Shown here: positions 1 to 64,000 of the stretch, one piece after another
How the letters are laid out: every line of letters begins with the position of its first letter
Numbering within the stretch: position 1 is the stretch's first letter
Assembly (NCBI GenBank): GCA_963710375.1
Contig: CAVPZX010000002.1
Coordinates: 288,001 to 352,000 of the forward strand
Length of the DNA stretch: 64,000 bases
Direction: 5' to 3'
DNA from: Nitrospirota bacterium
GTDB taxonomy: Bacteria; Nitrospirota; Thermodesulfovibrionia; Thermodesulfovibrionales; Dissulfurispiraceae
Notes under the pieces: generated by a model
Seen by the model: the letters and a program-made list of their open reading frames with translations, nothing else
Database searches by the model: none
What the model was told of the DNA's origin: nothing
Made by a program: the position numbers and the translations under genes

Positions 1-1
1 G

Positions 2-307
2 ACCCTTATTTTCGACGAGGTTGACGCAGGCATAGGCGGTATAACGGCTCAGCATGTCGGCAAGAGACTCAAGGACATTGCAGGCAGCAGCCAGGTGCTT
101 TGCATTACTCACCTGCCGCAGATCGCCGCACTCGCCGACCATCATCTTAAAGTCGAAAAGATCCTTGATGACAACAAAACGGTAGTAACCATTGTTCCCC
201 TGTCAGGCAGCGAGCGGCGGAATGAGATCGCACGGATGCTAAGCGGCAGGATTACGGAGGGGTCCATAAAGCACGCAGGAGAGCTGTTGGGGGCCGAGAA
301 CATATAA
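2..307 (+). CDS. recN: DNA repair protein RecN, C-terminal part (5' truncated by window edge)
   Basis: Frame from nt 2 reads TLIFDEVDAGIGG...QVLCITHLPQIAA...EIARMLSG, the RecN Walker B/H-loop end. Confidence 0.95.
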   Translation, partial: TLIFDEVDAGIGGITAQHVGKRLKDIAGSSQVLCITHLPQIAALADHHLKVEKILDDNKTVVTIVPLSGSERRNEIARMLSGRITEGSIKHAGELLGAENI

Positions 308-384
308 TTTTTACGCATTGAAGCATATCAGCCCCTGATGCATTGACAAAGGTAAACAGTGAAAATTAGAATGAAGAAATAAAC

Positions 385-615
385 ATGAGCATAACTCCAA
401 AGGGGAAAATTGTTATCGATACTGAGCGTTGCAAGGGATGCGAATATTGCATAGAGGCATGCCCAAAAGGTTCCATAATTGTTGATACCCGGTTCAACGG
501 TGCAGGCTTCTTTCCAGCCTGCTTCACGCATCCCGAAAGATGTACCGGCTGTGCCATGTGTGCCATAATGTGCCCAGAAATGGCCATCGAGGTCTGGAAA
601 CAAGAAAAAGAATAA
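385..615 (+). CDS. 2x[4Fe-4S] ferredoxin (KorD/OorD delta-subunit-like)
   Basis: Two CxxCxxCxxxCP motifs (CKGCEYCIEACP; CTGCAMCAIMCP) in 76 aa. Confidence 0.9.
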   Translation: MSITPKGKIVIDTERCKGCEYCIEACPKGSIIVDTRFNGAGFFPACFTHPERCTGCAMCAIMCPEMAIEVWKQEKE

Positions 616-633
616 ACCAGGGATCGCGAACCC

Positions 634-1341
634 TTACCTGATTTTAAATTTCCTGAAAGTGTCCATTACTTCGACTGCGGAAAGCTGACCCGGTGCAGAC
701 GGCTTATTGATAGATCCATAGGTAATCAGCGAGCCGAAAAGCGGACTGAATACCCTCGACGGCAAACCCTTGTCCCCCATAGCGATAGTGATTACGCCCT
801 GACTTTTATGCCGCAGCGTAAGCAGCATAAGTCTTATGAAATCATCTTCCTCCTTTGACGTTACCGCTATTTTCACAACATCCGCGCCATTCCGTCTCCC
901 TGTCGCAATCAGCTGCTCAAGAAAATTGTCAGACGGAGTTGATTCAAAGTTGTGGTAAGAACCTATAAGGAGCCTCCCGTTATCACTACACAGGTCCTTC
1001 GCCTGGTTCATTACATCGACTGCAAGTATCTCCACATCAACTGCATCAGCGAACGGAATTACAAGTCGGTACATAGCCGGCCTGTCCTGAATTTCTTTCC
1101 TCCCGCCCTCTTTACTGTCTCTTACTGTGGCAATAATCGGCTTACCGAACTTTTCCCTCGCGATCCGGAAGACTTGTTCAACGTGTTCCGGCGCAATGGA
1201 ATCGAACATATCAACCCTTAATTCGATTATGTCCGCGCTGTCCACATGCTCGGGCCCAAGACCGTTGACATCAGAATCCGTAAGCACCCCGGCAATGAGC
1301 GGTACATTGCCCAGTTTGCATTTGCCGATATACAAGTCCAT
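634..1341 (-). CDS. aroD: Type I 3-dehydroquinate dehydratase
   Basis: IELRVD, SYHNFESTP, ADVVKIA, AMG..G..SR and SAPGQ motifs. Confidence 0.93.
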   Translation of the reverse strand: MDLYIGKCKLGNVPLIAGVLTDSDVNGLGPEHVDSADIIELRVDMFDSIAPEHVEQVFRIAREKFGKPIIATVRDSKEGGRKEIQDRPAMYRLVIPFADAVDVEILAVDVMNQAKDLCSDNGRLLIGSYHNFESTPSDNFLEQLIATGRRNGADVVKIAVTSKEEDDFIRLMLLTLRHKSQGVITIAMGDKGLPSRVFSPLFGSLITYGSINKPSAPGQLSAVEVMDTFRKFKIR

Positions 1342-1416
1342 ATGGAATTAGTATAGTCGCTTGACTCATGAAACACAAACACCCGCCGTCTATTCGTACA
1401 ATATTCTGATAGTCCT

Positions 1417-1704
1417 CTATTTTACAAGCCCCTCCTGCCATCTCTCCTCAAGCCAGGCCGCCTTCGTCGTCTCCCCGTCGATCCACGCCTTGACGCGGAT
1501 TGAGCCTTCTTCAAATTCGTATGCGTCGGCGTTCACGTCAATATCCTCACCATTGCCGTCTTCCTTCTCGTACCAGTCGGCTGCAACCTTCCGCAACTTC
1601 TTTTCCGCCTCCTCCTCGCTCTCCGCCTCGACTATGTAGCTGTGCAAGTACTCCCTTCCACCCCCTTCCTCTGCTATAGTCCCTGCAAAATATCTTTTCG
1701 CCAT
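1417..1704 (-). CDS. Acidic hypothetical protein
   Basis: 95-aa ORF with AGGAGG SD upstream of the ATG; no family recognised. Confidence 0.65.
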   Translation of the reverse strand: MAKRYFAGTIAEEGGGREYLHSYIVEAESEEEAEKKLRKVAADWYEKEDGNGEDIDVNADAYEFEEGSIRVKAWIDGETTKAAWLEERWQEGLVK

Positions 1705-1875
1705 GATTAAGACCTCCTTTCGCCTTCATGCGCCGGATGTTGGTTAATTATGATTACCTTTTTATGATTACCATTTTAGCATATAATATCGGATCGGGGA
1801 ACCGGCAGCCGGTGCCTTAGGCTTCGTAAAACAGCTTGACAGATATTTCTAAAATCAGTTAAATTACAATAACTT

Positions 1876-1951
1876 GGGCGGTTAGCTCAGCTGGGAGAGC
1901 ATCACGTTCGCAACGTGGGGGCCGAGGGTTCGAATCCCTTACCGTCCACCA
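1876..1951 (+). tRNA. tRNA-Ala (CGC)
   Basis: Cloverleaf GGGCGGT/ACCGTCC with G3:U70, anticodon loop TT-CGC-AA, GGTTCGAATCC T-arm, encoded CCA; TTGACA promoter upstream. Confidence 0.97.
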
Positions 1952-2057
1952 TCTAACTCTTTGGAATGCAAGGGGAGTAGAGCAGGAAAAACCGTCTAAA
2001 TGGGCGGTTTTACCTGCCTATTTTTAGGCATCGGTTATTTAAAAAAATGGATAATAA

Positions 2058-3875
2058 GTGATCCCACCCAAGGAATTTATACACAAGATCCGTCCCTTTT
2101 CCTATTTATCAGAAGATGATCTGGACATCATAGTGTCAGGATTAGAAGTCGAGCTGTTCGAAAAAGGAAAGACAATCTATAAAAAAGGGCAGCCCTCGGA
2201 AAACGTTTATGTGATATTCTCCGGACTCATCGGCATCTTTGATGATGAAGCAGCTATTGATTACCTTTCCAGTGGTGAAATCTTTGGCCTCACATTACTT
2301 TATCCCAATCTGCTGACATGGACTGCCAGGGCCATTGAGGATACTGTCTGCTATGCAGTGGCTTATCGGCAATTCAAAACAGTCTTCGATTCAAATGAGA
2401 GGTTTGCATCGTTTTTCTCGACGTTGCTGAATAGAAGATTCCGCTCGTTCAAGACCATCGCTTCTGACAAAAAGATGCTTGAGGAGGCCTCGTTCGTTGT
2501 AGAGGTTGAGAGAATAATATACAAAAATCCTGTTATTTGCAGCCCCGGACTGACGATAGCCGGCGCTGCTTCTGAGATGGATGAAAATGAGGTCAGTTCG
2601 ATCGTGGTTGTAGACGCCACTAGAAAACCGATCGGCATATTGACCCATTCGGACCTGGCAAAGGTCTTTATTGAAGGTGATAAATTAGACCCGGTTGAGG
2701 ATTTCATGTCATCTCCGGTCAAGACCGTCAATGCGCAGGCGACGATATTCGAAGCCTACACAAAAATGATCGATGCCGGAATAGACCACATCGTTGTCAC
2801 CAAGAATGATAAAGTCTTTGGTGTAATCACCAGGAAGGACATTCAGATCCACCTTGAACCCTCCTTTTCAATAGTCAAACTGTTCAGAAAGGTCCACAAG
2901 GCGGTTTCCATCGACGAGCTTAAACCCGTATTCGAAGGTCTGATGGTATCGGTCTCGAAAATTGCGATGACCGGTCCGAATTTCTTCGACCTGACCAGGA
3001 TGTTATGCTCAGTTCATGATGCCATAGTGTACAAGGTTATTCGGATCCTTATAGATGATCATGCCGCTGATCAGCTCTTATGGGTCCATATGGGCAGTTC
3101 AGGCAGAAAGGAAGAGATCCTCGCTACCGATCAGGACAATGCCTTAATCTACCTGGGAGATAATCCCGCGGCACTGGCTAATAATATCAATGAGTCACTG
3201 GCCATAATTGGCCTACCCAAGTGCCCCGGAAACTACATGGCATCCAACAGCATGTGGAATCAGCCCCTACCGGTATGGAAAGAGTACTTCAAACAGTGGT
3301 TTTCAGACCCGATTCCTTATCATCTCCGATACCTTTCTGTGTTTCTGGACATGAGGCCTATATACGGAGAGACAGCCTTATACAATGAATTACTGGAATC
3401 TATAAAACATGCAGTAAAAGCCGAGACCCTAAAACTGATGGCTGAGGATGCCATTGAAATCAGGCCGCCGCTTGGGATATTCGGAATCCAGGGTCTGCGT
3501 CAGGGTGTGGACCTGAAGACCTATGGTATTTATCCTATTATAAACGGTGCAAGGGTCCTTGCCATAGATAGTGGAGTTTGGGGTATAACCAACACCAAGG
3601 AAAGATTGGAGGCGCTGAGTGCAAATACGACGATCAGCAATGGAATGTGCCAGGATCTGATCGAGTCGTATGGCTTTCTTCAGGATTTGAGGCTTAGACA
3701 CCACGCAAGGGCGGTGCTAAACAAATCCAAGACAAACAACCTGATAACTGCTAAGGAACTCTCGCAGGTCGATTTGCTCATATTAAAGGAGTCGCTCAAG
3801 ATCGTCTCAGAATTTCAGAAGTTCCTGATGAAAAAATATGACGTCAGTCGAACTGTCATTTATAGTCAATTATAG
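2058..3875 (+). CDS. cNMP-binding / CBS-pair / DUF294 nucleotidyltransferase-like signal protein
   Basis: N-terminal cNMP fold, CBS pair, MGSSGRKE...TDQDNALI, CPGNYMASN and DLK..GI.PI motifs. Confidence 0.9.
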   Translation: MIPPKEFIHKIRPFSYLSEDDLDIIVSGLEVELFEKGKTIYKKGQPSENVYVIFSGLIGIFDDEAAIDYLSSGEIFGLTLLYPNLLTWTARAIEDTVCYAVAYRQFKTVFDSNERFASFFSTLLNRRFRSFKTIASDKKMLEEASFVVEVERIIYKNPVICSPGLTIAGAASEMDENEVSSIVVVDATRKPIGILTHSDLAKVFIEGDKLDPVEDFMSSPVKTVNAQATIFEAYTKMIDAGIDHIVVTKNDKVFGVITRKDIQIHLEPSFSIVKLFRKVHKAVSIDELKPVFEGLMVSVSKIAMTGPNFFDLTRMLCSVHDAIVYKVIRILIDDHAADQLLWVHMGSSGRKEEILATDQDNALIYLGDNPAALANNINESLAIIGLPKCPGNYMASNSMWNQPLPVWKEYFKQWFSDPIPYHLRYLSVFLDMRPIYGETALYNELLESIKHAVKAETLKLMAEDAIEIRPPLGIFGIQGLRQGVDLKTYGIYPIINGARVLAIDSGVWGITNTKERLEALSANTTISNGMCQDLIESYGFLQDLRLRHHARAVLNKSKTNNLITAKELSQVDLLILKESLKIVSEFQKFLMKKYDVSRTVIYSQL

Positions 3876-4499
3876 ATGAGAATATCTCGTTCCACAGACC
3901 TGAAAACTGCCAAATTTTATGCCATTGACATTGAGACCACAGGGTTAGACCTTGACAAGGATGAAATTATATCATTTGCCTGTGTGCCCATCATTAATTT
4001 AAAAATTCTTGTTCGGGATACTTTTTATACCCTGATTAAACCTAAGAGTTACGACTATAAGGCAATGAGGTACCACGGCATTAGCAAGGATAATCTTGTG
4101 AATGCGCCTGCATTTGAAGAGGTATCGGACCGAATCCGGAATACTCTGGATGGCATCCTCGTGGGTCATTCTGTAGAGTTTGATTTCACATTTTTAAAGA
4201 CTAACTTCAAGGCATTGGGAGTGCGATTTAAAAGGGATATTATAGACATAGCATTGGTAGAGCGGTGGCTGAGGCTGAAATGGAAAACCGAGGAAAATAA
4301 TTTCAGCCTTGATGGCATGATCGAGGCTTATGGCCTGAAACAGTATTACCGCCATAATGCAGCTGCAGATGCCTTTTTTGCCGCCCAGATCTTTCAGATA
4401 CAGATGCGGGAAATGATGGCGCTTGGAATCGATTCGGCAGAAAAGGTTATCAAGGCTGCAAAGAGCGTCAGGCACGCCGATCCCGGCCTTGCCTTCTAA
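3876..4499 (+). CDS. DEDDh 3'-5' exonuclease (DnaQ-like), usual partner of DUF294 proteins
   Basis: DIETTGLD, GHSVEFDF and HNAAADA motifs; abuts the DUF294 gene. Confidence 0.9.
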   Translation: MRISRSTDLKTAKFYAIDIETTGLDLDKDEIISFACVPIINLKILVRDTFYTLIKPKSYDYKAMRYHGISKDNLVNAPAFEEVSDRIRNTLDGILVGHSVEFDFTFLKTNFKALGVRFKRDIIDIALVERWLRLKWKTEENNFSLDGMIEAYGLKQYYRHNAAADAFFAAQIFQIQMREMMALGIDSAEKVIKAAKSVRHADPGLAF

Positions 4500-4657
4500 C
4501 AAACTGTATTTAAAACATCCATCAACCCTAAATAGCTAAAACATAAGTTTGATTTTTTAGAATATTTTGTGGGTTAATAAAAGTGATTGGGGGCATTACT
4601 CATAAACCGTACCGGGGGAAATAAAAAGACTCAGGCACGAACAACTTGGAGGTAACT

Positions 4658-4861
4658 ATGCTAAGCTTACAGGATTCATTGGTAATACTGGCAATTGTCC
4701 TTGTCCTTTTTGGAGGGAAGAGGTTGCCGGAAATAGCAAGCGGAATGGGAAAAGCAATAAAAGGTTTTAAAAAAGAGCTTAACAAGCCCGATGAAATAGA
4801 GATCACCCCAGAAAAAGACGAGGCCTCCAAAAAAGATATTGAAAAACAAAACACTAAATAG
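4658..4861 (+). CDS. tatA: Twin-arginine translocase TatA/E subunit (copy 1)
   Basis: LVLFGGKRLPEIASGMGKAIKGFKK; GGAGG SD before ATG 4658. Confidence 0.92.
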   Translation: MLSLQDSLVILAIVLVLFGGKRLPEIASGMGKAIKGFKKELNKPDEIEITPEKDEASKKDIEKQNTK

Positions 4862-4866
4862 AACAG

Positions 4867-5220
4867 GTGGCTGTGATGGATGAGCAAAAACTTTTAATGC
4901 GGATAAGAAACAAGACAGACAATGAAAAAATGATGATCAACTCCCTTATGTACTTTGTCGCCGATACGGCTGTATTTACAGTAAACGATCTTGTCCGCCA
5001 AAAAAGTAAGCTTGTGATGGCCTGGCTTGAGGAAGAAACACTGAAAACAAAAAACCTTTATGAGCCTGAAAGCACTCTTACCATTAACAAGGTCCTTAAG
5101 AAGAGCGAGAAAGAAGCTATGCTGATTATGACATCGGACGGAACAATAGTGATCATATCGACAAAAGATCCGAAAGGAGTGGCCCCACAGCTCGCAAAAC
5201 AGCAGTCTCACCCCCGATAA
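4867..5220 (+). CDS. Hypothetical protein
   Basis: 117-aa ORF directly after tatA; no family recognised. Confidence 0.6.
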   Translation: MAVMDEQKLLMRIRNKTDNEKMMINSLMYFVADTAVFTVNDLVRQKSKLVMAWLEEETLKTKNLYEPESTLTINKVLKKSEKEAMLIMTSDGTIVIISTKDPKGVAPQLAKQQSHPR

Positions 5221-5778
5221 TTATTCGGCTTTCTTTTGCAAGTCCTTTTGTTCGTCTCTTTTCTCTTTCGGTTTTTCGCAAAGGGCATGGAGCAGCGCTT
5301 CGGTATCCGAGTCGGGAGGTATCGGTTCCCATTCGACATAATTGGCATCCTTCATAACCGAGCTCAACACTTCTCCATCTTTATTGTAATCAGCTTCCCA
5401 AAGCACACGGTACTTTCCCTTAGAACACTTCAATTGCTTTTGGGCCACAGTATAATCATAGTGATCATACCCCTTAGTCGTGAGACCCTGCTTTTTTTGT
5501 TCCTTTATCTGCCAGTCAATACCCTTTCTGTCCCTTATTATACGCTTCGTCCAAACGCTGACAATACTTAATTTGGAGAGTTCCAGATTCAATACATTAA
5601 AAACGGTTTTATAGGGATAATCGATCCTACTGGCATCGTAAAAGTACGAAAAATACTGATCCCCGGCATAAGGCCTCCAATCAGCGGCTTCGGCAGCAGC
5701 ACTGCACCAGATACCTGCCATTATTATCACTGCAATAAGTGCATTAGCGCCTGCTGACAGATTGTTTTTGTTTGCCAT
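5221..5778 (-). CDS. Exported protein, surface-adhesin E-like family
   Basis: Signal peptide ending AEA-ADW, YFYD..RI, VWTK, conserved Cys pair, WEPIPPDS..EAL...C. Confidence 0.7.
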   Translation of the reverse strand: MANKNNLSAGANALIAVIIMAGIWCSAAAEAADWRPYAGDQYFSYFYDASRIDYPYKTVFNVLNLELSKLSIVSVWTKRIIRDRKGIDWQIKEQKKQGLTTKGYDHYDYTVAQKQLKCSKGKYRVLWEADYNKDGEVLSSVMKDANYVEWEPIPPDSDTEALLHALCEKPKEKRDEQKDLQKKAE

Positions 5779-5947
5779 AGCTCATTCACCTCTTATCGAC
5801 AGTTCCGGATCATCGCGTCCCGGTCCAAACTCGGTTATTATAACTTAGCCGTATGGAAAAATGCCGCAGCTGGATGCAAAACCCTCTGCTGCGACAATAT
5901 AATAAGCATCTTTACATTTTTGTAGTATTTTGAGTAAACTGTTACTT

Positions 5948-7516
5948 ATGGCTAGGATCGGCAACAAAACTGTAGAAATGACTGCGCTGTACGAGATAAG
6001 CAAGCTTCTCGGCTCCTCGCTCAATCTAAAGTCAAACCTCAGGGGCGTTATGAGAATGCTCGCCGAATACCTTGATATGAATCGCGGAACAGTGGCTCTG
6101 CGCAGCAACAATGAAGTCTCAATAATAGCAGCTCATGGCATGTCTGAGGAAGAAATAAAGCGTGGAAGATACCGGCTCGGAGAGGGCATTATCGGACAGG
6201 TCGCAAAGCATGGCTCCCCTATTGTTATCCCCAATATCGGTGATGAACCGCTTTTTCTCAACCGGACCGGGGCGCGGAAAATTATTCGCAAAGAGAATAT
6301 CGCTTTTCTGTGCGTACCCATAAAGTTCAAAAATGAAGTGCTCGGCGTACTCAGCGTCAACAGGCTTTTCGGCTCGACGGGGATATCGTTTGAAGAGGAC
6401 GTCAGACTGCTTAAGATCATTGCCTCCCTGATAGCCCAATCAGTAAGACTGCACCAGGAAATTGAAAAAGAACGGGAGGCGTTCCTTGAAGAGAAAGAAG
6501 ACCTAAAACAGCAACTAAAAAGCAAGTACACGATAAGAAATATCATCGGCAATTCCGACCGTATGCAGGAAGTCTTTGAATCCATCCACAAAGTAGCGCC
6601 ATCAAAGGCAAATGTGCTGCTGCGAGGTGAAAGCGGCACAGGTAAGGAGCTGTTGGCAAAGGCAATACACTATATGAGCCCCAGGGCAGAGGGACCGTTT
6701 ATAAAGCTGAACTGCGCTTCTATTCCGGAAGGACTCCTCGAATCAGAACTGTTCGGGCATGAGAAGGGGGCATTCACCGGCGCTATGGTTTCACGCAGGG
6801 GACGGTTTGAACTGGCAAACGGGGGAACCATATTCCTTGATGAAATCGGCGACCTCCCGATGGTTCTCCAGCCGAAGATACTGAGAGTGTTGCAGGAAAA
6901 AGAATTCGAGCGGGTAGGCGGTGAAAAAACTTTCAAGGTCGATGTGAGGCTCATTGCTGCAACCAGCAGGAACCTTGAGGAACTAGTTGCGAGCAACAGA
7001 TTCAGGGAAGACCTTTATTACCGTCTCAACGTAGTCCCGATTTTCCTCCCCGCCCTGCGGGAAAAGAGGGAGGATATCCCATCACTTGTGGACTATTTCC
7101 TGAAAAAGTTTAATCAGGACAACCAGAAGGCGGTCGTCATGACACCGGAGGCCCTGAATTCATTTCTTCATTATGACTGGCCCGGTAACGTCAGGGAACT
7201 CGAAAACACCATAGAGCGGCTGGTCGTGATGTCAGGCGGTGCAGTCATAAGCCAATCCGACGTCCCACTGAACATCAGGGAACAGTTGATAAAGGCGCGC
7301 TATGCGGTGCAGATGAGAGATGCGCTTCCTTCCGCAATCGAAAACATAGAGAAGACAAAAATCATCGATGCACTTAAGAGTACAGGCTGGATTCAGGCAA
7401 AGGCAGCAAGGATGCTCGGCCTTACCCCGAGGCAGATAGGTTACAAAATGAAAAAGTATCACCTGCAAAACACAAACCCTGAACTGCCGGAACTGAATGT
7501 CCGGAGCTGGGATTGA
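5948..7516 (+). CDS. nifA: NifA-type sigma-54 enhancer-binding protein (GAF-AAA+-HTH)
   Basis: GAF domain (GEGIIGQV...P.FLNRTG), GESGTGKE, ESELFGHEKGAFTGA, FREDLYYRLNV, WPGNVRELEN, QAKAARMLG HTH; nif specificity is not provable here. Confidence 0.75.
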   Translation: MARIGNKTVEMTALYEISKLLGSSLNLKSNLRGVMRMLAEYLDMNRGTVALRSNNEVSIIAAHGMSEEEIKRGRYRLGEGIIGQVAKHGSPIVIPNIGDEPLFLNRTGARKIIRKENIAFLCVPIKFKNEVLGVLSVNRLFGSTGISFEEDVRLLKIIASLIAQSVRLHQEIEKEREAFLEEKEDLKQQLKSKYTIRNIIGNSDRMQEVFESIHKVAPSKANVLLRGESGTGKELLAKAIHYMSPRAEGPFIKLNCASIPEGLLESELFGHEKGAFTGAMVSRRGRFELANGGTIFLDEIGDLPMVLQPKILRVLQEKEFERVGGEKTFKVDVRLIAATSRNLEELVASNRFREDLYYRLNVVPIFLPALREKREDIPSLVDYFLKKFNQDNQKAVVMTPEALNSFLHYDWPGNVRELENTIERLVVMSGGAVISQSDVPLNIREQLIKARYAVQMRDALPSAIENIEKTKIIDALKSTGWIQAKAARMLGLTPRQIGYKMKKYHLQNTNPELPELNVRSWD

Positions 7517-7559
7517 CAGGGTTTGATTATAGCAGTTATACACAGGCCTGAATATTTAC

Positions 7560-8333
7560 GTGGGCAAAATAATCGCCATAACTAACCAAAAGGGCGGTGT
7601 CGGCAAGACGACAACTGCACTCAATCTTTCATCATCACTCGCCCTGTCCGATGTGAATATCCTCGTAGTCGATTCTGATCCGCAAGGCAACCTGACCAGC
7701 GGGTTCGGCATTAAAAAAGACCAGATGAAAGCTGACCTCTATGAAGTCTATGTCGGCAGGTCCCAGGTCCAGGACGCCATTGTCCAAACGCTGATCCCCA
7801 ATCTGCATCTGCTGCCGACTTCTATGGACCTTTTCGCGGCAGAGATAGAACTCCTCGAAAAGACCGACCGTGAGAATAAACTTAAAAATATTTTAAAACC
7901 GCTCAAAAACGATTATCAGTATATCTTTCTGGACTGCCCCCCTTCCTTTGGTCTTCTTACGCTGAATGCCCTCGTTGCAGCAGAGTCAGTCATTGTCCCG
8001 GTCCAGTGTGAGTATTTTGCGGTGGAAGGATTAAGCCTCCTCATCAAACTCCTCTGGCGGGTACGCGGGAGTTTTAACGAGGCACTTGACCTGGAAGGCA
8101 TATTGCTTACCATGTATAACAGGCACCTCGCACTCTCCAGACAGATTTCCGAAGAAGTGCGGAGGGTGTTCAAATCAAAAGTGTACGATACAGTAATCCC
8201 CCGTAATGTCATTCTCGCTGAATCTCCAAGTCACGGCAAACCCGCAGTGCTCTATGCCCCGAATTCAACAGGTGCGCAAGGGTATATAATGCTGGCAAAA
8301 GAAATAATGAACGACAACAGCCTGCTTTTCTAG
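7560..8333 (+). CDS. ParA/Soj family ATPase
   Basis: NQKGGVGKTTT, DSDPQGN, DCPPS, PVQCEYFAVEG and ESPSHGKP motifs; no parB adjacent. Confidence 0.92.
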   Translation: MGKIIAITNQKGGVGKTTTALNLSSSLALSDVNILVVDSDPQGNLTSGFGIKKDQMKADLYEVYVGRSQVQDAIVQTLIPNLHLLPTSMDLFAAEIELLEKTDRENKLKNILKPLKNDYQYIFLDCPPSFGLLTLNALVAAESVIVPVQCEYFAVEGLSLLIKLLWRVRGSFNEALDLEGILLTMYNRHLALSRQISEEVRRVFKSKVYDTVIPRNVILAESPSHGKPAVLYAPNSTGAQGYIMLAKEIMNDNSLLF

Positions 8334-8346
8334 CGCCCTAAAATGA

Positions 8347-9618
8347 TTAAAACAGCAGTTTCTGCCCCTCGGGTCTATTTCCCTTAATATCTCCGAAAAG
8401 CTTTACCTTGCCGAACTCGCCGTCATACCCCGGCACAATGCATATGTCACCGGCCCTGACTTTGGAAACAGCCTCTCTCAGTTTTTCGGATCCCGCCCTT
8501 TCGATGTCATCAAGCCGTGTTTTCATCAGGATTGTAAACTCATTGCCGAGTTTTTCAAGGAGACTGTAATACATCCCCTGGACCGCCTTGCTGCCTGCTC
8601 CGACCTTCAGCACTTCAGAAATAATCTCGGGCAGAGGAATCACGGATTTATACGGTGGCGAACCGTCGGGCCTGAAGCCCTCCTTCCTGTCCGCCAGGTC
8701 TTCTACACGATGCATCACTCCCACCGTGACTTTTTTGCCGCAAACAGGACAGCGGTATGCATGTTTGACAGTCTCTGCCGGGGTAAGACTCATGCCGCAA
8801 GCACGGTGTCCGTCATAGTGATATTTCCCCTCTTCAGGAAAAAACTCGATGGTACCAGCAAAGCCCTTACGCGTCTTAAGTGCGGTGATCATCGATGGGT
8901 ACGAAACTTCCGTATCAAACACGTTTGCCTCCCGTCCTATCTTGGCCGAAGAATGAGCATCGGAGTTGGATATAAGCGTAATGGTGTCAAGAGCTGACAG
9001 ACGCCAGTTCATAGGGGGGTCTGAAGAAAGTCCGGTTTCGATGGCGTGAATGTACGGGGTTAAATCTTCGAAACATTCCTTCAGGGAATCAAACCCTGAA
9101 TGTGAGCCAAATACAGAGAAATGAGGCGTCCAGGCATGGGCCGGGATTAAAATACTTTCAGGAGACTCATGTATAACTATATCAAGAAGCGACTTTGCAT
9201 CAAGACCCAATATGGGCCTGCCGTCAGACTTGAGGTTACCTATCCTTGATAACGCCTGGTTTATCCTTTCAGCATCATCCAAAGACGGGGCCAGTACAAT
9301 GGAATGAATCTTCCTCACCTTACCGTTCTTACTGTATATGCAGCTTATCTCTGCGGTAAGCATAAAAAAAACATCTGCCTTGCACAATTCCGGCACATCG
9401 TCATTTATCATTTTGCTCCTGAGCGTGAAAAGTCCGTTGCCGCAGGGCTCAAGTTTGTCCTTTAGTTCCTTTAACCATAGCGGGTGGGTAAAATCCCCTG
9501 TGCCCATGACCGTAATGCCCTTTAGCTGCGCCCATCTCCAGAGTGATTCGGGTTCCAGGTCTCTGCTCGTGGCACGGGAGAATTTTGAATGAATGTGCAG
9601 ATCGGCAATGAAACGCAT
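8347..9618 (-). CDS. Endonuclease Q family (PHP domain + zinc ribbon)
   Basis: ADLHIHSKFSRATS, PAHAWTP, NSDAHS, GKYHYDGHRAC, CPVCG...GV..RV and PGYDGEFG motifs. Confidence 0.88.
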   Translation of the reverse strand: MRFIADLHIHSKFSRATSRDLEPESLWRWAQLKGITVMGTGDFTHPLWLKELKDKLEPCGNGLFTLRSKMINDDVPELCKADVFFMLTAEISCIYSKNGKVRKIHSIVLAPSLDDAERINQALSRIGNLKSDGRPILGLDAKSLLDIVIHESPESILIPAHAWTPHFSVFGSHSGFDSLKECFEDLTPYIHAIETGLSSDPPMNWRLSALDTITLISNSDAHSSAKIGREANVFDTEVSYPSMITALKTRKGFAGTIEFFPEEGKYHYDGHRACGMSLTPAETVKHAYRCPVCGKKVTVGVMHRVEDLADRKEGFRPDGSPPYKSVIPLPEIISEVLKVGAGSKAVQGMYYSLLEKLGNEFTILMKTRLDDIERAGSEKLREAVSKVRAGDICIVPGYDGEFGKVKLFGDIKGNRPEGQKLLF

Positions 9619-9715
9619 TAGAAAGTATAGCACACTGCAGATAACCTGTTTGGTTGCAATAATATTGACTTCATTGCATAATATCTTATATCTTAAAAAG
9701 CTAAGCGTTGAACTT

Positions 9716-9786
9716 TGGGGAGTCGTCCAACGGCAGGACGGCAGCCTCTGGAGCTGTTTATAGGGGTTCGAATCCTCTCTCCCCAG
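9716..9786 (+). tRNA. tRNA-Gln (CTG)
   Basis: TGGGGAG/CTCCCCA acceptor, anticodon loop CT-CTG-GA, GGTTCGAATCC; followed by TCA rather than CCA. Confidence 0.95.
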
Positions 9787-9795
9787 TCAACAAAT

Positions 9796-9868
9796 GGTCC
9801 CATCGTCTAGAGGCCTAGGACGTGGCCCTCTCAAGGCTAAAACACGGGTTCGAATCCCGTTAGGACCA
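9796..9868 (+). tRNA. tRNA-Glu (CTC), integration target; C6:A67 mismatch and no encoded CCA
   Basis: GGTCCCA...TAGGACC-A; anticodon loop CT-CTC-AA; 3' half repeated at 12953-12996. Confidence 0.95.
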
Positions 9869-9958
9869 CTACTTTTTTATATTTCAATTAGTTAGTAAAA
9901 TATTCCGTAAAGAAAACCGGTCCCCAGACCGTCCGGAGCACTGATGTTGTGCCAATAC

Positions 9959-11305
9959 TCAAAGCCACGGCGGATGGTGAAACTCTGCGGATTTAGGCTC
10001 AGAGAGGCTCTCTAAATACCGGAGCGCTCGTTTGCAAGCTGCTTTGTGAGCATTAGGGTTACGCCTGAGCCGAGCGCAAAAGTCGGCAAGGTCACCAATG
10101 TTATCTTTAACGCCAAACATATAATAGACTGGAACCCGGACTGCTTCTCTCTCGGCCTTGTTCATTAGTAAGTACGTCAAGCCATTAATATAACCCTCGA
10201 TGTAGGCAACATCTTCATAAATACCTTGACTAAGCTTTTCTTTCTGCCACTTCTGATACGCTTTAATAGGTTCGGTGATTCTACAACGATGGGAATACTG
10301 TCCCGTGCCCCGCATTGAGATAGCACGCTCTAGTGCATGTATCATTCCATCTTGATAAGAAGCTGCAAATATCACTTCAGGGTGATCAGATATCCTGATG
10401 GTTTCATGTAGCAGGCAGTGATCCATGACAACAATCTCTAGAAGTTCTGATGCTGCATTATAAATACCATCGTCTATCATCGTCCCTTGAGCTACTGCAT
10501 GTTCTTTAACTTGAGCGAAAAAGAAAGTGCCATCGGTTTGTATCGGCATTAAGCCTGCAATCCTGAACTTCTCGCAGTCTTCAGCAGATGGCGCTACCAC
10601 GTATGCCTGCCTATGAAGCGAATTCATTTGCTTTTTCACAAATTTGTAGATGGCTGAAAAATCTGAATCTGAAAAAGAATATCCGACAAAGATGACTGTC
10701 TGTGTGGCAAGGATGGTTTTCAAGAGTCCGCCGATAACGCCGGAATGGAGGCGCTTCTGGCATTTTGCGTAGTCGCTAGTTGTGGCTACAATGGAGCCAT
10801 AGTTTGTAACTGACCCATGTATCTTTAACACCCTTCAATCCGCGGCTTCCCAAAAGGCCAAATCCGGATCAGTGACAAAGGGGGTAGCGTTGCAGAATTG
10901 TTCAAAGTAAGTGTCCCAATTTGTTGTAATGATGTTCCTAACCGGGAAAAACGTTCCGAGTTCGCGATGAAAGCGGGTTGCCCAGCGGGTCAGTTCCGGA
11001 AATGAGCTAATATAATCAAAACGGTCTTTGATTTGTTTCAGCAACTTGAACCTGCCGTTTGGCTGGCGGCAGTATTCCTCCATCAGATCGGGAAACGTAA
11101 GAAAGAGGCCAGTGTGTCCGATTTCGGCAGCCACTGACTCATAGAAGGTAGTTTTCAAAACGCTTCTCGCCTCGGTACTGATGCCAGCACCGGCAAACAC
11201 TGTGACGCTTCCATTGAGCAGTTCGCCCATGAGTTCATTGCTTATTACAAACTCATGTTTGTCCTTGCATAAGCTGCAATTGCAATTACCGTTCTTATTG
11301 ACCAT
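9959..11305 (-). pseudogene. SIR2-family (SIR2_2-like) NADase-type protein interrupted by an in-frame TGA at 10835-10837
   Basis: FAGAGIS and ITTNWD upstream of the stop; LKIHGS and FVGYSFSD downstream in the same frame (EAAD*RVLKIHGS). Confidence 0.85.
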
Positions 11306-11329
11306 ATTTTGCTTCACAGTTTGCCAAGA

Positions 11330-11358
11330 ACATTAAGATTGTTGCAGTTAAGTGTCAA
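11330..11358 (-). promoter_or_regulatory. Sigma-70-like promoter for the Sir2 gene
   Basis: TTGACA-17 bp-TAATGT on the minus strand, ~25 nt before ATG 11305. Confidence 0.55.
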
Positions 11359-11535
11359 CGGCTAAAAGTAAGAACAATTGGGTCTTGCATACATGGATAT
11401 AGATAGTCACTTTTTTATCGGCCTTATTTGCATGCTTGTCACCTGTCCCCACCATGCCTGTACCCCTTCCGCCTTTCCCACAGTCTTCCCGTGGCATTGA
11501 ATCGTTCCGATTGGGGTAACGCCTGCTTTATGCTT

Positions 11536-11838
11536 TTATTCCTTCCGACGCTTCTTTGCTCTCTTAAATATCTCGTCTATGGTCTGCCCTTCATAAAGAC
11601 GCCGGGAAATTTCTACATAATCGGTTGGTTCACGGTGGAGGAGGTTCAGGAATCTCAGGGCGGCAGAAGCACCGAGGGTTTTATTCAATGCGTCTATTCC
11701 TTTTAATTTAATCTCTGTGTCGTTCATGGCTTGTGTTTTCATGGCATACTTTCCCTGAATACCGCTTTTCAATAACGCCCTCAGATCACGCTCCAGGCGC
11801 AAATCATCGACAAGCTTCTCTTTAGGTTCCTTCTTCAT
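11536..11838 (-). CDS. Chimeric antitoxin-like protein (BrnA-like N-terminal 32 aa fused to a 68-aa antitoxin-like module starting at ATG 11742)
   Basis: N-terminus parallels ORF 12247-12501; C-terminal module (KGIDALNKTLG..AALRFL...TDY) parallels ORF 11999-12208. Confidence 0.7.
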   Translation of the reverse strand: MKKEPKEKLVDDLRLERDLRALLKSGIQGKYAMKTQAMNDTEIKLKGIDALNKTLGASAALRFLNLLHREPTDYVEISRRLYEGQTIDEIFKRAKKRRKE

Positions 11839-12002
11839 AAACCTCGCCCTCGGGAATGTATTTCTTCCCTGTTGAACTTGTAATTCTTGGGAAGAGCTAC
11901 GTTGTACCGGCTATAAATATCCTCAAGAATTTTCTTACGGTCTTTATCGGATTTAAGAATCGTTATGTGCCGGCCCCTCAGAATTTTAGCAATTTTTTTC
12001 AA
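11835..12002 (-). pseudogene. Antitoxin-like fragment not in the ORF track (55 aa from TTG)
   Basis: Reads ...LEDIYSRYNVALPKNYKFNREEIHSR; a KFNREE-type ending is typical of PIN-associated antitoxins. Confidence 0.5.
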
Positions 12003-12208
12003 CTCTTCATCCGCCTTTTCTTTATTTCCTTAACTATACTCTTGACATCTTCTCCCTTGAGCCACGACTGCCTTTCTTTGGTATAGTCTCCGGAGCCGGT
12101 TTCAAATTGCTGTAGAAACCGTGCCATGCCGATAGGCCCTAACTCTTTGACTAACGCCTCTATGCCTTGCTTGCGTAATTTAGCAGGGCTCAATGTCTGA
12201 ACACTCAT
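11999..12208 (-). CDS. Putative antitoxin of the type usually paired with a PIN toxin; toxin absent
   Basis: GIEALVKELGPIGMARFLQQFETGSGDYTKER pattern, 69 aa. Confidence 0.7.
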   Translation of the reverse strand: MSVQTLSPAKLRKQGIEALVKELGPIGMARFLQQFETGSGDYTKERQSWLKGEDVKSIVKEIKKRRMKS

Positions 12209-12246
12209 TTTTGAATCATCTCCATAAGCGACGGGAACGGCTTCCC

Positions 12247-12501
12247 TTATGCCCGAACTGTCCGTCTTGACTTGCTCTTAGCCTTGGGACCTTTCCTTAA
12301 CTGCATTACCAACCGTAATGTCTCATTTACTGCCTTACCGTCCGGGAATTCATCCGCAACATCAGGCTCCAGGAGCACCAGATTGGTTCCCTTCTGAAAA
12401 CGACTGGCATACTTTCCCCGAATACCGCCTTTCAATAACGTCTTCAGGTCGTACTCCGGGCGAAGATCATCGTCAAGCTTCTCTTTATGTTCCTTCTTCA
12501 T
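12247..12501 (-). CDS. BrnA-like antitoxin
   Basis: DDLRPEYD...GIRGKYA...VLLEPDVA..FPD..AVNE.LR; overlaps the end of brnT. Confidence 0.8.
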   Translation of the reverse strand: MKKEHKEKLDDDLRPEYDLKTLLKGGIRGKYASRFQKGTNLVLLEPDVADEFPDGKAVNETLRLVMQLRKGPKAKSKSRRTVRA

Positions 12502-12760
12502 AAGCCTCCCTCTCTGATTTGGTCAATTCCCTTGCACTGATAATTCTTGTTATGACTCCCTTATCGGTATGAGCAACCATGAGGAGACGGCCTTTACGTG
12601 AGTGACCGATAATAATATATCGTTCTTCCGCAATAGAGTGATCCGGGTCGAAAGTAGTTATACTGAGAGTGTCACCAAAAACTGTAGCCGCCTCGGTAAA
12701 TGTCACCTTGTGCTTTATAAAATTTCTCTCAGCTTTTCCGGCATCCCACTCAAATTTCAC
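12485..12760 (-). CDS. brnT: BrnT family RNase toxin (DUF497)
   Basis: MKFEWD..K...N..KH.V.F.EA..VF, HS..EERY..IG, RIISAR..T..ER..YE. Confidence 0.92.
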   Translation of the reverse strand: MKFEWDAGKAERNFIKHKVTFTEAATVFGDTLSITTFDPDHSIAEERYIIIGHSRKGRLLMVAHTDKGVITRIISARELTKSEREAYEEGT

Positions 12761-13166
12761 GATTCAACCTTTAGTTCTATTTTATCAGAATATGCCTTTT
12801 TCAGTGTAGCAGATTTGTAGCAGAAAATATCCGAAAGGACGGAAAATACCGAAAAGCCCGTAAATTATATGAAGTCCAAGCGTCCAGTAAAAACAGCATG
12901 TTGCGCCCGAACCATTGACAGAAGCCAATTTGCAAAAAATGCCTTGTTATTGCTCTCAAGGCTAAAACACGGGTTCGAATCCCGTTGGGACCACCAAATA
13001 AATTAAGGAATTACGCATCCATACACACTAAAATATCGCCTAAACAATAAAGTCCTTACATTTCAGCCCAGAGTGCTCAGACAGGAACATTGACAGAACG
13101 TTATAAACAATGTAATTTTAATCTGTACTATATATTGACGGCATATCTGAACCTGGCACGGACGAA

Positions 13167-14144
13167 ATGAGAGAAATGCCTCTCACTGGACATGACTTGC
13201 GGGATATTATCGCACGATGGGTGGCGCCCGCCAACGTGCCCTCATCGCCACGGATTGTCACTGACATATCGGATTTCTTCAAGGTCGACTATGACGATGT
13301 TGTAATTCTTGACGGGCGTCCTTATTTTATGCGAAATTATGAACGCGAGGGCCGTTTCGGCATTGATGATGAGCCTAAGTTCTGGGTCAGAAGAGCAATC
13401 GACCTGACTGACGGAAGCACAAAGATAATAAAAATGGTCTTTCACGAGCAGTTCCAGGCAAAGGTTGGCGATATAACATTCGATTGCGTCAGAAGCCCGA
13501 GAAAAGAGGCCATTATCCTCGATATGGTTAAAGGACATCCCAATTTCATGCAGGGTTTTTCTGTGAAAGACCCGACTGGAAACATAATCAGGATAATAGA
13601 TTTTATTGAAGGCAAGACACTGGCTGACCATGTGCTGAGACTTGGTGAAACCCATGAAGATTATTTCTACACCTTTTTCCCTTCCGTACTGAGTGAATAT
13701 ACTGATTTGGTAAAGGCAATAAGATTTCTTCACGAACGCGGCGAGAAGCACGGCGATATCAGGCGCGATCACGTAATAAAGGAAAAGAATACCGGTCTGT
13801 GCCGCTGGATAGATTTCGATTTTAACTATATGAATGCCGGAAATATGTTCGGATATGACCTGTTCGGGTTAGGCAATATCCTGGTCTACCTTGCAGCCAG
13901 AGGCGACATAACCTTGCAGGGTCTCAAGAAAGAACGTTCGCCTGTTCTAGATCAATTAACAGCCGATGACATGAATATAATTTTCAACAACAGGCTGGTC
14001 AATCTGAAAAAAGTCTATCCGTACATACCCGATTCCCTTAATGTCGTGCTGCTTCACTTTTCAATGGGAGCAAATACTTTTTATGACGATACTGAACAGC
14101 TCCTCATGGACCTGAACGAGGTCAGGGAGATAATCGCGTTATAA
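13167..14144 (+). CDS. Protein kinase-like protein
   Basis: Beta3 Lys (KIIK), DFIEG hinge, catalytic HGDIRRDH, DFDF and D.FGLG motifs. Confidence 0.75.
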   Translation: MREMPLTGHDLRDIIARWVAPANVPSSPRIVTDISDFFKVDYDDVVILDGRPYFMRNYEREGRFGIDDEPKFWVRRAIDLTDGSTKIIKMVFHEQFQAKVGDITFDCVRSPRKEAIILDMVKGHPNFMQGFSVKDPTGNIIRIIDFIEGKTLADHVLRLGETHEDYFYTFFPSVLSEYTDLVKAIRFLHERGEKHGDIRRDHVIKEKNTGLCRWIDFDFNYMNAGNMFGYDLFGLGNILVYLAARGDITLQGLKKERSPVLDQLTADDMNIIFNNRLVNLKKVYPYIPDSLNVVLLHFSMGANTFYDDTEQLLMDLNEVREIIAL

Positions 14145-14215
14145 ACAATGAAACCACAGAGTGCAGAGAATGCCTTTTGAAGAAGACTTAATTTTTAATT
14201 AAAGGAGAAAATGTT

Positions 14216-14695
14216 ATGGCAGCGGAAAAGATGTGTTTCCTTGATAAAAACAGACATATTATGATTGCTGTGGATGAATCTGAAAATGCAAAGCGCGCCC
14301 TCCTATATGTGGCGGAATTTTTGGGCGGCGTTCCAGGGTTCTGCGTATCAATACTACGCATCATACCTGAGCCCCCGGTCGATTATTTCAAGACAGATGA
14401 GGAGCGCAGCGAGTGGATAAACCGGAATAAAACCGAGGCGGCGGCGATGCTCGACAATTATCGCCGGATACTTGTTCAGTCAGGATTCGGAGAAAACAAC
14501 GTTGAGCCGCTCACGGAGATCAGCTCTTGCCCGTCTATTGCGGATTGTATCCTGAATGAACGGCAGCGGCTCAATTGTGACACTCTTGTTATAGGACGGC
14601 GGGGCATATCCAAAAAAGAGGAATTCCTGTTCGGCAGCACATCCAGCAAAATCGTCCATTCCGCCAGGAATTGTGCTGTGTGGGTAATCGAATAA
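14216..14695 (+). CDS. Universal stress protein
   Basis: IMIAVDESENA; LVIGRRG.....FLFGSTSSKIVH....AVWVIE. Confidence 0.93.
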   Translation: MAAEKMCFLDKNRHIMIAVDESENAKRALLYVAEFLGGVPGFCVSILRIIPEPPVDYFKTDEERSEWINRNKTEAAAMLDNYRRILVQSGFGENNVEPLTEISSCPSIADCILNERQRLNCDTLVIGRRGISKKEEFLFGSTSSKIVHSARNCAVWVIE

Positions 14696-14792
14696 ACATT
14701 AACTTCTTCCGAGCTATTGAACCCATTTACCGATTTTTCAGCCTTTTTTATCTGTTATAATATACCAAAAGCTTTTTCTATGGAGAGGAAAT

Positions 14793-15143
14793 ATGAAGAC
14801 CATCCAATATCCCGAGATCTCGCCAACCGTTTTCAATAATGACAAGGCGAAAGGTGTCGCAGCCCGTGTTGTGATAGGTAAAGCTGACGGAGCTGCCAAT
14901 TTTTACATGCGAGTCTTCGAGATCACCGCTGGTGGTAATACGCCGAAGCACAGCCATGACTGGGAGCACGAAATGTTCTACCATGCCGGGCAGGGTGAAG
15001 TATTCTGCGACGGAAAGTGGAATCCGGTTAAAGCCGGCAGTGTTGTGTTCATTCCCGGCAACGTGGAGCATCAGATCCGAAACACAGGCACTGACCCGCT
15101 GGTGATCGTTTGTCTGGTTCCATCATTCGCACCCGAGCTTTAG
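14793..15143 (+). CDS. Cupin-domain protein
   Basis: TPKHSHDWEHE...G.G and FIPGNVEHQ motifs. Confidence 0.9.
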   Translation: MKTIQYPEISPTVFNNDKAKGVAARVVIGKADGAANFYMRVFEITAGGNTPKHSHDWEHEMFYHAGQGEVFCDGKWNPVKAGSVVFIPGNVEHQIRNTGTDPLVIVCLVPSFAPEL

Positions 15144-15169
15144 AAGAAATTAATGGTGAGGAGGACCCA

Positions 15170-15632
15170 ATGACAGACTCTTAACCCCGGGGTACAAGCC
15201 CCTGACTTTTCTCTTTCAACCGCCCCTGATAAAAAAGTATCCCTCTCGGACTTTCGAGGGCAACCCGTAGTCCTGGTCTTCTACCCGGCAGATTGGAGCC
15301 CTGTCTGCAGTGACCAGTTGGCTCTCTACAACGAGTTGAAGCCAGAATTCTCCGGGTTTAAAGCGCAGATCATAGGCATATCGGTCAACAACTTCTGGTG
15401 CCATCTCGCATTCAGCAAAGACCGCAAATTGCACTTTCCTCTCCTGGCGGATTTTGAGCCCAAAGGCGCAGTGGCCCGTCAGTACGGCGTCTACCGGGAA
15501 AAAGACGGCGTGTCGGAGCGGGCGTTGTTTGTCATTGATGCCGAGGGGGTCATTCGTTGGAGTTACGTCTCGCCTAAGGGCATCAATCCGGGCGCTGACG
15601 GTATTTTGAAAGCTCTCGAATCGATAGCGTAA
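15170..15632 (+). pseudogene. Peroxiredoxin (AhpC/TSA, AhpE-like) with an out-of-frame start codon
   Basis: Frame from 15174 reads QTLNPGVQAPDFSL...VLVFYPADWSPVCSDQL...ERALFVID; SD GAGGAGG plus ATG at 15170 is one base off frame. Confidence 0.8.
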
Positions 15633-15675
15633 GTCAATAAAACATTCAGCGTCCGAAACTGAGTCAGGAGGCATA

Positions 15676-16236
15676 ATGGACAAACACGCCACGCTCACCC
15701 AGCCAGTATCAGCCCGCGACCACGCTGAAGGACCCGCCGCCGCACCTATGACGTTAGTGGAATACGGCGATTATCAATGCCCTTACTGCGGAGCCGCCTA
15801 TCCCGTGGTGAAGCGTCTACAGAAGACGTTGGGGAAGAAGCTGCGATTTGTATTCAGGAACTTCCCTTTGACCCAGGCGCATCCCTATGCCCTGATCGCG
15901 GCCGAAGCGGCGGAAGCCGCCGCTCTCCAGGGTAAGTTTTGGGAGATGCACGATCTGCTTTTTGAACAGCAGCCCTTACTGGAGCCGGACATCATTTCCC
16001 TGTGGGCAAAAAAGATAGGGTTGGATCTCAAAAAATTCAGGAACGATACCAAGCAAGGCGTTGTTGCACAGCGTCTTCAGGAAGACCGCCAGAGCGGCAT
16101 CCGCAGTGGCGTTAACGGCACACCGACCTTTTTTATCAACGGAACACGCTATGACGGCTCGCCGGCTTATGATTCGCTGCTGGCTGTCTTAAAATCCGAA
16201 GCGCACATATCCTCGAAAAAGGAGGCAACGTTGTGA
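15676..16236 (+). CDS. DsbA-family thioredoxin-fold protein
   Basis: EYGDYQCPYC, FRNFPL..HP and GVNGTPTFFING motifs. Confidence 0.92.
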   Translation: MDKHATLTQPVSARDHAEGPAAAPMTLVEYGDYQCPYCGAAYPVVKRLQKTLGKKLRFVFRNFPLTQAHPYALIAAEAAEAAALQGKFWEMHDLLFEQQPLLEPDIISLWAKKIGLDLKKFRNDTKQGVVAQRLQEDRQSGIRSGVNGTPTFFINGTRYDGSPAYDSLLAVLKSEAHISSKKEATL

Positions 16237-16332
16237 CCAAGTCACATACTATCTCAAGGCACTTATCCTCAGGAACGGCTTTCCCGGTTGACCTTGAACT
16301 GGCAATGAACAACAACGAAAGGCAGGCAGAGA

Positions 16333-16827
16333 ATGGAAATTAAACAAATCAATGTACAACGACTCAGCGTGACTTCTTCTAAGCCATTTCGTGAAGTGAT
16401 CGGAGTATTCGATGTTGTATTGGGCCATACAGATATGAACGCGTTTCGAGCAAATGTCGCCGCGGCAGAAACGTACTCCGATCTGGAAAAGGTCGTCCAC
16501 GCAGCTATTGGGCCAACCGAATTGATAGAGTTTATACGTTTTGACCTCGGCGAAATTCTGCGTAAACGAAATGGAGCGGAAGCGCCACAGAGCCTTCGTA
16601 TCGTCCTGGGCAACCCGCTCATCATGAGCCTGATGGTTGAGCAGGTGCCAGATGCCGGCTCGTACGCGCCGGTGACTATTCTGATCGACGAGCGTAATGA
16701 CGGAGTTCACCTCTCTTATGACAGGATGGCCAGTTTTCTTGCCCCATATGGAAACCCCGAAGCACTGAAAGTGGCTCAAGACCTTGATTCGAAAGTTGAG
16801 GCACTAATATCTGCCGCTGCAGGTTAG
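16333..16827 (+). CDS. DUF302 family protein
   Basis: GNPLIM..M.....AGSYAPVTILI.E and LD.K..AL motifs. Confidence 0.8.
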   Translation: MEIKQINVQRLSVTSSKPFREVIGVFDVVLGHTDMNAFRANVAAAETYSDLEKVVHAAIGPTELIEFIRFDLGEILRKRNGAEAPQSLRIVLGNPLIMSLMVEQVPDAGSYAPVTILIDERNDGVHLSYDRMASFLAPYGNPEALKVAQDLDSKVEALISAAAG

Positions 16828-17034
16828 GTGTAAGTTTAATATGGCATGTATTAAATAAAGGGGGGTGGTAATCTTTGATCTTGAGGTATTCCTGAAAACT
16901 GCTACACTATAAGAAAGATATCAACATTCTGTTAAGGAGGCTCCGCGGCTAAGCACCTTTTTTCTCCTTGATGATTTCGATTTCGACAACCACGGCCATT
17001 GATGCCGGCATAATTCAGCGGGAGGTAAATGCAC

Positions 17035-17598
17035 ATGGGAAAAGTTTTCAAAATTCTCGGTTTTGCAGGAAGCTTGCGCAAAAATTCTTACAACAAATCT
17101 CTTTTGAGTGCTGCATTGGAACTTCTTCCGGAAGGGGTTGCGCTCGAGATTTTTGACCTGGAAGGCATTCCGCCCTTTAATCAGGATTTCGAGAATCAGC
17201 CCGCAGAAAAGGTGAAGGAGTTCAAAGCAAAAATCAGGGCAGTTGACGCCATACTCATTGCGACACCGGAATACAACTATTCGATCCCTGGCGTGTTGAA
17301 GAATGCCATCGATAGCGCTTCCCGACCTTATGGCGACAACGCGTTCGCAAATAAGCCGGTAGCTATAATGGGTGCTTCCCCCGGCATGATAGGCACTGCA
17401 AGGGCACAGTATCATTTACGGCAATGTTTTGTCTTCCTGAATTGTTTTGTAATGAACCAGCCAGAGGTTATGGTATCCTCTGCCCACGAAAGAATTGACA
17501 AAGACGGCAAAGTAACAGATCAGAAAACAAGGGAACTAATCAGGAAACTGCTGGAGAACTTCGTAGAATGGTCCGGAAGAGTGACGCATTCGACGTGA
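17035..17598 (+). CDS. NADPH-dependent FMN reductase (ChrR/YieF-like)
   Basis: GSLRKNSYN, TPEYNYSIPGVLKNAID and GTARAQYHLRQ motifs. Confidence 0.93.
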   Translation: MGKVFKILGFAGSLRKNSYNKSLLSAALELLPEGVALEIFDLEGIPPFNQDFENQPAEKVKEFKAKIRAVDAILIATPEYNYSIPGVLKNAIDSASRPYGDNAFANKPVAIMGASPGMIGTARAQYHLRQCFVFLNCFVMNQPEVMVSSAHERIDKDGKVTDQKTRELIRKLLENFVEWSGRVTHST

Positions 17599-17772
17599 AA
17601 GAGTGAGGAGGTAAAGCACGGCAAACCCATTTGTTCATATTGAATTGAATACTCCAGACGCTTTCGCCCAGATGGCAAAGAAATGAACCGCTGGTGAGGC
17701 GAACCGGAAGGGAAAGAACTAGATGTGACGGTAGAACCGTCCCATCTAACACGATATTGTATTTTTGCACTG

Positions 17773-18999
17773 ATGTATAACTATAGAATCAAACTAATAG
17801 ATGGGGAACAGTTTGCAGTTTTTGACTCTTCAAAACTGCCGATAGGATCAGTGCTTCCTTTTGATGTTTACTGCCAGGAGAAGGACGGCATGAAAGTATT
17901 GTTCGCCAGGGGAACGATTTTCAGCCCGCTCGAAAAGAACATAGTAGTCAGGAATGAATTTACCAACCTCTACGCCAAGCTATTCGAGGCATGGCAGATT
18001 AATCAGTTGCTTTTCGGCAAGAAGCGCAAAGTCAGTTCTTTTCTCGACGACCAGATAGAATTCCAGAAATATTCGACACAAAAAGCAAGCTATTTTCATA
18101 TCGACAGTAGTCTTCTTAAGCCTGGCAGCGAGATAGACTTTGACCTGTTCGTAATCAACAGGTCCTCTTTCAGTCAGATCGTTGAGGCCTCCGAGGGTGA
18201 TCCGTTCGAAATAAAAACCGGCTTATCCGACATACAGGGAGACATAGCGGTAAAAAAGTCCGATATTTCCAGATATCTACACTACTTAACCTCGTTGGAA
18301 GGCAACGCCGCGGGAACAGCCGGATCAATTGCCAGGGAATCTGCAAGGGCAATAATGAAGAATGTCCTGGAGGATCCATATGATGTCCTAAAAATAGAGG
18401 AAGCCTGCCGCGCTTCGAACCAACTGAGTCAATATCTGTTTGAAAATAAGGACTCGATCTACAACTTGCTCTTATTGAAGAATAATGACTTCTATCACTA
18501 TACACATTCCGTCAATACCGCGCTTTTGTCCATCAGGCTCGGTATCGAGTCAGGAATGGACAAGGAAACCCTGGGAAAACTGGGCATCGGCGCAATGCTT
18601 CACGATATCGGCAAAAGTTTAATCCCAAATCACATACTCAACAAGCAGGGCAAGCTTGATCACACCGAATACGTTGTGTTTCAAAGCCACGTGGTTGAGG
18701 GGGTGAAGATTTTGCGGCGCGATGAGAAGATAATCCCACAAGAATCTTTTGTCGCCGTCCTGCAGCATCATGAAAAACTGAACGGTCGCGGGTACCCCAA
18801 TAAATTAAAAAACAAGGATATTAAACTTTTCGGTCGCATAACCGCCATCGCGGACTGTTACGACGCCATGATAAGCAGGAGGCCATTCAGGCCGGCACAA
18901 TCATCCTTCAAAGCGCTCTCGGCTATTGCGAAAGAGACTAAGAGTTACGACCCTGCACTATTAAGATTATTCATCCAGATGCTTGCGAAGATAAAATAG
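17773..18999 (+). CDS. HD-GYP domain protein (cyclic dinucleotide phosphodiesterase-like)
   Basis: HSVN, LHDIGK, HHEKLNGRGYP and ADCYDAM motifs; start could be GTG 17725. Confidence 0.9.
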   Translation: MYNYRIKLIDGEQFAVFDSSKLPIGSVLPFDVYCQEKDGMKVLFARGTIFSPLEKNIVVRNEFTNLYAKLFEAWQINQLLFGKKRKVSSFLDDQIEFQKYSTQKASYFHIDSSLLKPGSEIDFDLFVINRSSFSQIVEASEGDPFEIKTGLSDIQGDIAVKKSDISRYLHYLTSLEGNAAGTAGSIARESARAIMKNVLEDPYDVLKIEEACRASNQLSQYLFENKDSIYNLLLLKNNDFYHYTHSVNTALLSIRLGIESGMDKETLGKLGIGAMLHDIGKSLIPNHILNKQGKLDHTEYVVFQSHVVEGVKILRRDEKIIPQESFVAVLQHHEKLNGRGYPNKLKNKDIKLFGRITAIADCYDAMISRRPFRPAQSSFKALSAIAKETKSYDPALLRLFIQMLAKIK

Positions 19000-19095
19000 A
19001 GCAGTCGCTTCCAGTTCATATGCGCGTTCATCATAACAGTGCCGCTGCCTTGCAAAAAAAGATCGGGTTGTCGTAGATTATGACAGGAGACCAAG

Positions 19096-19509
19096 ATGAA
19101 GACATACCTGAGCGATCGAACAAAGAATGAGTCCCTGACATGGGAGGAACAAAGCGGACTGCTTGCCTTCCTTTCAGGAGTCCAGGAAGAAGTGTCGAGG
19201 TTCGAGAGGACCTTCCGATTAGGAATCTCAAACCTTGTCGTGCCACCTCAGGAAATAGATGGCAGCACAAAACATATAACTTCAGTAGCGTTTGTTCTCA
19301 TCCGGAACAACGAACTCCTTTCCGGAAGGACCTATTGCCTTTACTCTCTGCTCTATGACAAGGAACTTTCCGGGCATGTCGGGCTCTATTACAACGGCAA
19401 GATAGAAACACTGAAAACCTTAAACCCCCTGAGGGACTTCAGCCGGGGAAGAGCAGCGCTCTATGACTGGCTGAGGGCACTATTGAAGGCATCTTGTGAC
19501 AAGCTTTAA
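19096..19509 (+). CDS. Hypothetical protein
   Basis: 137-aa ORF with AGGAG SD, overlapping the next gene. Confidence 0.65.
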   Translation: MKTYLSDRTKNESLTWEEQSGLLAFLSGVQEEVSRFERTFRLGISNLVVPPQEIDGSTKHITSVAFVLIRNNELLSGRTYCLYSLLYDKELSGHVGLYYNGKIETLKTLNPLRDFSRGRAALYDWLRALLKASCDKL

Positions 19510-20317
19510 CAACGGTCCGGGGGAAAACAATACGCCCCGCTCTGCGGGCATTCTCATCATCGGCAATGAAATCCTTTCAGGCAAGGTCATAGACAGTAAC
19601 TCATCCTTTCTCGCCTCGGAACTGAGAACCCTTGGGGTGAGCGTTATGCGCATCTCGGTCATCCCTGACGATGTGGATGTAATAGGGAACGAGGCTGTGG
19701 AGTTCTCAAGCGCTTATGACTTCGTATTTACCTCAGGGGGTGTGGGACCCACACACGACGATGTCACTATGGAGGGAATAGCGAAGGGCTTCCATGTGAA
19801 GGTCATCCCTCAACCGGAACTGGTAACCTACTTCCGCGCACATTACGGGAATGAGATAAACCCTGCTGTCATGAAAATGGCAGGACTCCCTGAAGGGGCT
19901 GAACTTATCCACGCGCCAGGAATGCGGTTTCCCCTCGTTTCCTTCAGAAACATCTTTATTTTTCCCGGCATCCCCCAGTATCTTACGAAAAAGTTTTGTG
20001 CAATAAAAGAGAGGTTCCGCTCCCCTGCTATCCATCTCAGACGTCTGTTCCTCAAGGCCAATGAATCTGATATCGCAGAGACCCTTGACTCGGTGGTGAG
20101 AAGGCACAGGGATATCTCCTTCGGATCTTATCCAATCCTCGACAACCCGGAATATTCTATCATAGTCACTGCGGAATCAAGGTACGAGGATGCATTGACC
20201 CATTCGGTCACAGGAGCTCATATCCAGGCTCCCCCGCGCTATCCTCGTGAGGACAGAATAATCCCCCCTATATCTTCCACTCGGGTCCGGTATACCCGCC
20301 ATCAGCTATTTTGCTGA
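19496..20317 (+). CDS. CinA-like molybdopterin-binding-domain protein (probable frameshift near the 3' end)
   Basis: IIGNEILSGKVIDSN, SGGVGPTHDDVT, FPGIP and GSYP motifs; an alternative frame gives a natural end at 20261. Confidence 0.85.
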   Translation: MTSFNNGPGENNTPRSAGILIIGNEILSGKVIDSNSSFLASELRTLGVSVMRISVIPDDVDVIGNEAVEFSSAYDFVFTSGGVGPTHDDVTMEGIAKGFHVKVIPQPELVTYFRAHYGNEINPAVMKMAGLPEGAELIHAPGMRFPLVSFRNIFIFPGIPQYLTKKFCAIKERFRSPAIHLRRLFLKANESDIAETLDSVVRRHRDISFGSYPILDNPEYSIIVTAESRYEDALTHSVTGAHIQAPPRYPREDRIIPPISSTRVRYTRHQLFC

Positions 20318-20380
20318 CTAAACTGCGGCTGTTATCGTATATTAATAATATAGAATGCACTGCGAAGGAGGAATAGTGTT

Positions 20381-20818
20381 ATGAAAGTTGTCAAAGATAT
20401 TTTAAAAAACCCAGGTCATAAAATTTGGTCGGTTTCTCCAGCGACGACGGCATATGAGGCTCTCGAAGTGATGGCTGACAAAAACATCGGAGCATTATTA
20501 GTCTTTGAAAATGAACACCTTGTCGGAATTTTTTCAGAACGCGATTATGCGAGAAAAGTGATACTGAAAGGAAAGGCTTCCAAGGACACACCTGTCAGTG
20601 AACTGATGACTAGACAGCTATTCTATGTTAAACCGGAAAATACCCTTACTGAATGTATGGCGCTGATGACATCGAAACATATCCGTCATTTGCCTGTCTT
20701 TGACAATAATCGAATTGCCGGAATCATAACGCTCGGTGACGTGGTCAAGGAAATTGTTTCCGAACAGGCGATCACGATTAAAAACCTTCAGGATTTTATG
20801 TCCTATGATGGATTTTAG
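20381..20818 (+). CDS. CBS-pair protein
   Basis: IGALLV, GIFSERDYARKV and RHLPV motifs. Confidence 0.93.
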   Translation: MKVVKDILKNPGHKIWSVSPATTAYEALEVMADKNIGALLVFENEHLVGIFSERDYARKVILKGKASKDTPVSELMTRQLFYVKPENTLTECMALMTSKHIRHLPVFDNNRIAGIITLGDVVKEIVSEQAITIKNLQDFMSYDGF

Positions 20819-20895
20819 TGGCCGCAAGCAACATGCCATAGCAATGAGCAAAGGCACACCGGACATTCTCCTGTGAGCCTCTGCTCACTTCATGT

Positions 20896-22410
20896 TTATT
20901 TTTCCCAAGGTTTCAAGGCCGCTGCCTGCCTTCCAGCAATCCTGCCAAATATCATACACTCAGCTATATTGCCTGCTCCCTGATAGATCAATCCCCACAT
21001 GGAGCCAAGCTCTCCCGAACTGTATAGTCGTGGGATAGCCTGCCCGAACGGATCGACAATCTGCGCATTCGTATTTCGCCTCGGTCCACCCTGTGTATTG
21101 AGTAAGCAGGGGTAAAGCTGAACTGCGTAGAAAGGCGCCTTGTCAATAGGCGCTGACCAGAGAGGGGTCTGCAAATCATTGTATGCCGGATTAGATTCTG
21201 GCAGGGAACGCATCTGGCGTCCATATACGGTATCACCCTTGCCTGACTTAATGTCTTCATTCCACTTTGACAAAGTTGCATCGAGGTTCGCAGGATCAAT
21301 GCCGATCTTTCCTGCGAGTTCAACAGGTGTCCCGGCCTTGACGATCCAGCCCTTGTCGATCTCAGCACTGTTGTCTTTACTCCACTTATAAAACTTCTGT
21401 GCTGTATACCCAACGCCGGCCCAAGCACTAACAGGACCTTTAAGGCGATTGGTCTCATCAAAGATCAGATAGCATGGGATCCTCGGATATTCAAGGGAAT
21501 GATCGTCAAAATAGTCCACTGCAAGGAGCCCTGCATGCAATTCTATTGATCTTTCATTGACAAAGCGTTTGCCGTGTTTGTCAACATATATGAAACCGGG
21601 AGTGCCTATTACCAGTGGGAATGCACCTTCATAATCAGGAACCTTTATGCCTAGCGGACATGAAGCCCCGTTCATGTGCCACAATCCGGCACCAACAGCC
21701 GAAGCCATACGGACGCCGTCGCCTGTGTTGCCCGGGTTGCCAACCGCATAAATCGGGTAGCCCTTAATGAAGTTCTGGATCGCTTTTTTGTCATATTCGT
21801 ACCCGCCGGTTGTCAGGATAACAGCTTTTCTGGCTAGGATATTAAATTCTTTTCCATTGGACTCTGCTACGACACCAATAATCTCCCAGTCGCAGTTCCT
21901 AACCAGTCTTTTTGCCGGTGTATTTAGCATAACTGGAATTTTCCTTTTTTGCTCCACTGCATACATGAAGATGTCCCAGAGGTTCTTGGCTCTGCCGGCA
22001 GGACCCTTACCAGTGCCCTTCGCACCGTATTTGACCATGGATTTTGCGCCAGGCACGTTCGGGTATCCGGCATGACCATATACCATTACTTCAGTGCCTT
22101 CCTTAAGGCCCTTAAGCCAGTCGATGTTCTTTATCGATTCTTCTGCATACACCCTGACCAGATCCTCGTCCATTTCGGACTTGGAAAGCTGAAAGAGCCC
22201 TTTAATATATGTGATAGCCTCGTTCACATCTGTGGGGCAGATAAACCCACCTGTGGAAACGCGCGTGTTTCCGCCGCTCTCCGGCATTTTCTCGATTATA
22301 AGCACACTCGCCTTGTTGTCATAGGCGGTTATGGCTGCTGAAGCGCCGGCAGCGCCATATCCAACACAGACAACGTCAACCTCTTTGTGCCATTTATTTG
22401 GTATTGTCAT
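20896..22410 (-). CDS. FAD-dependent oxidoreductase (flavocytochrome c / 3-ketosteroid dehydrogenase-like FAD_binding_2)
   Basis: DVVCVGYGAAG, GGNT..S.G, TTGGY, GNTGDG, TQGG and IPRLYSSGE motifs; ATG lies inside an IS end. Confidence 0.88.
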   Translation of the reverse strand: MTIPNKWHKEVDVVCVGYGAAGASAAITAYDNKASVLIIEKMPESGGNTRVSTGGFICPTDVNEAITYIKGLFQLSKSEMDEDLVRVYAEESIKNIDWLKGLKEGTEVMVYGHAGYPNVPGAKSMVKYGAKGTGKGPAGRAKNLWDIFMYAVEQKRKIPVMLNTPAKRLVRNCDWEIIGVVAESNGKEFNILARKAVILTTGGYEYDKKAIQNFIKGYPIYAVGNPGNTGDGVRMASAVGAGLWHMNGASCPLGIKVPDYEGAFPLVIGTPGFIYVDKHGKRFVNERSIELHAGLLAVDYFDDHSLEYPRIPCYLIFDETNRLKGPVSAWAGVGYTAQKFYKWSKDNSAEIDKGWIVKAGTPVELAGKIGIDPANLDATLSKWNEDIKSGKGDTVYGRQMRSLPESNPAYNDLQTPLWSAPIDKAPFYAVQLYPCLLNTQGGPRRNTNAQIVDPFGQAIPRLYSSGELGSMWGLIYQGAGNIAECMIFGRIAGRQAAALKPWEK

Positions 22411-22818
22411 TTTTCAGCTGCATTCTCCAGTTACTTTTTCAGGGTCATTCCCTACGTGTAGCATTCTATCCCAGTTTTTTTAGCATATCTGATGGAACAT
22501 AATCAACCTTATTTCCCTGAAAACCTCATATGCAATATCTTCAAGGTTTGAATCAGACTCCTTCGTGAATCCTTTCCCCTCGGCAATCGTGATATACTTG
22601 CGAACTGTCTTGCGATCCATTCGTGTTGCCCGCGCTATAGCGCTGATGTTATCTCCAGTTGCTTGTCTTCTCAAAACATCCACAATCTCAATCACGGTGT
22701 ACTCCTTGTCTGACATGCTACCTCCAGTATTTTTAGTTTGGGACGTAGTATGCCGGTTATCAAGATTGCTACACCTGGTTGCCACCTGTGGGGTGGGGAA
22801 TGCTCGTGAAAAATCACA
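22405..22818. mobile_element. IS21-derived internally deleted element (414 bp)
   Basis: Terminal IRs TGTCATTTTTCAGCTGCATTCTCCA / TGTGATTTTTCACGAGCATTCCCCA (20/25), TG...CA ends, subterminal repeat, truncated IstA inside. Confidence 0.8.
22480..22716 (-). pseudogene. istA: Truncated IS21 transposase IstA (N-terminal HTH only)
   Basis: EIVDVLRR...G..ISAIARAT.MDRKTVRKY; stops after 78 aa. Confidence 0.8.
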
Positions 22819-22891
22819 CGGCTTTCTATTATCACAAATCGGTTCCATTTTATGCTAGAATGTTTATAAATATCATGGAAGGTGATCGGAT

Positions 22892-23143
22892 ATGTCTCCA
22901 CAGGTAAAAATATATACTCTCAGCACTTGCAGCCACTGCAAAGCTGTAAAAAAGTTCTTGTCGGATTGTGCTGTAAAATATGAGTTTACAGATGTTGATT
23001 TGCTCTCCGGAGAAGAACGGCGCGCAATACTTGAGGATGTAAAAAAAATCAATCCCATATGTACTTTCCCCACCATAATAATAGGCGATAAAATTATCGT
23101 CGGATTCAGGGAAAATGAGATCCGGGAGGCACTAGGATTGTGA
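22892..23143 (+). CDS. Glutaredoxin-like (NrdH-type) protein
   Basis: YTLSTCSHC, TFPTIII and IVGF motifs. Confidence 0.9.
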   Translation: MSPQVKIYTLSTCSHCKAVKKFLSDCAVKYEFTDVDLLSGEERRAILEDVKKINPICTFPTIIIGDKIIVGFRENEIREALGL

Positions 23144-23478
23144 ACAGGATCGAACAACTGTATGAAATGCTGAAGAAGTCTCAGGAAGCCAAGGGTTATT
23201 ATTTCAACAATGATAAAAACCTGGTCAGTGATCTGCTAAAAGGACTCCTCACGAACAAGGAGCGATATGGATACATGTCATGCCCATGCAGGCTGGCTTC
23301 CAGCGATTATGAGAAGGACAGGGATATAATCTGTCCATGCTTATACCGTGAGCCTGATGTGAGGGAATTCGGCAGTTGTTACTGCGCTCTCTATGTTTCA
23401 AAGGACTGGTCCGAGGGGAAAATCGAACACGTTTATGTTCCGGAGAGGAGACCTCTGGAAAAAATACCTCGCCTTTAG
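23140..23478 (+). CDS. Ferredoxin:thioredoxin reductase catalytic subunit
   Basis: CPCR, ICPC and CYCALY motifs; overlaps the glutaredoxin gene. Confidence 0.92.
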   Translation: MNRIEQLYEMLKKSQEAKGYYFNNDKNLVSDLLKGLLTNKERYGYMSCPCRLASSDYEKDRDIICPCLYREPDVREFGSCYCALYVSKDWSEGKIEHVYVPERRPLEKIPRL

Positions 23479-23527
23479 GAAAACACCGCTCTTTTCCACT
23501 TCCCCGGTGCCATCAGGCTTAGAGTCA

Positions 23528-23557
23528 GCGAATAAATGACTTGTGCATTCAGCCGCT
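23528..23557 (+). repeat. Truncated end of the 25124-25304 MITE
   Basis: GCGAATAAATGACTTGTGCATTCAGCCGCT matches the MITE left end at 28/30. Confidence 0.75.
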
Positions 23558-23565
23558 AAGGATCG

Positions 23566-23667
23566 TCAGTGAGAAGCTTTCTCTTTTTTCAATTGTCTCT
23601 TCTCTTTAAGTGTGTGCTGTGGTTTTTTCTTTTCAGTTGTTTTTTTCTTGTCTTTTTCTTTACCCAT
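23566..23667 (-). CDS. Small lysine-rich protein (33 aa), not in the ORF track
   Basis: AAGGAGG SD, then MGKKKTRKKTTEKKKPQHTLKEKRQLKKEKASH*. Confidence 0.7.
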   Translation of the reverse strand: MGKEKDKKKTTEKKKPQHTLKEKRQLKKEKASH

Positions 23668-23701
23668 TGTATGCCTCCTTTATTTATATTAATAGTATCG
23701 T

Positions 23702-24685
23702 TTATTCCGCTAAGTTTTTCAACAGGTAACCACTCTGCAGTTCATCTATCAATCCCAACATCTCATCCCCGGTCCCTGCGCGAAACGCCCTCCCTTTCAG
23801 TCCTTTAGCCACCATTCCCCTGGCATACCATCCAAAAAATTTTCTGAACTGTATGACGCCGCTCTTCTCTCCGTAGTATGCTATATTCAGATTAAGATGT
23901 TCTTTCATAGTTCGTGTTATCTCATAAACATCGGGACCGAAAGGTTCTGTTCCTCCCTTCAGATACTCACGAGTATCACGGAATATCCATGGATTGCCGA
24001 GAGCGCCCCTTGCTATAGCCGCACCGCTGCACCCTGAATCATCCAGCAGTTTCTTGACAAGATATGGAGTCAGAGCATCACCGCTAGCAATCACGGGTAT
24101 TTTCAGGGACTCTTTCACTTGCTTAATTATATGGTAAGCAACTCTTCCGCTGTATCCCTGCGACCTTGTCCTGCCATGAATAAAAAGCCCGCTGACCCCG
24201 GCATCCTGTGCGCGGAGGGCCATCTCTACTGCGTTAATGGAGGTTTCATCCCAGCCTGAGCGTATTTTGACGGTGACAGGTACCCCGGCATTTTCTACTA
24301 TTACCTTCAGGAGTTTTTGGAACTTCACAGGCTCCCTGAGCAGCCAAGCCCCTTTTCCCTTTGATACCACCTTGCTTGCCGGACACGCAGCGTTAAAATC
24401 CAATATATCGAAAGAATATTCAGACGCAATTTCGAGCGCCCTTTTGATGATATCAGGGTCGCCTCCCAGAATCTGAACGCCCAAAGGCCTGTCATCCATG
24501 CCTGAAGAAAGCATCCTCAATGTACGCTTGCTTTTGTAGACCAGAGAGCTGGAACTTATCATTTCAGTGAATGCGAGCCCGCATCCGAAGGACCTGTTTA
24601 TCATGCGGAAGGGCAGGTCGCTTATGCCGGACATAGGGGCAAGCACAAGCGGAGAAGCTATAGTTACGTTTCCGATTGAGACCAT
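23702..24685 (-). CDS. dusB: tRNA-dihydrouridine synthase B
   Basis: LAPMSGISD.PFR, FNAACP, VTVKIRSGW, HGRT and ARGALGNPWIF motifs. Confidence 0.9.
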   Translation of the reverse strand: MVSIGNVTIASPLVLAPMSGISDLPFRMINRSFGCGLAFTEMISSSSLVYKSKRTLRMLSSGMDDRPLGVQILGGDPDIIKRALEIASEYSFDILDFNAACPASKVVSKGKGAWLLREPVKFQKLLKVIVENAGVPVTVKIRSGWDETSINAVEMALRAQDAGVSGLFIHGRTRSQGYSGRVAYHIIKQVKESLKIPVIASGDALTPYLVKKLLDDSGCSGAAIARGALGNPWIFRDTREYLKGGTEPFGPDVYEITRTMKEHLNLNIAYYGEKSGVIQFRKFFGWYARGMVAKGLKGRAFRAGTGDEMLGLIDELQSGYLLKNLAE

Positions 24686-24860
24686 GACACTATAGTATAC
24701 ATCACTGCAGCCGGACTTGAGACTGCGCAGATTGAGGGGAAAACAACAATTGACGATGGAACAAAGGCAACAGTACTATCTGTCAGGAAGGATTATTAGC
24801 CAAGATTATTACACATATCTATAAAAAGTCGTTACATTCTGAGTTCAGGAAAAACTCTCT

Positions 24861-25004
24861 CTAAATCACCTCTCCCTTTTCGTCCTTATTATCTGTTGTA
24901 TCATCCTTTTTGAAACGCCTCTGCCTTTTCTCTTCCTGTTTTTTCAGCTTCAATAATTCCTTTTTTCTTTTCTCGCTCTTATATGTCCCACCTTTTTTTG
25001 CCAA
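24861..25004 (-). CDS. Small basic protein (47 aa), not in the ORF track
   Basis: G-rich SD, then TTG: MAKKGGTYKSEKRKKELLKLKKQEEKRQRRFKKDDTTDNKDEKGEVI*. Confidence 0.6.
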   Translation of the reverse strand: MAKKGGTYKSEKRKKELLKLKKQEEKRQRRFKKDDTTDNKDEKGEVI

Positions 25005-25123
25005 CTCTCCCCCCCTTAACATTCCTATTAGCAAGCAGTTAGTATATCCCCTATTACTGCCGGCCGCTACATAAATTATAGCAGATGCTAAGGTGATTTA
25101 TCGCGGGGAATTATTCCGGGTTA

Positions 25124-25304
25124 GGGTGCGCGAATAAATAACTTGTGCATTCAGGCGCTCAGATTTGGGTCAGATTTGGCTGATTCGACTGAGCAAAACC
25201 GCAGGCGTAGCATAGCTACCGTTGAGGATTTTGAGACTGAGGATCGGGCAAAGATGGCCTAAATCCGAGATGCATCAATGTGCAAGTTATTTATTCGCGC
25301 ACCC
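25124..25304. mobile_element. MITE, 181 bp, with perfect terminal IRs and a TTA target duplication
   Basis: GGGTGCGCGAATAAATAACTTG ... CAAGTTATTTATTCGCGCACCC, flanked by TTA at 25121-23 and 25305-07. Confidence 0.88.
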
Positions 25305-25733
25305 TTAAGTCGCTACCTCCTCGCCTTTGACAAAGACAGGCAATTCTGCCGTACTTTTATTTAAGTGGGCATCCCCATTAAATATACCGCCTTCAGCAAC
25401 CGTTAGTCTTCGTGAGTAAATAGCTCCATCAAGTCTACCCGTGCCTTTTATTTCAACCAGCCCATCCGCGCTAATATTTCCCTCTACCGCACCCCCGATT
25501 ATTGCTGTCCTTGTGTGCATATCCCCTCTAACATAAGCCTTTTCCAGGATGACTATAAAATCTGCAGCCACATTTCCCCTATGTCTTCCCTCTATCTTCA
25601 CAGTTCCGGCTGCGCGTATGTTCCCTTTTGATTCCGAACCAGCCCCGATCAGCACTTCGAATCTGTCTGTCCTCCTTAACAAATCTTTGATGGCTTCTTT
25701 GACAAACGTCAGCAATCTCATCAGCGCGCCCAT
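25305..25733 (-). CDS. Bactofilin (polymer-forming cytoskeletal protein)
   Basis: LIG.GS..KGNI...GTVKIEG...GNV and L.VAEGGIFNG beta-helix repeats. Confidence 0.88.
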   Translation of the reverse strand: MGALMRLLTFVKEAIKDLLRRTDRFEVLIGAGSESKGNIRAAGTVKIEGRHRGNVAADFIVILEKAYVRGDMHTRTAIIGGAVEGNISADGLVEIKGTGRLDGAIYSRRLTVAEGGIFNGDAHLNKSTAELPVFVKGEEVAT

Positions 25734-25955
25734 TATAATGTCATCTCCTCTATTATTCTCTGTAAGTATAAAGTATACATGACCATTGTTACAACAATGT
25801 TAACACTCTATTAAACTTTATCTTCTATTTCGGGACTATAAAGTAACGCTCGAATGCAACAGTATTTTTGAATTGAAGCACTTAGTTATGTGGGCATAAC
25901 GCCCCCCATTCTGGAAGGCTCATCGGAGAAAGGACAAAGAACCAGACAACAACTG

Positions 25956-26180
25956 TTAAACGGATTTATTTTCCGCCACAGTCTCCTCTGCTTTTTTATT
26001 TTCGGCTGTTTTAGTCTCGATCATCGGCTGCTTCTCGGCATCAGATAAAGCTTTTTTAAATTCTCTTATACTTTTTCCAAGACCCGCGCCGAGTTCTGGA
26101 AGCTTGCCTGGTCCAAAAACTACCAGTGCTATAACCAGGATGATCAGCATATGCATAGGTTGAAACAAACCTTCAAACAT
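25956..26180 (-). CDS. tatA: Twin-arginine translocase TatA/E subunit (copy 2)
   Basis: LVVFGPGKLPELGAGLGKSIREFKK. Confidence 0.95.
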   Translation of the reverse strand: MFEGLFQPMHMLIILVIALVVFGPGKLPELGAGLGKSIREFKKALSDAEKQPMIETKTAENKKAEETVAENKSV

Positions 26181-26314
26181 TGTAACTTGCCCCCCTTTCC
26201 GTCACTTGATCTACATAATATTTTATAACTCTATCATCACAATCGTCAAATGCTATTTAAATTTTATATGAACTATATAAGTTATTTTTATAGATATGGC
26301 TGTGCTGCCGCCCT

Positions 26315-27070
26315 TTATGATTGGACGCCTTCGGATACAGTATTTTCTGTTTGTCTCATGATCCATACAGTCCCAAATTCACCATCCTGATATGAGCGCG
26401 CAAGCCCAAGCCGTAAAATTTCGAGCAATGCCAGGAAGGTGACAATAAGCTCCACACGTGAGTTGTCTTCGCTGAAAAGGGCTTCGAAGCGTGTTGTATG
26501 CTCCGCCCCAATTTTTTCAAGAATAAATGCGATTTTATCCTTCACGGTCAATGTTTCCCGCGATATGCTCATGGCTTCAGGCGGGGCTTTTTTCAGAATT
26601 TTTTGGAGCGCACCCATGAGGTCAAATATATTTACTTCAAAAAGATACGGTCCAGTCTCTGCCGGCAGATCGTCAATCGTTAGAGGCTCACGTGAAAAGA
26701 CATTTGTCCAGATACTTTCCCTATCCCGCAGCGTAGCGGACGCCTCCTTAAACGCCTGGTACTCAAGCAGCTTCTGCACAAGGCCGGCCCTCGGATCTTC
26801 CTGATCTTCCGATTCGATGGTCTCATCGGGAGGCAGCAGCATCCTCGATTTTATATAGATGAGCGTAGCAGCCATGACAAGAAATTCCGAGGCAATCTCC
26901 AGATTCAGTTCTTTCATGACTTCAATATACTCAAGGTACTGCCCGGTTATCTGTGCAATAGGAATATCATAGATATCTATCTTGTTATGCTTGATCAGAT
27001 GGAGGAGAAGATCGAGAGGCCCCTCAAACAGGGGAAGCCTTATGCTGTAAGCATTAGTAGAATCGTCCAA
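26315..27070 (-). CDS. scpA: Segregation and condensation protein A
   Basis: FEGPLDLLLHLI, EFLVMAATL..IKSRMLLP and VTFLALLE motifs. Confidence 0.95.
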   Translation of the reverse strand: MDDSTNAYSIRLPLFEGPLDLLLHLIKHNKIDIYDIPIAQITGQYLEYIEVMKELNLEIASEFLVMAATLIYIKSRMLLPPDETIESEDQEDPRAGLVQKLLEYQAFKEASATLRDRESIWTNVFSREPLTIDDLPAETGPYLFEVNIFDLMGALQKILKKAPPEAMSISRETLTVKDKIAFILEKIGAEHTTRFEALFSEDNSRVELIVTFLALLEILRLGLARSYQDGEFGTVWIMRQTENTVSEGVQS

Positions 27071-27955
27071 TTATGGAATAACCTTGTTTAACGGGTACTC
27101 AACAATGCCCGAGGCGCCCGCACTCTTGAGTTTGGGGATTATGTCCCGCACCGTTTTTTCATCAGTGATCACATCAATAGCGTACCACCCCGTATCTGAA
27201 AGACATGAAACTGTCGGAGAGTGCATCGCGGAAAGCAGGCTCAACACTTTTTTAAATGTCTTTTCAGACACGTTCATTTTCAGCCCGACCTTTTCTTCGG
27301 CGGCAAGTGCTCCTTGCAAAAGCAAGGCGATGTTCTCCATCTTCCGCCGCTTCCACCTGTCCTGCCAGGCCCTTTTATTGGCTATAAATCTGGTAGTAGA
27401 TTCAATCATGGTCTCAATGATTCTCAGATTGTTCGCCTTTAATGAAGTGCCGGTCTCTGTAAGCTCTACGATGGCATCTGCAAGCTGCGGCGGCTTCACT
27501 TCGGTAGCACCCCATGAAAAGTCCACATCAGCCTTGATCCCTTTTGATTTCAAGTACCTCTTCGTAAAACCGACCAGTTCGGTAGCAACGCGCTTTCCAT
27601 CGAGGTCTTTTATGGTTTTTATCTTTGAATCCACAGGGACAGCGATTACCCAGCGCACCGGCCTGAACCCTTCTTTTGCGTATAGCAGTTCTGCGACCTC
27701 AACAACATCGGCATTCTGCTCAAGCACCCAATCGCGTCCTGTCAAACCGCAGTCCAGGTGGCCGTCCTCAACATAACGCGCCATTTCCTGGGCCCTGATG
27801 AGCATGGAAGTGATATCAGAGTCGTCGAAAACAGGATAATACGAACGAGCGGAAACGCTGATATGGTACCCCGCCTTTCTGAACAGCTTGAGCGTCGATT
27901 CCTGCAGACTCCCCTTGGGAAGCCCGAGTTTCAATAAATGCTTGTTGTTAATCAT
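27071..27955 (-). CDS. hisG: ATP phosphoribosyltransferase (long form)
   Basis: [34 protein letters not shown] and SPTV motifs. Confidence 0.95.
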
Positions 27956-28064
27956 AAGTTAATTATTTTAAAGCTTTAAACAAATTGTGTCAATCGACCG
28001 TAGCAATACATAGACGACTGCCCTGTGGTGAATGGCAAACCGGCGGTGCTATACTATTATAATT

Positions 28065-29153
28065 GTGAAGGCTTCGGGAATAACTATTCAAGAAAATCAC
28101 CCGCTCAGGGAATTGACGACATTTAAGATCGGAGGCGCGGCACGCTACTTTGCCGAAGTCACCTGCGAGAATGAAGTTACTGAGGCTCTTGCGTTCGCAA
28201 CAGGACGTAAACTTGATATTTTTACGCTCGGGGGCGGCAGCAACCTTCTCATAAGCGATAACGGGTTCCCCGGCCTTGTCATTCATAATAAGATAACCGG
28301 ACTTGCGAGCCGCAGGAATGGCGACAGCGTGCTGGTAACGGCCAATGCAGGGCATGATTGGGATGCCTTTACGAAATTCTGTACTGAACATAACTGGCAA
28401 GGTGTCGAATGCCTTTCTGGCGTTCCCGGCACGGTCGGCGCCGCACCGGTCCAGAACATCGGCGCATACGGTCAGAGTGCGGAAAACGTTGTCGAAGAGG
28501 TCCGCACCATTGATATTAGCACCGGCGCTACGGCCATATGGGGCAACCAGGAATGCGGGTTTGGATACCGGAAAAGCATCTTTAATACAGTAGCCGCAGG
28601 ACGATATATCATAACCTGCGTTACCTTCAGGCTCGCCGCATCTCAGTGTCCACTTCTTACCCACCATGATCTGAAACACTATTTTTCGTCAACGGCAAAC
28701 GTTACCCCGGCTCAGGTGAGGGATGCCGTGCTCGAAATAAGAAATTCGAAAGGCCTGCTGGTCCTTGATGGATACGAACGCCTCAACAGCGCCGGTTCGT
28801 TCTTTAAAAACCCTTTAGTTTCACATGACCTGTTTGAACGCGTTGAGAAATCAGTTCACGACATGGGCGGATGCGAGAACTGGTGCTGGCCCCAGCCTTC
28901 AGGAGAAGTGAAGATATCCGCAGCTTGCCTGATTCAGACAGCAGGGTTCATAAGAGGATATCGCCGGGGCAACGTCGGCATATCGCCCCGACATACGCTG
29001 GCCATCATAAACTATGGAAATGCGACAGCCGGCGAGGTCATCGCCCTTGCGCGACAGGTACAGGAGCGAGTCCGGGAAAAGTTTGGGGTTACGCTCAACC
29101 CTGAAGTGCAGTGTATTGGCATAGAGCCCAACGCTCTGTTAAATGACAATTAG
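28065..29153 (+). CDS. murB: UDP-N-acetylenolpyruvoylglucosamine reductase
   Basis: TTFKIGG.A, LGGGSNLL, PGTVGAAPVQNIGAYG, FGYRKS.F and SAGSFFKNP motifs; start uncertain (28032 or 28065). Confidence 0.93.
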   Translation: MKASGITIQENHPLRELTTFKIGGAARYFAEVTCENEVTEALAFATGRKLDIFTLGGGSNLLISDNGFPGLVIHNKITGLASRRNGDSVLVTANAGHDWDAFTKFCTEHNWQGVECLSGVPGTVGAAPVQNIGAYGQSAENVVEEVRTIDISTGATAIWGNQECGFGYRKSIFNTVAAGRYIITCVTFRLAASQCPLLTHHDLKHYFSSTANVTPAQVRDAVLEIRNSKGLLVLDGYERLNSAGSFFKNPLVSHDLFERVEKSVHDMGGCENWCWPQPSGEVKISAACLIQTAGFIRGYRRGNVGISPRHTLAIINYGNATAGEVIALARQVQERVREKFGVTLNPEVQCIGIEPNALLNDN

Positions 29154-29249
29154 CAATATAGACTGAGTCATAAATGTTATGTTATATTAGTGCGTTATGA
29201 TGAGAATCCCACATAGACCGATCTAAAAATATCTGCGAGGAGTCAATCA

Positions 29250-30116
29250 ATGTATAAAATTCTGGAAAAACAAGTATTGAGTGATGTTGTTAAACTCATG
29301 GTCATCGAGGCCCCTCATATTGCGCAAAGGGCGAAAGCGGGCCAGTTTACAATCGTGCGGATCGATGAGCAGGGAGAGCGTATTCCCCTTACAATAGCAG
29401 ACTATGACTCGAAGAGAGGAACAATTACTATTATATTTCAAGAAGTTGGACAATCGACAATGCATTTGGGCACACTCAATGTTGGAGACTCTATTGCCTC
29501 ATTTGCCGGACCTCTTGGCCATCCTACTGAAATCGAAAATTTAGGCACCGTTATCTGCATGGGCGGAGGCGTGGGAATTGCTCCCATCTATCCAATTACC
29601 CGAGCTCTTAAGCAGGCAGGCAATAAAGTCATATCCATTATAGCCGCAAGGAACAAGGACTTGTTGTTCTGGGAAGACAAGATGCGCGCTGTGTCCGATG
29701 AATTACATGTATGCACTGATGACGGTTCTCACGGACGAAAAGGTCTGGTTACGGATCCACTCAAAGAAATCCTTGAATCTAAAAAAGAGAATATTGCAAA
29801 AATCTGGGCAATAGGCCCGGCGATCATGATGAAATTCGTATCGCTGACCACAAAACCTTTTAATGTTCCCACTATTGTCAGCCTGAATACTATAATGATA
29901 GACGGCACCGGAATGTGCGGCGGGTGCAGGGTGCTCCTCGATGATGGCGCAAAGTTCGTTTGCGTTGACGGACCAGAATTCGACGCCCACAAGGTGGATT
30001 GGGGCAGTCTTATGTCCAGGTTGTCTTACTACCGTGATGAAGAGAAGGCAGCGGTAGAACACTGGAAGGAGCACAAATGCAAGCTCGACAAAGCAATAGC
30101 TGAGGGAGGGAAATAG
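29250..30116 (+). CDS. nfnA: NfnA / SudB small subunit of electron-bifurcating transhydrogenase
   Basis: GERIPLTIAD, GGGVG.AP and DGTGMCGGCR...CVDGPEFD motifs. Confidence 0.9.
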   Translation: MYKILEKQVLSDVVKLMVIEAPHIAQRAKAGQFTIVRIDEQGERIPLTIADYDSKRGTITIIFQEVGQSTMHLGTLNVGDSIASFAGPLGHPTEIENLGTVICMGGGVGIAPIYPITRALKQAGNKVISIIAARNKDLLFWEDKMRAVSDELHVCTDDGSHGRKGLVTDPLKEILESKKENIAKIWAIGPAIMMKFVSLTTKPFNVPTIVSLNTIMIDGTGMCGGCRVLLDDGAKFVCVDGPEFDAHKVDWGSLMSRLSYYRDEEKAAVEHWKEHKCKLDKAIAEGGK

Positions 30117-31565
30117 ATGGCCAAGTTAGATCCTAAAGAGAGAATGAAAATACCCAGGCAGCCTATGCCGGAACAGGATCCGACAATACGCAGTGCAAAT
30201 TTCGAGGAAGTTACCCTTGGTTATGATGAAGCAACTGCACGCAAGGAAGCTGAGCGCTGCCTGCAGTGCAAGAAGCCGGGTTGTACGGTTGGATGTCCTG
30301 TCGGCGTGCGTATTCCCGAATTTATACTTGCAGTGCGCGAAGGCAACATGCCCAAGGCTGTTGAAGAAATGAAAGTAAAAAACAACCTGCCTGCGATCTG
30401 CGGAAGGGTCTGCCCGCAGGAAGTGCAGTGCGAAGGCAAGTGCATTCTGACTAAGAAAGGCAAGGCTGTTGCCATAGGCCGTCTGGAGCGCTTCGTAGGC
30501 GATTACGAGCTTGCCCATCGCACATGCCCGCTGACTGCCGCGCCTGCAACCGGCAAGAAAATCGCCGTAGTAGGCACCGGACCTGCGGGATTGACCTGTG
30601 CAGTTGACCTTGCAAGAGAGGGTCATAAAGTCACCATGTTCGAGTCGCTCCACGGTCCGGGCGGAGTCCTTGTTTACGGCATCCCCGAGTTCAGGCTCCC
30701 CAAGAAAGTTGTTTTCGGAGAGATTGACTATGCTGTTGAGTGTCTTGGTATTGACGTCAGAAGCGATCATATTGTGGGCCGTTCTATTACATTGAATGAA
30801 CTGCTCGGGGATTACGACGCGGTATTCCTGGGTACCGGCGCCGGATTGCCTTCATTTATGCGCATCCCCGGCATAAACCTTAACGGCGTTATGTCCGCAA
30901 ATGAGTTTCTCACGCGCGTAAATCTTATGAAGGGATACCTCTTTCCTAATTACAGTACGCCCGTTAAACTCGGGAAAAAAGTGGCGGTAGTCGGCGGCGG
31001 CAACGTTGCTATGGATGCTGCCAGGTGTAGTAAACGCATGCAGGCAGTCCAGGCAAAGCAGACCGGCACCGAGCCAGGCGAAGTGCACATTATATACCGC
31101 AGGTCTAAAGAAGAGGTGCCGGCACGTGCCGAAGAGTTCCATCATGCAATAGAGGAAGGCATTATATGCGATCTCCTGACCAACCCTGTCGAGATAATAG
31201 GTGATGAGTCGGGTAAGGTGTCAAAGATACGTTGCATCCGCATGGAACTCGGAGAGCCTGATGCGAGCGGCAGGCGCAAGCCGGTCCCGATAGCGGGCTC
31301 GGAGTTCGAGATGGACATGGATACCGTAATCTTTGCGCTCGGCACTAGTCCAAACCCCATCGTCTTCGTTGATGCTGACGGTCTCGAAAGAACAAAGCAC
31401 GGCACTGCGGTTGCCGATGCGGAAACCGGAAGAACAAGAAAACAGCGTGTATGGGCCGGCGGAGACGTCGTTACCGGAGCGGCAACTGTCATCAGCGCAA
31501 TGGGCGCAGGCAAACGTGCCGCAGCAGATATGCATAAGTTTTTAAAAGGCGAAGCACCCTGGTAA
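30117..31565 (+). CDS. nfnB: NfnB / SudA large subunit (GltD-like)
   Basis: RCLQC...C..GCP, CGRVCPQE.QCE, G.GPAG, YGIPEFRLP and GGGNVAMD motifs; adjacent to nfnA. Confidence 0.9.
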   Translation: MAKLDPKERMKIPRQPMPEQDPTIRSANFEEVTLGYDEATARKEAERCLQCKKPGCTVGCPVGVRIPEFILAVREGNMPKAVEEMKVKNNLPAICGRVCPQEVQCEGKCILTKKGKAVAIGRLERFVGDYELAHRTCPLTAAPATGKKIAVVGTGPAGLTCAVDLAREGHKVTMFESLHGPGGVLVYGIPEFRLPKKVVFGEIDYAVECLGIDVRSDHIVGRSITLNELLGDYDAVFLGTGAGLPSFMRIPGINLNGVMSANEFLTRVNLMKGYLFPNYSTPVKLGKKVAVVGGGNVAMDAARCSKRMQAVQAKQTGTEPGEVHIIYRRSKEEVPARAEEFHHAIEEGIICDLLTNPVEIIGDESGKVSKIRCIRMELGEPDASGRRKPVPIAGSEFEMDMDTVIFALGTSPNPIVFVDADGLERTKHGTAVADAETGRTRKQRVWAGGDVVTGAATVISAMGAGKRAAADMHKFLKGEAPW

Positions 31566-31591
31566 TCACCGGGACTTCTTCAAAATAAAGC

Positions 31592-31627
31592 AAAAAAACC
31601 CCCTGCCTGTAACCAGGCAGGGGGTTT
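31592..31627. terminator. Bidirectional intrinsic terminator between nfnB and cooS
   Basis: AAACCCCCTGCCTG-TAAC-CAGGCAGGGGGTTT hairpin with A/T tracts, between convergent genes. Confidence 0.85.
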
Positions 31628-31644
31628 AATTTTATTTGCTGAGT

Positions 31645-33648
31645 TTAAAACCCTAAATGCGGCTTTGCACCCTTTTCAATTTCACGGCGTGCAGCCATAT
31701 CCATAAGCACACGCTCGGTGCCGAACTTGCCTGGATCATACTTCTTCAGCTTGAGTTCCGCCCTTGCATTGTCTATGAAGTTAAGTGTCATATCAAGTAT
31801 CTTCTCAATGTTCGGTTCAAAGACAAAGCAGCCTTTGAATCTCTCCATCCATTGATTGGTCATCATGTCTGTAACTCCCTTGCCGGCAGCGAAGATGTTG
31901 TCGCCCCCGAATATGACCGGGCATCCCGAAGCAGCGCAATAAGTTGCAATGGCAACCGCCTTTTCCGACATCCACTCAGGCGCAATACCAACTGCAGGCA
32001 TGCCGCCGATCTCATCGGAGAGTCCGCCCTCTGCCGCCATCGCACTGGCAATCGTAAGTATCCTAGAATTGTCTACGCAGGAACCGAGGGCCAGAATAGG
32101 AGGCATACCGGTTGTTTCGCAGATCTGGCGAAGACCGGGGCCGGCGTGCTCCATGGCAAACTCAGGTGTCAGGTATCCTCCGAGACCGCAGGCATGAGAT
32201 CCGCACCCTGTGGTAACAACAAGGACATCTCTCTTGATCAGCTCTGTTATAAGCCATTTATGGTTGCCGGTTGCCGGGTACCTGGTGTTATCGCATCCGA
32301 CAACTGCTCCGATACCGCGGATTCTGCCAGACATAATGGCGTCATTGAGCGGCCTGAAGGAATGCCTCCACTTTCCGCCGAGCATATACTCGATGTATTC
32401 ATGCGAGAAACCTGTGACCATATCGAACATTTGCATCTTCTCGCGGAAGCCTTTCTTTGTCCTGTTCGGGAAGTTGTCTATCGCAACCTTGATGATGTCG
32501 CGGGCAAGCTGTTTTGCCTTTGTTTCATCTACCATCGGCATTGCGATGGCCCCGGTAATATATGCCTTTGGAGAGGTCGTAATGACCTTGGTATGGAAAT
32601 TCTTCGATACATCGACAATTGCCGGCATTATGCACTGAACGTCAACTGTCATGGCATCGACCAATCCTGTCATGATCGCAAGTTCCTGGTTGGTATATCC
32701 ACCCATGGTCGCGATACCGTGCCTCGCAAGAATTTCATTCGCCGTGCAGCACATCCCTGTGAGGTTGATCCCTTTTGCGCCCTTGGATTTTGCGTATGCC
32801 ACCAGTTCAGGCTCGGCGGAAACCTCGACAAATTTTTCCGCAAGATTCGGCTCATGGCCGTGAACTACCATATTGACCATGTCTTTTTCAAAAACACCGA
32901 AGCTCGCCTTTGCCCTGACCGGCTGAGGAGTACCGTAAAGGATATCCGTACAATCAGTTGCGATCATCGAACCGATCCAGCCGTCGGCAAGAGCTGTCCT
33001 TATGCCGGTCTTCAAGAGATCATCCGGATCGATGTCGACGCCGGTATTTGTTCTGTGCATTGCCTCGATGACCTCTCTCTGGAAGCCCCTCGGAACAACG
33101 CCCCATTTCCTCCATCTCTCGACTGTCTTCTTCGGCGCCCTCACTACATAATTCATTTCGCCGGTCTGGCGTGTAAAGTCCTCGATCATCTTATGGGCCA
33201 CGTCTTTCGCCACATCATTCGCAGGACGTCCTTCGAACTCGATACCGAGAAAACCTGCGATCTTATAGAGTTTCCTTGTGTCCTTTATTGCGAAGTCCGA
33301 GGTATGCCCCTCGGCAACTGCAAGCAGCAGCATCGCCATATCCAGGCCATGGTCCGAGTGCGCCGACGCGCCGGCAGCGATCATCCTGACAAGGTTCCTC
33401 GCAGCTACGGTGTCGTTATTTGCTCCGCAAATGCCCTTGGCGTCTTCCTTGGCGGTCAGCCTGCAGGGACCCATGCTGCAGTTCTTGCAGCATGCGCCTG
33501 AATGGCCGATTGGACAAGGCTTCATTTTTTCCGCTCTGTCAAAACAAGTCTCGATGCCCTGTTCTTCTGCAAATTTGAGTATTCTATCCGCATCAGGATT
33601 CGCGGGTCTGATTTTTGCGACTACTTTTTTTTCTTCCTTTTTCTCCAT
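31645..33648 (-). CDS. cooS: Anaerobic [NiFe] carbon-monoxide dehydrogenase catalytic subunit
   Basis: D/B-cluster motif CPIG...CCKNCSMGPC; C-cluster ligands HGHEP, CCTANE, DVQC, GCDN, TGC, GSCVDN. Confidence 0.96.
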   Translation of the reverse strand: MEKKEEKKVVAKIRPANPDADRILKFAEEQGIETCFDRAEKMKPCPIGHSGACCKNCSMGPCRLTAKEDAKGICGANNDTVAARNLVRMIAAGASAHSDHGLDMAMLLLAVAEGHTSDFAIKDTRKLYKIAGFLGIEFEGRPANDVAKDVAHKMIEDFTRQTGEMNYVVRAPKKTVERWRKWGVVPRGFQREVIEAMHRTNTGVDIDPDDLLKTGIRTALADGWIGSMIATDCTDILYGTPQPVRAKASFGVFEKDMVNMVVHGHEPNLAEKFVEVSAEPELVAYAKSKGAKGINLTGMCCTANEILARHGIATMGGYTNQELAIMTGLVDAMTVDVQCIMPAIVDVSKNFHTKVITTSPKAYITGAIAMPMVDETKAKQLARDIIKVAIDNFPNRTKKGFREKMQMFDMVTGFSHEYIEYMLGGKWRHSFRPLNDAIMSGRIRGIGAVVGCDNTRYPATGNHKWLITELIKRDVLVVTTGCGSHACGLGGYLTPEFAMEHAGPGLRQICETTGMPPILALGSCVDNSRILTIASAMAAEGGLSDEIGGMPAVGIAPEWMSEKAVAIATYCAASGCPVIFGGDNIFAAGKGVTDMMTNQWMERFKGCFVFEPNIEKILDMTLNFIDNARAELKLKKYDPGKFGTERVLMDMAARREIEKGAKPHLGF

Positions 33649-33695
33649 TTTTTGCCTCCGTGGTTTTAATCTATTCCTGGTAACGCATTTTTATA

Positions 33696-35894
33696 TTATA
33701 ACATCGGCGGCATTTCTAATGCCGGATGCGAAACTTTTGTGAGATACTCCAAAAGTTTTTCCGAATCCTCGCAGATAGTATCGTCAGCTATCTTATCAAG
33801 CAGATCCGGGACCCCCTCTTCAGCAGCCCTCTTTTTGAATGCCTCTCCAATCCTTTCTTTAAGGGATGCAGGCATCCAGACTATCCTCTTTATTCCGCCA
33901 TCGCCGAAAAGGAACTTCCTGCTCGGAATGAAGTTCACTCCGATGCCCATGAATCCAGGGGTTTGGGCGCCACCTCCGACCGAGCCTGCGAATGTCGAAA
34001 ACTTCATGCCGACAGGCGTCATTCCCTGATGACCTCTGTGCACAATCATAACTCCGTTTGCCTCGGGGATGATTCCGACTATGCACTCGAAGCATCCGCA
34101 GGAGGTCATCGGATTGTCCATGATGGTGTACATGTTTACGGATTCGACAGCACCGCCGGTGGCCTGTTTAACATAATTATCCACACCCTTAAAGCGCCCT
34201 AATTTAGCATCGATCACTTCCTCTTTCTTGATAGGCTGGTTTCCGCCTGTAGGGTCTATTTCTTTTGCCGCTTTGCAGTCAAGCCAGTTGAATGCGCCGC
34301 AAAGCCCAAGCCTTTCAGGAGACACTACGCAAATATGGCTCGGAGCAAAAGACTGGCAGAGAAGGCATGAATAAAAATCTTCCACTGTTTCGTCAGTCAG
34401 ACCTCCCAGTCTTGCATCGCGCTCTGTATATGCAGCCCTTGCCTCCTGCAGCTTTTCATTAACTTCATTCGCATCCAGGTATAACGTAACCTGGGCCTTG
34501 TCAACAATGGATTTAAATCTGTGATGTGCCATTGTGGTATGAATAATGCCCAGATGCTCCAAAGTGAATCCCGCCTGCTTGGCCGCGTTGCTTATCCTTA
34601 CCCAGTTGACATCTCTCTGACCCATGTGGAATATTCCCTGGGCCTCGTTGAGGTCTGCGTGGATCTTCCTCTCGAGAACAGATTCAAAATCCTTTTGCAT
34701 CTTGCGGCCGGCAACTTCTATAACGATACCAAGAGGCATCCTGCCGCCCTTTTCATATATCTCTTTCCAATTGTCGGGCTTGATAATGACCTTGTTGTCT
34801 TCTACCTCGTCCATTTCCCTCATTCTGACCCATTCGAATGCGGGTGTTTTCTGGCCGCCCATTTCCGCAAAGGTATCTTCCTTCCTTATCCTCTCGCCCT
34901 CGAATGCAGGCCCGAATGCAACTGGAATTGGAGGCTTCTCAACGGTAATCTTGAGTCCTCTTACCTCGATTGCCTTCTGGACGATCTTGGCATGGTCGAA
35001 TTCCTTATCGACGTGCTCATATGTGCAAACTCCTGTCGGGAGAATGGTCGGAACATCAGTATCGCAAACAGCAGGGAAGCCCATGTTGATAGCGCCGGCG
35101 CCGGTTGCCCACTTTATGTCATCCATTGGGCCGAGAGCTATCGCAAATGCAAAGACCCTGTCTTTCTGGTAAAGGAGATGTCCCTTGTAATCTCCGGGTT
35201 TCTTGCCGCCGAATATGAGGGAGGCCCTTATCGCCCAGTCTGCAGCATAAAGAATATGCTCCGTATCAGGGCCCAATGGTACGATTCTGGCATCCCAGCC
35301 TAGTTCTATATTCTTCCTGAGAAGCTGTTTAGTCATGCTATCGCCATTTGACTGACCTGCAAGGAAAGTAAGTATGTTCTTCTCTTGAAGCTCCCTGGCT
35401 ATATTCACAGCAATGTCGTCGGTGGGAGCCGCTCCGAGGATACAGGCAAATCCCGGCATCGTACCGTCAACGAGTTGGATGCCCAGGTTTCTCTGGATGG
35501 TATCACCTATAAACCCATTGTACACATATCCCGTTTCAGGGTCCTTGCACGGCTCGAGGCCGTTGACATACCTGAGCGCAAGAATTATCTCTTCCGCAAA
35601 AAGTGTAGCCATGCCGCTATCAAGAGTCTCGCCGAGATAGGGGAGCCAGAGCTTATCTGTGGGCTCATCATGAAGCAGCTCCTGGGCATAACGAAGTCCA
35701 ACCTCCATATCTCCGAGCGTTTTTACCTTGAAAGTGGTCATTGCAAGTATCATGGGAAGCTGAAAAGCGGTGTCAGGAAACTCAAAAACATAATCTTTTC
35801 CCTTTTCAGCTATTGTCTTTTTAAGCATTTCTTCCGCGCGGTTCACGAGTGAACGTGCGCCCCTAATAGCCGCTGTTGCAATAATCTTTGACAT
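33696..35894 (-). CDS. acsB: Acetyl-CoA synthase (bacterial type)
   Basis: FPDTAF.LP N-terminal domain; CLLCQSFAP.H.C, GLCGA and TSCGCFEC A-cluster motifs. Confidence 0.97.
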   Translation of the reverse strand: MSKIIATAAIRGARSLVNRAEEMLKKTIAEKGKDYVFEFPDTAFQLPMILAMTTFKVKTLGDMEVGLRYAQELLHDEPTDKLWLPYLGETLDSGMATLFAEEIILALRYVNGLEPCKDPETGYVYNGFIGDTIQRNLGIQLVDGTMPGFACILGAAPTDDIAVNIARELQEKNILTFLAGQSNGDSMTKQLLRKNIELGWDARIVPLGPDTEHILYAADWAIRASLIFGGKKPGDYKGHLLYQKDRVFAFAIALGPMDDIKWATGAGAINMGFPAVCDTDVPTILPTGVCTYEHVDKEFDHAKIVQKAIEVRGLKITVEKPPIPVAFGPAFEGERIRKEDTFAEMGGQKTPAFEWVRMREMDEVEDNKVIIKPDNWKEIYEKGGRMPLGIVIEVAGRKMQKDFESVLERKIHADLNEAQGIFHMGQRDVNWVRISNAAKQAGFTLEHLGIIHTTMAHHRFKSIVDKAQVTLYLDANEVNEKLQEARAAYTERDARLGGLTDETVEDFYSCLLCQSFAPSHICVVSPERLGLCGAFNWLDCKAAKEIDPTGGNQPIKKEEVIDAKLGRFKGVDNYVKQATGGAVESVNMYTIMDNPMTSCGCFECIVGIIPEANGVMIVHRGHQGMTPVGMKFSTFAGSVGGGAQTPGFMGIGVNFIPSRKFLFGDGGIKRIVWMPASLKERIGEAFKKRAAEEGVPDLLDKIADDTICEDSEKLLEYLTKVSHPALEMPPML

Positions 35895-35950
35895 CTCTAA
35901 AACCTCCTGGCATTAATTTATTCAATTTTGAAAACAGCTTCTACTCTCTG

Positions 35951-37288
35951 TTAACGCGACCTCAAGAAAACCGGCAGCCCGTTGGCTTCCCTTGGGCCGA
36001 CAGTGATCTTCCAGCCCGGAAGCTTGTCTTCAATCGAACCACTCAGTATTGCCACGTACCCTGGAATGATCAGCTCCTTATGGCTTATCTCATTCTCCAC
36101 TCCGCATTCCTTGATGAATGCAGCAACCTTTGATGCGTTGAATTTACCGGCGGCCCATCCGGTAAGCACTGATAGCCCCTCGGTATCAAGCACAGCAAGC
36201 CTCACAGGGACCTTGCTGCCTTCGATCTCTCCTGAGACAATAAAATATGTAAGAGAGAAGTTTGAGGTGATGAGCAGCGGGGAGTCTGCAGTCGGCTCGC
36301 CGATTTTATAAACGTTCTGCGGGACCTGCAGCGGGACCTGAGGGTCAGTATAGATATTCTGCCTAAGGGTGAACAGCGCAAGGTTCTTCCACTTGTCGAT
36401 GCTGCTCACAACCACGATAGACGAATATTTTGTAATTCCGAGGGCTGCAATAAGAGTCTCCAGCATGACATCATCTCTTTGTGCAAAGCTGATTACAGGG
36501 AACCCTACCGACTTATTGCCTTTCTTAACCGCTGCCCTTCTGATATAAGTATTGTCCCGCAGCATCTCTTTGGCAGTGCGTGCGCCCGAGTCAATGACCA
36601 TGTCCTCAACACCGAGCCCTTTAATCTTGTCCGTAAGTGCTGTCAATGCGTCAAGCCCTTTGGCAACTACTCCGAGAGAGACCTTATGGGTCTTTGCAAT
36701 ATTCGCCATCTGATCGGCGTTGGACTCGTTTGCTCCGTAAAGGAGCGGCTTCTTGTCTGCTACAGCCTTGACAGCTGCCTCTGCTGCAGCCGGATTTGTC
36801 GTGGAAAGTATCAATGGCACTGCTGGAGCTTTGGCAGCGATAGCCTTTACAACACCCTCAAATTTTCCTGCGTCGCCCGATACATTATTAATAAATATCG
36901 CGTTAACCCTGAGCTTCTGACCAACTCTGTCTATTTCCGAATTGACGACTTGATCTGTTAAGCTGTTTATTTCACTGTCGGACATCGAATCTTTTATTTC
37001 CACAGCTATAGCACATGGGTTAACAAACTTCTTGTCATGCCTGAACAGGACAGTTTCTTCGCCCATTTTTACTGCCTTGTCTCCCACTCCGAGTGTAATG
37101 GGTCTTATAGGAGGAGCAGACGCCTCACCGAGGACCTTTTTAGCCTCTTCCGAGACATCGGGGCACAAATCGAGAGAAGCCTGTCTCTGGGCCAGTTTCA
37201 TTGCAAAAGCAAGGCATGTCGGATGTCCGCATTTCTTGCAATTGGTTTTTGGCAGCAACTTAAATATCTCAACGCCGGATAACGCCAT
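35951..37288 (-). CDS. acsC: Corrinoid Fe-S protein large subunit
   Basis: LPKTNCKKCG.PTCLAFA, NIYTDPQ.P, TEGLSVLT.WAAGK and GPREA motifs. Confidence 0.97.
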   Translation of the reverse strand: MALSGVEIFKLLPKTNCKKCGHPTCLAFAMKLAQRQASLDLCPDVSEEAKKVLGEASAPPIRPITLGVGDKAVKMGEETVLFRHDKKFVNPCAIAVEIKDSMSDSEINSLTDQVVNSEIDRVGQKLRVNAIFINNVSGDAGKFEGVVKAIAAKAPAVPLILSTTNPAAAEAAVKAVADKKPLLYGANESNADQMANIAKTHKVSLGVVAKGLDALTALTDKIKGLGVEDMVIDSGARTAKEMLRDNTYIRRAAVKKGNKSVGFPVISFAQRDDVMLETLIAALGITKYSSIVVVSSIDKWKNLALFTLRQNIYTDPQVPLQVPQNVYKIGEPTADSPLLITSNFSLTYFIVSGEIEGSKVPVRLAVLDTEGLSVLTGWAAGKFNASKVAAFIKECGVENEISHKELIIPGYVAILSGSIEDKLPGWKITVGPREANGLPVFLRSR

Positions 37289-37299
37289 TGTAACCTCCC

Positions 37300-38238
37300 T
37301 TACATTAATTCATCTATGAATTTTTCTATTGCCTTAACTGACTCAGGATGCCTCATGATCAAAAGCTCTGAGCCGGCAAGCATGAGTGCGCCCGCTGTCA
37401 GAGTTTCCCATGCAATTCCTCTCGGCTCAAGAGCGCCGCCTACAGGAAGTTCGGCTTCGGGAGCACTGGACTCCTTGACCTTCCAGGCATACATACCGAT
37501 ATCGCCCAGCATCGGTGTCTGCATCGTTAGGTCATTCTGGGTCAAGGCAGCAAGCCTGATTCTCTCCATGACAGAATAAGTATAGTCCAGCCCATATCCG
37601 AGCGCAGAACACATAGGATCAGTTACCATCCTCTCCTTGTCAAAGCCCATTTGCGTTATCAGGATATTGAGCTGCTTGGAAAGATTGATATCGAGCTGAG
37701 ACATGGCTATAAGCTTATGATCGTTGGCCATACAGGCAGCAACGATTGTTTTGTAGTTTTCTTCCATGGCCTTACCTATGAAACAATTCCTGCCCTTGGC
37801 TGCTTCAGCCGCAGCGACCAAGACCAACGTATCTTTCTCAATATTGTTGCTGCCGAGGATTATTAAAGGGACTTTTACTGCGGCAAGCACATCCTTTACT
37901 GTCTTCGCAGCGTCTTCGGCGGAGCGGTTTTCCCTGTCGGGATGGGTCCCTATCAGCCTGAGTGCTATCGCCTTTGCATTCAGTTTGTCCTCGCAATATT
38001 TTGCCCATGTTACAGGATCACCAGATACTCCTTCGTACACTTTTTTTACAGTATCCGGCCAATCATCAGGAGGGACATCCTGAATCTCATAAGCTATGAC
38101 GGGTCTGTTGGGAACATTCCCTTCAAATGCATCAAAAGGAAGCACATTCTCTCCACCAATAACAATCGTCTTATCCGTACCGCCTTCAACTTGATAAACC
38201 TTTCCAGAATAAGTCTCGTTTGGCGCCGTAAATGCCAT
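37300..38238 (-). CDS. acsD: Corrinoid Fe-S protein small subunit
   Basis: GGE..LPF..FEG, DINL.KQLNI, ALGYGL.YTYSVMER and RHP motifs; GGAGG SD before 38238. Confidence 0.95.
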   Translation of the reverse strand: MAFTAPNETYSGKVYQVEGGTDKTIVIGGENVLPFDAFEGNVPNRPVIAYEIQDVPPDDWPDTVKKVYEGVSGDPVTWAKYCEDKLNAKAIALRLIGTHPDRENRSAEDAAKTVKDVLAAVKVPLIILGSNNIEKDTLVLVAAAEAAKGRNCFIGKAMEENYKTIVAACMANDHKLIAMSQLDINLSKQLNILITQMGFDKERMVTDPMCSALGYGLDYTYSVMERIRLAALTQNDLTMQTPMLGDIGMYAWKVKESSAPEAELPVGGALEPRGIAWETLTAGALMLAGSELLIMRHPESVKAIEKFIDELM

Positions 38239-38298
38239 ATATACCTCCATTTTTTAGTCGCCCGCCGGTAGTTTCTTGTATCGACCGTTGACAGTATT

Positions 38299-39081
38299 TT
38301 ACATTTCCAAATACGAATGGGCATAAAGGGTCCTGCCCATTATCACATCTATCGTCTTTGTAGTTTCCATTACCTCATGAGCATCGGCGATTGCAGCAGT
38401 CAGTCCTTCATACGCCAACAATGCGAACAAATATTTATTCATTATAGGCCTGAGGGCTTTCGGCATCCCGTTGGATATATTACTTAGTCCCACCACTGTC
38501 TTCATTGGAGGATCGTTCAGTTCCTGAAACATCTTGACCGCTTTAACTACTTTTAACGCCTGGTCCTGAGTAGTAGCGATCTGCAGAACAAGCGGGTCGA
38601 GATACAGGTCTTCAACCGGTATGCCGTATTCCATTGCCCTCGCCATCATCTCTGCTGCAATACCTGCCCTTTCCTCAGCATCAGCAGGAAGGCCGCCTTT
38701 GCCGACAGTAAGTGCTATTAATTGCGATTTGTATTTCGCGGCAATTTCCATGATAGGAAATCTTTCTGGATCGTTAGAAGTGGAATTAATCAGCGGCCTG
38801 CCCCATTGGCTGTTGTGGACCTGCAGCCCGGCCTCGATAGCCTTGGCATTCGTAGTGTCAAGACAGACAGGAAGGGGAACAACTTCCTGAATGGTTGTTA
38901 CCATCCACTGCATCATTTTTTCTCCGCCATCCTCCGCCGGGCCGATATTGGCATCAATCATGCCGGCGCCTTCTTTCCATTGTCTCGTTGCAATTTCCTG
39001 AATAGGCCCTTTGTCGAATTTCATCATTGCTTCACGCACTCTTTTAGCTATGATGCTGAGCTTCTCACCGATTATTAGCAT
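38299..39081 (-). CDS. acsE: Methyl-THF:corrinoid Fe-S protein methyltransferase
   Basis: IIGE, DANIGP, CLDT, LINS, LDPLV and GLSNISNG pterin-binding motifs; located in the acs operon. Confidence 0.92.
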   Translation of the reverse strand: MLIIGEKLSIIAKRVREAMMKFDKGPIQEIATRQWKEGAGMIDANIGPAEDGGEKMMQWMVTTIQEVVPLPVCLDTTNAKAIEAGLQVHNSQWGRPLINSTSNDPERFPIMEIAAKYKSQLIALTVGKGGLPADAEERAGIAAEMMARAMEYGIPVEDLYLDPLVLQIATTQDQALKVVKAVKMFQELNDPPMKTVVGLSNISNGMPKALRPIMNKYLFALLAYEGLTAAIADAHEVMETTKTIDVIMGRTLYAHSYLEM

Positions 39082-39209
39082 ACTATCTCCTTTCAAAAAT
39101 GGCGCTATAAAAAGACATGTTACGGATAGTAACATAGCAAAAATAAAGATGTCTATTAGTTCTTCTTTATAACCTTATAATAACTGTTTATTTTATAACA
39201 GCCCACGAA

Positions 39210-39977
39210 CTATGGAATATTTAATGACGTCAAAATACCGAACAGCGCCTGAACGGATTTCGATTCTTCAGGAAGCTTTAATACAGGCTTCCCCTCAAGG
39301 TCAAATTTAAAAATCGCCTCATCCTGCGGGACGAGGCCGGCTACGGTAACACCTGCCTTCTCGGCCATCGTCTTAAGGTCTTCCCCCTCGTATCCGATCA
39401 CCCTGTTGATGATCAGCACCCTACGGTCCACCTCGAGATGCAATTCCTCAACAAGGTTATTGATCCGCTCTGCAGTCATCACGCCTTTCACCGTAGGGTC
39501 GCTGACAATTATAAGCACATTGACTTTGTGAGTGGTCCTCCTGCTCAAATGCTCCATACCGGCCTCGTTGTCGATCACAACGTACGGATACTTCTCAGAC
39601 AGCAGATCGGTGTACTTCCTTATTATATTATTTGCCGCGCAGTAACAGCCGGGACCCTCGGGCCTCCCCATGACCATGAGATCAAACCCTTCAGCCTCGA
39701 TAATCGACTGCTGCACCTGATAGTCGAAGAGCTGCTCCATCGCCATTCCGCCGGGCCTGCTGCCGCCTTCCCTCACAGCCTGTAGAGACTCTTCCCTGAG
39801 ACTGCCGATAGTTGCGTGGACCTCGACTCCAAGCGCCTCGTTCAGGCACGCATTGCTGTCTGCGTCAACCGCGAGGACCGGCCCCTTTCTTTTATCAAGC
39901 AGGTATTTCACAACCAATCCTGCCAAGCTTGTCTTCCCTGTGCCGCCTTTGCCTGCAAAAGCAATAGTAAACGCCAT
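39210..39977 (-). CDS. cooC: CooC/AcsF nickel-insertion ATPase
   Basis: AGKGGTGKT, GPGCYC..N and DNEAGMEHLSR motifs. Confidence 0.92.
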   Translation of the reverse strand: MAFTIAFAGKGGTGKTSLAGLVVKYLLDKRKGPVLAVDADSNACLNEALGVEVHATIGSLREESLQAVREGGSRPGGMAMEQLFDYQVQQSIIEAEGFDLMVMGRPEGPGCYCAANNIIRKYTDLLSEKYPYVVIDNEAGMEHLSRRTTHKVNVLIIVSDPTVKGVMTAERINNLVEELHLEVDRRVLIINRVIGYEGEDLKTMAEKAGVTVAGLVPQDEAIFKFDLEGKPVLKLPEESKSVQALFGILTSLNIP

Positions 39978-40625
39978 CTATGATAACCTCCTTAATACAT
40001 CTGTTAACTCCGGCATACTGTTTATTATAAAATCAGCCTCCTGCAACAATTCCAGCGGCCTGTAGCCATAAGTCACTGCCACGGTTTTTATTCCGGCTGA
40101 TTTGCCGGCCTCGATATCATAATTGCTGTCGCCTACAATTATTGCCGCATCAGGCAATATGCCGAGCGTAGAGAGAACATGACATATAGGCAAGGGAGAA
40201 GGCTTTCTCTCATTTAAAGTGTCGCTTCCGACAATTACATCCATGTACTCAGAAAGCCCCAACTGTTCGAGAATTTTTACCGACAGGGACTCGCGCTTAT
40301 TTGAAATGACCGCTTTCCGGAATGCTCCCAACTGCGACAACGTCTCCCTTACGCCGGGATACACAGGCGTATTGTCGATAAGGTGGGCAGAATAATAATA
40401 GACGAACCGCTCAGTCAGAAAATCCCTCTCTGCTTCGATTCCTTCCTTCGCAATGATCTTCTCCATAAGCCTTGATATGCCCTCTCCCACAAGGCTTATG
40501 ACTTCCTGCACCATCAAAGGCTTAACGCCGTAAGGCTCAACCGCATAATTGATCGCATTTGCTATATCAATGCTTGAATCTATCAGGGTTCCGTCCAGAT
40601 CGAATATGATGAGCTTTAAAGACAT
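39978..40625 (-). CDS. HAD phosphatase (phosphoglycolate phosphatase-like)
   Basis: FDLDGTLIDS, SNK, KPSP and VGDS.YDI..G motifs. Confidence 0.88.
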   Translation of the reverse strand: MSLKLIIFDLDGTLIDSSIDIANAINYAVEPYGVKPLMVQEVISLVGEGISRLMEKIIAKEGIEAERDFLTERFVYYYSAHLIDNTPVYPGVRETLSQLGAFRKAVISNKRESLSVKILEQLGLSEYMDVIVGSDTLNERKPSPLPICHVLSTLGILPDAAIIVGDSNYDIEAGKSAGIKTVAVTYGYRPLELLQEADFIINSMPELTDVLRRLS

Positions 40626-40672
40626 CCCTATATATTAATAAAAAACAGAAAAAAAGCTCAATAAATTTTTAT

Positions 40673-43141
40673 TTAGATTTTAAATTCTTTTACGACATTT
40701 TGCAGCTCTGCCGATACACGCTCCAGTTCCCCCGCTGTCTGGGTAGTCTGCGCCATACCGCTGGCAAAATCAGCCGCAACATTGGAAATGCCTCTTATGC
40801 TGGCGGTTATCGACTCGATAGTTGATAGCTGCTCATGAGACGCGGTAGCTATATGTGCAACCATTTCAACTTCTCTGTCGATGCTCTCCACTATTTTGTG
40901 CAACGCTTCGCCTGCTGTATGGGCATAACTCACTGCTGAGTCTACGTCATGCAATCCTCGTCTCATGGCTACCACCGCCTTTTCGGACTCGGACTGGATG
41001 GCGGTTATCATATCCGTTATCTCCGTTGTGGCAGCAGCCGTTCTTTCCGCAAGCTTTCTAACCTCGTCCGCAACAACTGCAAATCCCCTGCCCTGCTCTC
41101 CGGCCCTTGCAGATTCGATTGCGGCATTGAGCGCAAGCAGGTTCGTCTGATCGGCTATGTCTTTGATGACCGATACGATCTCTCCGATCTTTTCCGACTT
41201 GTGCGAAAGATTTTCTATAATTTCGGCCGCATTCTTTACGGTTACCGATACGTTCTTGATGCCTTCCGCAGCCTGAACAACCACTTTGCTTCCATCTGTC
41301 GCTATAGTCTCGGTCTCTTTTGCAAAGGAAGCAGTGGAATGCGCGTTTTCGACGACGTCCTGGAGAGTTGTTGACATCTCCTCGGCTGCCGTCGAAAGGG
41401 TGTTCACTTCGCTTGCCTGCATGTTCGCCCTTTGCGAAAGCTCCTCGGCAGTTGCAGACAATTCGTGAGCCGAAGACGATACGGCATTAGTTTTTTCAGA
41501 TACGGTTGAGACGGATTTATGGAGTTTTTCGACCAGCACGTTGAAACTTTCGCATATCAGTCCAATCTCATCAGCAGACTCCACCTTTAATCTCTTAGTC
41601 AGGTCGCCTTCTGAACTCGCGATATTTCTGATCATCTCTTCTGTGTTTTTCAGCGGCCCCGAAACGCTCCCAATGGTTCTCCAATTCAATACGAACGTTA
41701 TAAGGATTATTATGCCGGACAGAACAAGCATCAAAGTAAGCGACCCCCTGACAGAACTATTCACGCCGCTTACTACTTCCTCCTGCTTCTGGGTAATATT
41801 CCTTACCTGCTCTTCGCCGTGGCTGCTCTGCTCTTTGGTAACATTTTTAATCATGTCTATAGTCTTCAGCATGGCTGCATCACTTTCCAGCACGCTCCGC
41901 TTAGCCCCCAGAATATTTGTCATCGAGCCCTGGACCCTTCTGACCAGCCCTGGCAGCACATCGGCGCTCTTCGCTATTGCAGTCTGTCCCATCTGGACAA
42001 GCACCTTCTTCATCCTTTCGCCGTCTTTCAGCATCTGGTCCTCGATCCTCCGCGTGTCGGAAGATATTCTGTCCAGCTCTGCATCGGATGCGCTGAGCAT
42101 GATAAGGCGCATTTTGGCATCAAGCTCCTTGACATCGATACTCAAAGAGCTGCCGATACCGGTTATCTGGTTTGCGCTCTTTTGGAAATCCATGGAACGT
42201 TCCACATTCTGTCTGTCCTGGACAACCTGCAACTCATATGAATCTATGGTCTCGGATATCTTGGCATTCAGGGTATCTATCGCATTCAAGATATCACTCT
42301 TGAGATTGAGATACTGACCCTCCACATCCTGGCCCTTCAGGATATCCGCCCTCAGTGCGACAAGCCCCGACCCTTCACGGGTGATTTTTTCGTAAAGGCC
42401 CTGCGAGATATCCTTAACCTCTTTGATTATCGGGGGATCGCCCTTTTCATATTCAACGTTCTGAACCGAATCGGCAAGAGCCTTTAACCTTTCCTTTACA
42501 GGATTCAGCTTGAATCTGTTTTTTATTGTCTCTACTTCGCCGGCAACCGCGCCCATATCTTTGATCCGCCCCTGAATGATATACAGCTTTTTAATAGTAC
42601 CGTTCAGCCTGAGATTCAACTGCTGCGCATCACGGAGAGCATTTTCAGCATTCGTATTCAGACCCGTGATACTGTTCTTGATGCCTGTAATAGCTTCGTC
42701 CTCTTTTTTTAACGCGTCCCCTACATTGGCGGATTCGGTCTTGAACAGGGCCATATCTTTAAGCCTCTCCTGGACCGACTGGATTATTGTCTTATGAATG
42801 TTCTTGAAGACACCGGTATCAGCGACAGATGCGTTCTTATCGAGGCGTTCAATATCCGCTTTTGTCGTCTCAAAAGATTTTATATGGTCGTTTATCCGCC
42901 CTGAAATGCGCTCCACCTCGGCAGAGTCGGTCAACATGCCGAGTCTCAGAAAATCAGCGGAGAGCCTTTCAATTGTCTGCTGGAGTTCCAGGGTCTTCAC
43001 CTCGAGAGGTGTCGCTTTTGCGGTCAGACTGTCCAGGCTTGCCTTTATCTTGAGAATTCCGTATGTTCCGATTGCGACAATAAATACGATCCCTAATGCT
43101 GTAAACAAAGCATTGCCTATCATCTTCTTCTTAACAGTCAT
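40673..43141 (-). CDS. Methyl-accepting chemotaxis protein with a very large periplasmic domain
   Basis: Two TM segments, HAMP (GDLT.RL...DEIG), [38 protein letters not shown]. Confidence 0.96.
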
Positions 43142-43186
43142 TTCCTCATCCCCTCAGATGCTTATGATCAATGCGCCTATATCGCT

Positions 43187-44341
43187 CTAATTGCTGATCG
43201 TTGTTATAGGGACAATTTTGCCGTCCTTGATCTCGGTCAGAAACACCGTATTGGATGCCTGATGGTTATCCTTTCCGAGACTGAGCACCATTCCCCCTAT
43301 ATCCACATTTTTCATGTCTTCAAATGCATTTATCAATCCATCTCTCGTCAGGTCCTTGCCGGCCTTTTCTAGCGCCATGCACATTACTTTAGCGGTTATG
43401 CATCCTTCCATGTTCACAAAGCCCGTTTTTTGATCAGGAAAATACTTTGTGATCAAGGTGCCGCATTCCTTGATAATAGGGACCGATGGATCCTCTGGGA
43501 AAGGAACAACCTGCGATATCACTACTCCATCGCCTTCCTTACCGACAGCGCTTACGAGATCATCAGTGCCTACAAAAGACACCGTGGCGAGATGGGCCTT
43601 CAGGCCGTCTGTTTTCGCCTCCTTGATAAAGACGCCAATAGGAGAGTAAGGACCCACCATAATGACAACATCAGGATTCGCCGCCATCACCGATGCGAGG
43701 CCCGTTTTTACGGCAAGGGTATTCCTCTGGAATGTCCCCTTTGCAACTACATCAAGGCCGCGCTTTTTGAGAGCCTTTTCGGTCCCCGAGAGCACAGCTT
43801 GTCCGAACCCGTCATCCTGATAGAAAACAGCAAACTTCTTTGCACCAGTGTCTTTGACAAAGTGTTCAATGAGCATCTCCGGCTCATCGTTGTAGCTGGC
43901 CCTTATGTTTATTATCTCGTGAGTTACCGGATTCCTTAATGTCATTGCACCTGTAAACAGACCTACGAGAGGGACCTTGTCCTCCTTTACTATCGGGATT
44001 ACAGCGTTTGCAGTCGGAGTACCGACATACCCGAACAGAGCGAAGACTTTCTGCCCCTCTATCATCTTCAAGGTCTGATCGATCGCCTTGTCAGGCTCAT
44101 ATCCGTCGTCAGCTACAACAAGATTTATCTTCCTGCCGAGGATACCTCCCTTTGCATTTGCCTCTTTGAAAAAGGCCTCAGCTCCAACACGCATCCCATT
44201 ACCCAATCCTGCAGCCCCTCCGGTCTGCGCATTCACCATTCCGAGTTTGATCTCGGTGTCAGTGACTCCATCGGCAGCATAGAGTCTATTTGCAACAACC
44301 ATAGCACTGATGAGTATTAAGAATACAAGAAACTTCTTCAT
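43187..44341 (-). CDS. Periplasmic solute-binding protein (LivJ/PBP type 1), no permease adjacent
   Basis: Signal peptide; GG..GRKI.L...DDGYEP, GYVGTPT, RASY..E and ISQVVP.P motifs. Confidence 0.9.
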   Translation of the reverse strand: MKKFLVFLILISAMVVANRLYAADGVTDTEIKLGMVNAQTGGAAGLGNGMRVGAEAFFKEANAKGGILGRKINLVVADDGYEPDKAIDQTLKMIEGQKVFALFGYVGTPTANAVIPIVKEDKVPLVGLFTGAMTLRNPVTHEIINIRASYNDEPEMLIEHFVKDTGAKKFAVFYQDDGFGQAVLSGTEKALKKRGLDVVAKGTFQRNTLAVKTGLASVMAANPDVVIMVGPYSPIGVFIKEAKTDGLKAHLATVSFVGTDDLVSAVGKEGDGVVISQVVPFPEDPSVPIIKECGTLITKYFPDQKTGFVNMEGCITAKVMCMALEKAGKDLTRDGLINAFEDMKNVDIGGMVLSLGKDNHQASNTVFLTEIKDGKIVPITTISN

Positions 44342-44668
44342 ACGTCCTCCTTTCGTTGCATTTCATGCCGGACGAAAACCTTCCACAGGCATTGCGGATG
44401 CCGGCTTCGTCCATATTTAGAAATGCTGTTCGTTACGATAGATGTTTTTCCCATTGGAGACATACTGCTTTCGTGACGGTTGCCAAGAAACATTTGAAGA
44501 TACTTCTCCACTCATAAACTTGAGTATTAAATACTTATACAAATCAAAATGTCAACGCCTCGTACAACTCTGTGTCAAGCCAATTTAAAAATATCCGGAT
44601 TTACGCTTTCGCTTTCCTCTCCATTTGCCACGGCTAAATGTCTAACCATCAATCGAGTTAATCATCAA

Positions 44669-44683
44669 GCAAGGACTGTGCCA
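44669..44683 (-). promoter_or_regulatory. Sigma-54 (-24/-12) promoter toward the SBP-MCP operon
   Basis: Minus strand reads TGGCAC-AGTCC-TTGC, an exact consensus. Confidence 0.85.
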
Positions 44684-44744
44684 GACGACACAATGTAGTA
44701 TCTTTTTGATTTATTGGGATTTCTGAGGAATGGGATACATCATC

Positions 44745-44865
44745 AATGTGGATTAATTCCAATGTCTGTGGAAAGATTCCATTGGATAACAAGAAACTCG
44801 AAAGCTTTTCGATGATTAATCATAATTATGTATTTTTTTCATCGACATTGGAATTAATCCACATT
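44745..44865. promoter_or_regulatory. Putative enhancer (UAS) boxes TGGA-N5-TCCA
   Basis: Perfect 22-bp inverted pair at 44745-44766 and 44844-44865, plus a third box TGTGGAAAGATTCCA at 44767. Confidence 0.7.
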
Positions 44866-44927
44866 CATTAATGAAAAACATTCCTCAGAGATCCTAATAA
44901 ATCAGGAAGTTAATACATTGTATCTCT

Positions 44928-44942
44928 TGGCATAGTCCTTGC
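44928..44942 (+). promoter_or_regulatory. Sigma-54 (-24/-12) promoter toward the gene at 45043
   Basis: TGGCAT-AGTCC-TTGC; IHF-like AATCAGGAAGTTA just upstream. Confidence 0.85.
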
Positions 44943-45042
44943 TGCATCATTAAATAATCATAAGATGCAGCAGCCGATGACCCAAAAAGTATGAGTGTTT
45001 TATCGGATAGGCAATATCTTATACGACACATCTGCCGGTTAA

Positions 45043-47883
45043 ATGATAGAGGGGAGGACAGTGGAGACTGTATTACATAAATATGATTCCACAATATTAT
45101 CCGACAATCCCGAGGTTCTCAGCAGGATGAATACATCATACTTGGGCAGCTATATTCAGCGGGAAGTGCCGGATGCCGGGAAGTATATACAGCAGGCTCT
45201 GGCAATACAGGCCTCCCTGTTCGAAAAGGGAGAGCGCAAAAACATCGGTCAGATCATGACCGAAAACGGGTGGATCGGCAATGAGGAGCTTCAGCATTGC
45301 CTTGTCCGGCAGCTGGAGGACCGGCTTGCCGAGATTGAGCTTTTCGAGACCGTACCGTTTGATGTGCTGATGCGGCTGGCCCGCGAATCACGCCAAATAT
45401 CGGTACCTCCAGGAAACGTCATTTTCAACAACAACGACAAAAGCGATAGTTACTTTATAATCGTTTCGGGCAGGGTCGCCATTTCAGACCATGGAGAGGA
45501 TGGAAAGGTCGAAACGACCGCAAGTCTCGGGCCTGGTGATTGCTTCGGTGAGATGACTATGCTCGCCGGCAAGGGAAGCAGCGCAAAATTCACCGCAGAG
45601 GAGAATACGGTGCTGATATTGATTCCGAAGCCGGCCTTCGATTTGATACATGGAACCGGATCTACAGTTTCTCAAGGGTTTATCCGCATACTTGCCGGGC
45701 GACTTATGAAAAGCGCCAACTGGATTTCTGAGGTCAAGGCGGACGAAGAGGCGTACCGTCAGTTTATCGCTGAACAACTTGGAAAGAACGAGCCATCTAT
45801 TATAGGAAGCACGGCAGTAATAAAAAAAGTGCTTGCAGATATAGAGCGGGTTTCTGAAGGCAGCGGGCCGGCGCTGGTGCAAGGCGAAAGCGGAACTGAA
45901 CTCTGGGATGCGGCAGCGCTTATACACAAGAAAAATCGCGAATCAGGGAAGCTCTTGACCTATGATGCAAGGCGGAAGGGTACAGGCTATCGGTCCGGAC
46001 CCTATGAGCGCCGCAGGCAAAGTGATATGCTGAGCCAAATGAGCACCCTGTTCGGGAGGGCTAACTCCATGCAAGCTGAGGAGGGAGGGCGCATCGGACT
46101 CCTCCAGATCGCCGATGGCGGTACTCTGGTCGTTGAACATGTCGAAATGCTCCATTCAAAGGTCCAGCAGAAACTGGCTGAACTTATTGCTACAGGCAAA
46201 TTCCAAATACCCTTTGATAATACAATGCAGTCATCTAGTGTACGTTTGATATTTACTACAAGCGCCGACCTTGCGAATATGGCGGCGAATGGCAACTTTG
46301 ACACAAAACTTCTTGATCTCATAAGCCGGAATATTATCACTTTGCCTGCGCTCAGGAAAAGAAAAAAGGATTTAAGGGAAATAGTCGCTCATATTATAGA
46401 AAGGAACAATCGGCAACTGGGTATGGCCATTGAAGGGCTGGATGATTCTGCCTACAAGGAGATCATGGCCTCTGACTGGCCCGGGAATAGTGAGGAACTC
46501 AACAACGTCATAAGACGCGCAATGATGCTCTGCCGTGACAGAGCGCTGTCTGCCGAACACATCTTCCTGAGTTCTCCTCCGGTCAAAGGACAGGTCACCT
46601 TTGACCTCTTCAAGATTTCCACTGTTAAGGATTTTTTCCTCAACAGCGGTTTTTTTACGACCGCACATTTGGTTATTGCGTCATTCATAGGGATCATCAT
46701 CGTCAGCGGCCTGTTCGGGAACCAGGACCCTGCCAAGAATGCAGCGATCGTTCTTACCTGGGGTTACTGGGAGCCGATTTTCGTGCTGAGCACCTTTTTC
46801 TTCGGCAGGTTATGGTGTGGTGTATGCCCCATCGGCTCGACAATTTCTTTCATCAGCACAAGGGTTGGACTAAAGAAGAAGATACCTCAGTTGCTCCGCA
46901 ATTATGGGATCTATCTCAGCGCGGCAGGAATTGCCGCCATATTTTGGGCCGAGTCTATATCGCACATGGTCATATCTCCAAAGGCGACAGGTCTACTGGT
47001 GCTGACGATATCGCTGTTGGCTTTGTTTACAGGCATGCTCTTCGATCGAAGAACCTGGTGCCGTTACCTATGCCCTATCGGTGCTATCGCCGGATTCTTT
47101 TCAAGTTGTTCGGTAACAGAGCTACGGTCAAATTACAATATCTGCAGTGAGGACTGTATTAAGCACGATTGTTATGTCGGCAATGAGAAAGCAGCAGGAT
47201 GTCCTTTATTTCAGGGACCGTTCTCGCTGAGGACCAACAAAGACTGCGTTCTCTGCGGCAACTGCGTCAGGGCATGTCCGAAGAATTCGATAGCCCTGAA
47301 CCTCCGCATTCCGGGACAGGAACTTTGGGCATCATACCAGATTGAAAAGAGCGCCGTGATTATCTGTTCTACAATGCTCGGCACGCAATTATTCCGTGGT
47401 CTCGAGCATGCCGGTGTCTTCGGTGTGCTTACCTCATCAGACATGTGGTGGCTATGTGCCGCAACAGCGATTCTGTCACTTACGCTTGGCGTTATGGCAG
47501 CTGCAGCCGTCATTGGAAAACTTGTCTTTCCAGTCAGCGATGAGTCTGGCGGGGAAATGTCACGCATCATATACTCCTTCATTCCGCTTTCGTTTTCCTT
47601 TGAGATAGGTTATCACCTGCACAGGATGCTAACGCTTAGCGGTATTTTGCCGGATGTTATTCTCTACCAACTTTTTGGTAATGACAACTATTCGATAAGA
47701 CCGGTCGTAAGTGCTGGTGGCATCAAGACGCTGCAGGTCATTATCATGCTGATCGGCCTAGCCGGCAGCGCCTACGTTGCAAGGCGCATGACAAGTGGCA
47801 TCAGTTCGCCGGAACGGTTTCCAATATGGCCGGCGTTTGTCCTTAACGTTATCCTCACCAGCCTGTTTCTTGCATTTAAGTAA
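45043..47883 (+). CDS. Multidomain membrane sensor: MshEN-like + cNMP-binding + degenerate sigma-54 AAA + NapH/NosR-like polytopic Fe-S domain
   Basis: IGQIMTENGWI....LQHCLVRQ; LGPGDCFGEM; QGESGTE...WPGN without GAFTGA; WCGVCPIG, WCRYLCPIG and CVLCGNCVRACP with many TM segments. Confidence 0.8.
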   Translation: MIEGRTVETVLHKYDSTILSDNPEVLSRMNTSYLGSYIQREVPDAGKYIQQALAIQASLFEKGERKNIGQIMTENGWIGNEELQHCLVRQLEDRLAEIELFETVPFDVLMRLARESRQISVPPGNVIFNNNDKSDSYFIIVSGRVAISDHGEDGKVETTASLGPGDCFGEMTMLAGKGSSAKFTAEENTVLILIPKPAFDLIHGTGSTVSQGFIRILAGRLMKSANWISEVKADEEAYRQFIAEQLGKNEPSIIGSTAVIKKVLADIERVSEGSGPALVQGESGTELWDAAALIHKKNRESGKLLTYDARRKGTGYRSGPYERRRQSDMLSQMSTLFGRANSMQAEEGGRIGLLQIADGGTLVVEHVEMLHSKVQQKLAELIATGKFQIPFDNTMQSSSVRLIFTTSADLANMAANGNFDTKLLDLISRNIITLPALRKRKKDLREIVAHIIERNNRQLGMAIEGLDDSAYKEIMASDWPGNSEELNNVIRRAMMLCRDRALSAEHIFLSSPPVKGQVTFDLFKISTVKDFFLNSGFFTTAHLVIASFIGIIIVSGLFGNQDPAKNAAIVLTWGYWEPIFVLSTFFFGRLWCGVCPIGSTISFISTRVGLKKKIPQLLRNYGIYLSAAGIAAIFWAESISHMVISPKATGLLVLTISLLALFTGMLFDRRTWCRYLCPIGAIAGFFSSCSVTELRSNYNICSEDCIKHDCYVGNEKAAGCPLFQGPFSLRTNKDCVLCGNCVRACPKNSIALNLRIPGQELWASYQIEKSAVIICSTMLGTQLFRGLEHAGVFGVLTSSDMWWLCAATAILSLTLGVMAAAAVIGKLVFPVSDESGGEMSRIIYSFIPLSFSFEIGYHLHRMLTLSGILPDVILYQLFGNDNYSIRPVVSAGGIKTLQVIIMLIGLAGSAYVARRMTSGISSPERFPIWPAFVLNVILTSLFLAFK

Positions 47884-47964
47884 CCTGCCTCTGCCGGTCC
47901 TTTCCTTACGCCTACTCCAATTGCTTTTGATTACCAATGCCGATGAGTTAAAATAGAGGTTGCT

Positions 47965-49320
47965 ATGGACGAACTCATTGTTATAGGCGGCGGACTTGCT
48001 GGGTGCGAGGCTGCTTGGCAGGCTGCACAGAGAGGCATACATGTCCTGCTCTTTGAGATGCGGCCCCAAAAGATGACTGAGGCGCATAAGACACCGCTCC
48101 TTGCTGAACTTGTCTGTTCCAATTCTTTCAGATCAAGGGAAATCAACACAGGTCCCGGACTTTTGAAAAAGGAGTTAGAGCTTGCAGGTTCACTTGTGAT
48201 GAGTGCGGCCCGGGCATCTGAGGTCCCGGCAGGGTCTGCCCTGGCTGTAAACAGGACTTTATTTGCCGGTTATATCAACGAAACGATGACAAATCACACG
48301 AATATCACCATCGTCAGGGAGGAAGTTACAAGGATTCCCGATTCGTTTGCTATTATGGCAACAGGCCCGCTTACTTCGGGTGCAATGGCCGATACTCTCA
48401 AGGAACTCATCGGAGAAGACCACCTCTTTTTTTATGATGCTATTGCGCCGATTGTTGATGCCGGCAGCATCGACTACTCAAAAGTATATCTTGCGTCACG
48501 TTACGGAAAAGGCGGAGATGATTATGTGAACTGCCCTATGTCGGAAGACGAATATGGCAGATTTTTCGATGCACTGCAAAATGCAGACAAGGTGCACAAA
48601 ATGGATTTTGAAGACACAAGGGTCTTTGAGGGGTGCATGCCGGTTGAGGTCATGGCGGAAAGGGGAAGGGACACTCTCAGGTTCGGACCGCTCAAACCGG
48701 TTGGACTGCCGGACCCGAAAACGGGCAGGATCCCATACGCGGTCGTACAACTTAGGGCTGAAAATTTGGAGAGGTCGGCATATAACATGGTCGGCTTTCA
48801 AACACGCCTGAAGTGGCAGGACCAGAAAAAAGTATTCACAATGGTTCCAGGCCTTGAGAACGCTGATTTTCTGCGGTTAGGGAGCATGCATCGGAACACG
48901 TTTATTAATTCTCCGCTGCACCTCAATGCCGACCTGTCGCTTAAAGAGAAAAGCAGCCTTTACTTTGCGGGACAAATCACAGGCGTTGAAGGCTACATTG
49001 AATCAACGGCAATGGGGCTGATCGCCGGCATCAATGCTTCGAGAAAAATGCTCGGCAAAGAAACAACTCAACCGCCGAGAGTTTCTGCTCACGGCTCGCT
49101 GATAGCACATATTACGGGTTCCGGGCCTCACCGCCAAAAGTCTGCGACATTTGGGGACACCGGTCCCAGCGGTTTTCAGCCCAGCAACATCAATTTCGGA
49201 CTTATTCCGGCGGTTACATATAAGCCTGAGATCAAGGATAAAAAGCTCCGGCGGCAAATGGCTGCTGAGGTTGCATTAAAAGAGTGGTCAGAGTATATTA
49301 ACCTAATAGGTAATGGGTGA
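47965..49320 (+). CDS. trmFO: tRNA m5U54 methyltransferase (FAD/folate-dependent)
   Basis: GGGLAGCEAA, AELVCSNS, FYDAIAP, FEGCMP and AGQITGVEGY motifs. Confidence 0.96.
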   Translation: MDELIVIGGGLAGCEAAWQAAQRGIHVLLFEMRPQKMTEAHKTPLLAELVCSNSFRSREINTGPGLLKKELELAGSLVMSAARASEVPAGSALAVNRTLFAGYINETMTNHTNITIVREEVTRIPDSFAIMATGPLTSGAMADTLKELIGEDHLFFYDAIAPIVDAGSIDYSKVYLASRYGKGGDDYVNCPMSEDEYGRFFDALQNADKVHKMDFEDTRVFEGCMPVEVMAERGRDTLRFGPLKPVGLPDPKTGRIPYAVVQLRAENLERSAYNMVGFQTRLKWQDQKKVFTMVPGLENADFLRLGSMHRNTFINSPLHLNADLSLKEKSSLYFAGQITGVEGYIESTAMGLIAGINASRKMLGKETTQPPRVSAHGSLIAHITGSGPHRQKSATFGDTGPSGFQPSNINFGLIPAVTYKPEIKDKKLRRQMAAEVALKEWSEYINLIGNG

Positions 49321-50240
49321 TGGCCGCCGAAGGATTGGAACCGTATATAAGGAAATTTCTCAAATACCTCAAGTTGGAACGCGGCGCGTCCGAGCATACA
49401 CTTAGAGCGTATGAACAGGATTTGGTAGAGTTCAGCCAGTACTGCGCAGAGGACCCGCAGGAGGTAGATATGATCGACATCAGGGGCTTCATTTCAGAAC
49501 GTATCATGGGCGGCAATGAAAAATCCACTGTTGCACGGAAACTTGCAACACTCAGATCGTTTTTCAACTATCTATACCAGGAAGGGCATGTCAAGATAAA
49601 TCAGGCCAAACTTGTGCCCACGCCGAAACTGCCCAAGCACCTGCCCAACTACCTGTCTGTCGATGACGCGTTCAACCTCGTACAGGCCCCCGAGGGCATC
49701 GGCCTCCTTCCTGTCAGGGACAGGGCCATCCTTGAATTGCTCTACTCAAGCGGCCTGCGTGTCAGCGAAGTGTCCGGCCTGACTGTCGATGACATAAACC
49801 TGAGAGATGGTCTTGTCAAGGCACGCGGTAAAGGGAAAAAAGAACGGATTGTGCCGGTCGGAGATAAAGCCGTGGATGCGCTGAAATCTTATTTTGTCGA
49901 GCGGATGCTTTTTAAAAAAAAGAGGTCCGCTGCACGGAGCGACGCGGCCTTTTTCCTGAATCGAATCGGCGGACGGCTTACCGACCGTCAGATACGGCGA
50001 ATAGTAGTGAAACATGCCCGCGCAATGGGAATCGACGGACAGATAGGCCCTCACACTCTGCGGCATACCTTTGCTACTCACCTGCTGATAGGCGGGGCCG
50101 ATCTCCGCTCAATCCAGGAAATGCTCGGCCATTCATCTCTCTCTACAACTCAAAAGTACACACATCTCAATATCGGACATTTAATCGATGTCTATGATAA
50201 AGCGCATCCATTCGGAAATACAAAAAACAGTGAAACGTGA
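49317..50240 (+). CDS. xerC: Tyrosine recombinase XerC
   Basis: ELLYSSGLRVSE, GKGKKER, HTLRHTFATH and LGH...TTQKYT motifs; trmFO-xerC-hslVU synteny. Confidence 0.9.
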   Translation: MMAAEGLEPYIRKFLKYLKLERGASEHTLRAYEQDLVEFSQYCAEDPQEVDMIDIRGFISERIMGGNEKSTVARKLATLRSFFNYLYQEGHVKINQAKLVPTPKLPKHLPNYLSVDDAFNLVQAPEGIGLLPVRDRAILELLYSSGLRVSEVSGLTVDDINLRDGLVKARGKGKKERIVPVGDKAVDALKSYFVERMLFKKKRSAARSDAAFFLNRIGGRLTDRQIRRIVVKHARAMGIDGQIGPHTLRHTFATHLLIGGADLRSIQEMLGHSSLSTTQKYTHLNIGHLIDVYDKAHPFGNTKNSET

Positions 50241-50324
50241 AAAGTGAATAGTGAAACGCGGAGAATATAGAGAATATTTTCTTTTTTTCTATTCACATTT
50301 CACCATTCACTTTTCACTATTCAT
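50230..50324. repeat. Inverted pair of heptamer tandem arrays (GTGAANN x4 / NNTTCAC x5)
   Basis: GTGAAAC GTGAAAA GTGAATA GTGAAAC ... TATTCAC ATTTCAC CATTCAC TTTTCAC TATTCAT. Confidence 0.85.
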
Positions 50325-50340
50325 TTTTTAGGGAGGATTT

Positions 50341-50874
50341 ATGTTTCACGGAACAACGATTTTATGTGTAAGGAGAAACAATAACGTTGCCATCGCAAGT
50401 GACGGTCAGGTGACGATGGGCAACACAGTTTTGAAACATAATGCCAGAAAAATAAGAAAAATGTATAATGATAAAATTCTGGCCGGGTTTGCCGGTGCGA
50501 CCGCAGACGCCTTTACGCTTTTTGAGAGGTTCGAGGCAAAGATCGAGTCATACCGGGGGAACATAGCAAGGGCCGCAGTTGAACTCGCAAAAGATTGGAG
50601 AACTGACAAAATACTGCGAAGGCTTGAGGCGCTGCTCCTCGTGGCAGATGAAGAACATACCTTAATCATCTCCGGCACGGGCGACGTAATCGAGCCCGAG
50701 GGAGGAGTAGCAGCAATAGGCTCGGGTGGTCCTTTCGGCCAGGCTGCTGCGCGGGCGCTTTATGAAAACACCAGCCTCTCTGCTGCCGAGATAACGCGGA
50801 AAGCAATGGATATAGCTGCGGATATTTGTATCTATACCAACAAAAATATTTCAATCGAGGAACTCAATGGATAA
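50341..50874 (+). CDS. hslV: ATP-dependent protease subunit HslV
   Basis: TTIL...DGQVT.G, GFAG.TADA and CIYTN motifs. Confidence 0.97.
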
Positions 50875-52210
50875 TTTCATACCCAGAACAATAGTTTCCG
50901 AACTGGACAAATACATCATCGGGCAGGACAAGGCAAAGAGGTCGGTAGCCATCGCACTGCGGAACAGATGGAGAAGGCAGCGTCTTTCGGCTGAACTCCG
51001 GGATGAGGTGCTGCCCAAAAATATAATTATGATAGGCCCTACAGGCGTGGGCAAAACAGAAATAGCACGGAGACTCGCCCGGCTTGCCAGTGCGCCATTC
51101 CTCAAAATAGAGGCATCAAAGTTTACTGAGGTAGGGTATGTAGGCCGCGATGTGGAATCTATCATTAGGGACCTTCTGGAAATTGCGCTCAATATGGTAA
51201 AGACCGAACACATGTCAACAGTGCAGGAAAAGGCCAAGATGCTTGCTGAAGACAGGTTACTTGACCTCCTTCTTCCGCCACCGAGAGCGCCACGCGGGAC
51301 CGCCCCTGAGGAGGAGGAAAAAGAAAGCCATAATGAAACACGCGAGCGCCTGAGGGTCCAGCTTAAAGAGGGCAAACTGGATTCCCGGTACGTGGATGTT
51401 GATGTAAAGGAAAAGATGATGCCATTCGGGGTCATATCCAATGTTGGACTTGAAGAGCTGGAGATCAACTTGAAGGAGATGCTCGGCAGCTTTCTCCCTG
51501 AAAAGTCAAAACGGAAAAAGGTCAAGGTCTCTGAGGCACTGGCAATGCTTATCCAGGAGGAGGCTAATAAGCTTATTGATATGGAAAAGGTCACAGCGGA
51601 AGCGCGCGAGCGTACAGAACAGACAGGGATTGTTTTCCTTGACGAGATAGATAAGATAGCAAGCAGGTCACAGGGGCACGGCGGACCCGAAGTATCGAGA
51701 GAAGGCGTCCAGAGAGACCTGCTGCCCGTTGTCGAGGGCTCAACAATCAATACCAAACATGGTCCTGTAAAGACCGATCATATTCTTTTCATTGCTGCCG
51801 GCGCTTTTCACATCGCCAAGCCGTCGGATCTAATACCGGAACTGCAGGGGAGATTTCCCATAAGAGTCGAACTGGAATCGCTTGGTAAAGAGGAGTTTGT
51901 CAGGATACTTACGGAACCGCATAACGCACTAACCAAGCAATACACGGCTCTTCTTGAAACAGAAGGTGTAACACTTGAATTCAGGGACACCGCAATCGAC
52001 GAGATTGCGAATATAGCTGTGCTGGTGAATGAAAAGACCGAGAACATCGGCGCCAGAAGGCTCCATACGGTGCTCGAAAAGGTGCTGGAGGAGGTGTCGT
52101 TCAGCGCCCCTGAGATTAAAGGAGAAACCATCATAATCGATAAACAATATGTGGAGAAAAGGTTGTCGGATGTGGTCAAAGACGAAGACCTCAGCAGGTA
52201 TATCTTATAA
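50867..52210 (+). CDS. hslU: ATP-dependent protease ATPase HslU
   Basis: [34 protein letters not shown] and DLSRYIL motifs. Confidence 0.98.
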
Positions 52211-52218
52211 CAATAAAG

Positions 52219-52308
52219 GAAGATGTGAAGATGAGAAGATGTGAAGTTGTGAAGGCGTATAACAGGGCCTTAAGTGCTCAACTTCTCAACTTCTCAACTT
52301 CTCAACTT
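52219..52308. repeat. Inverted pair of octamer tandem arrays (GAAGWTGW x4 / CTCAACTT x4)
   Basis: GAAGATGT-type x4 at 52219-52250; four perfect CTCAACTT at 52277-52308. Confidence 0.9.
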
Positions 52309-53049
52309 CACGCCTTCGCATTTTCTATCCTGAGTCGTCTGTGGTTCATTGCATTATTTGGGTTGATTGCCTCCTGTGCAGGAAGGACTGCCGTCTCACC
52401 GGGCACGCTGTCCTCAATGCCGGGGTATAAGCCCGCAGAAGCACACCAGCCTCCGGCATGGCAGGAGATGAAAGGCGGAAGGAGGACTATCGTGGCCTCC
52501 TGGTACGGTCCCGACTTTCACGGCAAGCCGACATCATCGGGAGAGTTATTCGACATGTATGCGCTGACCTGCGCACACAGGGAGTATCCTTTCGGGACGC
52601 GATTGCTTGTTACCAATCCGAGAAACAACAAAGAGGTGGAATGCATAGTCAATGACCGCGGACCCTTTGTTGCCGGGCGGGACCTTGATCTTTCGTATGC
52701 CGCAGCAAAGAAGATAGACCTCATAGGACCAGGGACAGCCCCAGTGATAATAGAGCCGGAAGGGAGAGACATGCGCTATGTCAAATACGTCAAATACGAC
52801 GTGCGCGGGCCTGTAGTCACCATCCAGATCGCATCTTTCAGGGACGAAGCGAATGCTAAGCGCCTGAAAAAGGCACTGGAACTGCAATACTCAAGCGTGT
52901 ATATAATGACAGCTGATATAGGTGGCGCTAAATATTACAGAGTGCGCATTGGCAAGTTCACTGCCGGGAGCAAAGCAGCTGAACTGGGCAAGACACTTGC
53001 CGATGAAGGGTACAATGTCCTAATAACCAAATTTGAACAACAGATATGA
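52225..53049 (+). CDS. rlpA: RlpA-family lipoprotein (lytic transglycosylase + SPOR domain)
   Basis: LIASC lipobox, ASWYG..FHG..T.SGE, VNDRGPF and DLSY.AA motifs, C-terminal SPOR; start uncertain. Confidence 0.92.
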   Translation: MKMRRCEVVKAYNRALSAQLLNFSTSQLHAFAFSILSRLWFIALFGLIASCAGRTAVSPGTLSSMPGYKPAEAHQPPAWQEMKGGRRTIVASWYGPDFHGKPTSSGELFDMYALTCAHREYPFGTRLLVTNPRNNKEVECIVNDRGPFVAGRDLDLSYAAAKKIDLIGPGTAPVIIEPEGRDMRYVKYVKYDVRGPVVTIQIASFRDEANAKRLKKALELQYSSVYIMTADIGGAKYYRVRIGKFTAGSKAAELGKTLADEGYNVLITKFEQQI

Positions 53050-53115
53050 CGGTTTCGTAAAAAGGCCATATGCGGCGTTGCGCGCCTTGCCTATAGCCTT
53101 TTTACGAAACCGTCA
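53047..53115. repeat. Short palindromic element (mini-MITE or terminator-like)
   Basis: Perfect 20-bp IR TGACGGTTTCGTAAAAAGGC / GCCTTTTTACGAAACCGTCA overlapping the rlpA stop. Confidence 0.8.
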
Positions 53116-53152
53116 GCTATCATATAAAGTTTAAAATGTAACGGAGTGTGTT

Positions 53153-54031
53153 ATGGAAAAGCTGATCGAAAAAGCGAACATCCTTATTGAAGCGTTACCG
53201 TTCATACGCAATTTCTACGGAAAGACCTTCGTGATCAAGTACGGCGGCGCTGCACAGGTTGAAGATGAACTAAAAAATAGTTTTGCCCAGGATATTGTGC
53301 TTATGAATTTCATCGGCATAAAACCCATTGTCGTTCATGGCGGCGGTCCCAGGATCAGCCAGACCATGAAAAAGATGGGTAAAGAGCCGTCATTTATTCA
53401 GGGACAGCGGGTCACTGACAAGGAGACCATGGACATCGTTGAAATGGTGCTGGGCGGCCTTATCAATAAGGAAATAGTCGCGCTTATCAACAGCCACGGA
53501 GGCAAGGCGGTCGGCTTGAGCGGTAAAGACGGCGGGCTGATCAAAGCGAAAAAGAAAATCCTCAAAAAGGCCGTCGATGCCGGAGAAGAAGAAATTATCG
53601 ATATAGGACTCGTGGGAGAGGTCGATTCCGTCGATCCAGCTATACTCGATTGCATTGAAAAGGGCGGCTTTGTTCCGGTCATATCACCTATTGGAGTAGG
53701 GAGCAAAGGAGAGGCGTTAAATATCAATGCCGATTACGTGGCATCCGCGATTGCTTCTTCTTTAAAGGCCGAAAAATTCATACTCCTTACCGATGTGCCT
53801 GGAATAAGCGACAAAAAAGGCGGTGTCATATCAACTATCAGCAAGAAGGAGATAAAAAAGCTCATTGACAACGGAACAATCTCAGGGGGTATGCTGCCGA
53901 AGGTGCAGGCATGCACCCGCGCCATTGATGCCGGGGTGAACAAGACGCATATTGTTGACGGCAGAATGCCCCATTGTCTGCTCCTTGAGATATTCACCAA
54001 AGAAGGAATCGGAACAGAAATCGTAGGCTAG
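53153..54031 (+). CDS. argB: Acetylglutamate kinase
   Basis: VIKYGG, VHGGGP.I, NINAD and GGMLPKV motifs. Confidence 0.96.
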
Positions 54032-54047
54032 GAAAACGTCTTGCGAA

Positions 54048-54914
54048 TCAGAAAAGATCTCTAACTGCCCTCAAATTCCGGACATCGTCATCTTCGTTTT
54101 CCTTGGGCGTTTCAAGGATGAGCGGGATTGATTTTAAAGCGGGATGATTTAAAAACCTTTTAAGTCCCTCCTTACCAATACGCCCCTCTCCGATGTGTTC
54201 ATGCCTGTCAACTTTAGAATTATAATCTTTTTTGGAATCGTTGAAATGGATAACTTTTACTGCGTCAATGCTTGCATGCGTTTCTAATTCCTTCACTAAT
54301 TCTGCCAAACCGTCGTTGTCTGATAAATTGTAGCCTGCGGCAAAAGCGTGACAGGTATCAATACAAAGTCCGCCGATGAGTCCCTTATTTACACTTTCCA
54401 TAATATAAGCAAGATCTCTGATGCGCGATGATATATCACCCTTTTCCCCGGCAGTATTCTCGAGCAGGAGCTTGGCCTTCCACTTTTTTTCTTTCGAAAT
54501 CCTTTCGAGTGCCTGAATAGCCCTTATCCGTGCATTGTCCTCCTTGTCCAGTGAAGCGCTGCCTGTATGAAGCACTACATAATCTGCGCCTAATGAGTCT
54601 GCCAGGTCTATCTCTTTTGCCAGAAGACGGCTCGACTTTTCGAGCAGGCTGTTGTCGAGAGCAGCAAGGTTTATCAGGTAGGAACAGTGTATGAAAACCG
54701 GATTTATATCGTAATCGTTTCTCAATTGCTTGAATTTTCCAATCGAATCCTGCGGTATTTCACTGGTGAGCCATTGTCTCGGGTTGTGAGAAAAAATCTG
54801 CATGGTTGAGCAGCCAAGCTCCCTGGCCCGTTCAAGTGACAAATGGACACCGCCCGCTACCGAGGTGTGAACCCCAAGCCGTCTTTCCCTGACAATATTC
54901 CCGTTTCTTGACAC
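54048..54914 (-). CDS. nfo: Endonuclease IV
   Basis: G.HTS.AGG, QIFSHNP, H.SYLINL, ENTAG, DTCH, NDSK...DRH and LETP motifs. Confidence 0.95.
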   Translation of the reverse strand: MSRNGNIVRERRLGVHTSVAGGVHLSLERARELGCSTMQIFSHNPRQWLTSEIPQDSIGKFKQLRNDYDINPVFIHCSYLINLAALDNSLLEKSSRLLAKEIDLADSLGADYVVLHTGSASLDKEDNARIRAIQALERISKEKKWKAKLLLENTAGEKGDISSRIRDLAYIMESVNKGLIGGLCIDTCHAFAAGYNLSDNDGLAELVKELETHASIDAVKVIHFNDSKKDYNSKVDRHEHIGEGRIGKEGLKRFLNHPALKSIPLILETPKENEDDDVRNLRAVRDLF

Positions 54915-54944
54915 TAAACACCTTTTAGTGGTAGTTTTTATTTC

Positions 54945-57725
54945 ATGCCCATTGACTACAAAGATACTCTTAATTTACCACAGACCGGCTTTCCCATGAA
55001 GGCTAACCTCAGCCTGAGAGAGCCTGAGATGCTGAAGTTCTGGGAAGAGACAGCTATCTACCGGAAGATCCAAGAGCAAAATTCCGGAAACGAGAGCTAT
55101 ATACTTCACGACGGTCCTCCCTACGCCAACGGCAATATACATATAGGCCATGCACTGAACAAAATTCTCAAAGATATTATCGTTAAATATAAATCGATGC
55201 AGGGTTTTTACGCTCCCTATGTCCCGGGCTGGGACTGTCACGGCCTTCCGATAGAGCTGCAGGTTGACAGGAACATGGGAGACAAAAAAGATCAGGTCAG
55301 CGTCCTCAAAAAGAGGCAGCTTTGCAGGGAATATGCAGCCGGATTTGTCGCCGTACAGAAGGAAGAGTTCAAGAGGCTCGGTGTTTTCGGCGACTGGGAG
55401 AGGCCGTATCTGACATTGTCCAATGATTACGAGGCGTCTATCGTAAGAGAATTCTTCAAATTCGTCGAAAACGGCTCGGTCTACAAAGGGAAAAAGCCCG
55501 TCCATTGGTGTCCCTCCTGTATCACAGCCCTCGCAGAAGCGGAAGTGGAATATGCGGAAAAAGAATCACCTTCGGTCTTTGTGCGTTTCAGGATATTAGA
55601 CGAGGACATTAAAAGTGCGTTGCCTCAGTTGACAGGCAGGAATGCATTCATAGTGATATGGACGACAACACCCTGGACACTACCTGCAAATCTTGCCCTC
55701 GCAGTCCATCCAGATCTCCTCTATGCTGCCGTGCTGGATGGAGAAGACGTAAACATAGTGGCTGACGAGAATCTCGCAGGGCTCAGGGAAAAGGGCATTA
55801 TAAAAGGCGATGTGATTTTAAACATCCGCGGCAGTTCATTACAGGGAATACGCACAAAACATCCCTTTATTGAGAGGGAGTCAACAATTGTAACGGCTGA
55901 CTTTGTCACGGTCGGCGAGGGCACCGGGATTGTCCATATTGCTCCGGGCCACGGCGAAGATGACTATGAAGTCGGACTCAGATATGGCCTCGATATATAC
56001 GCACCGGTGGACGACAGGGGCAAGTTCACCAAACAGGTCCCCGAATTCGAGGGGCAGTTCGTCTTTAAGGCTAATAAAGGGATCATAGAATTACTTAAAG
56101 AGAAAGAGGCCCTTCTGGGCATGGAGAAGATACGGCATTCCTACCCCCATTGCTGGAGATGTAAAAACCCTGTCATATTCAGGGCAACGGCACAATGGTT
56201 CATATCAATGGAGAAAAGAGATCTAAGAAAGAAGAGCCTTGTAGAGATAGATAAAACCATGTGGGTGCCCTCGTGGGGCAGGGACAGAATTTATGGGATG
56301 GTCTCCGGCAGGCCGGACTGGTGCATTTCCCGGCAGCGGGCATGGGGAGTTCCAATAACATTGATAACGTGTGATGAATGCGGCGCCTTTGTTCAGGACG
56401 CAGGGCTGTTCTCCGGAATCGTGTCGCTATTCGAACAGCACGGCTCTGACGTATGGTTTACGCAGGACACAACAGAACTTCTCGGGGCAGGCTATGCCTG
56501 TGCACGGTGCGGAAGCACCGCCTTCAAAAAGGAAATGGATATTCTCGATGTATGGTTCGACTCCGGAGTGAGTCACGCTGCCGTACTCGAACGCGACAGC
56601 AGGCTCTCATGGCCCGCTGAGATATACCTGGAAGGGAGCGACCAGCACCGCGGGTGGTTTCAAAGCTCCCTCCTTGCATCGGTTGGAACACGACATCGGG
56701 CGCCGTATCGGACCGTCCTCACTCATGGATTCACTGTTGACGGCCAGGGGAAAAAGATGTCGAAGTCACTCGGCAATGTCATAGCGCCACAGGAAATAAT
56801 TAAAGCGAACGGCGCAGAGATTATACGCCTGTGGGTTTCAGCAGAAAACTATCAGGATGATATACGGCTCTCAAAAGAGATCATCGACAGACTGACCGAG
56901 GCATACAGAAAGATAAGAAACACCGGCCGTTTCCTCCTCGGCACGATCCATGATTTCGACGAAAAAAATTATATCGATAATCTGCTGGAGATCGACAGGT
57001 GGGCGCTGTCAAGATTGCAGGGACTCATAAAGAAAATGACCGCGGCATATGATGCGTTTGACTTCCATGAGGCGTTCCATTTGCTCTACCAGTTCTGCAT
57101 CGTTGATATGAGTTCATTTTATCTCGATATTTTAAAAGACCGCCTATACACATTCAGGGCGGATTCACCTGAGCGGCGCGCAGCGCAATGGGTATTGCAC
57201 AGGATACTGCTCGACATGACACGCCTCATGGCGCCGGTGCTTTCATTTACTGCGGAAGAACTCTGGAGTTATATACCGGGTCGTTCAGCGGAGAGCGTTT
57301 TCCTCTCCGGGTTTCCTGTACCTGAGGAATCTTTTGCCGATGAAGCTCTGGAGAAAAGATGGGACATCCTTATTGCAGTAAGGAACGAAGCGAATAAGGC
57401 TCTCGAAATAAAAAGGAAGGACAAATTTATCGGCAATGCACTTGAAGCAAAGCTTGTGCTTTACGCGCCTGAGGATCTTTATCGGCTTTTGCAGGATTAC
57501 ATGGACTTTCTGCCCTCACTTTTTATTGTTTCGGACGTCGAACTGCTGCGACCGGATTCCGTGACAACTGATACTTATGAAAGCACTGAGATGAACGGTC
57601 TTTTCATCAAGGTCGAAAGAGCGACCGGCAGGAAGTGTGCGAGGTGCTGGAACTGGAGGCCCACGGTCGGAAACTTTGAAGAACATCCACTGATATGTGA
57701 ACAGTGCTTTAATGCCATAAAATGA
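54945..57725 (+). CDS. ileS: Isoleucyl-tRNA synthetase
   Basis: HDGPPYANG.IHIGH, WTTTPWT and KMSKS motifs, C-terminal zinc finger. Confidence 0.98.
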   Translation: MPIDYKDTLNLPQTGFPMKANLSLREPEMLKFWEETAIYRKIQEQNSGNESYILHDGPPYANGNIHIGHALNKILKDIIVKYKSMQGFYAPYVPGWDCHGLPIELQVDRNMGDKKDQVSVLKKRQLCREYAAGFVAVQKEEFKRLGVFGDWERPYLTLSNDYEASIVREFFKFVENGSVYKGKKPVHWCPSCITALAEAEVEYAEKESPSVFVRFRILDEDIKSALPQLTGRNAFIVIWTTTPWTLPANLALAVHPDLLYAAVLDGEDVNIVADENLAGLREKGIIKGDVILNIRGSSLQGIRTKHPFIERESTIVTADFVTVGEGTGIVHIAPGHGEDDYEVGLRYGLDIYAPVDDRGKFTKQVPEFEGQFVFKANKGIIELLKEKEALLGMEKIRHSYPHCWRCKNPVIFRATAQWFISMEKRDLRKKSLVEIDKTMWVPSWGRDRIYGMVSGRPDWCISRQRAWGVPITLITCDECGAFVQDAGLFSGIVSLFEQHGSDVWFTQDTTELLGAGYACARCGSTAFKKEMDILDVWFDSGVSHAAVLERDSRLSWPAEIYLEGSDQHRGWFQSSLLASVGTRHRAPYRTVLTHGFTVDGQGKKMSKSLGNVIAPQEIIKANGAEIIRLWVSAENYQDDIRLSKEIIDRLTEAYRKIRNTGRFLLGTIHDFDEKNYIDNLLEIDRWALSRLQGLIKKMTAAYDAFDFHEAFHLLYQFCIVDMSSFYLDILKDRLYTFRADSPERRAAQWVLHRILLDMTRLMAPVLSFTAEELWSYIPGRSAESVFLSGFPVPEESFADEALEKRWDILIAVRNEANKALEIKRKDKFIGNALEAKLVLYAPEDLYRLLQDYMDFLPSLFIVSDVELLRPDSVTTDTYESTEMNGLFIKVERATGRKCARCWNWRPTVGNFEEHPLICEQCFNAIK

Positions 57726-58177
57726 AGAAATATCCCGTCACCTTTTTTTCTGTCTCAGTCTGCATTTTTGCCCTGGACCAGCTGACGAAATATTATATAA
57801 AGACCCATGTAGGTCTTTTTGACGTTATACGGGTTACATCTTTTTTCAATATTGTTTACGTCCTCAATACTGGCTCTGCATTCGGGATGTTCAAGAGTCT
57901 TGGCAACTTATTTTTTATATTTATCACGCTGTCGGCAATGGCATTACTCATCTTCCTCGTTATCAAAGACAGCCGTAACAGGTTTCCTTTTGCTCTCATA
58001 TTAGGCGGCGCCGCCGGGAATCTCGCTGATAGAATTACCTCCGGGCATGTAGTCGACTTCCTGGATTTTTATGCAGGAAGCCATCACTGGCCGTCTTTTA
58101 ATGTTGCCGATTCAGCTCTCACTATCGGCATATCGCTGCTGATCATTAAAACAGTATTTGAAAAGAAGACCTCTTAG
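57722..58177 (+). CDS. lspA: Lipoprotein signal peptidase
   Basis: DQLTK, NTGSAFG, GNL.DR, VVDF and FNVAD motifs. Confidence 0.96.
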   Translation: MKKYPVTFFSVSVCIFALDQLTKYYIKTHVGLFDVIRVTSFFNIVYVLNTGSAFGMFKSLGNLFFIFITLSAMALLIFLVIKDSRNRFPFALILGGAAGNLADRITSGHVVDFLDFYAGSHHWPSFNVADSALTIGISLLIIKTVFEKKTS

Positions 58178-58207
58178 GGTTCGCGTGGATTTTGCGGAAG
58201 AAATGGC

Positions 58208-58555
58208 TTATTCCAAGTCGCTGAGCATCAGAGAAACAGTTTTTTCCAGGGGTTCCAGGTCATCCGTAATTGTTAACCACACCGCTTCGGCATCAACACC
58301 GAAATATTCGTGTGAAACGATGTCTCTCATGCCGGCAACATCTCTCCACTGCATGTCATGATAACGGTCTCTGACATCCTGTGGAATGTGCTTCGCTGCC
58401 TCGCCTATGTTCTCAATGGCCTTCAGGACGGCATACATTGTCTTTGTGTCCGCTAAAAAAGCTTCCTTTTTCACGCCGTGCACAAATTCCCTGATATTAG
58501 CGATCTCTTGCATCATGTCGTGCAGATAATCTCTTAATTCCCTCTCGTCAGACAT
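58208..58555 (-). CDS. HepT/DUF86 HEPN RNase toxin
   Basis: IGEAAK.IP and [16 protein letters not shown] (R-X4-H) motifs. Confidence 0.9.
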
Positions 58556-58841
58556 ACTGGACTTCCTCCAATATATGCCGACCGATATGGGGTTTAAGTG
58601 TTTTCTTCATCACTAAATCGACCCTTATGCCGAGAAGGTCTTCAAGATGATGTCCCATTTCCGCGAAGGTCAGCAAACTAACTGGCCGTTCCAGCGACAC
58701 TAGAATATCAACGTCACTGTTTTCCCCTTGTTTGCCCTTGACATAGGAACCGAATACTCCTATTTCTGTGACACCGTATTTTTCACGTAATTCGTTCTTA
58801 CGCTGCCGAAGAGTCCGCTCTATTTCTTCCAACGTTTTCAT
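58548..58841 (-). CDS. MntA-like minimal nucleotidyltransferase antitoxin
   Basis: FGSYV.G.Q...SDVDILV and LG..VDLV motifs; overlaps the HEPN gene. Confidence 0.92.
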
Positions 58842-58859
58842 GGTCTTATTATATCAGGT

Positions 58860-59420
58860 TTAGAACTTTTCCAATGGGTAGCTTTGCTCGTTTACGGCTC
58901 GTCGTATCACATATACTGCTTGCATTTTCTTGCCAAACTGACGAGGTTCCGTTTGGCGCACTACTTCAAAACCAGCCTGAAGCCAGAACTTATAGGCGAG
59001 CCTATTATCTTCCACTATGCCGCCCATAATGGCAAGCCCATCATTTGCTTGAACATACTTGGAAAAACTCTCTAAAAACTTTCTTCCAATACCCTGTTTT
59101 CGGATCGCAGGGGTAAGCAGCATTAAGCCCATCCACCAAATATTTTCTTCCGGATAATTCCGCGTCACCTCCAGGACGCCAGTAATTGCCCCTTGACAAT
59201 TGACTAGACCAAAAACAAATTTGTCTGTTAACGATCTCCCTGGTGGGGCCGATTTAAAAATTTCTTCCGCCGCATTGGGTGAAACATCTTCCCCTTCTAC
59301 TATCCAAACATAATATGCACATTGCTCTAAAAGTTTTTGAAGTATTTCTGCATCGTCTGGATATAGTCTATGCACGGCATAATCGGAAAGACCTATCTCA
59401 AAACTCGGAGCATTATCCAT
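58860..59420 (-). CDS. GNAT acetyltransferase
   Basis: RKQGIG acetyl-CoA motif; N..A.KFW...GF. Confidence 0.85.
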   Translation of the reverse strand: MDNAPSFEIGLSDYAVHRLYPDDAEILQKLLEQCAYYVWIVEGEDVSPNAAEEIFKSAPPGRSLTDKFVFGLVNCQGAITGVLEVTRNYPEENIWWMGLMLLTPAIRKQGIGRKFLESFSKYVQANDGLAIMGGIVEDNRLAYKFWLQAGFEVVRQTEPRQFGKKMQAVYVIRRAVNEQSYPLEKF

Positions 59421-59423
59421 CAG

Positions 59424-59936
59424 CTATTCCTTTTTTATTGTTTCTATTATTTGAGCCGCGACTTGTTCCTCAGTTATTTTAGTAGTATTTATTTCAACCG
59501 CGAAATGATTGGTGGAAATGAAATTGTTTAGATATTCGTAGTCACTATCGACTGCATCCAGTTCGAGTTGCCTCTGTGTTGCATGCCTGCCGCGTTTATG
59601 GATGCGTCTCATGACTTCATCTTTCTCGCATGTCAGGCAGATCAAGATTATGGGGATACCTTTCTGAAAATATTTAATGAATTCATTGTAATGTCTTAGC
59701 TGGGGCATGGCCAATGTTATCACAAAGTTTTCTTCGCCACGGTTCACATTAAAATCAATCAGCAGCCCTACTGTTTGATAAAGCAACTCGATATCTTTTT
59801 TATCGGTCCAGTCAAAAGGGACTTTGGCGCTAAACCATTCACTTTCTATAAATACTATACCCGGGAAAAACTTGGAGAACATTAGAGCATAGCCAGTGTC
59901 AGTTTTGCCTGATAATCCGGTAATTACGATGATCAT
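59424..59936 (-). CDS. Small P-loop kinase-like protein
   Basis: IIVITGLSGKT (shortened Walker A), lid RRI.KR and C-terminal INTT.....VA..I. Confidence 0.65.
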   Translation of the reverse strand: MIIVITGLSGKTDTGYALMFSKFFPGIVFIESEWFSAKVPFDWTDKKDIELLYQTVGLLIDFNVNRGEENFVITLAMPQLRHYNEFIKYFQKGIPIILICLTCEKDEVMRRIHKRGRHATQRQLELDAVDSDYEYLNNFISTNHFAVEINTTKITEEQVAAQIIETIKKE

Positions 59937-60176
59937 TTATTTCCTTTCTTGTCCAGAGTATACGGACAATAACACGAGGAGCATCAGCCCCCTGCAAAAA
60001 CTGCAGAGGCTTAATGCCCAATATATTATGACCGATAATAACTTACACTATTTTGAAGATTTTGAGAAGCGCGCATTGCGGAAAAAGACGTGATGTCCTG
60101 CTTCACTAAGGTTTTCAACAGTTTTTCGACTTTTTCCCTTTGAAAAAAACAGCATAAGATTGTAAAATGGTCACAG

Positions 60177-60620
60177 ATGCATACTGTTACCCCAGAAGAA
60201 CTTTTTAACAAAGGGCTGGAAGCACTTGCCGGCGGCAAGATGATTCCAGCCCTCGCCAGTTTTGAAAAAGCCCTGGAACTCGAAGACAATCCGGCCTTCT
60301 ATTCTTACTTCGCCTTATGTATCGCAAAAGAGCGGGGGCAGGTGAGGAAGGCCATCAAGCTCTGCGAAGAGGCACTGCAAAAAGACCGCGAAAACACAGC
60401 TCACTATCTCAATCTCGGCAAGATACTACTCCACGCGGGCAACCGGGATGATGCCATTATAGCGTTCAGAGCCGGCCTGAAATATGGGACCGATCTCTTG
60501 ATAATAGACGAGCTTAACAAGCTCTGCATAAGAAAACCTCCGGTCATATCCTTTCTGAACAGGAACAATCCAATCAATAAATATCTCGGTATCATTTTGA
60601 AAAAACTGGGGCTCCGGTAG
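60177..60620 (+). CDS. Tetratricopeptide repeat protein
   Basis: A...FEKAL, A..LCEEAL and YLNLGKI TPR-like helices. Confidence 0.8.
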   Translation: MHTVTPEELFNKGLEALAGGKMIPALASFEKALELEDNPAFYSYFALCIAKERGQVRKAIKLCEEALQKDRENTAHYLNLGKILLHAGNRDDAIIAFRAGLKYGTDLLIIDELNKLCIRKPPVISFLNRNNPINKYLGIILKKLGLR

Positions 60621-60671
60621 ATTGGATTTGCTTTTATTGACTGCAATCTATTCACATGATATCATTTACGC

Positions 60672-61727
60672 ATGCCTGAAAAGACTATAGAATCTATAAG
60701 CGTCAAACGCCTCGAAATCCTGAACGAGAGCGGAGAAGCAGACAGTTCTCTCATGCCTTCTCTATCCGATGACAGGATAAAAAAGATGTATGAATTGCTC
60801 ATTCTTTCGAGGATATTCGACGAGCGTGCATTGAACCTTCAGAGGGAAGGCAGGCTGGGCACATATGCGCCTATTTTAGGGCAGGAGGCCTCCCAGATCG
60901 GGAGCGCATGCGCCCTTGAAAGGTCTGACTGGATATTCCCGTCCTTCAGGGAGATGGGAGTTCCTATAGCCATTGGCTATCCCATTCATATGCTTTTTCA
61001 ATACTGGGCTGGAGATGAGAGGGGTCTGCTTACCCCGGCGGATTTAAATATCTTCCCAATTTGCATACCTGTAGGAACGCATATCCCCCATGCAACAGGC
61101 GCTGCCTTTGCCGCAAAGCTTAAAGGAGACAGGACAGCAGTTGTTGCATATTTCGGCGACGGAGGCACCTCAAAGGGCGATTTTCATGAAGGGTTTAATA
61201 TGGCAGGTGTCTTCAAACTCCCTGTTGTCTTTATCTGCCAGAACAATCAATGGGCGATATCAATGCCGAGGGAGAGACAATCCGCATCAAAAACCCTTGC
61301 CCAAAAGGCATGTGCATATGGATTTGAGGGCATACAGGTTGATGGCAATGACATATTTGCTGTTTATAAGGCAACAAAAGATGCCGTAGAAAAAGCGAAA
61401 CGTGGCGAAGGCCCTACCTTTATCGAATGTTTTACCTACAGGATGTCGCATCATACGACAGCGGACGATGCTACAAGATACAGGAAAGAAGAGGAACTGG
61501 GGGCATGGAAACCAAAAGACCCTATCTTACGATTGAAATTGTTCATGGAGAAAAAAGGTATATGGACAGAACAGTATCAGAAAGAGGTAGAAGACATATC
61601 AAAAACTATTGTTGACAATGCCGTAAAAACAGCAGAATCAATTACACCTTCCCAGCCGGGGGATATGCTTGCTTACACCTGCGAAAAGCTCTCACCCCGG
61701 CAGACAAAACAGATGAAGGATTTCTGA
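60672..61727 (+). CDS. pdhA: 2-oxoacid (pyruvate) dehydrogenase E1 alpha
   Basis: GQEA.QIG, FGDGGTS.GDFHE...NNQWAIS TPP motif and YR..HHTTADD. Confidence 0.9.
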   Translation: MPEKTIESISVKRLEILNESGEADSSLMPSLSDDRIKKMYELLILSRIFDERALNLQREGRLGTYAPILGQEASQIGSACALERSDWIFPSFREMGVPIAIGYPIHMLFQYWAGDERGLLTPADLNIFPICIPVGTHIPHATGAAFAAKLKGDRTAVVAYFGDGGTSKGDFHEGFNMAGVFKLPVVFICQNNQWAISMPRERQSASKTLAQKACAYGFEGIQVDGNDIFAVYKATKDAVEKAKRGEGPTFIECFTYRMSHHTTADDATRYRKEEELGAWKPKDPILRLKLFMEKKGIWTEQYQKEVEDISKTIVDNAVKTAESITPSQPGDMLAYTCEKLSPRQTKQMKDF

Positions 61728-61728
61728 T

Positions 61729-62703
61729 ATGCCTGAAAGCTCAAAAAAAATAAACATGGTCCAGGCAATAAACCTTGCGCTTAGAGAAGAGATGCGGAGG
61801 GACAAAAACATTGTCATACTCGGCGAGGATATTGGCCTGGACGGAGGCGTTTTCCGTGTTACTGACGGACTGCTGAAAGAATTCGGGGCCGAAAGGATTG
61901 TGGACACTCCCCTTGAAGAGTCCGGGATTGTCGGCACTGCCATAGGAATGGCTGTATACGGATTAAGACCCATTGCAGAAATACAATTTATGGGCTTCAC
62001 CTATGCTGCTGTAGAACAGATTTACTCTCATGCTACAAGGATTCGCTCGCGCTCCAGAGGAAGATATACCTGCCCGCTGGTAATACGGACCCCTTACGGA
62101 GCAGGGATAAAACCGCCCGAACTTCATTCTGAGAGTGCAGAGGCTTTTTTTTGCCATATGCCAGGGTTGAAGGTTGTTGTGCCGTCAACACCGTACAATG
62201 CAAAGGGCCTGCTGATCTCATCAATAAGGGACCCTGATCCCGTTATATTCCTTGAATCAACAAGGCTCTATCGCCTCATAAAAGAAGAAGTCCCTGAAGG
62301 TGAATATACCATACCGCTAGGAAAGGCAAGAATTGTTCAGGAAGGCAAAGAGGTCACGGTTATTGCATGGGGAAGCATGCTCCATAGGGCGCTTCAGGCA
62401 GTAGAAGGCATTGATGCAGAGGTCATAGATTTAATGACCTTGAGCCCTTTTGATGAGGAGACAATATTCAGGTCAGTTAAAAAAACAGGGAGGGTCGTGA
62501 TTGTGCATGAAGCGCCGAAGACATGTGGGCTTGGCGCTGAGATATCAGCAACAATTGCAGAAGATGCTATGCTTTATATGAAGGCACCTGTAATGAGGGT
62601 GACAGGCTATGATGCTGTTATGCCGCTCCCCAAACTTGAGGACCACTATGTTCCGACCTTTGAGCGCATAAGAAAGACAATTGAAGAAGTGTTGAAATAT
62701 TAA
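61729..62703 (+). CDS. pdhB: 2-oxoacid dehydrogenase E1 beta
   Basis: GED.G..GGVFR.T, DTPL.E.GI, EIQF and HSES motifs. Confidence 0.9.
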   Translation: MPESSKKINMVQAINLALREEMRRDKNIVILGEDIGLDGGVFRVTDGLLKEFGAERIVDTPLEESGIVGTAIGMAVYGLRPIAEIQFMGFTYAAVEQIYSHATRIRSRSRGRYTCPLVIRTPYGAGIKPPELHSESAEAFFCHMPGLKVVVPSTPYNAKGLLISSIRDPDPVIFLESTRLYRLIKEEVPEGEYTIPLGKARIVQEGKEVTVIAWGSMLHRALQAVEGIDAEVIDLMTLSPFDEETIFRSVKKTGRVVIVHEAPKTCGLGAEISATIAEDAMLYMKAPVMRVTGYDAVMPLPKLEDHYVPTFERIRKTIEEVLKY

Positions 62704-62724
62704 GAAGGTGTGAAGGAGAATACT

Positions 62725-63897
62725 ATGCCGTTCGATTTTAAATTGCCTGATTTGGGTGAAGGCATAACAGAGGGCGAGATAAGAAAATGGCTCGTTAAGG
62801 AAGGTGATTCGGTGGAGGAGCACCAGAACGTCCTTGAGATAGAGACGGACAAGGCAATTGTAGAAGTGCCGGCTCCAAAAGCAGGGAAGGTAATAAAGAT
62901 AAATAAAGAGGAAGGAGAGACGGCAAAGGTTGGAGATGTTCTTATTACTATTGCAGAAAAAGGTGAAGTCCCTGAAGAAAAACCGAAGCCGGAAGAAAAG
63001 CAGAAATCCGTCTCTGTTGTCGGCGTTCTTCCCGAAGAGGAGGAGGTGCTTGCAACGCCTGCGGCGCGTGCCATGGCCAGGGAACGTGGCGTAGTAATCG
63101 AGGCTGTCCGGGGTACGGGTCCGGGGGGCAGTGTTACCCTCGATGATGTCATCAAGGCCGCCAGCACGGCCGGCAAAGCTGAGGACAGGTACGGCCCCTC
63201 CGAGAGGGTCCCTCTGAGAGGGTTACGGAAGACTATAGCAAAAAACCTTATCACCGCCCAGAAGACAACCGCCTTTGTAACAGCTATGGAAGAAGCCGAC
63301 ATTACCGAGTTATGGGACCTCAGGGCACGCGAGATGAAATCGCTTCTGGACAGGGGGGTACATCTTACATTTCTTCCTTTTATCATCAAGGCGGTGTACC
63401 ATGCCCTCGCGGGGCACCCGCTGCTCAATTCTTCCATCGACGATGATCGGGAGGAAATCATCATCAAAAAATACTACAATATCGGCATCGCGGTGGACAC
63501 ACCGGACGGGCTCATGGTCCCGGTAATACAAGAGGCCGACAAAAAAACCATCCTCGAGCTTTCCCTTGCTATACAGGGACTAAGCGCAAAGGCAAAGGAC
63601 AGAAAAATAAAAGTAGAGGAGATGAAAGGGAGCACCTTCACAATAACCAATTACGGACACTTCGGCGGGACTTTTGCAACACCGATTATCAATTATCCCG
63701 ACGTCGCCATACTCGGGACAGGAAGGATTTCAGAGAAACCGTGGGTCAAAGACGGCCTCATTGTCATAAGGAGGATACTCCCTCTCTCTCTGACCTTTGA
63801 TCACAGGGTTACTGACGGCGTTGATGCTTCAGAATTCCTGGCAAAGGTAGTAAACTATCTCGAAGACCCGGCGTTGATTTTCATCGAGAGTGCATGA
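62725..63897 (+). CDS. pdhC: Dihydrolipoamide acyltransferase E2
   Basis: ETDKA lipoyl site, ATPAAR..A E3-binding domain and FDHR..DG catalytic motif. Confidence 0.92.
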   Translation: MPFDFKLPDLGEGITEGEIRKWLVKEGDSVEEHQNVLEIETDKAIVEVPAPKAGKVIKINKEEGETAKVGDVLITIAEKGEVPEEKPKPEEKQKSVSVVGVLPEEEEVLATPAARAMARERGVVIEAVRGTGPGGSVTLDDVIKAASTAGKAEDRYGPSERVPLRGLRKTIAKNLITAQKTTAFVTAMEEADITELWDLRAREMKSLLDRGVHLTFLPFIIKAVYHALAGHPLLNSSIDDDREEIIIKKYYNIGIAVDTPDGLMVPVIQEADKKTILELSLAIQGLSAKAKDRKIKVEEMKGSTFTITNYGHFGGTFATPIINYPDVAILGTGRISEKPWVKDGLIVIRRILPLSLTFDHRVTDGVDASEFLAKVVNYLEDPALIFIESA

Positions 63898-64000
63898 ATT
63901 CACGCGAGGTCCTCGACTCTCTCTTCAGTCCTGAAAGCATCGTTATTGTCGGTGCATCCCATTCAGAGAAAAAGCTTGGCGGCATTGTACTCAAGAATCT
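63894..64000 (+). CDS. Acetate-CoA ligase (ADP-forming) family / CoA-binding protein, 5' end only
   Basis: ATGA overlap with pdhC; reads MNSREVLDSLFSPESIVIVGASHSEKKLGGIVLKN. Confidence 0.75.
   Translation, partial: MNSREVLDSLFSPESIVIVGASHSEKKLGGIVLKN

Follow-up and report, generated by a model that had tools for sequence, protein, structure and literature searches.

The two promoter-bearing arms of an inverted repeat in the window (the whole 64,000-nucleotide stretch of DNA analysed here) are probably independent members of a family of 27 promoter cassettes, likely borne by the right end of an IS1202-family insertion sequence (IS) and now likely forming the regulon of one activator family. 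We see an even chance for the stronger proposition that a promoter-homing transposon captured an enhancer-dependent promoter of its host, installed it before ∼25 genes, and built a working motility regulon in one burst. We infer transposase-driven spread for most copies, as well as the activator's identity and the copies' function. If true, this would be transposon-driven regulon assembly in a bacterium, with placement supplied by a targeting rule, and it would involve nearly half of the genome's sigma-54 promoters.

The initial annotation described a mirror-image repeat of ∼100 bp at ∼80% identity. We confirmed this inverted repeat at a greater length: blastn aligned the arms at 78.6% over 126 nt, which gives a module of ∼125 bp, and the arms pair as 44658-44732 with 44879-44953 (81%, 75 nt) and 44742-44782 with 44828-44868 (83%, 41 nt). 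Alignment confirmed an identical 22-bp box common to both arms, and each arm carries the -24/-12 element, palindromic box, and IHF-like site that had been reported, the last of which we take to be such from its match to the IHF consensus. A "third box" noted at 44767 also exists, but it is not a separate element. The enhancer of the source promoter described below consists of tandem TGGAA-N3-TTCCA boxes 20 bp apart, and the third box is therefore the distal half of the left arm's own tandem enhancer (10/10); its right-arm partner has decayed (Table 1). The arrangement is genuine rather than an assembly artefact, as a contig from run X4, from another study, covers 43800-44938 with 0 differences; a second, overlapping X4 contig covers 44914-45800, and X5 covers 44286-44967.

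TABLE 1 Features around the two cassette copies (window positions)
Feature	Position	Strand	Remark
Methyl-accepting chemotaxis protein (MCP), 822 aa	40673..43141	-	
Periplasmic binding protein (Peripla_BP_6), 384 aa	43187..44341	-	
TTGACA -35 hexamer	44550..44555	-	exactly 17 bp past the IS end; full promoter not called by consensus scan
IS1202/ISTde1-like right-end remnant	44573..44622	-	ends at terminal inverted repeat; 22/24 final bases match
Copied leader	44623..44657	-	resembles fliL-like 5' leader of the source locus; tails compared by eye
Left cassette copy (core)	44658..44782	-	towards solute-binding protein/MCP pair; profile E 1.2e-33
Left -24/-12 element	44669..44683	-	predicted start near 44657
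Left IHF-like site	44699..44712	-	29 bp before -24 box
Left proximal enhancer box	44749..44761	-	TGGAA-N3-TTCCA type palindrome
Left distal enhancer box	44769..44781	-	20 bp from proximal box
Right cassette copy (core)	44826..44953	+	towards cNMP/AAA-like/Fe-S gene; IS end not detected; profile E 6.4e-29
Right distal enhancer box	44829..44841	+	decayed (7/10)
Right proximal enhancer box	44849..44861	+	
Right IHF-like site	44899..44912	+	
Right -24/-12 element	44928..44942	+	predicted start near 44954
cNMP + degenerate sigma-54-type AAA + NapH-like membrane Fe-S protein, 946 aa	45043..47883	+	

An iterated profile search recovered 27 dispersed copies in the genome at E <= 2e-17, with the next match at E 0.02 and 0 matches in the reversed-genome control. 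In the ∼125-bp cassette, tandem enhancer boxes are followed at fixed spacing by an IHF-like site and then by a -24/-12 element. The IHF-like site lies 29 bp from the -24 box in 27/27 copies, and the distance between the proximal box and the -24 box is 79 bp in 19 copies, 78 or 80 bp in 5, and 69, 91, and 92 bp in one each; the three large length changes (-10, +12, and +13) would each be close to one helical turn. GG at -24 and GC at -12, at fixed distance, were found in 26/27 copies, both window arms included; the remaining copy, whose -24 box is broken, also faces no co-oriented gene. Scanning the genome for TGTGGA-N5-TCCA, the motif first proposed, was a poor guide to the family (13 matches, most of them unrelated); the true motif consists of two 13-bp boxes in tandem. 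The family makes up 26 of the 55 candidate intergenic sigma-54 promoters in the genome, and the core flagellar operons have sigma-54 promoters of their own without the cassette. Outside the family, no native tandem boxes were found in the genome at the threshold used, and looser tandem-box sites occur at C2:214012 and behind an activator paralogue at C2:590763. An upstream extension of about 15 to 60 bp is shared by several copies, and no source for it was found in this genome or the compared loci. Separately, we observed a second, unrelated sigma-54 promoter copied 3 to 4 times (C2:168670, C2:617849, C3:152812, and C3:150425); three of its copies are 83 to 94% identical at non-motif positions, it spans 130 to 314 bp, and it looks younger.

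Identity at non-motif positions was 68% among the 19 standard-length copies and 28% among 29 other candidate sigma-54 promoters, and the copies are therefore related by descent and not by convergence. Convergent binding sites held at fixed spacing, or a structured noncoding RNA, might be imagined instead, since sigma-54 promoters need phased sites and the two arms together can form a long hairpin. We regard this as the least probable of the readings we weighed: the spacers are alike as well as the motifs, whereas in native tandem-box promoters behind activator paralogues the motifs are shared and the spacers are not. Further, no Rfam model matched the cassette at its gathering score (five miRNA-type matches fell far below), and 25 copies have no inverted partner.

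Nor do the two arms appear to derive from each other. It had been proposed that one promoter cassette was duplicated locally in inverted orientation, creating a compact regulon of two units; the arms do face outwards, and they have the 22-bp stretch in common. However, this stretch is close to the family consensus, and the 27 dispersed copies contradict a purely local event. The arms are 76.5% identical to each other and up to 79.8% identical to other copies (family mean, 74.9%), so that they are not mutual best matches, and the left arm matches several copies at 80 to 85% over 101 to 125 nt, the genes downstream being unrelated. The arms were also not joined in a tree of 47 cassette rows, which is star-like with bootstrap support not settled and from which we draw no order of events; moreover, their tails differ, and an IS end is present in the left arm only. 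A local duplication is thus very improbable. What stands of the earlier proposal is that each arm is a complete sigma-54-type promoter module and that both probably answer to one activator; a compact regulon of two units does not stand, as copies lie across the genome.

The family has its source in a promoter that combines a tandem enhancer with an IHF-like site and a -24/-12 element; it directly follows an NtrC-type response regulator gene (C5:492032-493450) and precedes a fliL-like gene. This arrangement is kept in G008, G005, G003, G004, G006, and G009, and likewise, without fliL, in G052, which belongs to another genus; tandem boxes lie behind the activator gene in 7/7 same-genus genomes that have the gene, plus G052. 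Also in support of this source, the secretin-gene copy and one G008 copy contain the 3' end of the activator gene (by eye). In several other genera, related activators precede looser boxes (recognized by eye) and a -24/-12 element, and for this reason the NtrC-type activator family is the likely regulator of the cassettes. We name the family and not one gene because the source-locus activator in this genome carries GSFTGA (GAFTGA in congeners) and three paralogues have a similar recognition helix. Activator paralogues lie at C2:590763, C2:65652, and C8:294655. The genome has 29 PF00158 matches (enhancer-binding proteins), of which 24 are strong, four PF00216 genes (IHF/HU family), and an ORF at C6:116954 with what we take to be an RpoN box. 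Two side observations concern related genes: an activator paralogue (L014:2652-4016; C2:65652) is itself preceded by a cassette, an arrangement that could act as a feed-forward or positive loop, and a ycgR-like gene that follows fliL in the G005 source operon lies elsewhere in this genome with its own cassette (L047:347-973; L016:2236-2862). At a cassette, phosphorylated activator would bind the tandem boxes, IHF would bend the DNA, and sigma-54 polymerase would start ∼12 nt after the GC, in line with the general mechanism as given in the accessible part of PMC7057263.

The family has expanded in this lineage. With a sequence-only model, we found 1 to 5 copies in each of nine congeners versus 27 in this genome, where it is important to note that two of the nine matched only at E ∼1e-3 and that some congeners are 74 to 88% complete. 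Weak cassette matches were present in 4/54 genomes of other genera. G007 (98% complete) had neither the activator, at the cutoff used, nor a strong cassette, and G001 (88% complete) had four cassettes and no activator match. All seven sites tested were empty in all congeners aligned: between the pilus ATPase and platform genes (3/3 congeners; gaps of 4 to 7 bp in two), between fliA and the HEAT gene (4/4), before the secretin gene (2/2), at cheV (1/1), between crp and htrA (4/4), at motA (2/2), and at the C6 kinase (1/1; in G002, the -35 box is present and the cassette absent). Three sites are older and common to congeners, namely, the source, apbE to MCP, and hemerythrin.

The carrier was recognized from the tails downstream of some copies, which match DNA present five times in G007. 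This is a 1,445-bp IS with TGT...ACA ends, a 432-aa transposase with only weak helix-turn-helix matches in Pfam, and 15- to 17-bp target duplications, present in four full copies. The ISTde1 subgroup of IS1202 is described, in the accessible part of the family account, as having TGT ends, a length of 1.3 to 2.0 kb, a 400- to 500-aa transposase, and a 16- to 17-bp duplication and as occurring in Nitrospira-group genomes (Siguier et al., 10.1101/2022.12.17.520857); in its ends, duplications, length, and single transposase, the G007 element fits this part of the description. A profile of the IS right end, built from relatives, gave seven matches in this genome at E <= 0.012, five of which closely follow a cassette and share its strand (binomial P ∼1e-15). 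The window's left arm is one of these five; its terminal repeat ends at 44573. The promoter and a leader of ∼40 bp are fused to the final ∼80 bp of an ISTde1-like element in at least five copies, and the junction falls at the same place in the IS-end copies, ∼40 bp after the -12 box. The composite therefore arose once and then multiplied.

Other parts of the carrier are sparse. A left IS end gave one partial profile match (C2:822454) and one candidate missed by the profile (C2:774795; 15/24, P = 0.01 in a simple scan). The latter copy, between crp and htrA, is bracketed by a ∼17-bp target duplication, and its target is single in 4/4 congeners. It is the one convincing target duplication among the 27 copies, as two further repeats (P = 0.01 to 0.02) flank no element, and a search over 6 kb that allowed up to 5 mismatches gave none for the left arm. 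No cognate transposase was matched in this genome at E <= 1e-30 (best tblastn identity, 22 to 27%), and IS ends were seen at 0/14 congener cassette loci and at 0/5 more from G006 and G009. The copy at the cheB site in a sister population keeps the IS right end (E 5e-6), while the copy in this genome has nearly lost its own; erosion of IS parts is therefore real, and the IS element is a fossil here. A more distant relative of the transposase (32% identity) is present in at least 25 identical copies in G005, a recent IS burst.

The ISTde1-like elements insert in one orientation, 16 to 17 bp before -35 boxes (L075-L081, L111-L117, L119, L128-L131, L137, and L138). A full sigma-70 promoter match followed 17/21 right ends (shuffle mean, 1.4; maximum, 5 in 1,000), and a -35-like hexamer at 15 to 17 bp followed 19/21 (shuffle mean, 3.0); the 21 exclude a left end of L128 as well as L118, L120, and L132, which are without a pattern match and were not counted, and same-genome copies among them are not fully independent. 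Two solo right ends in the window's genome, at C3:203647 and C2:43058, obey the same rule. Past the IS end, TTGACA stands at 17 bp in the left arm and at 14 bp in the C6 kinase copy, and TTGCAA at 16 bp in the cheV copy; the hexamer beside the left arm is likely a preexisting sigma-70 promoter next to which the element landed. The copy before htrA breaks the rule, its target having no TTGACA at 16 to 17 bp. This target (L020:1554-1575; C2:775050) overlaps a perfect palindrome, presumably of the CRP/FNR type, just behind a Crp-family gene. Because the IS lands with its right end facing the gene, beside a sigma-70 promoter, cassettes point towards genes. In the accessible part of the family account, xrs targeting is reported for the ISAba32 subgroup only, and targeting of sigma-70 -35 boxes by ISTde1-like elements does not appear (10.1101/2022.12.17.520857).

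Taken as a mechanism, a transposase acting in trans would have moved the composite by its right end and a true or surrogate left end. Since the parent IS inserts 16 to 17 bp before a sigma-70 -35 box with the right end gene-ward, each landing would aim the promoter at a gene. Later, IS parts would have been eroded by deletions and the transposase lost, with selection keeping the copies before motility and sensing genes. Alternatively, ectopic recombination, gene conversion, or hitchhiking on transferred genes could have been the main route of spread, the IS end being a passenger in, or the mover of, one sublineage. A strong IS right end is present in 5/27 copies, with weak (profile) ends in two more and a short internal piece in two others, leaving 22/27 without a strong end; left boundaries vary between copies, and one copy includes the 3' end of the activator gene. 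In sister populations, moreover, L141 has the same cheB upstream and an MCP downstream, and L142 and L146 have the same cheY downstream and different sequence upstream, as though cassettes acted as breakpoints. The second copied sigma-54 promoter and the lack of IS ends at congener copies point the same way. However, the empty sites of 4 to 7 bp between the pilus genes would give recombination no homology, a 17-bp target duplication brackets one copy, three IS-end copies lie 13 to 17 bp before TTGACA or TTGCAA, and the C6 kinase -35 box stands in G002 without a cassette. We therefore think it unlikely that recombination was the main route, although part of the family may have spread in this way.

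A co-oriented gene lies downstream of 26/27 copies. Chemotaxis, flagellar, or pilus genes (Pfam) are the first or second gene for 16/27, including MCPs, CheY-like proteins, CheV, HEAT-CheR, MotA, FliL, YcgR, secretin, and the pilus platform; 6/27 precede genes for sensing of other kinds (three kinases, hemerythrin, a binding protein, and the Fe-S protein of the window), and 5/27 face other things or nothing, so that eleven targets are not motility genes. Half of the MCP-domain ORFs in the genome (9/18) are first or second downstream of a cassette (P ∼1e-12), two of these nine lying >500 bp behind the first gene and perhaps not cotranscribed. Two cassette targets, an MCP (L011:870-2385) and a PAS kinase (L015:2689-5263), are each split into two ORFs, perhaps by a frameshift or an assembly error.

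Deviation from the consensus among 19 copies was 16/627 cells (2.6%) at motif positions versus 165/1,064 (15.5%) in spacers, a figure that is partly circular for the box because the same alignment helped to define the motif columns. Between copies, the spacers are 68% identical, close to the figure for four-fold sites of the activator gene against three congeners (70 to 76%). Since the motifs are conserved while the spacers drift, the copies are likely functional promoters, and they likely put chemotaxis, motility, and signaling genes under one activator family. The family could instead be a neutral or selfish fossil repeat, its orientation due to IS targeting alone and most copies driving no regulated transcription. 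Targeting would account for co-orientation without selection, some targets look unrelated (a glycosyltransferase, HtrA, and a ShlB-type protein), the copy with the broken -24 box has no co-oriented gene, and an intact sigma-70 promoter stands behind several copies. We find this improbable, more so than spread by recombination, given that the GG/GC pair and the spacing have been kept while spacers diverged about as far as four-fold sites (one gene) have between congeners and that the enrichment of MCPs is strong.

Mobile promoters are a known kind of element. Putative mobile promoters have been defined as homologous noncoding DNA upstream of unrelated genes within one genome, at >=80% over >=50 nt (Nijveen, Matus-Garcia and van Passel 2012, PMC3575422). 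The cassette resembles them, as it reaches this identity upstream of nonparalogous genes, but the surveyed families are mostly pairs (PMC3575422), whereas this family comprises 27 copies of an entire enhancer-dependent promoter and has a traced source, empty sites, and an IS-end carrier. The survey left the means of movement open and named Correia elements, ERICs, and REPINs as promoter-bearing miniature elements (PMC3575422); on this question, the present family brings together, within one genus, a source locus and a carrier, a rule of targeting, sites that are empty in relatives, and traces of selection. The IS1202 account, as far as accessible, describes passenger genes and no captured host promoter or nonautonomous derivative, and it cites ISEcp1 as a type of mobile promoter (Siguier et al., 10.1101/2022.12.17.520857). 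Unlike ISTde1 elements, the cassette retains the right end alone, fused to a host promoter. In the open-access literature, as far as accessible, we met no description of an IS end that homes to promoters and has spread a captured enhancer-dependent one.

Comparison with other systems shows where the cassette departs from them. Repeats of the Correia, ERIC, and REPIN types are short, nonautonomous, and intergenic and can supply promoters, which are simple and belong to the element. The cassette, too, is a short intergenic repeat able to supply a promoter, but the promoter was captured from the host, comes with an enhancer and an IHF-like site, and responds to a specific activator; the ends of the cassette have largely been lost to erosion. 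In one-ended mobilization by ISEcp1, one true IS end is used with a variable other boundary; mobilization of this type would account for the uneven left ends of the cassette, although the IS family is another and the cargo is the promoter itself. Sigma-54 flagellar and chemotaxis regulons stand under an enhancer-binding protein of the FleQ/FlrA/FgrM type. The cassettes likewise place an enhancer, an IHF-like site, and a -24/-12 element before motility genes, but they form an add-on layer made by copying, the core flagellar operons being without them. Such copying would be a fast way past the main obstacle to building a sigma-54 regulon, the need for enhancer, IHF site, and -24/-12 box to come in together and in phase. 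Natural variation among the 27 copies, together with the congeners that lack them, opens the idea to direct test, and a delivery end that homes to promoters could serve as a tool.

At nine loci, homologues of the two genes that the window's arms face had no sigma-54 promoter with a box upstream, and the cassettes were therefore grafted onto these genes; in the window, the two copies would have come to lie back to back on a horizontally acquired block. G052 has the source activator and enhancer at the head of a chemosensory operon in which the binding protein and the MCP of the window have homologues (70% and 38%, respectively). The left cassette may therefore have restored an old regulatory link after the binding protein/MCP pair moved. 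The 946-aa protein is not the activator, because it has no GAFTGA and no helix-turn-helix. A paralogue at C3:107088 matches it at 40%, and homologues at 50% occur in a different family of the order. By eye, its N terminus resembles what we take to be an MshEN motif, a resemblance that was not significant (E 0.063 versus the pilus ATPase). The block lies between HAD and GidA-family (likely trmFO) genes, in a gap (window 40626-47964) that looks like an insertion hot spot, being empty in G007 and holding different cargo in G003, G005, and G001. At window 33696-39977, a Wood-Ljungdahl-type acetyl-CoA synthase gene cluster was recognized from the translations.

Follow-up and report, generated by a model that had tools for sequence, protein, structure and literature searches.

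A Nitrospirota protein combining MshEN and cNMP regions, a catalytically disabled bEBP-type AAA+ module and a membrane iron-sulfur module

The protein of 946 aa encoded on the (+) strand at 45043-47883 of the window, a stretch of 64,000 nt of DNA from a Nitrospirota bacterium that was analysed here as a whole, is a fusion of an MshEN region, a cNMP fold, a catalytically disabled AAA+ module of the bEBP type and a membrane iron-sulfur module. It is not a sigma-54 activator and it is probably not an activator trap either. The explanation preferred here, tentatively and with a likelihood judged to lie a little short of even, is that it transfers electrons at the membrane under the control of c-di-GMP and does not act as a transcription factor. 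The MshEN-bearing clade, the split between two paralogs of one genome and the regulon context of the gene are what is new here; a literature search for these and for the family, with most subscription journals outside its range, found no report.

Four fused modules

The host genome comprises 3.19 Mb and the nearest homologues of the protein are labelled Nitrospirae. Since four close homologues (81-86% identity) start at the counterpart of M29 (nt 45127), translation may begin there and yield 918 aa, with residues 1-28 perhaps untranslated; a GTG at 45061 is preceded by a purine-rich stretch. The AlphaFold model of the 946-aa protein (mean pLDDT 79, pTM 0.54) leads from a disordered stretch (residues 1-30) through four helices (34-97, pLDDT 78-88), a cNMP barrel, a helix of 40 residues and the AAA+ module to a helical membrane part. 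The Pfam domains are cNMP_binding (120-200), Sigma54_activat (253-425), AAA_lid_14 (438-507), Fer4_5 twice and Fer4. The four modules that an earlier sequence-only reading of this DNA had proposed are real as a set, and its cNMP_binding, Sigma54_activat and Fer4_5 assignments were recovered by the profile searches; for MshEN there was no match in the Pfam scan, and the NCBIfam profile NF053729 (MshEN) gave 18.3 bits, where its cut-off is 38.

The N-terminus is established by sequence comparison as homologous to the MshEN regions of MshE, PilB and PilF. Two MshEN motifs of 24 residues lie in exact register at residues 33-56 (45139-45210, +), where L34, G35, I49, L53 and Q56 are kept, and at residues 67-90 (45241-45312, +), where I68, G69, L83, L87 and Q90 are kept. 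The protein thus resembles the MshEN_N receptors (V. cholerae MshE, T. thermophilus PilF, PilB) in its two 24-residue motifs, the Leu-Gly pair, the LxxxLxxQ pattern and the four predicted helices, but it differs from them in that both arginines are replaced (by Tyr in motif 1 and by Asn in motif 2; replacement of the key Arg had been claimed), in the spacer of 10 instead of the usual 5 residues and in the score below the NF053729 cut-off. A loose tandem pattern, written in this analysis from family N-terminal alignments, was found in 3 of 19,079 six-frame ORFs of the genome, namely this protein and two PilB/MshE-like proteins. When a profile of 13 family N-termini was compared with the PDB, PilF/PilB came up with E values from 2.5e-9 to 3e-8 and MshE of V. 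cholerae (5HTL) with 1e-3; four PPR-repeat rows that ranked above PilF/PilB were rejected as artefacts of summed repeats with no individually significant stretch. A profile of 40 N-terminal sequences additionally matched a CheA-MshEN protein and a stand-alone MshEN protein of the genome. The genome also has 12 matches to GGDEF domains.

On this basis, binding of c-di-GMP by the MshEN region is plausible. All 13 rows of the N-terminal alignment have both MshEN glycines. According to the available text of Wang et al., changes of Arg9 shift the c-di-GMP affinity of MshEN less than fivefold, and changes of the glycine and hydrophobic residues weigh more (PMC5013675); for GSPII-B of PilF, binding is described even though the arginines are absent, with an improvement where the first residue is hydrophobic (PMC11731258). 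Because the arginine, in what these sources report, matters less than the glycine and hydrophobic residues, loss of the first Arg alone does not equal loss of c-di-GMP binding. Against the c-di-GMP reading stand the sub-cut-off MshEN score, the degenerate middle of motif 1 and the 10-residue spacer; small deviations are reported to abolish binding in GSPII-A of PilF, as far as the consulted part of PMC12002112 goes. Moreover, the relaxed MshEN regular expression of PMC5013675 matched 0 of 40 family N-termini, with motif 2 of this protein failing at one position, and the combination of MshEN, cNMP, AAA+ and membrane Fe-S modules is absent from the list in Supplementary Table 4 of that paper.

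The cNMP-binding fold (residues ~100-205; 45340-45657, +) is recognised by PF00027 at E 3e-18 and by Z of ~16 to CNB domains. Its phosphate-binding (cAMP) arginine is replaced by Ser179. A predicted linker helix of 40 residues (207-246; 45661-45780, +) in the structure model connects it to the AAA+ module.

The AAA+ module with its lid (residues 253-507; 45799-46563, +) superposes on NtrX, NtrC4 and DmpR with Z of ~28 (28.2 to NtrX, rmsd 1.9 over 243). It is alike in AAA+/lid fold to the bEBPs NtrC1, NtrX, DmpR and FleQ (PF00158 and PF25601; Z 27-28, rmsd about 2 A), and the N-terminal input on a long helix is a further likeness. In contrast to bEBPs, it is without GAFTGA, Walker A Lys, Walker B DE, sensor II and HTH, and the membrane Fe-S module takes the output position. 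Alignment to a genuine bEBP of the same genome showed that GK of Walker A has become EL (286-287, the Lys being L287), DE of Walker B EH (E365-H366), R of sensor II E484 and the two arginines of the arginine-finger stretch D420 and L426. The GAFTGA loop is replaced, and a PF motif in loop 1 that is conserved in relatives is lost. HTH_8 had no match in the C-terminal part, where the lid is followed by the membrane module. The alignment and the Pfam scan thus bear out the claimed lack of the Walker A Lys, GAFTGA, a normal Walker B and the HTH. Judging from these residues, binding of nucleotide at the AAA+ module of this protein is probably not to be expected.

The membrane module (46645-47874, +) consists of about nine predicted long helices, a first half related to NapH/NosR and a five-helix extension; hydropathy alone gives about six helices. 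It carries a CxxCP motif (C592 and C595; residues 592-596, 46816-46830, +), a CxxxCP motif (C673 and C677; 673-678, 47059-47076, +) and a ferredoxin-like loop (47143-47280, +) with eight invariant cysteines (701, 705, 710, 720; 735, 738, 741, 745), for which 2x[4Fe-4S] are predicted. Each of these 12 cysteines is present in every one of the 118 aligned members. CxxxCP motifs had been noted at the initial inspection; only the second motif has this form, the first being CxxCP. A 4Fe-4S motif had been noted as well; the loop has one canonical motif, and its eight cysteines suffice for two clusters. The best NCBIfam match of the module was NapH TIGR02163 (E 8e-14, 51.8 bits, cut-off 213). The membrane polyferredoxin modules NapH/MauN, NosR, RdhC (PceC) and YccM, judging from the matches obtained here and the available text of PMC5928378, likewise have two cysteine-proline motifs in the first helices and then a two-cluster ferredoxin loop. 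The module differs from NapH-type modules in its CxxCP first motif, the 3-4-9 spacing of the first-cluster cysteines, five more helices at its end that have no NapH counterpart, the absence of nap/nos neighbours and the score (52 versus 213 bits); where the NapH/MauN pattern has two CX3CP and two 4Fe-4S motifs, it has one CxxCP, one CX3CP and the eight-cysteine loop. Modelled alone, the module reached pLDDT 88 and pTM 0.88, and fold searches with this model gave no clear PDB match (none at E<=0.001; in a second search a best Z of 7.7, on helical bundles), a result that is no proof of a new fold. The module profile retrieved 894 representatives at E<=1e-30; with no solved fold, the module is a target for structural work.

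A family with exchangeable inputs

Records of the family come from Nitrospirota, Thermodesulfobacteriota, Cyanobacteriota and Chloroflexota. Among 193 distinct full-length relatives (at least 780-790 aa) pooled from several homologue searches, a GAFTG-type loop was present in 0/193 and the Walker B DE in 0/193. As read from these sequences, the family is catalytically dead, and the inability to activate transcription that had been predicted for the protein is supported by the loss of these motifs in 193/193 members and by the protein's own lack of an HTH. The Walker A Lys is kept by 22 of 62 MshEN members versus 109 of 131 non-MshEN members, and many members may still bind nucleotide.

The input domains were surveyed in 30 of 150 listed matches that were picked for unusual length or layout. 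In these, the AAA+/membrane core occurs with cNMP+GAF (5), FHA+GAF, HisKA+REC or AIM24+cNMP. The membrane module was also found on its own or with cytochrome c. Because the variable N-termini are typical bEBP input domains, the membrane module takes the place of the HTH output. The swapping of inputs on a fixed core suggests the membrane module as the output of the family.

In a FastTree phylogeny of the core, all 62 rows labelled MshEN, the label being given by a profile trained on 40 of the tree's own rows, fell within one clade of 68 rows (support 98), and the label changed 6 times on the tree versus a mean of 53 after shuffling. From this tree, a single gain of MshEN with later losses may be read. 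The MshEN glycines are kept in 54/68 members of the clade and the cAMP Arg is present in 42/68; both are kept by 30, only the MshEN glycines by 24, only the Arg by 12 and neither by 2, so that the two are not mutually exclusive (30/68 keep both). In the clade of five formed by the 946-aa protein and its four close relatives, MshEN is kept and the cAMP Arg is lost. A paralog in the same genome (on C3, 40% identical) shows the reverse, with the MshEN glycines lost and the cAMP Arg kept.

The neighbours of homologues, of which 98 of 122 listed were scanned, were heterogeneous: the neighbourhood survey proposed earlier found no conserved redox partner, and the recurring neighbour clusters represent clade synteny. 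Since these neighbours are unconserved, no redox partner can be named; no napG/napA-type partner was present among the window ORFs or the homologue neighbours. One Aulosira plasmid and DVU2960 hinted at a link to sulfur, of which the scanned neighbours gave no further instance. A metagenome scan with the single protein returned no relative, and the alignment-based scan returned relatives of at most 56% identity.

Promoter cassette and islet

Upstream of the ORF, a sigma-54 -24/-12 site with a perfect consensus match is located at 44928-44943 (+), preceded by an enhancer-like double site at 44828-44863 (+; core 44848-44863), in agreement with the earlier claim of a sigma-54 promoter in front of the gene. 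A site at 44900-44912 (+), with one mismatch to the consensus and strongly conserved among cassette copies, is presumably IHF-like. A mirror-image leftward promoter has its own perfect -24/-12 site at 44668-44683 (-) and enhancer-like double site at 44747-44782 (-), and the back-to-back promoters lie inside a near-palindromic intergenic region with arms of 75 and 41 nt. The features of enhancer-dependent sigma-54 promoters are thus found together: the -24/-12 consensus, palindromic upstream sites at a fixed distance and, in the genome, sigma-54. The genome also has 21 canonical activators.

Behind the leftward promoter lie genes for a periplasmic binding protein (Peripla_BP_6; 43187-44341, -) and a methyl-accepting chemotaxis protein (40673-43141, -), both assigned by Pfam. 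In the genomes G007 and G006, the flanking HAD phosphatase and trmFO genes are adjacent, and therefore the chemoreceptor, the binding protein, the double promoter and the 946-aa ORF together constitute an islet of 7.2 kb (40682-47923) that is absent at this site in both. A search of 9 same-genus genomes for the islet's binding protein gave no match at E<=1e-60.

With a profile built from four copies, 27 distinct copies of the promoter cassette were identified in the genome, which led to the rejection of a small, locus-specific regulon. Strict sigma-54 sites number 39, and 25 of these are accompanied by an enhancer-like word (at most three mismatches), in 21 cases at a distance of 64-65 nt; the word occurred at 13 of 4,000 random positions. 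The cassettes stand mostly before chemotaxis, motility and signalling genes: behind them lie six chemoreceptor loci, CheV, CheY, a CheR operon, MotA, FliL, a PilZ/YcgR protein, PilC with pilin, a secretin, four kinase loci, a REC activator, a glycosyltransferase, TpsB, DegP, hemerythrin, a binding protein and one unassigned ORF. Fourteen of the 26 other copies precede chemoreceptor, che, motor or pilus genes, the PilZ protein being counted among these. One decayed copy has no listed ORF downstream. As the spacers are homologous too (mean ungapped identity 65%), copying of the cassette is indicated, and the 27 copies show how a regulon can grow by duplication of the whole enhancer-promoter unit. 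The DVU1063 sigma-54 regulon of D. vulgaris, with 12 operons, is similar in that one enhancer motif precedes many motility and surface genes, according to the accessible part of PMC4641369; here, by comparison, the homology covers the whole cassette including the spacer.

Outside this genome, a single-copy search turned up 1-3 copies each in five of the 9 same-genus genomes covered, and no copy in the 31 other genomes searched; these counts are lower bounds. Upstream of homologues, a perfect site was present in 0/87 and a one-mismatch site in 1/87 cases, and at 35 metagenome loci neither a site within one mismatch (0/35) nor the cassette (0/35) was seen. The sigma-54 promoter is a local, lineage-specific acquisition, and membership in the regulon may be incidental to the islet. 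As the promoter was acquired locally and is absent upstream of homologues, there is no paradox in a dead activator standing under a sigma-54 promoter.

Candidate function and alternatives

If the protein is a c-di-GMP-controlled electron-transfer protein, c-di-GMP would bind the four-helix MshEN bundle, with the arginine-less cNMP fold as a relay. The 40-residue helix would hand the signal to the dead AAA+ module, which would retain only the oligomerisation and the conformational switch of bEBPs, and the switch would alter the exchange of electrons of the quinone pool with a partner, which would run over both cysteine pairs and both Fe-S clusters in the way reported for NapH/NosR. In this lineage, the gene would then have been brought under the sigma-54 motility/surface regulon. 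Of the roles suggested for the protein at first inspection, the gating of electron transfer is the candidate that fits best. The c-di-GMP input is favoured because the Gly, Leu and Gln of MshEN are kept, the cAMP Arg is lost, the genome has GGDEF domains (n=12) and the cassette is shared with motility genes. The redox output is favoured because of the 12 invariant cysteines, the best match to NapH and the requirement of the cysteine motifs of NapH/NosR for electron transfer that is described in the available text of PMC5928378.

A more far-reaching proposal, which we regard as rather doubtful in its entirety, would see the widespread family as a bEBP chassis turned non-transcriptional, in which swappable inputs (MshEN, cNMP, GAF, FHA, REC) act through a dead AAA+ switch on a membrane Fe-S output. 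In the MshEN clade, reception of c-di-GMP would then gate membrane electron transfer directly; in this lineage, the work would be split between paralogs that read c-di-GMP and cAMP, and the former would have joined the motility regulon through the copied cassette. Should the MshEN clade indeed bind c-di-GMP, its architecture would be new among effectors of this messenger, and the path by which c-di-GMP could reach membrane redox chemistry in Nitrospirota and sulfate reducers would be open to testing; if the proposal is true, the motile-sessile decision would be tied to respiration in anaerobes.

The signal could also run in the reverse direction, with the Fe-S module sensing quinone or oxygen redox and the cytoplasmic half serving as a scaffold for a motility, chemotaxis or nucleotide-signalling partner. 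The hemerythrin and CZB chemoreceptors in the cassette set, the chemoreceptor in the same islet and an AAA+ module left without any catalytic function fit such a sensor, but the exchangeable N-terminal domains receive ligands or phosphoryl groups and are inputs rather than outputs, a conserved partner gene is missing and the module is also found by itself or joined to cytochrome c, which makes this direction unlikely. Somewhat less probable still is a vestigial cytoplasmic half in this copy, with only the membrane module working, constitutively: the Walker A Lys, the cAMP Arg, both MshEN arginines and the loop-1 PF motif are lost, more than in most relatives, but five variants with 81-100% identity have an intact ORF, the AAA+ fold is confidently predicted and the MshEN Gly and Gln are kept. 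Nearly on a par with it, and slightly less credible, is the view that the membrane module reduces, delivers or transports a metal (Cu/Fe) under signal control instead of transferring respiratory electrons. Atlas structural neighbours of the module include clusters with Caa3_CtaG, COX2 or NosL domain fusions, the extra five helices could make a transport path and the module is matched by no solved fold; against this, no metal-uptake genes recur among the neighbours, a likeness to FtrD is at most putative, and the plasmid matches were NapH, YccM and unnamed 4Fe-4S proteins.

The sequestering of a true activator, suggested for the protein at first inspection, fails as a family role and is very improbable here: the dead AAA+ module, whose fold is near that of bEBPs, might poison a bEBP such as the activator of the cassette, or hold it at the membrane, as negative feedback, in a genome with sigma-54 and 21 canonical activators and downstream of a bEBP-type enhancer, but the inter-subunit arginines are lost, homologues lack sigma-54 promoters, and sigma-54 was found in 0 of 5 cyanobacterial carriers, in which the best activator-domain match was the family protein itself (E 1e-12 to 5e-18). 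Work with sigma-54 is therefore excluded as a function shared by the family, and the lack of sigma-54 in these five carriers agrees with the consulted parts of PMC3162934 and PMC2853384. DVU2960 of Desulfovibrio vulgaris, a GAFTGA-defective bEBP homologue in a sigma-54 operon, is described in the accessible text of PMC4641369 as not binding the upstream DNA of its operon; it differs in having GAFPGA and is an analogue only. Hundreds of family proteins are labelled 'sigma-54-interacting transcriptional regulator', by which activator counts are inflated even in cyanobacteria without sigma-54.

Copies of the promoter cassette and surroundings of the islet

The cassette of ~130 bp, which consists of an enhancer-like double site, an IHF-like site and a sigma-54 promoter, is present 27 times in the host genome, for example at window 44828-44943, C1:105689-105827, C8:179659-179794 and C2:822447-822580. 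The genes behind these copies are mostly involved in chemotaxis, motility, pilus and signalling functions, and a leader of up to ~60 nt is also common to several copies. In five of nine same-genus genomes just one to three copies were detected by a single-copy search, numbers to be read as lower bounds, and some of them are located at non-orthologous sites. A decayed copy with a mutated -24 element was observed at C8:35740-35872, where the opposite strand carries genes for an exported, very cysteine-rich protein and for an apparently frameshifted cytochrome c peroxidase-like protein.

The islet holding the main gene is directly bordered on its left by window 33696-39977, which we take from the translations to be an acetyl-CoA synthase/corrinoid protein cluster of the Wood-Ljungdahl type.

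Candidate activators of the cassette

Five activators resemble one another in their HTH recognition helix, which makes them candidates for the proteins that read the cassette. REC activators at C5:492032-493456 and C2:65652-67016 adjoin cassette copies, and the C5 arrangement is also kept in genomes G005 and G008. The flagellar cluster is headed by an activator without N-terminal domain (C8:206120-207151), which resembles FleQ/FlrA; the cassette is absent from both strict sigma-54 sites inside the flagellar operons (C8 170412 and 194846).

Family variants and other MshEN proteins

The paralog of the main gene (C3:107085-109847) has a decayed MshEN and an intact cAMP Arg, and its orthologs in G004, G006 and G007 are convergent with a NiFe hydrogenase operon. 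Elsewhere in the family, variants (P0104, P0178, P0070, P0158, P0162 and P0187) comprise HisKA-REC, FHA-GAF, cNMP-GAF-GAF or AIM24 inputs as well as fusions of the membrane module to a cytochrome c or HATPase_c_2 domain. An Aulosira plasmid (AP018309.1 69455-80495) encodes a family member annotated as 'nitrogen assimilation regulatory protein' beside genes for cysteine synthase, petC and disulfide oxidoreductase.

A stand-alone MshEN_N protein of 81 aa (C1:31601-31846) and a CheA carrying MshEN motifs (C2:69691-71838) are likely additional c-di-GMP receptors of the host.
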